20,818 nucleotides of DNA, from positions 1 through 20,818 of the forward strand of contig JABCTC010000053.1 in NCBI GenBank assembly GCA_018238545.1, written 5' to 3'. Shown here piece by piece: positions 1-20,818 of the stretch; the first letter of the stretch is position 1; every line of letters begins with the position of its first letter. The notes beneath the pieces are model-generated. The model did no database searches and was not told the DNA's origin. It saw only the letters and a program-made list of their open reading frames with translations. The translations under genes were made by a program, and so were the position numbers. Source of the stretch: Candidatus Heimdallarchaeota archaeon (GTDB lineage Archaea; Asgardarchaeota; Heimdallarchaeia; Heimdallarchaeales; Heimdallarchaeaceae).

Positions 1-97
1 AAAAGAATATATTGTAACAGAAATCTATCAAAATCAATTCATAATCTTAAGGTTCTTCTGGCTAATCTTTTTAAAAATAAAGAATTAACTAAGTGTT

Positions 98-409
98 GTG
101 AATAATCTAATTTGTCCGACCTGTAACAAGCCATTAGAAATCCATATTGATGCTTTATATCCAATGCAAGCTGTTTCTGCAGATATGTTAAAACAAGGTA
201 TTATCATTAATTGCTTGGAATGTCAAACAAGAATTAATGATATTTCAACACTTCATTGTCCTCAATGTGGGGATAACAGTTTAACAACAGAGATAGATAG
301 AGATTCTCAACCACCACCTTTTGGGAGAAAAGTAGAGGGTAGTGTGAACTGCAGTATTTGCGAGTTCAAACCATTAGTCAGCAAGGATGATGGAATTCTT
401 CCAAGATAA
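98..409 (+). CDS. Small double zinc-ribbon protein (4 x CxxC), function unknown
   Basis: 103-aa ORF with CPTC, CLEC, CPQC and CSIC. GTG start lies ~20-25 nt after a TATA-like TTTTTAAA (69-76). The stop abuts the convergent GTPase stop. Confidence 0.75.
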   Translation: MNNLICPTCNKPLEIHIDALYPMQAVSADMLKQGIIINCLECQTRINDISTLHCPQCGDNSLTTEIDRDSQPPPFGRKVEGSVNCSICEFKPLVSKDDGILPR

Positions 410-1393
410 TCATCGTCTTGTAACAATCAGTTCAATTACATCTGTATCAGCTAACACATGATCTAGTCCTACTTGCTGAGATTCAAATTCTGCTGATGGA
501 CCGATTACTCGTGCATAACGAAATCTATCGACAAAACTTGTGTGAATCTTTCTAGCAATATCGACCACGGTTGCACCTTCTGGTAAAACTAAAGGATCAT
601 CAAGATTTGGTCTTGTACCTGACTTCTTTGTATAGACTCTGATTATCTCTAACTGCTCAAAAAGCATTTTCTTTAGTTTTTGCAGAGAACCTTCTTCCTT
701 AATAGTAATCGGACAGATAGGTAAATCAGTTATTTCTGCTAATTCTTGGTACCTCTCTTTTGTATTAGGTAAATCTCCTTTTGTTGCAATTATTCCGAAT
801 TTGTAAGTGGTTTCACCATTTTCTATCAATCGAGCATCTTCCAGCTGTTTGATAAGAAAATCGTATTGCCGCACAATGTCCATTGATAAATCTATCACCA
901 TTAGTATAGCATCACTAGTTCTTGCTACACGCAAGATCTGCTTGCTAGTTGCCCAATCTTCTTTGAAATCCAGAAATCCAGGAACATCTATGATTTGGAT
1001 TTTTACATTTTCATACTCAAGTGTACCAGCATGGGCAGTTCGAGTTGTGTGAAGATATCCACCAGTTTTGACATCAGTATTTGTAATAGCATTCATCAAA
1101 GTACTTTTCCCAGCATTAGAAATACCGAACAAAGTGATTCTTCCATCTCCGGAATAAGGTATTTCAAAAGGGTCGTATTGTCGTCCTTTTGTTTTAGGTT
1201 TGGCTTTAATTTCTGATACCATTGATTCAAGTTCACGGATTTGAAGCTTGAATAGACCAATTTTATCCAGTTTTTTGTTGATAATATCTGCTACTATTTC
1301 TTCTAATTCAGAGATAAGCTGATCTCCTTCAAGGTTTCTGATTTTTCTGGCAATGTTGAATCTATACCATCTTAGTTTGGTGTGGTTACTCAT
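410..1393 (-). CDS. DRG/OBG-family GTPase with C-terminal TGS domain (divergent, short form)
   Basis: G1 GISNAGKST, G2 YLHTT, G3 DVPG, G4 TKGD. TGS domain IIRVYTK...GATVVDIARKIH...QQVGLDHVLADTDVIEL. Shine-Dalgarno GAGGTGA just upstream of the ATG. Confidence 0.92.
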   Translation of the reverse strand: MSNHTKLRWYRFNIARKIRNLEGDQLISELEEIVADIINKKLDKIGLFKLQIRELESMVSEIKAKPKTKGRQYDPFEIPYSGDGRITLFGISNAGKSTLMNAITNTDVKTGGYLHTTRTAHAGTLEYENVKIQIIDVPGFLDFKEDWATSKQILRVARTSDAILMVIDLSMDIVRQYDFLIKQLEDARLIENGETTYKFGIIATKGDLPNTKERYQELAEITDLPICPITIKEEGSLQKLKKMLFEQLEIIRVYTKKSGTRPNLDDPLVLPEGATVVDIARKIHTSFVDRFRYARVIGPSAEFESQQVGLDHVLADTDVIELIVTRR

Positions 1394-1442
1394 TTTATCA
1401 CCTCATTATTATTTTCTTATTTATTTAGTTCATATTTCACAC

Positions 1443-1633
1443 ATCGAAGAAAAGTAGCGAAAACAGGTTGAAATCAAGGAAAGCAGGTATTCAAAGAGAA
1501 TAACAAACAAAACCAGTGACAACAATGTTAACTACTCGCTACTAAACATAACATCTTCGATTGATATTAGTCCAATAACGCGAGTTCCCCTCGCTTGATA
1601 CTATAATGTACGTTGAAGGAGTGACATTGTTCT
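1443..1633 (-). promoter_or_regulatory. Candidate structured 5' leader / cis-regulatory RNA (attenuator-like) upstream of the GTPase
   Basis: Helices found by eye on the minus strand: GCGAG/CUCGC (1594-1590 with 1584-1580); ACUCGC/GCGAGU (1585-1580 with 1539-1534); AUCGAAGA/UCUUCGAU (1561-1554 with 1450-1443); AGUAGCGAG/UUCGCUACU (1543-1535 with 1461-1453). No long ORF in the region. Confidence 0.45.
1601..1627 (-). CDS. Putative 8-aa leader peptide (uORF) MSLLQRTL
   Basis: ATG at 1627 is ~30 nt downstream of a TATA box, a near-leaderless position. The TAG at 1603-1601 lies at the base of the first leader hairpin. Confidence 0.3.
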   Translation of the reverse strand: MSLLQRTL

Positions 1634-1656
1634 CAAGATAAACTTGGATAGAATAA

Positions 1657-1671
1657 TTATAAGGGTTTTGG
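1657..1671 (-). promoter_or_regulatory. Archaeal BRE-TATA promoter for the leader/GTPase transcript
   Basis: Minus strand reads CCAAAACCC-TTATAA. It sits directly downstream of the U-rich terminator region of the Lrp/AsnC gene. Confidence 0.5.
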
Positions 1672-1693
1672 GTTTGGTTATTAAAAGATAAAA

Positions 1694-1779
1694 AGCAAAA
1701 TTAGAGCAAAATTAAATTAAAAATCAATAAAATGGAAAATAAAATGGAAAATAAACTTAGGAGGAGGAAAAAAGAGAGA
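1694..1779 (-). terminator. U-rich terminator region of the Lrp/AsnC gene with short tandem repeats
   Basis: Minus strand TCTCTCTTTTTTCC follows the stop. 12-nt unit AATAAAATGGAA x2.5 (1726-1755) and 11-nt unit AGCAAAATTAG x~2 (1694-1714). Confidence 0.5.
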
Positions 1780-2013
1780 TCATTGGTCTACGCAGATCAT
1801 TGTCATTGTAGAACGAACTTTCTCCAACACTCTTAGATTCTCTGTTACAATCTTTTTCAATGAATCAGTGTCTTCAGCTTCAATTTTTGCTATTAAGTCA
1901 TATACACCATAAACTATGTGCACTTCTGAGACGTTTGGCATTTCTTTAAGCTGGGACATAACACTACTTTCTTCTCCAATTTCACAATTAATCAATATGT
2001 AGGCTGAAGCCAT
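1780..2013 (-). CDS. Stand-alone Lrp/AsnC ligand-binding (RAM) domain protein
   Basis: AYILINCEIG...EVHIVYGVYDLIAKIEA...LRVLEKVRSTMTMI is a typical AsnC C-terminal domain with no HTH. ATG 2013 is preferred over the track start 2028 because GGTGA lies just upstream. Confidence 0.9.
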   Translation of the reverse strand: MASAYILINCEIGEESSVMSQLKEMPNVSEVHIVYGVYDLIAKIEAEDTDSLKKIVTENLRVLEKVRSTMTMICVDQ

Positions 2014-2206
2014 CTTTTCTTTCACCAAGTAGAGAAGGAATCTTATAGTTTAAGAAATTTTCCCCTCAACAATTAGTAATACGTTTACAGAACAAATGTC
2101 TTCTAGATGCACGAAAAACTAGCTTAAAAGCCACAAAACGTGAAAAATAATTATTGATAACATGAATAGTATTGTAAAAAAAAGAAAAAAGGAAAATTTC
2201 TCTAAT

Positions 2207-2689
2207 TTATTTTGCTAAATCTAAGCTGATTCTGCAATATTCACCTGGTTTAAGATTGATATTTGGAAGTGAAGGAGATTCGCCTTTTACAAAAGTTATA
2301 GCACCCATGATAATTCCTCCAACAGGGCAGGCTGTTTCGCCTTCTAAATCATAACCACCAACTCTTTTTGGACAGATTAAGCAGTTTTGAATTGTTATTA
2401 TCGATTTACCATCTTCAGTCTCAAAGCTAAGTTCTTCAGCCATCCGAATTTCCTCTAAAAGTTTCTCGATCAATTCTTGTTCGGAAATATTAACCCTAAT
2501 CTTCTTCTGCCTTAGAAGTTCTTTTGCAATTTCTTGCCCAATCCACACACTCAGAACATCCATGGCTCCTTGTGGTCCAAAACTTAGATTTAATAGTTTT
2601 CTTGATTTAACTAATCCTACTCCAAGTCCAATTACTACTTTGTTAAGATAATCCTTTCCTGGATCTTTTCGTGAAAAAAATCTTGCCAT
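2207..2689 (-). CDS. V4R-like (H-NOX/V4R/Bet3 fold) small-ligand-binding protein
   Basis: ITIQNCLICP...ACPVGGIIMGAI...GEYCRISL matches the Cys pattern of V4R-type domains. ATG 2689 follows AGGTG (track start is GTG 2698). Confidence 0.65.
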   Translation of the reverse strand: MARFFSRKDPGKDYLNKVVIGLGVGLVKSRKLLNLSFGPQGAMDVLSVWIGQEIAKELLRQKKIRVNISEQELIEKLLEEIRMAEELSFETEDGKSIITIQNCLICPKRVGGYDLEGETACPVGGIIMGAITFVKGESPSLPNINLKPGEYCRISLDLAK

Positions 2690-2701
2690 ATTATACACCT
2701 T

Positions 2702-2995
2702 TTATTTGTTTTCCCAGACTAATCCATCTTTGATGAATCTTTTAATGATTTCTTGAATCTTTGGAAGATCTATCCTTATTCCTAACGCTGCTTCAAGAGG
2801 AAGAGTAGCTTTACGAATCTCCTCTAGAGAGAGAGGACCATCTTCACAGATAGCTTGAAGAATAGTTTTATCCAAAATGAATGAGCTTTTCTCTCGCTCT
2901 AAAGCTTGTTTAGTAGAAACCAACCCACTATATGTTACTTTTCTTGGATCTGATGATTCTTGTTGATTTTTGTCCGTCAAATTGGAACCCTCCAT
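2702..2995 (-). CDS. Small winged-helix-like protein
   Basis: DKTILQAICEDGPLSLEEIRKA...IQEIIKRFIKDGLV is a wHTH-like pattern. It ends a few nt before the V4R-like gene, suggesting an operon. Confidence 0.6.
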   Translation of the reverse strand: MEGSNLTDKNQQESSDPRKVTYSGLVSTKQALEREKSSFILDKTILQAICEDGPLSLEEIRKATLPLEAALGIRIDLPKIQEIIKRFIKDGLVWENK

Positions 2996-3194
2996 TCTTT
3001 ATTGAATATATATTCATTATTTTTATTATATGCTTTTGTTCACATGCAACGATAGGTGGGAATCTATACACATGTGTGTTAACATATTGCACATAGAGAA
3101 AGTAAAAAATCTTGTTAAGAAAAATAAGGAAAGATAAATAAATATGAAATAATAGAGTATAGGTAAAAAGAGAAATACTTCAAAGGTGATATGC

Positions 3195-4136
3195 ATGTCT
3201 AACAAAAAACTTAGTCGTGGGATAGTGAGTATTTTATTCATTACAGTATTAATATCGGGCAATACAGAGGCATCGCTTCTATCTAATGTTGGTGTCAATA
3301 TTGGAGATAGTTTTGAATATAAGTATAATCAAATTCAATTATCTCTTAGTCACAACGGAACAACTTATGTTAATTATCAAGGTGCAGACATAGTTGGAGA
3401 AACCATAAACATAACTGTAGACGATTTCTATGAAACTGTAGGTCAAAGTTTCATAGGTTTCAATTATGACCGAGTTGAGTTTAATCAAACTGAAAGATTT
3501 GAAAGTATAACAAATGAAACACACTCATTTCTTGATTATTGGTTTGATATGTATAGATATGTAGAACTGGCATTTAACAGTACAACTGTGGGTTTTGACC
3601 CAGAAGACTATGAATTTCATCCACCTAATGAAGAGGCGATTTATGATTATAATATTGTAATCGGAGTACCAATCTTTGCGACAACGAATATAAGTTTCTA
3701 TGAAGATATAAATGAAAATGGATTTCCAGAGGTTGGGGATAGTTGCTTAATGAAGGATAGAGGAAAGGAAGAAATAACAGAGGAGATAAAGTATTCCCGA
3801 ATTGAACATATATCTTTTCTTGAAAACATTCTGAATGTTAATATAACAAATGAAGACACTCTCTCAGGGGTTACAATAGCTGAAGAGGACTGGAGCATTC
3901 ACAGTCTTACACGATATGATCTTTCAATCAATGCGGAACAAGGATTAGTAAAGAAATTTCTTTACGAATATAGTTACGAAGTAGTATTAGGTTCGCAACA
4001 TACTGAAATGAAAACAATAGTTTCTTTTGAACAATTGCCAATAGAAATAGTCTCTGAAGATGTTAGTCTAGCAATACCTTTACTAGTTCTATCATCAGTT
4101 CTAGTTGTATATGTATTAAGAAGAAGGAAAGTATAG
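3195..4136 (+). CDS. Secreted, C-terminally membrane-anchored protein of unknown function
   Basis: N-terminal signal peptide; mature part begins VGVNIGDSFEY; acidic, with several N-x-S/T sequons; C-terminal TM followed by RRRK. ATG 3195 follows AGGTGA (track start 3186). Confidence 0.8.
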   Translation: MSNKKLSRGIVSILFITVLISGNTEASLLSNVGVNIGDSFEYKYNQIQLSLSHNGTTYVNYQGADIVGETINITVDDFYETVGQSFIGFNYDRVEFNQTERFESITNETHSFLDYWFDMYRYVELAFNSTTVGFDPEDYEFHPPNEEAIYDYNIVIGVPIFATTNISFYEDINENGFPEVGDSCLMKDRGKEEITEEIKYSRIEHISFLENILNVNITNEDTLSGVTIAEEDWSIHSLTRYDLSINAEQGLVKKFLYEYSYEVVLGSQHTEMKTIVSFEQLPIEIVSEDVSLAIPLLVLSSVLVVYVLRRRKV

Positions 4137-4145
4137 CAACCTTTT

Positions 4146-4901
4146 CTATTCTTTTTTTGCTACAATCATAAATCGGGGGTTCTTAACCTCAATAAAACCC
4201 TCAGCAAATATTTTTTCATGTAAAGCAAATAGCTTGTCTTTGTATTTTTCTATAGAAAAATCAGGAATTGCCCATGGAACGATTTTTAGGAAGAAAACAA
4301 CTGCTCCAATATCAAAGAATCTTGCAAGCTGTACACCAGCTAATTTTTCTGTTATGTTAAATCCAGCACTTTCTAGTTCTTTAGAAGCCGATTTCAGTGT
4401 CCATTCATCAGCAGTGCAAGTAGCACCTAGAAGATCAGCTAGTTCCTTATCATTACTACCATCAACTTGCTTAGTGATGAATTCCCCACCTTTTTTCAAT
4501 ATTCTAAATACTTCTGTAGCATCATAGTATTCGTGCTGGTTGATTATCAATTCAAATTCTTTATTTTTGAAAGGGAGAGAACCATCGCCACAAATCTTGA
4601 CAACTTTAACGCCCAAAGGTTCTAGACGTTTCTTTGCGAGAGGAACGTTGGGTCCAAAAGCTTCAGTTGCGCAAGTATGTTTGGGGAAAGGTTGAAAGTT
4701 ATTAGCAAGAAATTCCCCTCCGCCAGTACCCATATCTAATAGAGAATCTACTCCAATCAATTTAGGCAAAATTTTACTAGCATAACTCCATGGCAAAGGA
4801 GAAGAAACCATTCGGTCTCTAATATGGGAAAAGTCCCAACCAGAGAAAGGATGATCATACTCTTGAATTAAAAACTCAAAAAGTTCTTCTCTATCTAACA
4901 T
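4146..4901 (-). CDS. Class I SAM-dependent methyltransferase
   Basis: Motif I LLDMGTGGGEFL, FSGWDFS N-terminal motif, LPFKNKEFELII, FRILKKGGEFIT. Confidence 0.9.
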   Translation of the reverse strand: MLDREELFEFLIQEYDHPFSGWDFSHIRDRMVSSPLPWSYASKILPKLIGVDSLLDMGTGGGEFLANNFQPFPKHTCATEAFGPNVPLAKKRLEPLGVKVVKICGDGSLPFKNKEFELIINQHEYYDATEVFRILKKGGEFITKQVDGSNDKELADLLGATCTADEWTLKSASKELESAGFNITEKLAGVQLARFFDIGAVVFFLKIVPWAIPDFSIEKYKDKLFALHEKIFAEGFIEVKNPRFMIVAKKE

Positions 4902-5105
4902 GAATTTCTCACTAAGAATGAAAAAATATTATTGCCAATATAACTTTATGTCTCTAACTATGCCATACAATACTAATACAAGGGATTAACAGACGAAGAA
5001 TAACCGAGTAAAACTTTCTCCCAAAAGACAGATTGTAGCTATTTCATGTAATGCGTGTAAGTTTTACAAAAAGAGTTATTAACCAAAAAGAAATAATTGC
5101 TGAAC

Positions 5106-7595
5106 ATGAAGTTTACTTACGTACCTAGAAAAAATCTTATGTTTCTTATCTTTAGCCTCTTCTTAGCAACCTCTCTTTTTACAGGTTTGATTGATGTTAG
5201 AGCGACACCTGCCCCTTCGAATCTATCACCGTCAAGTAATAGTTATACAAACGATAACACACCTTTCTTTGACTGGACGGATGTGACAGGGAATGATAAT
5301 TATAATATACAAATAACTACAGATATAACTTTCGTAGTGATTGATCACAATACAATTTTATCAGGTAATTCACCTTCATCATACACTCAACCTAGCGCTC
5401 TTCCAGATGATGTTTACTATTGGAGAGTAAGGTCATATGATTCTGCAGCAGGAGGATGGAGTCTTCCTTCTACAGCCTGGAAATTAACTGTTGATACAGT
5501 TGTACCGGTAGCTCCGAATGTGATTACTCCAGAACATTATGGATACATAAGTGATGATACACCATACGTGGAATGGGAAAGAGATCTAAGTGCATTAAAA
5601 TATAGAGTTGAATTTGATAATACATGGGATTATTCATCTCTATTAGATTCAAGAAACACCTATAATTGGTATTATACTTATCCTTCAGCATTAACTGATG
5701 GGAGATATTATGTGAGAGTCCGATCTGAAGACTCTGCGGGGAATATAGGTCCTTGGACTAATGTTGCATTTGATATTGATACTGTACCACCTCCAGCTCC
5801 AATCTTAACCGATCCAGCTGAAGGACAAGTTATAACAAGTTTTCCTCATTCATTTGACTGGGATTCTCCAGGAAGTACTTATTACTGGTATATTGAATTT
5901 TCAAGAGTCATAGATTTTTCAACATTAACATATAATGTAGGAACAAATTGGGATGCGGGTTATTCATGCTCGCCTGGAACTTCAGATGGATTGTATTATT
6001 GGAGAGTAAGACAAAAGGATTATGCAGAAAATTTGGGGCCTTGGAGTTCTGTAGGAACATTTACATTAGACAGTACAGGACCATCAGCTCCAACCTTAGT
6101 GAGTCCAACACATAATACTTACACAACAGATACAACACCATATCTAGATTGGAGTGATCCTGCAACTGCAGTAGGTTATCAAGTTCAAGTAGATACATCA
6201 GTTTCTTTCTCAGCACCAGTTGTAGATACAACACCTACTAATAGTTATTATACTACTCCAGTATTAGCTGAAAACACATATTTTTGGCGAGTAAGATCAA
6301 AAGATTCTGTCGACAACTGGGGAAGTTGGAGTAGCAGTTGGTCTTTTACAATAGACACAACAGCTCCATCTGCGCCCACTTTAGCTAGCCCAGAAAATAA
6401 TTTTGAAACAAATGACAACACACCCTATCTTGATTGGCTTGAAGTAGCAGATACTTATGAATATCAAGTCCAAGTAGATATTTCAGATTCTTTTCCTTCA
6501 CCCATAATAAATGTAGGAGGAACAGTTAATACTTACTACCAAATTTCATCTAGCCTTTCAGACGATGTTTACTTCTGGAGAGTAAGAGGGGTAGACCTTG
6601 CAGGTAATGTTGGAGATTGGAGTGCCATAAGATCATTCACAATAGACACCTTAGGTCCCATTGCACCTTTGTTAGTTTCCCCAGATGATGCAGAGACATT
6701 AACTGATAGAACACCATCATTACTTTGGAATTCAGTTACAGATGGAGCGGAATATCAATTACAAATAGATACAGCAGGAACATTTGTTTCATTTGAGTAC
6801 AATATAACCACATCAAATACTTTCTATTCCATCCCAGTAGATCTTTCAGATGGAACGTATTATTGGCGAATAAGAGCAAGTGATACAGCTGCAAATTGGG
6901 GAAGTTGGAGTGCAACGTGGTCATTTACTATAGATTTAGAAGGACCTGAAGCTCCTGTCTTAAACACGCCTACTAATAGTGCCATTCTAGATGACGATAC
7001 GCCTTATCTCGAATGGGTTTCAATAGGAGACGCAGCTGAATATGAAATCGAGTTAGCATCAACGGCTGCTTTTGGTGGAACATTGCTTTTCTCAACTACA
7101 ACCTCAAATAACAACTATACAATATTCTTTACGCTTAGTGACGATGTTTATTACTGGAGGGTTCACGCTAAAGATGTTGCAGATAACTGGGGCGACTGGA
7201 GTGCGGTGTGGTCATTTACAATAGATACTATCGGTCCTTATATCTCAAGTCCTGAGGATATTGAATATGAAATTGGAATGACTGGAAATAATTTCAGCTG
7301 GTATCCAGCCGATGATAATCCAAGTAGCTATATTGTATACTTAGATGGAGTAATACTATTTTCTGGAACATGGAATACATCAGGTGAAGAAATCTTCTTA
7401 GACGTAGATGGACTTGGAATCGGCATTTATAATTTCACACTCTACTTTGAAGATGCTACTGGAAAAAGCAATACAGATACAGTATTTGTTACTGTAACTG
7501 AAGTAGTAATACCAGAGTACGGTCTAACAGTATCTCTTATTCTTCTACCAGTTATTTTCATTGGTATACTAATAATTCGAAAACGGAGAAAATAG
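5106..7595 (+). CDS. Cell-surface protein with 7 tandem FN3/Ig-like repeats, an Ig-like spacer and a PEF-type (PEY) C-terminal sorting tail
   Basis: Signal peptide. Seven ~95-aa repeats AP.L.SP...TP.LDW...Y..Q.D...F...YYWRVR..D...N.G.WS..WSFTIDT. Ends VVIPEYG + TM + RKRRK. TATA-like TTATTAA at 5076-5082 favours ATG 5106 over TTG 5097. Confidence 0.88.
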   Translation: MKFTYVPRKNLMFLIFSLFLATSLFTGLIDVRATPAPSNLSPSSNSYTNDNTPFFDWTDVTGNDNYNIQITTDITFVVIDHNTILSGNSPSSYTQPSALPDDVYYWRVRSYDSAAGGWSLPSTAWKLTVDTVVPVAPNVITPEHYGYISDDTPYVEWERDLSALKYRVEFDNTWDYSSLLDSRNTYNWYYTYPSALTDGRYYVRVRSEDSAGNIGPWTNVAFDIDTVPPPAPILTDPAEGQVITSFPHSFDWDSPGSTYYWYIEFSRVIDFSTLTYNVGTNWDAGYSCSPGTSDGLYYWRVRQKDYAENLGPWSSVGTFTLDSTGPSAPTLVSPTHNTYTTDTTPYLDWSDPATAVGYQVQVDTSVSFSAPVVDTTPTNSYYTTPVLAENTYFWRVRSKDSVDNWGSWSSSWSFTIDTTAPSAPTLASPENNFETNDNTPYLDWLEVADTYEYQVQVDISDSFPSPIINVGGTVNTYYQISSSLSDDVYFWRVRGVDLAGNVGDWSAIRSFTIDTLGPIAPLLVSPDDAETLTDRTPSLLWNSVTDGAEYQLQIDTAGTFVSFEYNITTSNTFYSIPVDLSDGTYYWRIRASDTAANWGSWSATWSFTIDLEGPEAPVLNTPTNSAILDDDTPYLEWVSIGDAAEYEIELASTAAFGGTLLFSTTTSNNNYTIFFTLSDDVYYWRVHAKDVADNWGDWSAVWSFTIDTIGPYISSPEDIEYEIGMTGNNFSWYPADDNPSSYIVYLDGVILFSGTWNTSGEEIFLDVDGLGIGIYNFTLYFEDATGKSNTDTVFVTVTEVVIPEYGLTVSLILLPVIFIGILIIRKRRK

Positions 7596-7620
7596 TTCTC
7601 CATTTTTCTCGTTTTTTTCT
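7586..7620 (+). terminator. Hairpin plus T-tract terminator candidate
   Basis: GGAGAA-AATAG-TTCTCC spans the stop codon and is followed by ATTTTTCTCGTTTTTTTCT. Confidence 0.45.
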
Positions 7621-7683
7621 TAAATACAAATTTTAATTATCAATATTTAAATAATTAATTGTATCTAGTAAACGTAGATTAAA

Positions 7684-8646
7684 ATGTGGCGAGGTTGCAA
7701 AATAGTAAGAAGAATATGGATAATGTTTTTAATAACTACAATAGTTTTCACAAGTATTTTGTCTAATACTAGTACTGCTCAAGCTGCTACTCCCTGGGAT
7801 GTTTCTAGGGAGTCATATGAATATAATTACTTACAAACTAGGAAAGTCTTTGACATTGATGGGACTTCAGGAGGAGATAAAACCTACATTGATGAAAAAA
7901 CTGTTGAAATGTGGGAAATTAATTCTACAGAAAACGAAATAACTTTTCGAACAAATAACCTAGAACTGTTTTTAGGTTGCGTGCATTGTGAATCGCCGGA
8001 GTGTTATCAAGAATATAGAGATGCTTGGCAGTATGAAGAAACGGATGATAGTTTGACAGTAACTTATCGATATGATAAAATTGAAGGCGAGTTAGGATTT
8101 ATAAACCCCATTTCAGGTACATTTTTATGTTTCACTATGGAAATACCACTAAATCCAGTTGAACTCCCAGGTTATTGTTTTGACTTGTGGGGAGGCATGG
8201 GTTTTGTCTTTTTACCAGTTTTGAACTATAATTTTAGTTTCGTAACTGATTTTCAAAGCTGTGAAAATATTTATGAAGAGTTTAACATTCAAGTATATGA
8301 TACATTTACTTTTTCTGGGAAATTATTTGAAGGATATTCTTATGAAATTGAGCATTCATATATCGATAATATAGGAGAAAGAAAGTGGGAAAATTATGTA
8401 AAGTATAGTTATAATACAAAAGGTGTGCTTTACAATTACTATGGCGAAGGAGACTATTACGAAACAATAGAGGGTAATCTAGAAAGAAGCAGTCATAATG
8501 AACTGAGATATTCTATTGACTCAATTGATGAAGATCTGATTGTAGGAGTTAGTTGGCCACTGAGTTTACTTGGGTTCTTTATAATTATCACATTATGGAG
8601 AAAGAAAAATCGAAAAAATAGATTTTCTTCATCTTCAGAAATTTGA
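7684..8646 (+). CDS. Secreted, C-terminally anchored Cys/Tyr-rich protein of unknown function
   Basis: Signal peptide ending ...TAQAA, acidic Tyr-rich body with CVHCESPEC, C-terminal TM followed by RKKNRKNR. Confidence 0.8.
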   Translation: MWRGCKIVRRIWIMFLITTIVFTSILSNTSTAQAATPWDVSRESYEYNYLQTRKVFDIDGTSGGDKTYIDEKTVEMWEINSTENEITFRTNNLELFLGCVHCESPECYQEYRDAWQYEETDDSLTVTYRYDKIEGELGFINPISGTFLCFTMEIPLNPVELPGYCFDLWGGMGFVFLPVLNYNFSFVTDFQSCENIYEEFNIQVYDTFTFSGKLFEGYSYEIEHSYIDNIGERKWENYVKYSYNTKGVLYNYYGEGDYYETIEGNLERSSHNELRYSIDSIDEDLIVGVSWPLSLLGFFIIITLWRKKNRKNRFSSSSEI

Positions 8647-8776
8647 TTTAAGTATATTAATTGATTCTTTTTTATACAGTAATATTTTGTAAATCATAAT
8701 CATTAAATATTACACTTAATCCCATGGGTCGTAAATAAATTTCTCTTAATTAATAATCAAAGGAGCAAGTACAATC

Positions 8777-11026
8777 ATGATTCGTTTACTCAAATACTCA
8801 AAACCCTATCTAGTGATGGTTCTCTTTTCAGTGGGTTTACTGTTTGCACAAGCAAACTTAGAACTAGCATTACCTGATTATCTTTCAAATGTAGTTGACA
8901 CAGGTATTCAACAGGGCGGTGTAGAAAATGCTGTGCCAATTGCAATACGTCAAAGTGAGATGGAGAGATTATTCATTTTTATGAGTGAAGAAAACGAAAC
9001 AGTGGTGCTTGCGGATTACACTCTAATAGATGAAAACTCATCTGATTATGACAGTTATCTGGAGGAATACCCAGTACTCATCAACCAATCAATTTATGTT
9101 TTAAATGATGATAGGAATACGGAAATAAAAGAGCTTAACCAAATAATTACAGTACCAATTGTAGTTGTATTTACTCTAGAACAATTACTAGCTAATCCAG
9201 AAAATGCTACAGAAATGTTTGAAAGGCTCAACATTACTCTTCCTCCCTTGCCACCTGAAGAATTGGCTGATTTCTTCTTTTCTATGCTTAGTTTCATACC
9301 ATTTGAAAATATTACTGTGATTTCTGGGGTTATCACCGAGACTTTTGAAGCAATAGGTGAGACAATGCTTGATCAAGTGGCGGTAGCTGCGATAAGAATT
9401 GAATATGAAATAATCGGTTTGGATACAGATAGCATACAGAATCTGTACATTCTGGAAGCTGGAGGTCTGATGCTGCTAATGACATTACTAGCGGTAATCT
9501 GTACCATAGCAGTCAGTTATCTAGCATCTAGAACAGCAGCTGGAATGGCAAGAGATATTCGTAGTGATGTATTCAAGAAAATCGAAAACTTCTCAAGTAC
9601 TGAATTCGATAAATTTTCCACAGCTTCTCTTATTACTCGTTCTACAAACGATGTTACACAGATACAAAGTGTTACTTACATGATAGTGCGGATGGTCTTC
9701 TATGCACCCATCCTAGGTGTAGGAGGAATCATCCGAGCTCTTAATAAAAGTACATCAATGTGGTGGATCATCGCTGTAGCAGTTCTTGTACTTATAGTTC
9801 TAATCACAATTGTTTTCTTTATAGCACTACCAAAATTCAAAGCGATGCAATCGTTGACGGATCGGATTAACTTAGTTGCACGAGAAAGTCTCTCTGGTAT
9901 GCTGGTTATTAGAGCTTTTAACAAGGAAAAATTTGAGGAAAAACGATTTGATAAAGCTAATCTTGACATAACAGCTGTTATTCTATTTATTAACCGACTA
10001 ATGGTAATATTGATGCCATTTATGATGCTTGTATTAAATGGTTTGTCACTCGGAATTATTTGGATAGGGGCTCATCAAGTTGCAGCAGCTTCAATGCAAG
10101 TTGGGGACATGATGGCCTTTATGCAGTATGCTATGCAGATTGTGTTTGCATTTCTGATGCTTACCATGATGTTCATTGTCTTACCTCGAGCAGTTGTTTC
10201 TGGAAAACGTATAAATGAAGTATTGGTCACAGAACCAGCAATTAAAGACCCTGAAAATCCAAAAATATTCCCAGATTCTTTCAAAGGATCAATAGAATTC
10301 CGTGACGTAACATTCCGTTATCCAGGAGCTAAGAAGAGTGCATTGGAAAATATTAATTTTACAGCTAAACCTGGAGAAACTACAGCATTCATAGGATCAA
10401 CAGGTTCTGGTAAATCAACTGTTGTTAACTTGATTCCTCGGTTCTATGATATAACGGAAGGTTCAATCCTAATTGATGGAGTGGATATTAGAGAAGTTAC
10501 ACAACATAGTCTGAGAGACAAGATAGGATATGTCCCGCAGAAGAGTTCATTATTCTCAGGAACAATAGAAAGCAACTTACTATTTGCCGATGAAGATGCA
10601 ACGGATGAAGATCTACAATTAGCAATAGAAATAGCTCAAGCAGAGGAATTTGTTTCTTCCAGTATTGAAGGGATGAGAAGAGAAATAGCTCAAGGGGGAT
10701 CAAACGTTTCCGGGGGACAAAAACAACGTCTTTCAATTGCTCGTGCTTTAGTAAAGAAACCTCCAATCTATATTTTTGATGACAGTGTATCAGCTCTGGA
10801 TTTCAAAACAGATGCTGCTTTACGCAAGGCTCTCAAACAAAAAACAGGTGACAGTACAGTATTAATTGTGACTCAACGTGTTTCCACTATAAAAAATGCT
10901 GAACAAATTATTGTTATAGATGATGGGAAAATAGTTGGGAAAGGTACACATGATGAGTTGATGAAAACGTCTGACATTTACAGTGAGATTGCTTCATCTC
11001 AACTTGAACTGGAGGAATCATCATGA
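8777..11026 (+). CDS. ABC exporter TMD-NBD half-transporter (TM287-like subunit) with a large extracellular insertion
   Basis: Walker A GSTGSGKST, signature VSGGQ, degenerate Walker B IYIFDDS and switch TQR. About 180 aa inserted between TM1 and TM2. Confidence 0.95.
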   Translation: MIRLLKYSKPYLVMVLFSVGLLFAQANLELALPDYLSNVVDTGIQQGGVENAVPIAIRQSEMERLFIFMSEENETVVLADYTLIDENSSDYDSYLEEYPVLINQSIYVLNDDRNTEIKELNQIITVPIVVVFTLEQLLANPENATEMFERLNITLPPLPPEELADFFFSMLSFIPFENITVISGVITETFEAIGETMLDQVAVAAIRIEYEIIGLDTDSIQNLYILEAGGLMLLMTLLAVICTIAVSYLASRTAAGMARDIRSDVFKKIENFSSTEFDKFSTASLITRSTNDVTQIQSVTYMIVRMVFYAPILGVGGIIRALNKSTSMWWIIAVAVLVLIVLITIVFFIALPKFKAMQSLTDRINLVARESLSGMLVIRAFNKEKFEEKRFDKANLDITAVILFINRLMVILMPFMMLVLNGLSLGIIWIGAHQVAAASMQVGDMMAFMQYAMQIVFAFLMLTMMFIVLPRAVVSGKRINEVLVTEPAIKDPENPKIFPDSFKGSIEFRDVTFRYPGAKKSALENINFTAKPGETTAFIGSTGSGKSTVVNLIPRFYDITEGSILIDGVDIREVTQHSLRDKIGYVPQKSSLFSGTIESNLLFADEDATDEDLQLAIEIAQAEEFVSSSIEGMRREIAQGGSNVSGGQKQRLSIARALVKKPPIYIFDDSVSALDFKTDAALRKALKQKTGDSTVLIVTQRVSTIKNAEQIIVIDDGKIVGKGTHDELMKTSDIYSEIASSQLELEESS

Positions 11027-12912
11027 GTATTAGAGTAAGATCATCTAGGGGAGGGTCAAGTGGTCCCAGAGGAGGTCCCATGGGTAGAATGATGAAAGGC
11101 GATAAGGCTAAAGATTTCAAAGGTTCAATGCTCAAACTCATCAGCTATCTAGGTAAATACAGAATAACAATTATAATTGCAATAATAATAGCTATAGCTT
11201 CTACAGCTGCAAATATTGTTGGACCAAAAATTCTGGGAGAAGCTACAACCGAACTTTTTGAAGGATTACTAGCGGTTGTAAGAGGTACAGGAGAAGTTGA
11301 TTTTGATTTCATCGGGCGAATCATCCTTATTGTTTTGGCATTGTATGTATCTTCAGCAATATTCCGATATATTCAAGGTTGGATAATGGCGAGAGTTTCC
11401 ACAGATATTTCTTATCGACTTAGAAAAGACATATCCGAAAAGATTAATCGTATGGAACTCAAGTACTATGATCGCACTACTCAAGGAGAAATACTCTCAC
11501 GAATAACCAATGATGTCGATACCATCAATCAGACTTTGAGTCAGAGTATCACACAAATTATCACATCAATAATAACCGTACTGGGTATACTCGTAATGAT
11601 GTTCACTATCAGTTGGCTAATGACTTTGGTAGCATTAGTAATAATACCTCTATCAGGAGTAGTGGTTATGTTCATTGTTAAACGATCTCAAAAACATTTC
11701 ACTCAACAGCAAGAGTACATTGGACATGTCAATAGTCATGTGGAAGAAATGTATGGTGGACATCTAGTTATGAAAGCCTTCAATGGAGAGAAGAAAAGTC
11801 AAGAAAAATTCGAGACTTACAATAGCACCCTCCACAAATCTGCTTGGAAATCACAATTCTTTTCTGGGTTGATGATGCCGATGATGACCTTCATAGGAAA
11901 CTTAGGTTATGTGGCAGTTGCTATACTTGGTGGATGGTTAACAATACAAAATGCTATCTCAGTAGGAGACATACAAGCATTCATTCAATATGTGCGAACA
12001 TTTACTCAACCAATAGCCCAATTAGCTAACGTTTCAAATGTTTTGCAACAAACAGCTGCAGCAGCTGAAAGAGTGTTTGAATTTTTAGGAGAAACTGAAG
12101 AAGTAGCAGAATCAACTAAACCTGTGAAATTAGAAAAAGTGAAAGGTCTTGTAGAATTTAAGAATGTCAATTTTGGTTACAATCCCGAAAAAATTGTTAT
12201 TCACAACTTTTCAGCTACTGCTCAACCAGGACAGAAAATCGCCATCGTTGGCCCAACTGGCGCTGGCAAGACAACTATGGTCAAACTTCTCATGCGTTTT
12301 TACGATGTAAATGGAGGAACCATCTTAGTTGATGGTCACGATATTCGCGATTTCACTAGAACTGATTTGCGTGATAACTTTGGTATGGTTCTCCAAGATA
12401 CTTGGTTATTCAATGGTACTATACTAGAAAACATTCGTTATGGTCGTACCGATGCTAATGATGCTGAAGTGGTTGCAGCAGCTGAAGCTGCTCATGTTGA
12501 CCAATTTGTTCACACCTTAGCTGGTGGATATCACATGGAGCTCAATGAAGAAGTGACAAACATTTCTGAAGGACAGAAGCAACTACTAACTATTGCAAGA
12601 GCTGTATTAGCAGATCCAGAGATTCTTATTCTTGATGAAGCGACAAGTTCAGTAGATACACGAACAGAGATACTTATCCAGAAAGCAATGGACAACTTGA
12701 TGAAGAACAGAACAAGTTTTGTCATAGCTCATCGATTATCTACCATCCGTGATGCTGATCTTATTCTTGTCATGGATGAAGGAGATATTGTTGAGCAAGG
12801 TACTCATGAAGAATTACTAGCAAAATGTGGATTCTACGCTGAACTCTACAACAGTCAATTCGATGTTACAGAGGATTCTTCTGGTACAAAAGTGTTGCAA
12901 GATTGTGACTAA
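11023..12912 (+). CDS. ABC exporter TMD-NBD half-transporter (TM288-like subunit)
   Basis: Walker A GPTGAGKTT, Walker B ILILDEATS, H-switch IAHRLST, degenerate signature ISEGQ. ATGA overlap with the partner gene. Confidence 0.95.
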   Translation: MSIRVRSSRGGSSGPRGGPMGRMMKGDKAKDFKGSMLKLISYLGKYRITIIIAIIIAIASTAANIVGPKILGEATTELFEGLLAVVRGTGEVDFDFIGRIILIVLALYVSSAIFRYIQGWIMARVSTDISYRLRKDISEKINRMELKYYDRTTQGEILSRITNDVDTINQTLSQSITQIITSIITVLGILVMMFTISWLMTLVALVIIPLSGVVVMFIVKRSQKHFTQQQEYIGHVNSHVEEMYGGHLVMKAFNGEKKSQEKFETYNSTLHKSAWKSQFFSGLMMPMMTFIGNLGYVAVAILGGWLTIQNAISVGDIQAFIQYVRTFTQPIAQLANVSNVLQQTAAAAERVFEFLGETEEVAESTKPVKLEKVKGLVEFKNVNFGYNPEKIVIHNFSATAQPGQKIAIVGPTGAGKTTMVKLLMRFYDVNGGTILVDGHDIRDFTRTDLRDNFGMVLQDTWLFNGTILENIRYGRTDANDAEVVAAAEAAHVDQFVHTLAGGYHMELNEEVTNISEGQKQLLTIARAVLADPEILILDEATSSVDTRTEILIQKAMDNLMKNRTSFVIAHRLSTIRDADLILVMDEGDIVEQGTHEELLAKCGFYAELYNSQFDVTEDSSGTKVLQDCD

Positions 12913-13028
12913 AATTGGTTGTCGGAACTCATCGACTTAGGGATATTCTCCCTTCAACGCTCCTTTTTTCCCTCCACCTGATTCGGAAATCTTTATTTAC
13001 AAATGACTGCTTATATTAGAAGAAAATA

Positions 13029-14954
13029 ATGAAAAATAGAAACAAAGCTTATCTTATCATTTTTGTTTTTTGTGCGTTTATGATTACAACTTCAATAAAT
13101 CAATCCATCCTTACAAGTGCTATTCTACCACCCCCCACGTATCTATCACCAGCTAATGGCAGTTACACAAATGATGACACACCTACTTTCACTTGGTCTG
13201 CTGTGTCGGGAGCAATTTCTTACACCATAGAATATGGTTCGGATCCAAGTTTCTTTGTAAGTATTGATTTTACTGTGCCTGCCTCTCAAACTAATTACAC
13301 TATTTCATCAGGTGCAAGTGATGGTTTATTTTACTGGCATGTGAAAACAAATGACCCAGGAGATGGAGCTTGGGGTCCAACATGGACTTTAACATTAGAT
13401 ACTATAGCCCCAGGTCAAGCGATATTACAAACTCCTGCTGATAATACACAAATAAATGATAGTACACCCTTCTTTAATTGGGCATCAGTGACAGGAGCTT
13501 ATGAGTATAGAATAGTTGTAGATGATGATGATACCTTTGAATCACCATTTATTAACACTACAACTTCAGTTTCTCAATATCAAGCAGTGACACCTTTGCC
13601 TATGTCTTATCATCACTGGAAAGTTCAAGCAAGAGATAGGGCACATAATTATGGAGCTTGGAGCGAAGTATTTGGTTATTTCTTAGATCTTGTCCCACCA
13701 GGAGCAATCGTTCTATCTACCCCAAGTAATAATTCATATGGAAATGAGATTAGTTATCTAGAGTGCTCAACGGATCCGGGAGCAGATCTCTATTATTTCG
13801 AATTGGGAAACAACGCAGCGTTTGACATCATATATGATAGTGGTGAATCAGCTACCAATTATTTCGACCCTACTGTTCCTGATGGAACGATATATTGGAG
13901 AGCTCAAGCACGAGATTATGCAGGAAATCAAGGTCCATGGAGCGAAACGTGGATGTTTACTCTCGATTCAACGGGTCCAGCTGCACCAACAATAGTTCTT
14001 CCTCTAAATAATTCCTATACGTCAGATACAACACCATATTTTGAATGGAACATGACTGAAAGTGCAGTAGAGTGGCAATTATTTGTTTCTTACCAACCAT
14101 TCTTTAGTTCTTCGTGGGGTTATGCTACTCCAAATACGTATTTTGATGGCACTTCAGAATTCGGTGAAATCCCAGTTTATTGGAGAGTTAGAGGAAGAGA
14201 TGCTTTATGGAACTATGGACCATGGAGTGAGACAGGAGTCATTAATATCGATTTGACTGAACCAATATCACCAACAATAACAGGTCCATTAAATAACACT
14301 AGCACTAATCAGACAATTGTAACATTTAGCTGGGATTATTTAGCAGATACGATTGACTATTATGAGATTTATGTTTCACAACATGCTGATTTCTCAGTTC
14401 TATATTACGCTCCAAAAATTAATGACAGTAATAGTCACATATCAACAGGCCCATTTGCTGATGCTGTTTATTATTGGAAGTTAAGAGCTGTTGATCTAGC
14501 TGGAAATGTAGGTAATTGGTCAGAAACGTGGATCTATGAAATCGACACGATACCTCCTGGAATTGTAACATTAGTATCTCCAGCTGATGGAGCAGTTCTT
14601 GACACCAATACTCCGACATTCACATGGAACCCAGTTGCTGGTGCAGTTCTATATCGTTTGTATCTTGTTTTCAATAACGATTGGACTTCTCCAATAATAA
14701 TAATCGACCTGAATGAAACCTCTTTCCTATTACCTTTTGCTATAGGTGGAGCATCTAATGTATTCTATTGGAGTGTTCGAGCAATAGATGCAGCAGGTAA
14801 CTTTGGAGGATATGATCCTGCATGGACATTTACAATTGACACAGTTGTTGTTCCAGAATTTGACACGTCTATAGCTATGTTTGTTGTATGGGGTTTGATA
14901 TCTTTAATGGCAATAGTGATATCCAGAATAAGAAGAAAGAAAATTTCACTCTAA
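13029..14954 (+). CDS. Cell-surface protein with 6 tandem FN3/Ig-like repeats and a PEF-CTERM-like tail (paralog of 5106-7595)
   Basis: Signal peptide. Six repeats ending Y.W.VRA.D.AGN.G.WSE.W...D. Many N-x-S/T sequons. Ends VVVPEFD + TM + RIRRKK. Confidence 0.88.
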   Translation: MKNRNKAYLIIFVFCAFMITTSINQSILTSAILPPPTYLSPANGSYTNDDTPTFTWSAVSGAISYTIEYGSDPSFFVSIDFTVPASQTNYTISSGASDGLFYWHVKTNDPGDGAWGPTWTLTLDTIAPGQAILQTPADNTQINDSTPFFNWASVTGAYEYRIVVDDDDTFESPFINTTTSVSQYQAVTPLPMSYHHWKVQARDRAHNYGAWSEVFGYFLDLVPPGAIVLSTPSNNSYGNEISYLECSTDPGADLYYFELGNNAAFDIIYDSGESATNYFDPTVPDGTIYWRAQARDYAGNQGPWSETWMFTLDSTGPAAPTIVLPLNNSYTSDTTPYFEWNMTESAVEWQLFVSYQPFFSSSWGYATPNTYFDGTSEFGEIPVYWRVRGRDALWNYGPWSETGVINIDLTEPISPTITGPLNNTSTNQTIVTFSWDYLADTIDYYEIYVSQHADFSVLYYAPKINDSNSHISTGPFADAVYYWKLRAVDLAGNVGNWSETWIYEIDTIPPGIVTLVSPADGAVLDTNTPTFTWNPVAGAVLYRLYLVFNNDWTSPIIIIDLNETSFLLPFAIGGASNVFYWSVRAIDAAGNFGGYDPAWTFTIDTVVVPEFDTSIAMFVVWGLISLMAIVISRIRRKKISL

Positions 14955-14960
14955 CAAATT

Positions 14961-15000
14961 AAGAGAGGTTTGAAAAATAATCTCTTTTCAACATTTTTTT
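14961..15000 (+). terminator. Hairpin plus T-tract terminator candidate
   Basis: TTGAAAA (14970-76) can pair with TTTTCAA (14985-91), followed by T7 (14994-15000). Confidence 0.45.
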
Positions 15001-15043
15001 CCTATCAAGGAATATTTTTAAGTTATTTACACAAATACAATTA

Positions 15044-17107
15044 ATGAGTTTTCTGAGATCAAAGAAGCTGCTACTTCTGATAATATTTATGATGAGTAAT
15101 TTTGTTGTACTTACTGGAAATTCATCACCTTCTGGAGATAATATTATTATAACCGAGGTTCTTTATGATGCTCCTAATTCCGATGCAACAGAAGAATGGA
15201 TTGAGTTATTTAATCCAACTGATTACGCAGTAGACCTATCTGGTTGGACTGTTGAAGATAATTATGATTCCTTTGGTCTTTCAGGTACTATTCCTGCAAA
15301 AGGTTACTTTGTTGTTGCAAGGCAATCAGCAGCATTTAATTTATTATATGGATTTGATCCAGATTTAGATGGGTCGCCTCTCGCTTTAAGCAATTCAGGA
15401 GACAAAATAACATTGTATAACAATGTTAGTACTGAAGTTGATTTTGTTGCTTGGGAAAACTATGTATCCGGATGGTCTGTTTCAGCAATAGATACAACAA
15501 TTAGAAGGATAAATGTGGTTGACACAGATACAGGAGTGGATTGGCAAAATAGTGGCTACTTAGGTGATCCAGGAGATGGACTTTATGACGAAATACTTTC
15601 CGATGTTACGCCTCCCTTAGTAAATATCTTGTCTCCTATTTCAGGTGCGAATCTCTCAGGATCAGTAGAAATTTCTGTCAATGCAACTGATGAAAATGGT
15701 ATTGCTAGATATGAGATATATATTGATGGTATTCTAAGAGCTACACAAAACCCCTTTTTGTGGAATACTAGAACTGTAAGCAATGGTTCTCACACAATAT
15801 TAGCAAAGTGTAAAGATCCTGCAAATAATGTTGGAGAACATAATATCACTGTAACAGTCGAAAACTATGAGATTGTTTCATCTTCAGATTTAATCAAAAT
15901 CATGTCCTATAACATAGAGTATGGAATTGACCCAGATTGGAAAGATGTAGTAAAAGAGGAGAACCCAGATATTGTTATATTTGTTGAAACTGGGGATTGG
16001 GATGATAATTCAAATGAATTGCTAAATCAATATATCGATGAATTTAATGCATATTTTGCAGATGAAGAACCATATACAGGATATACAGCTCAAGGGATAA
16101 TATATGACACAGATGGAGAAGCGATCATGAGTAGATACCCAATATTGGAAACCGTTCAAATACCACTTGTTACACTGGACGATGATTCAATGTTCGATGT
16201 GTCTCATGATTTTATGTATTGGAAGGTCGATGTAGCAGGTACAGAATTGTATCTGATCGGTGCGCATCTAAAAGCGATGAGCGGAGAGGATAACGAATAT
16301 AGACGTGAGAGAGAACAAGAAGGAATAATAAATTATATGGATAGTTTGGGAGAAGTACCAATTCTCTATCTGGGGGACTTGAATTCATTTTCACCTGATG
16401 ACACTGGGGCTTTAGCTCCAGAAGGTGATCTAGGGTATGGGCCATTAACCATGATGTTGAAACCGGAAGATCCAACGTATGGACAGTATTCGTCTCAAAA
16501 TCATATTTTCACAGATGTGTTCAGGATATTGAACCCAACTGAGCTTGGATATACTTATGGTCATCAAAACCCTACGTTTGATTCAAGAATCGATTTCATA
16601 ATAGCAAACGATTACATTTCAAATTATCTTGTTAACTCAACAGTGGGAGATACAACAACTGCTGATACAGGATCTGATCATTACTGTGTGGATTTCTTCC
16701 TTGATATTGATGCTTTGCAAAGTCAAACAGATATCACAGCTCCAGCTAAAGTTCTGGGAGTGAGTGCTGAAGCGATAAACTCTTCTCAAATCAATCTTGT
16801 GTGGAATCCAAGCTCTGAAGTTGATCTTGACTATTACAACATCTACAGAGATGGGACATATATTACCCAAACTATTAATCCCTCATATTCTGATAGTGGA
16901 CTAAATGTGGATACAGAGTATACTTATGAGATCACTGCTGTTGACACAAGTGGTAATGAAGGGATAAAATCAGATAGTATTGTGATAAGAACGCAAACTG
17001 AAACAACAGTTTCAGATTTTCCTTTATCTAGTGGAGGATTAATTGTTTGTCTTACAGGATTAGCATTGATTATGTCCAAACATATCAAGAAGAAAAGAAG
17101 AACATAA
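15044..17107 (+). CDS. Surface-anchored nuclease/phosphoesterase: lamin-tail domain + Ig-like + endonuclease/exonuclease/phosphatase (EEP) + FN3 + TM
   Basis: LTD motifs IIITEVLYD...EWIELFNP...DLSGW...LSNSGD. EEP motifs MSYNI, PDIVIFVE, GAHLK, LGDLN, RIDFI, SDH. FN3 motifs LVWNPS...YNIYRDG...YTYEITAVD. C-terminal TM followed by KKKRR. Confidence 0.9.
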   Translation: MSFLRSKKLLLLIIFMMSNFVVLTGNSSPSGDNIIITEVLYDAPNSDATEEWIELFNPTDYAVDLSGWTVEDNYDSFGLSGTIPAKGYFVVARQSAAFNLLYGFDPDLDGSPLALSNSGDKITLYNNVSTEVDFVAWENYVSGWSVSAIDTTIRRINVVDTDTGVDWQNSGYLGDPGDGLYDEILSDVTPPLVNILSPISGANLSGSVEISVNATDENGIARYEIYIDGILRATQNPFLWNTRTVSNGSHTILAKCKDPANNVGEHNITVTVENYEIVSSSDLIKIMSYNIEYGIDPDWKDVVKEENPDIVIFVETGDWDDNSNELLNQYIDEFNAYFADEEPYTGYTAQGIIYDTDGEAIMSRYPILETVQIPLVTLDDDSMFDVSHDFMYWKVDVAGTELYLIGAHLKAMSGEDNEYRREREQEGIINYMDSLGEVPILYLGDLNSFSPDDTGALAPEGDLGYGPLTMMLKPEDPTYGQYSSQNHIFTDVFRILNPTELGYTYGHQNPTFDSRIDFIIANDYISNYLVNSTVGDTTTADTGSDHYCVDFFLDIDALQSQTDITAPAKVLGVSAEAINSSQINLVWNPSSEVDLDYYNIYRDGTYITQTINPSYSDSGLNVDTEYTYEITAVDTSGNEGIKSDSIVIRTQTETTVSDFPLSSGGLIVCLTGLALIMSKHIKKKRRT

Positions 17108-17224
17108 TCCTACATCTTTCATCTTTTTTACACACTAATTTTTTAATTCAATAATGGGGAGAATAGTGAATATTTGTTTACATAGTTTTTTATATTTTCA
17201 ATACAATTATTATTCTGGTTCAAA

Positions 17225-17818
17225 ATGAAAATGTCCAAAATGGAGAAGAAGTTTGTTAACAGCAAGAAACATGGTCAAAGAAATATTGACTTGTATGAAG
17301 AACTTTCTCAACAAATAGATTTTACTGGAGTAAAGGATGTACTGGAAATAGGGTGCGGTGTAGGGATTCTAGCTAACCATCTAAATGAGAAATATGGGCT
17401 GGATGTAACTGGAATTGATTTAGACACAGAACAAATAGAACTAGCAAAAGAATACCAAGAGAAAAAGGAAAATCTACAATTTATGGTAGCTGATGCAACA
17501 AAGCTTAGTTTCAGTGAAGAAGAATCATATGATCTTGCCATATCAACACATGTTATGCATCACATAGGTAATTGGGAAGAAGCTCTAATGGAGATAAAGC
17601 GAGTTGTAAGAACAAAGGGCTTCTATATTTTCTGTGATATGACTTACTCAAAACTTTTAGTAAAAATATTCAGACCTATTGCGAAGAACTACGGAGTATA
17701 CACAGCTCAAGACATTAAGAGATTCTTTGAAAGAAATAACTTTAAGGTATTATATGAAGAGAAGAGAAAGCACTTTATATTTAAGAATTATATCTTTGTA
17801 TTTCAAAAAACGGACTAG
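17225..17818 (+). CDS. Class I SAM-dependent methyltransferase
   Basis: VLEIGCGVG, TGIDLD, FMVADATKL, SYDL...VMHHI, EIKRVVRTKG. Confidence 0.92.
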   Translation: MKMSKMEKKFVNSKKHGQRNIDLYEELSQQIDFTGVKDVLEIGCGVGILANHLNEKYGLDVTGIDLDTEQIELAKEYQEKKENLQFMVADATKLSFSEEESYDLAISTHVMHHIGNWEEALMEIKRVVRTKGFYIFCDMTYSKLLVKIFRPIAKNYGVYTAQDIKRFFERNNFKVLYEEKRKHFIFKNYIFVFQKTD

Positions 17819-18383
17819 TTACGAACTTCAAAATAAACATGAACTGTCAAGACATATAGATGCTTTGCAATTAGCACCATAGTGCAATTAGCACACTTAT
17901 TATAAACACAATGACCCCTATTACCAAAACAACCATAAATATCGCTAATATTGCTAAGATAAGCACAAGAATTGATTTTATTTTTGTATTTTGAAATATT
18001 TCAGTATTAAAGAGATTCTTTGCATTTTTCTTAACTTGATCGAAATAACTAATTTATTCTTCTACTATTTTCACTTTACCATTGAGATAGCTTCTAGAAA
18101 GAATGCAGAAAGAGAGAAAGATTAGAAAAACACCTCCCAGTATTGTAACTGAAATTGCGAAATATAGAAACCAATCAAAATAACCAGATAACCAGATATT
18201 GTATCCGAGGAAGGCATCAAAACCTGACAAAAGAGTAATACCTAAAATTATCCCCCCAAAAGGTGTTTTATTTGTCGCTCTGTCCAAAATACCAGACATT
18301 TTTGTTTTTAATGAACTATCCTCAGAATTAGGTGGGGATGTTTTTTCTTCATTCTCTGAAATATCATTCTTCAATATAAACAA
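17815..18383 (-). pseudogene. Multi-TM membrane protein gene interrupted by an in-frame TAA (18056-18054) and probably a 17-nt duplication
   Basis: The 18383-18054 frame continues for 60 sense codons past the TAA (ISYFDQVKK...SILVLILAILAIFMVVLVIGVIVFIISVLIALWC) to 17871. Removing one period of the repeat at 17866-17894 extends it to a TAG at 17817-17815. Confidence 0.55.
17866..17894. repeat. 12-bp direct repeat TGCAATTAGCAC x2 with a 17-nt period
   Basis: Exact copies at 17866-17877 and 17883-17894; each is quasi-palindromic (TGC-N5-GCA). Confidence 0.8.
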
Positions 18384-18672
18384 CCTCTTCCAGGATACTA
18401 GGACCTATGTAGGGACTAAGAGCTTCTTTAGTAACTAGATTAACTTTAACCTGAAATAAATCTTCAAGGAAATGAAGTAAATTCATGAGATTGTCGAAAT
18501 TCTTCTTACCAATTTCAAATTCAACCAATACATCGAGATCACTCATAATTTCTTGTTCTTCCCTAACATAGGAACCAAAGATACCGATATTTTTGATTCC
18601 AAAAGATTGAATTGTAACTACGTTATTACGTAAGACCTCAAGAATTCTTGTGAGATTGAGTTTGTCTTCCAT
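18364..18672 (-). CDS. Minimal nucleotidyltransferase (MNT/MntA-type antitoxin), orphan
   Basis: GIFGS-YVREEQEIMS-DLD fits GSx10DxD; the third acidic position reads KVNLV rather than KVDLV. ATG 18672 lies ~23 nt after a TATA-like box (track start is GTG 18687). Confidence 0.9.
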   Translation of the reverse strand: MEDKLNLTRILEVLRNNVVTIQSFGIKNIGIFGSYVREEQEIMSDLDVLVEFEIGKKNFDNLMNLLHFLEDLFQVKVNLVTKEALSPYIGPSILEEVVYIEE

Positions 18673-18683
18673 TACTAGAAATA

Positions 18684-18746
18684 TCACTGCAAGATATTAA
18701 ATAGATTTCGAAGATATAGAATGAGTATCTTGTAATATCGTTTCAA
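18684..18746 (-). pseudogene. Probable N-terminal remnant of a HEPN/DUF86 toxin gene (MKRYYK...)
   Basis: TTG overlaps the MNT stop (TTGA) and reads MKRYYKILILYL..., resembling DUF86 starts such as MTREYKLYL in the neighbouring gene. Only 20 sense codons. Confidence 0.4.
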
Positions 18747-19039
18747 ATCCTAACAACCTCGGAATAAATATAGTCTCGAAATTCTTCACGTACAGCTCTT
18801 TCAGAAACAATGTCAACTTTGATGTTCAATTTTCCCTCAAGAAAGTCTGCTAAACCAACGAGATCAAATAAAGATGCTCCATCAAGAAACTTGACCAATA
18901 GATCGATATCACTTGTTGGTTTCTGTTCATCACGGACAAATGAACCAAAAATACCAATAATTTCAGCTTTATATCTGTCTCTGATTAAGCTTTCAAGATT
19001 TTTTATGATATTAATCACAGAGTCTAGCTTTCTTTCCAT
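18743..19039 (-). CDS. Minimal nucleotidyltransferase (MNT/MntA-type antitoxin), orphan
   Basis: GIFGS-FVRDEQKPTS-DID, SLFDLVGL..FLE, KVDIVS. Own TATA box TTTATATA at 19068-19061. Confidence 0.93.
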   Translation of the reverse strand: MERKLDSVINIIKNLESLIRDRYKAEIIGIFGSFVRDEQKPTSDIDLLVKFLDGASLFDLVGLADFLEGKLNIKVDIVSERAVREEFRDYIYSEVVRI

Positions 19040-19080
19040 ACAATAAATTAGAATTCAATCTATATAAATGACGAGTCTTG

Positions 19081-19422
19081 TTAATTATCTATATGGTTCA
19101 ATATCTCTTTTACGGCTTCTTCTAGTTCAAGGATTCTATCAGAGATTATTTCCCAAACAACATCAAGATTTGTCACAAAATCAGTAGTTATTATATCTCT
19201 TAACCTAGTTATTTTTCTCCAGTCAATATTTTCTTTCGTTTCCCTGATCTCTTTAGGGATATTTCTTGAAGCTTCAGCAATAATTCCAAGATTACGAACA
19301 ACAGCATCTTGAACGAGTGAATTTGCAGAAAATTCTTCAAAACTCAACACACCTATGTAATCACCTATTTTTGCAATAGAATCGAGTATATCTGATAAAT
19401 ACAGTTTATATTCCCTTGTCAT
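19081..19422 (-). CDS. HEPN/DUF86 (HepT-like) protein with a degenerate RNase motif
   Basis: YLSDILDSI...DAVVRNLGIIAEA..IP...IDWRKI..LRD...LDVVWEII is DUF86-like, but the Rx4HxY motif reads RDIITTDF (track start 19428). Confidence 0.88.
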   Translation of the reverse strand: MTREYKLYLSDILDSIAKIGDYIGVLSFEEFSANSLVQDAVVRNLGIIAEASRNIPKEIRETKENIDWRKITRLRDIITTDFVTNLDVVWEIISDRILELEEAVKEILNHIDN

Positions 19423-19455
19423 AAACAATACCTTCCATGAGCTATTTTCCCCTTC

Positions 19456-19818
19456 TTATGACAGAAAAGGTTTGATTATTTTTACTAGTTCTAACATATC
19501 AGAATTAGGATCTCCTTTCATTGGACTTTCTACCGCGTCTTTTTCTCCTCTTCTATGTAAATGATGTGGAGCAGTATTAACTTTCCATTGTTGATCATAG
19601 TTGTCATATCGAATTCTGTCAAATTTCCTGTTTGAGAAATTTAGCTGGTAAGAATATTCATCAAAATCGTTATAACGAATATAAAGAATTAATCCATTAA
19701 CAAATTCTATTGTTAGAACTGGTCGTTCTTCTGAAAAGGTTTGACTAAATATAGAAATAGAAAGTTTCTCTTGTAAGATAATAACAGCTTTTTGAAGTTT
19801 GGATAAATAGTTCAACAC
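19456..19818 (-). CDS. DUF6516 / TumE-like putative toxin
   Basis: YSYQ...RIRYDNYD..W.V.TAPHHLH matches the RxDN...PHHxH pattern of the family. Starts 8 nt downstream of a small helical partner gene. Confidence 0.75.
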   Translation of the reverse strand: MLNYLSKLQKAVIILQEKLSISIFSQTFSEERPVLTIEFVNGLILYIRYNDFDEYSYQLNFSNRKFDRIRYDNYDQQWKVNTAPHHLHRRGEKDAVESPMKGDPNSDMLELVKIIKPFLS

Positions 19819-19826
19819 TAAAACCT

Positions 19827-20060
19827 CTATAGGTTTTTTAGAAGTCTTTGTAGTTTCTTCTGCTCTTGAATTAACTGTTTCAGTTCTATAGCATCGTTCT
19901 CTGATTCATCTAATTTCCCTGTTTTAGAATTTTCTAGAAAACTATCTATAGATGTTTCGGACCATTTTTCGAGAACCCTTGAAATCTCTCTCTGTATGTT
20001 TCTAAGTTTATATTGTATAAGATCTTCAGCATCAGATCTATCTAATGAAACTGTGGTCAT
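19827..20060 (-). CDS. Small helical protein, putative TumA-like antitoxin
   Basis: Coiled-coil-like, ...LEKW....IDSFLE...G.L.ESENDAIEL..L. Directly upstream of the DUF6516 gene. TATA TTTTTATA at 20096-20089 favours ATG 20060 over 20081. Confidence 0.6.
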   Translation of the reverse strand: MTTVSLDRSDAEDLIQYKLRNIQREISRVLEKWSETSIDSFLENSKTGKLDESENDAIELKQLIQEQKKLQRLLKNL

Positions 20061-20121
20061 CCTTATCAGTAAACTAATCATTCTAAACTATAAAAACTCT
20101 CTTTAATAATAGAATAAAGAG

Positions 20122-20144
20122 ATATACCTTACAAGAAGGTATAT
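20122..20144. promoter_or_regulatory. Perfect 9-bp inverted repeat, candidate operator
   Basis: ATATACCTT-ACAAG-AAGGTATAT, ~25 nt upstream of the TA promoter in the divergent intergenic region. Confidence 0.4.
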
Positions 20145-20361
20145 TATCCTAGTTTCAAGAGGTAAGGAGCGAGATACAGGCACAGCCACCTTCTCGTAAG
20201 ATATGTTTGTTTGACAAGAACAAGGCTTGTTAGAAAGTCCTACTTATGAGATATACTGTTTTAGTAAGAGATGTATAACATAGCTATTAATGGTTAAATT
20301 CGAGTTAATATAAACAGATGATAAGTTTATATAAAATAAAACAATTAGTGAAGTGTTTGGA

Positions 20362-20818
20362 ATGAACAAGGATTTACTAGTGAAAGATTTTTTTCCTGTA
20401 AACGAAGTTAGTGAAGAGTCTATTGTTGAAAAGAATGGACGTCCGCCAATTTTTGAACTGCATTACTGGTGGACTCGTAAACCTTTGGTTGTTTCAAGAG
20501 CGAGTATTTTAATGAATTCTGTAACTAAAGAAATAAACAATAAACAAATCAAAAGTATCTTGGGACTTGAGGAAACAATTAAACAGAGAAAAAAAAGAGC
20601 TTATAATAAGGATATTACTAACCAATTAGTATTACTAAAATCAGAATATGATAAAGTTTTTGAAAAATCTTCTCCTACGCTATTAGATCCCTTTGCAGGT
20701 GGTGGTTCTATACCTTTTGAAGCTCTACGTTTAGGATTTAATGTTATTGCTTCTGATTACAATCCTGTAGCTTGGATAATACTAAAAGCAACACTTGAAT
20801 ATCCTAAGAAATTCGGAA
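20362..20818 (+). CDS. DUF1156-family adenine-specific DNA methyltransferase, 5' part (runs off the window; absent from the ORF track)
   Basis: Translates MNKDLLVKDFFPVNEVSEESIVEKNGRPPIFELHYWWTRKPLVVSRA...LLDPFAGGGSIPFEALRLGFNVIASDYNPVAWIILKATLEYPKKFG. TATA TTTATATA at 20326-20333. Confidence 0.92.
   Translation, partial: MNKDLLVKDFFPVNEVSEESIVEKNGRPPIFELHYWWTRKPLVVSRASILMNSVTKEINNKQIKSILGLEETIKQRKKRAYNKDITNQLVLLKSEYDKVFEKSSPTLLDPFAGGGSIPFEALRLGFNVIASDYNPVAWIILKATLEYPKKFG

Follow-up and report, generated by a model that had tools for sequence, protein, structure and literature searches.

Control of gene expression by stalled ribosomes on a short upstream open reading frame (uORF) is known from bacteria. 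In Escherichia coli, the toiL uORF of topAI-yjhQ has eight codons, and stalling anywhere on it is proposed to unmask a downstream ribosome-binding site; toiL responds to several classes of ribosome inhibitors, and termination is secondary to translation control (PMC12121999). In Listeria monocytogenes, rli80 attenuates hflXr, the gene of an accessory ribosome GTPase paralogue, by means of a uORF and alternative helices (PMC6310831). In mycobacteria, ribosomes stalled on polycysteine leaderless short ORFs block structures that sequester a downstream ribosome-binding site (10.1101/834739). Our literature search, which covered few subscription journals, found no report of the Asgard leader described here or of a characterised archaeal uORF attenuator, in line with a first-pass annotation that knew of no such element for archaeal DRG genes; uORFs as such have been reported in Haloferax.

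The leader lies on the minus strand of the window, which is the whole stretch of DNA analysed (20,818 nucleotides, contig JABCTC010000053.1 of assembly GCA_018238545.1, Candidatus Heimdallarchaeota archaeon). Its parts are collected in Table 1, and the coordinates given for them by the first-pass annotation, from the TATA box, ATG 1627, MSLLQRTL and TAG 1603-1601 through the pairing segments to the SD and the start at 1393, are all right. We propose that the region is a ribosome-sensing leader in which a ribosome stalled on early uORF codons would turn the GTPase gene on, and we put the probability of this reading at about 0.6. That the region is a conserved ribosome-sensing leader at all, either in this way or in the way of the termination-based alternative weighed below, is highly probable. 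A broader reading is slightly better than an even bet: the leader would be a general Asgard stall sensor, a near-leaderless eight-codon ORF that switches by means of its own start codon and induces a dedicated DRG-like GTPase for rescue or antibiotic protection. That this sensor was kept across two classes, rebuilt in one clade and is present in a cultured strain is part of the broader reading and is given the same slight preference.

Table 1. Parts of the leader and the gene behind it, in window coordinates
Feature	Positions	Strand	Remarks
Archaeal promoter	1656..1671	(-)	BRE-like run, then TATA box CTTATAAT at 1663-1656; from sequence
5' strand of helix H0, with the predicted transcription start (G1634), the 7-nt leader and the uORF start codon	1624..1634	(-)	start predicted from TATA spacing
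8-codon uORF MSLLQRTL (putative sensor ORF)	1601..1627	(-)	ATG 1627, TAG 1603-1601
6-nt spacer between uORF stop and hairpin	1595..1600	(-)	sets hairpin 1:2 at +13, counted from the P site when a ribosome terminates
Hairpin 1:2 (H1), GCGAG-gggaa-CUCGC	1580..1594	(-)	paired in 100%; compensatory variants
Long hairpin 2':3 (1579-1563 with 1555-1538) and extended register 2:3	1534..1585	(-)	swap and shuffle tests, folds
3' strand of helix H0, ACAUUGUUGUC	1518..1528	(-)	compensatory changes; also invaded by segment 4
U-rich tract directly 3' of H0, candidate early termination site	1493..1512	(-)	conserved position
Segment 4, with two alternative partners: segment 3 plus the H0 3' strand (3:4), or the start region of the GTPase gene (4:5)	1443..1470	(-)	swap tests, folds
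Segment 5: A-rich standby stretch, SD GAGGUGA (1404-1398), GTPase ATG	1391..1418	(-)	sequence
327-aa DRG/Rbg-like GTPase	410..1393	(-)	Pfam MMR_HSR1 and TGS; N-terminal helices, G domain, TGS, no S5D2L insertion

The leader shares with toiL the eight-codon uORF in a long leader and the proposed logic of unmasking by a stall. However, toiL is bacterial, SD-led, Rho-dependent and part of a toxin-antitoxin operon, and has no homology in sequence or structure with the Asgard leader, which is near-leaderless, forms a cascade of five segments, holds its start codon in a helix and precedes a ribosome GTPase. With rli80-hflXr it has in common a uORF with alternative helices, an accessory ribosome-GTPase paralogue as target and the proposed feedback from stalled ribosomes, whereas the 14-aa peptide, its RLR arrest motif, the intrinsic terminator/antiterminator and the HflX family belong to the bacterial system; the Asgard leader has neither a conserved motif nor a clear hairpin terminator, and its target is DRG-like. 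The mycobacterial ORFs resemble it in lying at the extreme 5' end and in that a stall blocks a site-sequestering structure, but they sense one amino acid by a codon run that the Asgard leader does not contain. If our reading is true, archaea of the lineage closest to eukaryotes have their own counterpart of toiL and rli80-hflXr, and in these closest prokaryotic relatives of eukaryotes the leader would connect the leader-peptide control of bacteria with the uORF control of eukaryotes.

Taken by itself, the region is unremarkable. Its minimum free energy (MFE) compared with shuffled sequences has z = -1.0 and is significant on neither strand, so that the first-pass expectation of folding better than shuffles is not borne out. 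A search of Rfam gives no match at the gathering threshold (best E 3.3), and tRNA and tmRNA scans of the region give none either. Resemblances to the c-di-GMP-I, yybP-ykoY, THF and SRP motifs were dropped because no model matched, and a repeat or mobile element was rejected because the leader is single-copy in the genome. The case rests on comparison.

For comparison we used 53 distinct leaders of orthologous genes in two Asgard classes, Heimdallarchaeia and Lokiarchaeia, including the cultured Promethearchaeum syntrophicum; the encoded GTPases span 54-100% identity, and since the leaders are mutually related, all counts over them overstate independence. One further leader was submitted under the label Bathyarchaeia (L045), but it is identical to that of G090, which a genome search puts in the class of the window, and we therefore make no claim beyond Asgard archaea. 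Start, stop and frame of the short ORF are kept in all 53 hairpin-bearing leaders, with the stop at the expected place in each. The uORF has eight codons in 43 leaders, seven in eight and six in two, and begins with ATG in 50 and TTG in three. Its stops are TGA (20), TAG (19) and TAA (14), while TGG, expected 8.3 times from letter frequencies, does not occur there; in-frame internal stops are likewise absent against 11.6 expected, and the other two frames contain 12 and 11. At the same time, there are 49 different peptides among the 53 leaders. Judged from these counts, the uORF is conserved as a reading frame and its peptide is not. The uORFs show no codon run of the amino-acid-sensing type (trpL, hisL), as Leu makes up 27% of the 49 peptides yet is absent from several, and no residue past the start is invariant, as an arrest motif such as RLR (rli80/erm type) would require. 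There is only a loose C-terminal bias, namely L/R at -3 in 38 peptides, T/A/S at -2 in 31 and L/I/V as the last residue in 34. Read-through or fusion of the uORF to the GTPase was rejected, since its frame varies at random with respect to that of the gene, and another in-frame stop follows after 1-42 codons.

The spacing is also kept. The distance from stop to hairpin is 6 nt in 51 of the 53 leaders and 5 nt in the other two, and in most leaders a TATA-like hexamer begins 33-40 nt, mostly 36, upstream of the uORF start. With a TATA box about 36 nt before the start codon and the usual archaeal spacing, transcription would start about 7 nt upstream of the uORF. The pattern of stop, 6 nt and hairpin occurs once in the source genome. 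In its strict eight-codon form it has one match each in 34 of 399 Asgard genomes, and none in the reversed-pattern controls; the matches precede the GTPase gene wherever the contig is long enough, and six that at first showed no link to the gene each run into the GTPase or the contig end. The carrier from P. syntrophicum has a six-codon uORF (GTPase WP_162306765.1). Conservation of the element is thus far beyond chance.

That annotation described a scheme of three helices, 1:2, 2:3 and 3:4. These helices are real, but the scheme was incomplete, since it overlooked H0 and 4:5. H1 keeps its pairing through three independent compensatory variants, GCGAA/UUCGC, CCGAG/CUCGG and GCGCU/AGCGC. In its extended form 1:2 folds at -10.9 kcal/mol with the uORF stop in its base, as had been noted; this applies to the source genome but is not general, because the stop lies within the stem in only 19 of 53 leaders and in varying registers, and we have dropped it as a conserved trait. 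The extended register of 2:3 pairs ACUCGC (1585-80) with GCGAGU (1539-34), which excludes H1, and ACUAA (1571-67) pairs with UUAGU (1545-41). For 3:4, a fold of 1565-1438 alone gives -29.9 kcal/mol.

The register of H0 slides between clades, which blurs fixed-column covariation (63% paired), and we therefore used swap tests, in which the cognate partner of each strand is compared with cross-clade partners and with shuffles over the 53 leaders. For 2:3, the cognate beats the cross-clade partner in 50 leaders and 95% of shuffles in 46; the corresponding numbers are 45 and 32 (p<=0.05) for 3:4, and 42 and 25 (p<=0.05) for H0. H0 pairs the 5' end and the uORF start codon with the strand just past segment 3 (duplex -12.8 kcal/mol here, probability 0.89 in naked RNA of the source genome) and is compensated between clades as AACAAUG/CAUUGUU, AAUGACC/GGUCAUU, UGGAC/GUCCA and ACCAAUG/CAUUGGU. 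The pairing of segment 4 with the ribosome-binding region of the GTPase gene, whose SD GAGGUGA matches the 16S 3' end of the same genome, GGAUCACCUCCU, varies in strength with the clade: the cognate is better in 33 leaders, p<=0.05 is reached in 10, and for the source genome, pairing with just the last 24 nt does not exceed shuffles. This helix, 4:5, is the weakest link of the proposed switch. In the naked fold a pyrimidine run within the uORF (1620-1615) is the partner of segment 1, but as a selected helix this pairing (0:1) was rejected, since composition explains it and it is significant in four of 53 leaders.

We folded the leader of the source genome with a ribosome-sized mask at each uORF codon, using three footprint sizes at 20 and 37 C; the Haloferax ribosome covers 27 nt, beginning 12 nt upstream of the P site (PMC7261190). 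Note that this is equilibrium folding of AU-rich RNA, which ignores kinetics and a possible closure of H0 around the bound ribosome. Naked RNA of the source genome forms H0, 2:3 and 4:5, and opening its GTPase start region costs 6.7 kcal/mol. When the P site is on codons 1-5, H0 is lost, H1 and 3:4 are formed and the cost is 2.8-4.3 kcal/mol, a drop of 2.4-3.9 kcal/mol (37 C, three footprints) that has the same direction at 20 C. When the stop codon is in the A site, H0 is back and the cost is 6.3-6.7; a mask ending at +12 keeps H1, and one ending at +15 gives 2:3. With the P site at codon 8 the result equals that of naked RNA. The first-pass annotation had assumed that a ribosome lingering at the uORF stop is the trigger and 2:3 the switched state. 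A mask over 1603-1588 indeed gives 2:3 (p 0.82), but fold and cost (6.6 versus 6.7 naked) do not change, so that the presumed switched state belongs to the closed default, and neither the trigger nor the sign is supported as stated. Over all 53 leaders, the mean cost is 7.2 for naked RNA and 5.0 once codon 3 occupies the P site, the start region being more open in 41 leaders and less open in two. If the middle of the leader is shuffled, the effect is 0.96 versus 2.25 kcal/mol for the real sequences, which exceed the shuffled mean in 38 of 53 leaders; about 40% of the computed opening effect thus persists after shuffling. For the freeing of segment 3 the effect is 3.0 versus 1.4 for shuffles. 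These equilibrium folds suggest the sign of the switch, and are no proof of it.

Since the masked folds are closed at the stop and open earlier, the likeliest logic is that of trp-type or toiL-type leaders. In the proposed mechanism, the transcript starts about 7 nt before the uORF, and a ribosome would load onto the nascent 5' end before the remaining leader is made. If it runs quickly through the eight codons and terminates, H0 would form and 2:3 would displace the weak 1:2; segment 4, left over, would pair with the GTPase ribosome-binding region, the U-tract would be displayed behind H0, and the gene would be off. This closed state would also block loading of new ribosomes on the uORF. If instead the ribosome is held on codons 1-5, by slow early elongation, peptidyl-transferase inhibitors or its own damage, H0 would not form, 1:2 would stay, 3:4 would form, and the start site would be free, so that the gene would be on. 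The induced GTPase, presumed to rescue paused ribosomes, would then close the feedback loop. Because the peptide sequence is unimportant, stalling in general would be the input, and not any single amino acid. With the given ORF length and 6-nt spacer, one footprint fits between H0 and 1:2, and the stop would thus reset the leader to off. As H0 hides the start codon, loading would have to be co-transcriptional, and the leader would in effect time early elongation. The leader offers a precise test case for ribosome-coupled attenuation in archaea, with 53 natural variants, the cultured P. syntrophicum and clear mutant predictions.

A second type of leader occurs in a clade of Lokiarchaeia at five to six loci (L046, L049, L072, L077, L086, L095). 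It is unrelated in sequence and contains no GCGAG hairpin, but it keeps the TATA distance, an eight-codon TTG uORF (TGA or TAA) and H0 over the start codon; it has a central multi-hairpin domain, and a segment 4 equivalent, CUGAUAUAAAG, competes for the same strand. In folds of these leaders, a P site on codons 1-3 removes H0, which reappears at codon 8, although the effect on start-site opening is inconsistent. As this divergent clade keeps the uORF, H0 and a competing segment 4, we regard the uORF together with H0 versus 3:4 as the core of the element. In L046 and L049 a further small ORF separates the leader from the gene. Two homologues of 50-54% identity (L082, L109) have a minimal set, consisting of a TATA box and a uORF of 10-11 codons with its start in a small hairpin and its stop just before the SD; the L109 peptide is rich in Trp and Cys.

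On the output side, translation control and early termination may both act, as in toiL, and the U-tract after H0 may add termination as a candidate site. One alternative holds that the output is mainly early termination at the U-tract, intrinsic or aCPSF1/FttA-dependent, and/or that the leader senses slow termination or recycling of ribosomes at the uORF stop. The place of the tract behind H0 is fixed (the first T4 run lies 9-32 nt past segment 3 in 50 of 53 leaders), the source genome has an aCPSF1/FttA gene, and its tract is unpaired at 0.95-0.99 only with H0, compared with 0.54-0.66 without it. This shift in exposure, which the first-pass annotation had predicted, is confined to the source genome, since the mean over the 53 leaders is flat (0.55-0.64); moreover, segment 4 is transcribed after the tract, and 3:4 cannot therefore shield it co-transcriptionally. 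No canonical hairpin terminator was found in the leader. The only RNA run that includes the P. syntrophicum locus comes from a related strain and consists there of one 25-kb contig of even depth, which is uninformative on expression. As for the stop codon as the site of sensing, the 6-nt spacer couples the position of the stop to H1, which in leaders of the Hodarchaeales type even reaches 3 bp into the spacer, and the residues preferred at the C-terminus of the peptides could form an arrest motif. However, all three stop codons are in use, and in the source genome a ribosome at the stop equals naked RNA in both fold and start-site cost. We consider this alternative rather unlikely.

The helices could also serve something other than stall sensing. 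If the three-helix junction of H0, H1 and 2':3 bound a protein or a small ligand, as in autogenous repression or a riboswitch, the uORF would only aid refolding; the binder could be the TGS domain of the GTPase itself, given that TGS domains bind RNA, or a ribosomal protein, and we hold each part of this idea to be improbable. The H1 stem, its purine loop (GGGAA or GGGAU in 38 of 53 leaders) and the GAGUAG/GGGUAG linker are indeed conserved in sequence, but these letters are explained by the double pairing of segment 2, with both 1 and 3; furthermore, the loops are free to vary in some clades (CUCGG, GUCGAGA), one clade swaps the whole sequence and retains the uORF and H0, and Rfam families do not match even weakly. 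It is very improbable that there is no switch at all, with the uORF constitutively feeding ribosomes to the GTPase gene or dampening it and the helices acting as a stability element. The MFE is no better than that of shuffles, and in the two minimal homologues the ORF stands alone just before the SD, as such an arrangement would suggest. In the 53 leaders, by contrast, 170-430 nt lie between the end of the uORF and the gene, whatever the frame, and the mutually exclusive, clade-compensated pairings and the fixed spacer would be superfluous.

Under the stall-sensing reading, the nature of the target is of interest. The G1-G4 motifs (GxSNxGKS, HTT, DxPG, TKGD) are nearly invariant in the GTPase family, and an Obg-type G domain and a C-terminal TGS domain are present. 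The first-pass annotation named a DRG-family GTPase, and the closest solved relatives in both sequence and fold are indeed yeast Rbg2 and Rbg1; the protein is, however, a paralogue and not a canonical DRG. It shares the G motifs, the N-terminal helices and the C-terminal TGS with yeast Rbg1/Rbg2 and archaeal aDrg, but it lacks the S5D2L region and is shorter there by about 60 residues (profile 76-195 and 230-323 match Rbg2 54-173 and 271-364, with 35 residues in place of 98), its switch II reads FKEDW instead of the GASxGKGRG type, and it is a patchy accessory paralogue beside a canonical full-length DRG of the same genome (contig C114, 372 aa from the first Met). The family forms a tight separate clade with members in the Heimdallarchaeia and Lokiarchaeia, 54 of 399 Asgard genomes in all; as long-branch paralogues are unplaced in the tree, we draw no root or transfer claim from it. 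In yeast, both stalling and sensitivity to anisomycin are relieved by DRG/Rbg proteins, among them one from archaea (10.1101/2024.04.20.590341). Stall-induced expression of the present GTPase would therefore be sensible, its product presumably rescuing paused ribosomes by analogy, and the leader points to an undescribed DRG paralogue as a putative inducible ribosome-protection factor.

The GTPase gene behaves as an accessory module. Compared with window positions 24-1654, contig C5 (G000:C5:1-167) shares the flanks 1755-1655 (97%) and 23-1 (91%) and has 43 nt in place of a 1.6-kb cassette of TATA box, leader, GTPase gene and zinc-ribbon gene; it then enters a single-copy MBL-fold hydrolase gene, and this hydrolase adjoins the GTPase in many relatives. 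C5 is probably an empty-site allele from the same population. In another carrier (L119 / L014, G011:C4:3197-6647) the leader is intact, but near codon 9 the GTPase gene is interrupted by a transposase-like ORF (about 410 aa); this GTPase copy, the start of which reads ATT, is probably inactivated. A third DRG-like protein (L111, G000:C49:1532-2416) is of a short TGS type, 26% identical and without the leader, and is encoded directly behind a dehydrogenase gene; many such forms of 310-335 aa occur among the family comparison. A long-branch paralogue of Lokiarchaeia (L105-L108, 49% identity; one copy in a single-contig genome of 6.0 Mb) lacks such a leader and has only a short conserved stretch upstream.

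A GCGAG/CTCGC hairpin in other context is part of a repeat element present in three copies near contig starts (G000:C43, C63, C86); these are unrelated to the leader and are probably insertion-sequence ends. Upstream of the leader on the minus strand (window 1780-2995) are genes for a stand-alone Lrp/AsnC ligand-binding-domain protein, a small winged-helix protein and a 163-aa Cys-containing protein with no Pfam match. Elsewhere in the window, two long predicted surface proteins with fibronectin/Ig-like repeats and C-terminal membrane anchors are encoded on the plus strand (5097-7595 and 13029-14954). A small-gene cluster on the minus strand (18364-20081), as read from the sequence, resembles toxin-antitoxin modules of MNT nucleotidyltransferase and HEPN/DUF86, and is adjoined by a DNA methylase-like gene at 20353.
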